DNA from: Candidatus Hermodarchaeota archaeon
GTDB lineage: Archaea; Asgardarchaeota; Lokiarchaeia; Sigyniarchaeales; SOKP01
Reading direction: 5' to 3'
DNA length: 10,075 bases
NCBI GenBank assembly: GCA_048885525.1
Contig: JBHLLP010000061.1
Location: 1 to 10,075 of the forward strand
This document shows, piece by piece, positions 1 through 10,075 of this stretch. The notes beneath the pieces were generated by a model, which saw only the letters and a list, made by a program, of their open reading frames with translations, was not told the origin of the DNA and ran no database searches. The position numbers were made by a program, and so were the translations under genes. Position 1 is the first letter of the stretch; every line of letters starts with the position of its first letter.

Positions 1-849
1 AAAATGGCCAGCATCTTCTACATGAAATGGTTCGGAACAATTTCGGATTGCTTTTCTCACTCTTTCCATAATCGGAGTACCAAGAACCGGATCTTGCATT
101 CCAATTGCCATAAATGTCTCTCCTTCCCATTTATTAGATAAAAAATCTGCTGCTTGACCTGAAATGGCTGCTCCTGGAGCATCAACATTGTCAGGTAGTA
201 TCATTGGGAACCTTCTAATGCCTGCTTTGTATGTAATATCTGGAAAAGGAGCATTATAAGCTTTTACATCTTCTTGTGTAAGGATGGGTGTAACACTCTT
301 TATTAATCTTCCTGCCTCAAAATCAGGAGTTCGTCTAACAAAATCGCGAAATAACAAGAACCCTTGGCTCAATTCAAAATCTCCAGTTGGGATAATCGCA
401 TTCATTATGAGAAATCTTTTAAAGCGGTCGGGCATCTCCATTGGCAATGTTAATCCATAAATCCCACCCCAATCTTGCCCTACCATAGTAATATTTTTGA
501 GATCAAGATATTTTATAAACTCAATGAGAAAATTACGATGAAAATCATACGTATAAATTTCATCTTTAACCGGCTTATCTGAGCGCCCAAATCCCAGAAA
601 ATCAGGTGTAATGACTCTATAGCCAGCTTTTAAGAATACAGGAATCATTTTTCTATATAAGTATGCCCATGTGGGTTCTCCATGAAGACAAAGAAATATT
701 TCTTCTGAATCTTTTGGACCTTCATCAATATAATGCATCCGCAAACCCTCATAACCATTCAAATCTTCGATATATAAAGGTTTATAGGGAAAATTTGAAA
801 TATCATCAAATCTATCTTCTGGAGTTCTTAAAAATTCTATCATTCTCAT
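1..849 (-). CDS. dhlA: Haloalkane dehalogenase, HLD-I/DhlA-like alpha/beta hydrolase (3' end truncated by window edge)
   Basis: Translated by hand; not in the ORF track. Open from ATG 849 (alternative ATG 843) to position 1, with an in-frame TAA upstream at 859-861. Protein: MRMIEFLRTPEDRF...GLRMHYIDEGP...FLCLHGEPTWAYLYRKMIP...PDFLGFGRSDKP...QDWGG...AYNAPFPD...AGIRRFP...FMAIGMQDPVLG...DAGHF. Catalytic triad is nucleophile D126 (472-474, followed by W127), acid D253 (91-93) and base H282 (4-6). These motifs are colinear with Xanthobacter DhlA as I recall it. Confidence 0.93.
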   Translation of the reverse strand, partial: MRMIEFLRTPEDRFDDISNFPYKPLYIEDLNGYEGLRMHYIDEGPKDSEEIFLCLHGEPTWAYLYRKMIPVFLKAGYRVITPDFLGFGRSDKPVKDEIYTYDFHRNFLIEFIKYLDLKNITMVGQDWGGIYGLTLPMEMPDRFKRFLIMNAIIPTGDFELSQGFLLFRDFVRRTPDFEAGRLIKSVTPILTQEDVKAYNAPFPDITYKAGIRRFPMILPDNVDAPGAAISGQAADFLSNKWEGETFMAIGMQDPVLGTPIMERVRKAIRNCSEPFHVEDAGHF

Positions 850-947
850 TAGTATAAATTAATATAATTGAAATTCTTAAATTTGAAATAAGTTTGATAA
901 TTAATTGACATAATCTCATATTAATTTTATCAAAGAAGGTATTATTT

Positions 948-2117
948 ATGACTGAGAAATTATTTTGGGAAAATGCATATGAAACTAAGTTTACTGCACA
1001 AGTAATAGCGATTAAAGAAGAAGGAATTATTCTTAATAGGACTTTATTTTATCCCGAAAGTGGAAACCAAGCAAGTGATCGAGGAGAATTAATAATTGGT
1101 AATCTTAAATTTAAAATTGATATGGTTTCTAAGGATGAAGAATATATACTACATTATATTACTTCAGATTTTAAAAATAAAGTTAATGTAGGAGATAAAG
1201 TTGACGGGCAAATTGATTGGGATTATCGTTATGGAATTATGAAAGCTCACACATCTCAACATATTTTTTCAGCAGTTTTTAAAAATAATTTTAATATTGA
1301 TACTGTTCGAGCTACTCTTGATTTTGAAGAAGTCTTTCTTAGTATCTCTCAAGAAATTGATTATAACCAATTAAAAGAAGTATTAATTGAAGTCAACAAA
1401 ATTTGCTCCTCGAATAATTTGGAAGTCAAATCTAACATTGTTTCGGGTAAAGAAGCAAGTGAATGCTCTGAGAAAATAAGAAGTGCAATTCCTGATGATT
1501 CTAAGATAAGATTAATGGAGATTGAAGGTCTCGATTTAGTATGTTGCGGAGGGACTCATATAAAAAACTCTACTGAAATAGGAAAGATATATATTTATGA
1601 TTTTAAAAGAGGAAATGAGATTAGATATGTCGTTGGGAATAAAGCTTTAGAGAGGAGTGCACAAGATAATGTAGGCATGATAAATCTAGCAAATAGGTTA
1701 AATTCTTCGTTGGAAAAAACTAAAGTTCTTATAGAAAAGCGTTTAGATCTCCTTGAGAATACTATAGAACAACAAAAACAACTATCTGTTAAGTATTTAG
1801 AATCAATTTCAAAATCCCCAACTAAAGTAATTGGGAGTATATCACTCTTTTATATTGATTATAATATCGATATTAAATTATTAAATAGAAGTCTAGAAAA
1901 TTTTCCCCAAAATTCATTACTAATCGTAAGATTTGAAGATAACAAACTAAGATTTCTCTCTCTAAGTGAAATAATAGACGCAAATAAAATTTTGCAGAGT
2001 TTAACACAAAAGTATGGAGGAAAAGGAGGCGGAAATCCTAAATCATCTCAAGGTTTTTTAGAAAATATGCCAGAAGATTTATTGTCTGAAGCTGTTTCAC
2101 TTATTTCAATTGAGTAG
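948..2117 (+). CDS. alaX: Alanyl-tRNA trans-editing protein, AlaX-L type (editing domain plus C-terminal DHHA1/C-Ala-like domain)
   Basis: N-terminal T.KLFW.N.Y...F.A.V and LNRTLFYPESGNQASDRG. Zinc-binding editing motifs HTSQH (HxxxH) and CGGTH (CxxxH). C-terminal GGKGGG DHHA1 signature. 389 aa with no aminoacylation domain. Confidence 0.92.
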   Translation: MTEKLFWENAYETKFTAQVIAIKEEGIILNRTLFYPESGNQASDRGELIIGNLKFKIDMVSKDEEYILHYITSDFKNKVNVGDKVDGQIDWDYRYGIMKAHTSQHIFSAVFKNNFNIDTVRATLDFEEVFLSISQEIDYNQLKEVLIEVNKICSSNNLEVKSNIVSGKEASECSEKIRSAIPDDSKIRLMEIEGLDLVCCGGTHIKNSTEIGKIYIYDFKRGNEIRYVVGNKALERSAQDNVGMINLANRLNSSLEKTKVLIEKRLDLLENTIEQQKQLSVKYLESISKSPTKVIGSISLFYIDYNIDIKLLNRSLENFPQNSLLIVRFEDNKLRFLSLSEIIDANKILQSLTQKYGGKGGGNPKSSQGFLENMPEDLLSEAVSLISIE

Positions 2118-2180
2118 AAAGTTAACCAAAGAATATTTTGTAGTTTTGGCACCTTTTACTTGATATTTTAATTATGTAAT

Positions 2181-2226
2181 AACCTTTTTATACAAGCTTG
2201 TATATATTCTCATACACAAATGTATA
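2181..2226 (+). promoter_or_regulatory. Putative BRE/TATA promoter overlapped by two ATACA-N4-TGTAT palindromic operator sites
   Basis: AACCTTTTTATA at 2181-2192. Perfect 16-bp palindrome TATACAAGCTTGTATA at 2189-2204. Second copy ATACA-CAAA-TGTAT at 2212-2225. Confidence 0.6.
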
Positions 2227-2272
2227 GCGTATAATCATCGTATTATTCATTTTAGTGTAATTATTTAATTAG

Positions 2273-3361
2273 GTGGAATTCAAAATGATAATGCTTTCTG
2301 AGGGACCTTTTATTATTGCAATTATTAGAAGTATTAATTTTTTTTTCAGTTGTACATTAGGATTATTTTATATTTTCCAAGGAAGAAAGACAAAAACTAA
2401 GCTCCTCCTTTATTTTGGTATTTTTGTAGTGGGTTTAAGCGTATCTATGGGATTGGGAACTTTTATAGATTTTATAACTATCCTTATAACAGGAGATAAT
2501 ATGGACGGCCAATTAAAATTTTATTTAACGTGGGGACCCGCTGCTATTACTAGTATTTTTTTTGTTTATGTATTTGCTGAAATATTAATACCAAAAAAGA
2601 AATGGTATTTTTTATCTCTAATTTTAACATTGAATACACTCTATTTATTGGATCTATTTTTATTTCATTGGACGCCTCATATTATTATATATCCTGCAAC
2701 ACCCGGAGAAGATCTCATAATAGTCAGCTTTGCTTTACCACCAAATCTCGTTCCAGAACAAATCTTTCCCTGGAGGTTTATGGCTTTTAGCTCAACCTAT
2801 ACCGTATTCATCGGGATTGGTCTTATATATAAAACTTTTAGGGTAAAAAGAATGATTAGAAAAAAGTATTTCTATTTGTCAACAGCTATAATTATTCGTG
2901 GTATGGATCAGCTCTTTGGATATAGTCATCTCGAACAACCTTTTCCTGTCCCAGGTGCAATAATTAGAGCGATTATTGATATCATAACCACAATATTTGC
3001 ATATCTGGGTTTAAGAGCAGAACCTGAGCAGCGTAAAAAGAAAGTTAAAAAGAAGGTTACAACTGAAGATTCATTGTTTCGAATAATTGAGAGACCTGAA
3101 CATATTACCGAAGAAGAAGTTACATATTATCGGGAGCAAAAAATTTGCTTGATATGCAAAGGAAAAGTAGCTGGGTTTTATATTTTCATCTGTTCTAATT
3201 GTGACGCATTATATCATGAAGAGTGTGCCCGTGCGTTATCAACCATGGAAAATGCTTGCTGGGTATGTAATAATCCAATTGACAATACAAAACCAACAAA
3301 ACCTTTTAAAATGGTTGAAGAAAAAAAGGATATTGAAGAAAAAAATAAGAAATTAAATTAA
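2273..3361 (+). CDS. Seven-transmembrane protein with C-terminal C4HC3 RING/PHD-like zinc finger
   Basis: About 7 hydrophobic segments in aa ~12-247, a basic/acidic linker, then C292-x2-C-x11-C-x2-C-x4-H-x2-C-x10-C-x2-C332. The true start is probably ATG 2285 or 2291, because AGGTGG at 2271-2276 looks like a Shine-Dalgarno site rather than a GTG start. Confidence 0.85.
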   Translation: MEFKMIMLSEGPFIIAIIRSINFFFSCTLGLFYIFQGRKTKTKLLLYFGIFVVGLSVSMGLGTFIDFITILITGDNMDGQLKFYLTWGPAAITSIFFVYVFAEILIPKKKWYFLSLILTLNTLYLLDLFLFHWTPHIIIYPATPGEDLIIVSFALPPNLVPEQIFPWRFMAFSSTYTVFIGIGLIYKTFRVKRMIRKKYFYLSTAIIIRGMDQLFGYSHLEQPFPVPGAIIRAIIDIITTIFAYLGLRAEPEQRKKKVKKKVTTEDSLFRIIERPEHITEEEVTYYREQKICLICKGKVAGFYIFICSNCDALYHEECARALSTMENACWVCNNPIDNTKPTKPFKMVEEKKDIEEKNKKLN

Positions 3362-3386
3362 AAATAAATAAAAAATCTTCTCAATT

Positions 3387-3394
3387 AAGGAGGT
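3387..3394 (+). promoter_or_regulatory. Shine-Dalgarno site of the 3406 gene
   Basis: AAGGAGGT, 11 nt upstream of ATG 3406. Confidence 0.75.
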
Positions 3395-3405
3395 AATTTA
3401 AAAAA

Positions 3406-3894
3406 ATGGTTATAGAAATTTCGAAAGGTTTAAAGAGAACATTTTTAATTAACTTTATTGTATCTCTTGTCTTTGGAATTCTGTTATTCTTTATGGTAGA
3501 TATTTATTTGGACTGGTTCGGTGTTCATTTTAATGTTCCATTTTCTTTTATGGGAGGTTTATTTGGTGGAGCCCTCTTAGGCTATGCATGCGCTTCTTTT
3601 ATAGCATGGCAACAGACAGAATGGGACAAAGTAAAAATTGTGGTAATAATGGAGATCGTTTGGCATATACTAGGAGTGTACATTTTTTTTTGGTGGATTT
3701 ATGGGATTTTAGCAAATCCAAAATTCTCAGCTACTCATTATTTGTATACAAAAATTATACATTTGATATATCTCATAGTTTTTCTATGGTTCCTCGCAGC
3801 ATTCATCTTTTACTACGTAAAACATGAAAAGGAAGAACCCACAGCCAGAACCGATAGCGAAACGATACAAGTGACACCCGGTAAAACCGATTAA
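3406..3894 (+). CDS. Hypothetical 4-TM membrane protein
   Basis: 162 aa ORF with four hydrophobic helices and a strong SD. It lies 44 nt after the 7TM gene and may be co-transcribed with it. Confidence 0.8.
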   Translation: MVIEISKGLKRTFLINFIVSLVFGILLFFMVDIYLDWFGVHFNVPFSFMGGLFGGALLGYACASFIAWQQTEWDKVKIVVIMEIVWHILGVYIFFWWIYGILANPKFSATHYLYTKIIHLIYLIVFLWFLAAFIFYYVKHEKEEPTARTDSETIQVTPGKTD

Positions 3895-4049
3895 TGTTTC
3901 TATAATAGCTGAAAAAAAAAGGATATACGAAAATTTAATTGATTTTTTTAATGAATTAATATATATCTTGAAACCTTAAATGTGAGGGAATCTTTACATG
4001 AATATAATTAAATTAGAATTTATCCAATTGCGTAGAGTTGTAAAATCAT

Positions 4050-4706
4050 ATGGGTTTATTTGATAAAATTTTTGGAAAGATAAAAGGGGCTTATTTTGCA
4101 TTTTTGACGCTTATATCTGTAGGATTTGGTATATTTGTTGCTTTATTTATTTATTTACCTATTGATCCTTCTTATAGCATATTTTTAAATTACATTAGTG
4201 ATTTAGGTGCAGGACCAATCGGTTCTAGGTTTGTTTTCAGTATTGGTATGATATTAGGAGCAATTTTTCTAATATTACTTATTTTGTATATTTCTGGATT
4301 TCTAAAGATAAAAGAAGAAAGATCTCAACGGATATTAGGTTTTCAAGCATCTGGAACTATTGCTGGATTAGGGCTTATCTTAATTGGTATTTTTCCACTA
4401 GATAGCACTATGATAGTTGCTTATTTCATGCACTCTATTGCGGCTGTAATTTTTTTTAGTTTTATAGCAATTTCCAATTTTTATCTTGGATATATAGAAT
4501 ATAAAAATAGCGAATTTTCAAAAATTTTAGCAATAATATCTATAATATCTGCAATTTTATCTGCAATTTTTATCGGTGGTTTCATAATTCAAGAATCAGG
4601 AATTATAGAACCTCAAGTATTTGTCTATCTTTCTGAATGGACTTTCTTAGCATTTGTAACTATATGGTTAATTGCTCATGGCATATATTTCTGGAAAAAA
4701 AAATAA
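4050..4706 (+). CDS. DUF998 / Frag1-DRAM-Sfk1-like multipass membrane protein
   Basis: About 6 TM helices with the family motifs NYISDLG, GIFP, H-x-x-AA and a C-terminal EW. Confidence 0.78.
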   Translation: MGLFDKIFGKIKGAYFAFLTLISVGFGIFVALFIYLPIDPSYSIFLNYISDLGAGPIGSRFVFSIGMILGAIFLILLILYISGFLKIKEERSQRILGFQASGTIAGLGLILIGIFPLDSTMIVAYFMHSIAAVIFFSFIAISNFYLGYIEYKNSEFSKILAIISIISAILSAIFIGGFIIQESGIIEPQVFVYLSEWTFLAFVTIWLIAHGIYFWKKK

Positions 4707-4712
4707 TTATCA

Positions 4713-4728
4713 ATTTTTTTAAAAAAAT
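4713..4728. terminator. Putative bidirectional oligo-T terminator between convergent genes
   Basis: ATTTTTTTAAAAAAAT gives T7 on the + strand 7 nt after the DUF998 stop and T7 on the - strand downstream of hdrB. Archaeal intrinsic terminators are U-tracts. Confidence 0.45.
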
Positions 4729-4805
4729 GCCATTAAAACTTTAAATTCTATGGATGAAATAAATTAAAAAGTAAGTTTTAATAAAATTAATAGATATTTT
4801 TAAAC

Positions 4806-5690
4806 TTATTTTAAACCATATTTTTCCAAAAACGAAGTTAATCTAGTTCGATGGAATTTTAATCCTAAATCATCAGCTTTTTCACCAAAAACAAGAGCAA
4901 GCAATTCAGTAACATACAATATTGGAATATCAAAACTTTTTCCTCCTACTTCTCCCGCTTTTTTCTGGTTGTTATCAAATTGTTGGAAACATGCTGGACA
5001 ATTAACAATCATAACCTCTGCGCCTGCATTAATAGCACTTGATAACTTGTTTGATAAAATTTGCATTGAAGGTTCCTCTTCTGTATTCCCTGTTCCTGTA
5101 CCACAGCAAAGCATTTCTTCTTCATAATCTACTGGAGTTACCCCAGCTGCAGAAACAATTTCTCTTAATTTAACAGGGTTCATAGGATCGTCAGTTTGAA
5201 CCTTTTCTGATGGTCTATTATAGTGACATCCAGTATGACAAGCAACTTTCAATCCACTTAGTTCTTTTGTTACATTCTCCTTTATTTTATCAATATATTC
5301 ATGTAATACTTCTACAAAATGTTTCACATTAATAGTACCTTTGAATTCTTTCCCGATTGTTTTAAGGATTTTATTTATGTGTTCTTTTTCATGATCATCA
5401 TGCTTTAATTCTTCATTAACAAGCTTTAATGTTTGAAAACATCCATTACATAAAGAAATGATATTTTTTCCTTCAGCTTCGGCAATAGTAAGATTCCTTG
5501 CACCCATTGCCATCCAGCTTAAATGATCAGTGCTATTAAAGCCAACTGGATCTGGACAACATGCAAAAGCGGCATCAGAAGTACTTATTCCAAGTTTATC
5601 AAACACTTTTCTAGCAGATGCTTCAATAAAAGGAATTCTGTTGCCTATAACACATCCTTGAAACATTTTATATTCTTCTGCTTTAGCCAT
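4806..5690 (-). CDS. hdrB: Heterodisulfide reductase subunit B (two CCG domains)
   Basis: First CCG domain: FQGC...CCPDP...ARN...SLCNGC. Second CCG domain: VACHTGCH..RP...CCG.G...VNCPAC..QFD..Q...IPILY..ELLAL. 294 aa is the typical HdrB length. Confidence 0.93.
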   Translation of the reverse strand: MAKAEEYKMFQGCVIGNRIPFIEASARKVFDKLGISTSDAAFACCPDPVGFNSTDHLSWMAMGARNLTIAEAEGKNIISLCNGCFQTLKLVNEELKHDDHEKEHINKILKTIGKEFKGTINVKHFVEVLHEYIDKIKENVTKELSGLKVACHTGCHYNRPSEKVQTDDPMNPVKLREIVSAAGVTPVDYEEEMLCCGTGTGNTEEEPSMQILSNKLSSAINAGAEVMIVNCPACFQQFDNNQKKAGEVGGKSFDIPILYVTELLALVFGEKADDLGLKFHRTRLTSFLEKYGLK

Positions 5691-5802
5691 TTTAAGTTAT
5701 CTCAAGTTTTTTGTTATTAACAATAATTTGTATTTGTAAATATTGAATTTTTTAAAAATCTTCTCTCTATTAATTTAGAATAATAATAGTATAATTATGA
5801 AT

Positions 5803-5811
5803 AAAAAAAAA
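5803..5811 (-). terminator. Putative U-tract terminator after fdhD
   Basis: A9 on the + strand (T9 on the - strand) about 28 nt downstream of the fdhD stop. Confidence 0.35.
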
Positions 5812-5838
5812 TATTGAAAAATCTAAAGAATCTAATAA

Positions 5839-6693
5839 TTATATAATTATCCTTTCAGGATGAGAATAAATATTCATTCTTGATCCACGCGCAAAACCTA
5901 TCAGTGTAATCCCATATGCGAACGCTAATCGGATCCCTGACTCAATAGCTGCTGAAAGCGAAGCTACAATAGGGATTTTTGCTCTTATTGCTTTTAAAAC
6001 TGAATCTCCTGTCAATCTACCTGTTGAAGTTAAAAATATCTCTTCAAATTTTAGTTCTTTTAACAACATTTCTCCAATTACTTTATCAATAGCATTATGC
6101 CTACCAATATCTTCTTTCACACTCAGAATATTTCCATTAATATCAAATATTGCTGCTCCATGACAACCACCGGTCTCTCGATAAAGGGGAGTTGAAATTT
6201 GCATTGTTTTTATAGCAGAAAAAATAACGTTAGCTTTAAGCTTTATTTTATTTTTTGATTTTATTATATCCTTGGTATTAGCCTTATCCAAGCTTTCCTT
6301 AATTATATTTCGCCATGGAGATGATATTCCACAGGTCGTATCAACTACTCGGCTTACGGGATTAACATCGAGTTTTTCAAAATTTAACTCAATATCCTCT
6401 GTTAAATCCACAAAAATAGAATTATCTAACTCATCTAATTTAATTTCTTTAATGTCCTTGATTGAATCGATTAATCCTATTGAAAATAAAAATCCTATTG
6501 ATAATTCTTTTAAATCTTTAGGTAGACAAATAATATTTACAAGACGTTTGGAATTTACATATAAATCAACTGGATTCTCAAAAAGAACTAGATCTTCTAG
6601 TTCCTTTTTCTCAGTTTTTTTTATTTGAGTAATATTTACTTTTCGCTTAAACAAAATTCCATCCCAAATCGAAGTTATTGATTCAATTATCAA
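5839..6693 (-). CDS. fdhD: Formate dehydrogenase accessory sulfurtransferase FdhD
   Basis: Motifs E-N-P-V-D-L-Y-V-N, P..LKELSIGFLFS.G, TTCG, TGGCHGAA, EDIGRHNAIDKVIG, TGRL, SLSA, and ITLIGFARG.RMNIYSHPERI. The TTG start at 6693 is uncertain; an in-frame stop lies at 6709-6711. Confidence 0.93.
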   Translation of the reverse strand: MIIESITSIWDGILFKRKVNITQIKKTEKKELEDLVLFENPVDLYVNSKRLVNIICLPKDLKELSIGFLFSIGLIDSIKDIKEIKLDELDNSIFVDLTEDIELNFEKLDVNPVSRVVDTTCGISSPWRNIIKESLDKANTKDIIKSKNKIKLKANVIFSAIKTMQISTPLYRETGGCHGAAIFDINGNILSVKEDIGRHNAIDKVIGEMLLKELKFEEIFLTSTGRLTGDSVLKAIRAKIPIVASLSAAIESGIRLAFAYGITLIGFARGSRMNIYSHPERIII

Positions 6694-6752
6694 ATAATGT
6701 AAAGAAATTTAATTAAATATTGAATAATTCTTTTTTCTAATAAAGAGAAGTC

Positions 6753-7391
6753 CTATTCTTTATCAAAACTATTTCCACATTCACTGCAGATCTGAGAATT
6801 AAATGGTAAAGATGCTCCACAATTTGGACAATATATATTTTGAAAGGGTATTGGGGGTTCTGCCGAAACCTCCCTTTCTACTTTAATATCCTCTCCCTCT
6901 TCTGCCCGTTTTTCTTCTTCCTTAACTTTCGGTGGTTTTACTTTCTTTATAAAAGCTCGTCCTATTATAGCTATAACTACCCCCAAAAAACCCACTCCGG
7001 AGCCATAGTCGAATTTATTATAAAGATCATCCAGAATTTGGTCATACGGCGGATCTATTACAATTCCTGTGAAATTTACTACTTGAGTAATTATCCATAT
7101 AATTAAAGCTGCTGTACCAAAAGCTAACCCAATCCATATTATAAATTTCCCGAACCTCAGTGCACCTAATGCAATCAATATTGCTCCAGCAATTATTGCT
7201 ATTCCTCCTAAATCTGCAATCCACCTAAATATGATATTAATTAACAAGTTAAAAAAGGGTTCGTAATCAGGCCATTGAGCTGCGACCATCTCATAAAGAG
7301 ATTCAAATACTTTAATACTTCCAATTACAGAACCAAAGATCATACATATTCCGCCGATAATTAATAAAATAATTCCTGTTTTATGCTTCAT
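6753..7391 (-). CDS. 4-TM membrane protein with C-terminal zinc ribbon
   Basis: Four hydrophobic helices, a charged linker, then CPNCG-x8-CSECG. SD-like TGAGGA at 7406-7401. Confidence 0.85.
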   Translation of the reverse strand: MKHKTGIILLIIGGICMIFGSVIGSIKVFESLYEMVAAQWPDYEPFFNLLINIIFRWIADLGGIAIIAGAILIALGALRFGKFIIWIGLAFGTAALIIWIITQVVNFTGIVIDPPYDQILDDLYNKFDYGSGVGFLGVVIAIIGRAFIKKVKPPKVKEEEKRAEEGEDIKVEREVSAEPPIPFQNIYCPNCGASLPFNSQICSECGNSFDKE

Positions 7392-7435
7392 GAAATTTCT
7401 TCCTCATTTAAAATTTCTTTTTTGAAGTGACCTTA

Positions 7436-7451
7436 AATAATTATAACCTTT
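7436..7451 (-). promoter_or_regulatory. Putative BRE/TATA promoter for the zinc-ribbon membrane gene (and possibly fdhD)
   Basis: The minus strand reads AAAGG-TTATAATT about 50 nt upstream of ATG 7391. The AT-rich background limits certainty. Confidence 0.4.
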
Positions 7452-7602
7452 ATTTGTTTGTAATATTTTTTTAAATTTAAACAATTATCTGTTTATTTTG
7501 TTTAATAAAAAAGTAATTCTCAGCATAGAATCAAGTTGTAGTTATACAATTTGGATGTGTATAAATGTTCATCCTTTTCCCTCTAACAAATTATATTAGT
7601 AT

Positions 7603-8454
7603 TTAAACGGCAACGTATAATCTGCCATTAGAGCTTTTTGATACTTCTCCGGTTTTTTTATCAATTTTGGAATGATTTTTCTCAACAGAATGATCTCCGC
7701 TATATTCAATAAATTTTCCTTGAATTTTTTCTCCACTCATCAATTCAATTTCTTTTACCTCTCCTAACTTTTTATAGGAGGGAAGAATTCTCGAAATTTT
7801 GCCCTTTACAACTATTGTTCCCCGTACTTGATCTGCTCCAATACATCTATCACAATCACCTTCTACAATAATAGTGCCTCCATGACTATGAATTCCTAGA
7901 AATGATCCAGCACCACCACAAATTAATGTTGGAAACCGTTTGGCTGGTTTTGATCCGGTTACCCATGATAACGCTTCATTCCCAATCTTACCCTTTACTT
8001 TAATTAACCCATTTTCCATTCCCTTCCAAAAACCTCTGTATGCTGCACCAACATAATGTCCAGCATTACCAGTAATTTCTAATTCTCCACCCTTTAACAT
8101 AGCACCTGCCCAATCGTCAGCATCACCATTTACTAATATCTTTCCTCCTGACATATTATTTCCTACATGCATCCCGACATTACCATTTATAACAATTTCT
8201 CCACCTGTCATTTTTTCTCCTATTCTCTTAACATTTGAAACGTCTCCCTCAATTATAATTTTGGTATCGTTGATTTCTCCTCCATTTCCTGAAATATTAA
8301 AAAAATCTCCTAAAGTTTTTTCCTCATTTCCGTGATAAACTATAAGCTTCTTAATTTCAGCTGCTGATTTTCCAGAGAATTTATCTGGTGATATAGTTTC
8401 AGCTTCTAATGGATATTCAGGATTTTTTTTTAATTCTAACTTAACTTCTGCCAT
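7603..8454 (-). CDS. fwdC: Formylmethanofuran dehydrogenase subunit C
   Basis: PLEAETISPD, GN....LGDFF and GDVSNVKRIG..M..G, followed by GxGxxMxGG beta-helix repeats and VGAAYRG...GM..G. Confidence 0.95.
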   Translation of the reverse strand: MAEVKLELKKNPEYPLEAETISPDKFSGKSAAEIKKLIVYHGNEEKTLGDFFNISGNGGEINDTKIIIEGDVSNVKRIGEKMTGGEIVINGNVGMHVGNNMSGGKILVNGDADDWAGAMLKGGELEITGNAGHYVGAAYRGFWKGMENGLIKVKGKIGNEALSWVTGSKPAKRFPTLICGGAGSFLGIHSHGGTIIVEGDCDRCIGADQVRGTIVVKGKISRILPSYKKLGEVKEIELMSGEKIQGKFIEYSGDHSVEKNHSKIDKKTGEVSKSSNGRLYVAV

Positions 8455-8458
8455 ACAT

Positions 8459-9784
8459 TTATTCCCCCTTTTTACTTTTTACAGCTTTTATTAATCTCTC
8501 TAATATTTCTTCGTCAGTTAAACATTCACCAGGTGCTTCTTTAACCTTTCTTAGTCTTAATGGTACACTATCCATACGATATGCTGTACCTTCACATTCA
8601 ATGCCAGCTATAGCAGGTGGTAAAATAATATCTGAATTCACAGATGTTGGTGTATGGTGAGGTTCAATTGTAATTATAGGATGTTTAAACAAATTCCTTA
8701 CTGCCGCAGCTGGAAAATTACTTGCTGGATCAGAAGCAACAATAAGAGATGCATCAATTTCATCCTTTAATAGAACATCTACAGAGGAAAATTCTCCGGG
8801 GTTATAACGCGGATATCCCTTTGAGAAGTCTATAGAATAGGAATATCCTGTTTGCCATGAAAATACTTGATTTGCTCCAGCAACATTATAATGTCCCCGC
8901 ATAGGGGTTAGTAAAAATTTAGTATGATCATTTAACTCGCGTACAAGACAAATTGCAGCATCAATGTTCCTATGATGTGATAAAGTTTGAGTTAATCCCA
9001 TTCCGAAAAAAATAACTCCAAATTTACATGATTTTAAAGCATTAACTAATTCTATGATTTTATCTTTTGGAACTCCTGAAATTTCATCACCATCTAATTC
9101 AACACCTCTTAATGTTGCCCTTATTGCATTAATTAATTCATAATCTTCACTTGGATTAACTTGAATATGGATGTCAGCTAATTGAGCTGTGTTCGTATTT
9201 CTCGGATCCACAACTATAATAAATCGATCATTTCTCCCATCTTTTCTAAAATATCCTCGAATAAAGTCGCTATACCTTCCTAGGTGTCGTGGATGTGCAT
9301 GAACAGGATTACTACCCCAAAATACCACTAGATCTGCTCTATTTTTATATTCACCTAAAGTAGACGTAGGTGCACCAACATCTTGAATTGCTAGTAATGA
9401 AGGACCATGACATACTGAAGCTGTATTATCTAAAATCCCTCCTAATAATTCTGCTAATTCCACACCCTTTCCTTGAGCCTCACATTCAGTACTTGAAAAT
9501 CCATAAAGTAATGGTCTTTTCGTATTTACTAGAATATCAGCTGCTTTGTCAATCGCTTCATCCCATGTTACTTCTTTAAATGAACCATTATCTTTAATAA
9601 GGGGTTTTTCATATCTATGTTTACTCGGATTGGACGAGAAATATTTCTTAGTGCCGATTTGGCATCCGTTTCGAACTTCTACTACTTTTTCCTCTTTTAT
9701 ATCAATATCTATTTCTAGATCATCACATAAAGTACCACAAAAGGGACAAATTACATCAGTAACAGTTCTAATTTTTTCTACCAT
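8459..9784 (-). CDS. fwdB: Formylmethanofuran dehydrogenase subunit B (W/Mo-bis-PGD catalytic subunit), Cys form
   Basis: CPFCGTLCDD...C [4Fe-4S] motif. DNTASVCHGP metal ligand (TGT, Cys). TLGE.KNRAD.VVFWG.NP.HAHPRH..RY, MRGHYNV.G, RYNPGE and GTAYRMD.VP. SD GGAGG upstream within the fwdD end. Confidence 0.96.
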   Translation of the reverse strand: MVEKIRTVTDVICPFCGTLCDDLEIDIDIKEEKVVEVRNGCQIGTKKYFSSNPSKHRYEKPLIKDNGSFKEVTWDEAIDKAADILVNTKRPLLYGFSSTECEAQGKGVELAELLGGILDNTASVCHGPSLLAIQDVGAPTSTLGEYKNRADLVVFWGSNPVHAHPRHLGRYSDFIRGYFRKDGRNDRFIIVVDPRNTNTAQLADIHIQVNPSEDYELINAIRATLRGVELDGDEISGVPKDKIIELVNALKSCKFGVIFFGMGLTQTLSHHRNIDAAICLVRELNDHTKFLLTPMRGHYNVAGANQVFSWQTGYSYSIDFSKGYPRYNPGEFSSVDVLLKDEIDASLIVASDPASNFPAAAVRNLFKHPIITIEPHHTPTSVNSDIILPPAIAGIECEGTAYRMDSVPLRLRKVKEAPGECLTDEEILERLIKAVKSKKGE

Positions 9785-9787
9785 CTT

Positions 9788-10075
9788 TTAAGCCTCCCTT
9801 AATAGATTAATTAAATTTACGGCATCCAAAACTTTTCCACCCGGTACTGCCTCTACTCGTGCCTTCATCCCTTTATATGTAGGAGTACCGCATGATTGAG
9901 AGTCAGGATTGACTACTTGATTAGCCCAAGGACCCATTGGAATAAAAATAATTCCTGGATGTGGACCTTCTTCAGAAATCGTAGAATATACTACAACTTC
10001 ACCATAATCTGTAGACACTTTAACTGGTGTTCCAACAAGGCAGTCTAATTTCTTGAAATCCTCTTTATCAAAAGC
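9788..10075 (-). CDS. fwdD: Formylmethanofuran dehydrogenase subunit D (5' end outside window)
   Basis: The frame stays open to the right edge (AFDKEDFKKLDCLVGTPVKVSTDYGEVVV...), so the ORF-track start at 10018 is an internal GTG. Motif GIIFIPMGPWANQVV...CGTPTYKG. It ends 3 nt before fwdB. Confidence 0.93.
   Translation of the reverse strand, partial: AFDKEDFKKLDCLVGTPVKVSTDYGEVVVYSTISEEGPHPGIIFIPMGPWANQVVNPDSQSCGTPTYKGMKARVEAVPGGKVLDAVNLINLLREA

Follow-up and report, generated by a model that had tools for sequence, protein, structure and literature searches.

The window, i.e. the whole stretch of 10,075 nucleotides of archaeal DNA analyzed here, contains a gene (2273..3361, + strand) for a protein in which a seven-helix membrane domain (7TM) is joined to a C-terminal zinc finger. 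This protein is probably a membrane-bound RING E3 ligase that serves a dedicated ubiquitin-like (Ubl) cascade specific to its lineage. The evidence was obtained by computation and comprises fold and topology of the protein, co-occurrence of its finger module with one particular E2, gene linkage in relatives and intact motifs of the linked gene cluster; additionally, an interface between RING and E2 is predicted.

The 7TM-RING gene and its surroundings

The open reading frame is intact and was called with 362 amino acids. Its true start is probably ATG 2285, giving a product of 358 amino acids, because GGTGG is found at 2272-2276, residues 1-4 are absent from homologs and the Atlas record begins at residue 5. 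The host genome comprises 3.58 Mb with 29% G+C; together with the named homologs (see below), this marks the host as a Lokiarchaeia-type archaeon. The exact window protein is absent from the contig index, and no RNA holder was listed. A sequence search identified 112 homologs, the named ones belonging to Promethearchaeota and other Asgard bins, and 518 cluster representatives of the finger module were found at E ≤ 1e-10; thus, the 7TM-RING feature is not a product of chance.

Two ATACA-N4-TGTAT palindromes (2189..2225, no strand assigned) are located 5' of the gene as a candidate operator. The palindrome is also present at G000 C76:6776 upstream of the other His-type 7TM-RING paralogue and may represent an operator common to both; the looser pattern ATACA-N4-6-TGTAT has 28 matches genome-wide, hence a single site is weak evidence. 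Downstream, an unannotated four-helix membrane protein of 162 amino acids (3406..3894, +) is encoded in the same direction. It is paired with a His-type 7TM-RING in the window, on contig C76 and in genomes G178, G183 and G065, and is a candidate partner or substrate. The region 4806-10075 (-) carries formylmethanofuran dehydrogenase-like B/C/D, FdhD-like and HdrB-like genes and a gene for a 212-aa membrane protein ending in a C-terminal zinc ribbon, all recognized by eye and unrelated to the 7TM-RING finding.

Seven-helix membrane domain

The window protein was modeled with AlphaFold2 from a 96-row homolog alignment (mean pLDDT 86). The first-pass annotation had counted about seven transmembrane helices; the model contains exactly seven long ones (residues 10-39, 43-73, 79-105, 107-131, 161-188, 194-221 and 225-247), which form a domain (residues 10-247; 2300..3013, +) of N-out/C-in topology with a possibly GPCR/rhodopsin-like helix arrangement. 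Lys and Arg are concentrated in loops 1, 3 and 5 and after helix 7. According to the positive-inside rule, the N-terminus is therefore located outside and the finger in the cytoplasm, as had been supposed. Helix 7 (residues 225-247) contains no Lys and thus lacks the retinal-binding Lys of microbial rhodopsins, and no family in Pfam or NCBIfam covers the 7TM.

A Pro-rich loop between TM4 and TM5 and polar residues within the helices had also been pointed out. The outer loop is present (residues 132-160; 2666..2752, +) with a beta-hairpin (strands 137-139 and 150-152) and is a candidate lid over a sensing pocket, but only P141 and G145 are strongly conserved (≥90%) and residues 156-161 are an insertion peculiar to the window copy. 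Of the intramembrane polar residues inspected, the homologs conserve only D66 (D/E in 96/96), E103 (72/96) and Y244 (96/96) together with an Arg of TM7 (63/96), but not R19, N22, N121 and D127. A Lys-rich cytoplasmic linker (residues 248-274; 3014..3094, +) follows, modeled mostly with low confidence (pLDDT <50 at 256-264).

Fusions were identified through genome searches; word-index searches with the 7TM alignment gave crowded results and no longer fusions, which is weak evidence. The 7TM was found in all 15 family members tested, mostly tailless, and is also fused to TIR_2; that it occurs tailless or with TIR counts against the E3 reading. Sister 7TM sequences with RING and with TIR share 41% identity over 308 aa. 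In the 7TM tree, a strongly supported clade contains carriers of both domains, and the RING label must have changed three times or more to agree with the starred branches (midpoint root, used for drawing only).

RING finger

The mobile finger module consists of a conserved pre-RING segment with a helix (residues 275-291; 3095..3145, +), the finger itself (3146..3268, +) and a conserved tail (P335, D337, K340, P341; 3269..3295, +), with N333 at the linchpin position. The zinc ligands C292, C295, C307, C310, H315, C318, C329 and C332 are spaced exactly as first read from the letters. These eight ligands, C4-(C/H)-C3 in RING-type spacing, are conserved in 93-96 of 96 homologs. The earlier assignment as C4HC3 holds for the window copy but does not describe the family: among the 96 7TM homologs, 49 have Cys and 46 have His as ligand 5, which is His in two of the 17 module copies of the host genome, and nearly always Cys in non-7TM fusions, so that most of the family is C4C4. 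Judged from these alignments, His is a subfamily variant and the family pattern is C4C4/C4HC3. Membership in RINGv (MARCH/Doa10) is not supported, as ligand 5 varies and RINGv (PF12906) is not among the Pfam families listed for the window protein or its homologs.

RING had been favored over PHD, and the model agrees. A structure search with the finger yielded RING/U-box folds, the HRD1 RING among them; residues 316-325 form a helix after ligand 6, and the position of the PHD Trp, two before ligand 7, is occupied by Asn327 (93/96 homologs). A lipid- or peptide-binding PHD or C1 domain would agree with the best Pfam matches (C1_1, C1_2 and PHD, all below cut-off), with the best single-sequence PDB matches, which are PHD fingers, and with NCBI automatic names such as 'PHD finger domain-containing'. 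However, these sequence matches reflect Cys spacing only; the PHD identity was rejected after the fold search and, given the central helix and the missing Trp, we consider such a domain highly improbable. The modeled finger is a cytoplasmic RING. Prok-RING_1 (PF14446) matched the window protein with 15.9 bits (cut-off 29.1) and 40 of the 96 homologs weakly. None of the PADLOC models covers the window protein, the E2 described below (E2c) or its Ubl.

Several features argue against an E3. Non-catalytic or structural RINGs (GATOR2, CesA, TFIIH p44) are among the close structural matches. Hydrophobic residues are present, as in active RING E3s, before ligand 2 (residue 294, V, I or M in 96/96 homologs) and on the central helix (Leu322, 91/96), but this Leu stands where Trp is common, and Trp330 after ligand 7, invariant in alignment A2, replaces the canonical Pro. 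This Pro and a cationic linchpin after ligand 8 are typical of active RING E3s, although not universal. Of 245 proteins, 163 have N as the linchpin residue, 37 have D, 21 have E and 7 have G; none has R or K. In RNF38, N, D, E and G are the four weakest substitutions at this position; RBX1 is active despite Asn (PMC12326332). The archaeal ligase srfp requires I30, W58 and R69 (PMC5654768), and in the window RING its helix Trp is replaced by Leu and its Arg by Asn.

Distribution and exchange of the finger module

The host genome contains 17 copies of the RING module. Four reside on 7TM-family domains; two of these are intact, a stop interrupts another and the end of a contig truncates the last. 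TPR-like solenoids carry six copies, beta-helix proteins with TM two, and enzyme-like domains assigned by eye another two; three are fragments or stand-alone. Strong matches across the phylum were confined to the host genome's own family, and the copy number per genome varied from 0 to 24. No near-identical DNA or common flanks were found among the copies (65-80% identity), hence no recent transposon-like spread is seen.

Members of a large solenoid family have RING, TIR or a carbon-nitrogen hydrolase at their end. As RING gives way to TIR or to the hydrolase on homologous scaffolds, the module behaves as an exchangeable output domain.

Some further loci were recorded. A 7TM-RING paralogue at G000 C11:77173-78219 is broken by one TAG stop, and TPR-RING genes at G000 C33:2193-6436 and C33:10296-16924 stand in tandem with a small GTPase resembling Rab, and with more TPR genes. 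Fusions of 7TM and of solenoids to TIR_2 occur at L074-L078 and L139:4440-7799, and G099 has several 7TM-TIR genes without RING module and without E2c. Solenoid and longin-GTPase proteins with a terminal carbon-nitrogen hydrolase domain (L089:71-1336, L152:114-2753) often lie within or beside the Ubl cluster; the hydrolase is possibly a third output, perhaps a deamidase. Other C4HC3 fingers in G000 (C31:11357-11671, C25:1610-3658, C61:11528-14524, C7:107354-110165, C2:11895, C62:1) include two RINGs of the canonical Trp/Pro type; the others form a group of longer-finger proteins of 360-445 aa, probably vWA fusions.

A dedicated Ubl cluster linked to the module

The first-pass annotation had noted that Asgard archaea encode ubiquitin, E1 and E2; the host genome encodes three E2s, five ThiF/E1 proteins and several Ubls. 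Coupling to a ubiquitin-type pathway had been proposed as well; the partner cascade found is a dedicated JAB-E1-E2-Ubl cluster and not the core ubiquitin genes. At C37:27311-30608 the order is longin-GTPase, JAB, E1 and E2c, the third E2 (C37:27611-28192), facing a Gly-Gly Ubl; the whole region C37:27311-31644 (L003, L090) comprises two longin-GTPases, JAB, E1, the divergent E2 and Ubl. The catalytic motifs are intact. The Ubl has no Pfam match over cut-off, and the longin-GTPase is not a G-alpha by Pfam. Gene order is kept in nearly all of 28 relatives, and among 150 genomes of the phylum the cluster was not found outside the own family.

E2c is present in 29 of 61 genomes, all 29 of which carry the RING module. 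Nine of the 61 have the module only, eight of them being 64-89% complete. Among genomes of at least 90% completeness, module and E2c are concordant in 43 of 44 (24 both, 19 neither); in the sole exception, G109, RING, JAB and E1 run off the contig at a break. Concordant splits occur within four genera (permutation p 2e-4, kin not being independent). The Ubl has the same presence profile as E2c; the main E2 (C16) is nearly universal and does not track the module.

Furthermore, in 16 of the 28 relatives, from three genera, the gene immediately upstream of the Ubl encodes a RING and has the same orientation. Two of these 16 RING genes are fragmentary, and in three of the remaining loci the sequence stops at the Ubl. 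These RING genes have 7TM, 9TM or zinc-ribbon N-termini and occur in up to three tandem copies. By rough arithmetic (median about four copies per 3.5 Mb), chance proximity is expected in <1% of genomes. In the host genome, the window gene lies on a different contig from the cluster and none of its module copies adjoins it; the Ubl role of the window gene is therefore inferred from its family. This distance, and the fact that related genomes are not independent, weaken the E3 reading.

The linkage data raised the odds of the E3 reading over our initial reading of the finger as a p44-like non-catalytic module. In such an alternative, the finger would be a structural zinc finger for protein contact, like the C4C4 RING of TFIIH p44, with no Ubl role, and the linkage would arise because the site is a hot spot for insertions or because module and cluster are mobile together. 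This is contradicted by the co-presence of module and cluster even where no copy adjoins the cluster (host genome, G177, G159, G178, G185), the concordant splits inside four genera, the three different N-termini beside the Ubl gene and a co-fold that passes at the canonical E2 surface (see below). We regard this alternative as improbable and prefer the membrane E3.

Other Ubl loci were observed. Another divergent Ubl locus, the second of its kind, has no E1/E2 in its vicinity (L146, L147, L148, L149); it contains a winged-helix-like regulator, a Ubl and a GTPase-related gene, and in three of four cases a multi-TM RING gene. At G000 C47:7779-8570, a membrane protein with a terminal ubiquitin-like domain lacking Gly-Gly is encoded beside a Ub/E1/E2/JAB cluster. 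Two Ubls, at the C47 cluster and on C35, end in a single Gly.

Predicted RING-E2c interface

The RING module was co-folded with E2c alone among the three E2s (C16, C37 and C47). The score was 0.63 as compared to 0.01 for the best control and passed a mark reached by 58 of 80 solved but only 2 of 110 mismatched pairs; as RING-E2 is a textbook pair, this pass may reflect likeness to solved RING-E2 pairs. The runs shared at least 85% of contacts, with partner pLDDT ≥79. Predicted contacts involve RING residues 293-297, 317-318, 321, 325-326 and 330-331 and, on E2c, helix 1, whose contact residues are invariant, and loop 7; loop 4 was not named. In the co-fold, Trp330 meets Arg124/Leu125 of E2c, which replace the loop-7 Pro-Ala. 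This pairing had been noted as possible beforehand and is suggestive.

The same data would be expected if the module bound E2c without acting as a catalyst for other proteins and thereby subjected the protein carrying it to the Ubl system, either as a portable cis recruitment tag (self-tagging degron or sorting signal) or as a BARD1/BMI1-like inactive partner. Cluster linkage and co-fold are equally compatible with this, the cationic linchpin is absent, and the module is joined to unrelated hosts, among them enzymes and fragments of genes, which make unlikely substrate adaptors (ATC hydrolase, C_GCAxxG_C_C, LRR, beta-helix, TPR). However, the majority of hosts resemble sensors or scaffolds (7TM, 9TM, TPR, LRR, beta-helix with TM), the swaps for TIR or carbon-nitrogen hydrolase on homologous scaffolds are the behavior of an output domain, and self-modification would be E3 activity anyway. 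We therefore judge this explanation unlikely, and retain the E3 ligase.

Proposed mechanism and significance

For the window protein as an E3, we infer catalysis and substrate as follows. The C37 cluster would supply the tag: JAB would trim and mature the Ubl, its E1 (E1c) would activate it and E2c would then carry it. The cytoplasmic RING would dock E2c at helix 1 and loop 7, and the acceptor of the Ubl would be either the 7TM protein, for instance in its Lys-rich linker, or a neighbor in the membrane. Tentatively, this activity may be gated by the 7TM as it senses a ligand or the state of the membrane.

More speculatively, and in our opinion rather doubtfully, the family may run a eukaryote-like receptor-ligase network, with sensors (GPCR-like 7TM, 9TM, TPR, LRR and beta-helix ectodomains, up to two dozen per genome) sharing one co-adapted RING-E2-Ubl pair, TIR or amidase as swaps, and a ligand at the 7TM switching on tagging, possibly in an immune-type or membrane-sorting response tied to the longin-GTPase. 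Bacterial Ubl operons are antiviral (PMC10557695); by analogy, patchy presence, swings in copy number and TIR swaps would fit a defense role.

If the E3 reading is true, a receptor-shaped membrane E3 that has an E1, E2, Ubl and protease of its own would show an Asgard lineage to have expanded its E3s around one E2, by domain shuffling as in eukaryotes but apparently independently. To our knowledge, those RING ligases of archaea that have been tested are small and soluble. A RING-E2 pair that dispenses with the linchpin Arg and operates via a Trp-Arg swap would further be informative on RING mechanism, and the parts are small, named and expressible, which makes membrane-directed Ubl signaling in archaea directly testable. 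The narrow distribution of the module limits its bearing on eukaryote origins, and it is no evidence for ancestry of eukaryotic membrane E3s.

Comparison with known systems

Soluble archaeal RING cascades, rare bacterial RING-E3 operons (PMC10557695), Asgard 7TM proteins and the extensive shuffling of domains among ubiquitin-related proteins of Asgard archaea are already known. In the openly accessible literature covered, no description of the 7TM-RING architecture or of the Ubl cluster was found. As here, a RING accompanies clustered Ubl, E1, E2 and JAB in the Ub/E1/E2/srfp/Rpn11 cascade of Ca. Caldiarchaeum subterraneum (PMC5654768) and in the E1/E2/RING cascade of Helarchaeia (bioRxiv 10.1101/2023.07.25.550441), and the E2s share a loop-4 Pro-Tyr and the HPN motif. 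In contrast, the E3s of those two cascades are small and soluble with a helix Trp and a linchpin Arg (shown for srfp), whereas the window RING is a multi-copy module on membrane and solenoid domains with Leu, Trp and Asn at key positions; its E2 is divergent, and its Ubl scores below the Pfam cut-offs.

MARCH/Doa10 RINGv, Hrd1 and RNF145-type ligases also combine a multi-pass membrane domain with a cytoplasmic RING. In MARCH/Doa10 the RINGv is N-terminal, and the membrane domain of the window protein resembles the GPCR/HisKA_7TM arrangement, unlike that of eukaryotic polytopic RING E3s. As the module was found in only one Asgard family, the likeness points to convergence and not ancestry. Burroughs et al. 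(2011) are said to have described Prok-RING_1 as bacterial membrane-associated RINGs beside E1/E2/JAB/Ubl genes. Prok-RING_1 (PF14446) shares with the window system the prokaryotic origin, the TM helices and the link of the RING to genes of a Ubl system, and the window system differs by its archaeal 7TM fusion, large paralogue expansion and longin-GTPase in the cluster. The C4C4 RING of TFIIH p44/Ssl1 (PDB 1z60) has identical ligand spacing, with Cys at ligand 5 as in most module members; the window protein lacks the vWA domain and TFIIH context, and its ligand 7 is followed by Trp and not by Pro. A class C GPCR-like cluster has been mentioned along with Asgard 7TM proteins (bioRxiv 10.64898/2026.10.28.762692), and both HisKA_7TM (PF16927) and class C GPCR-like folds combine, like the window protein, an N-out/C-in seven-helix bundle with exchangeable cytoplasmic outputs.
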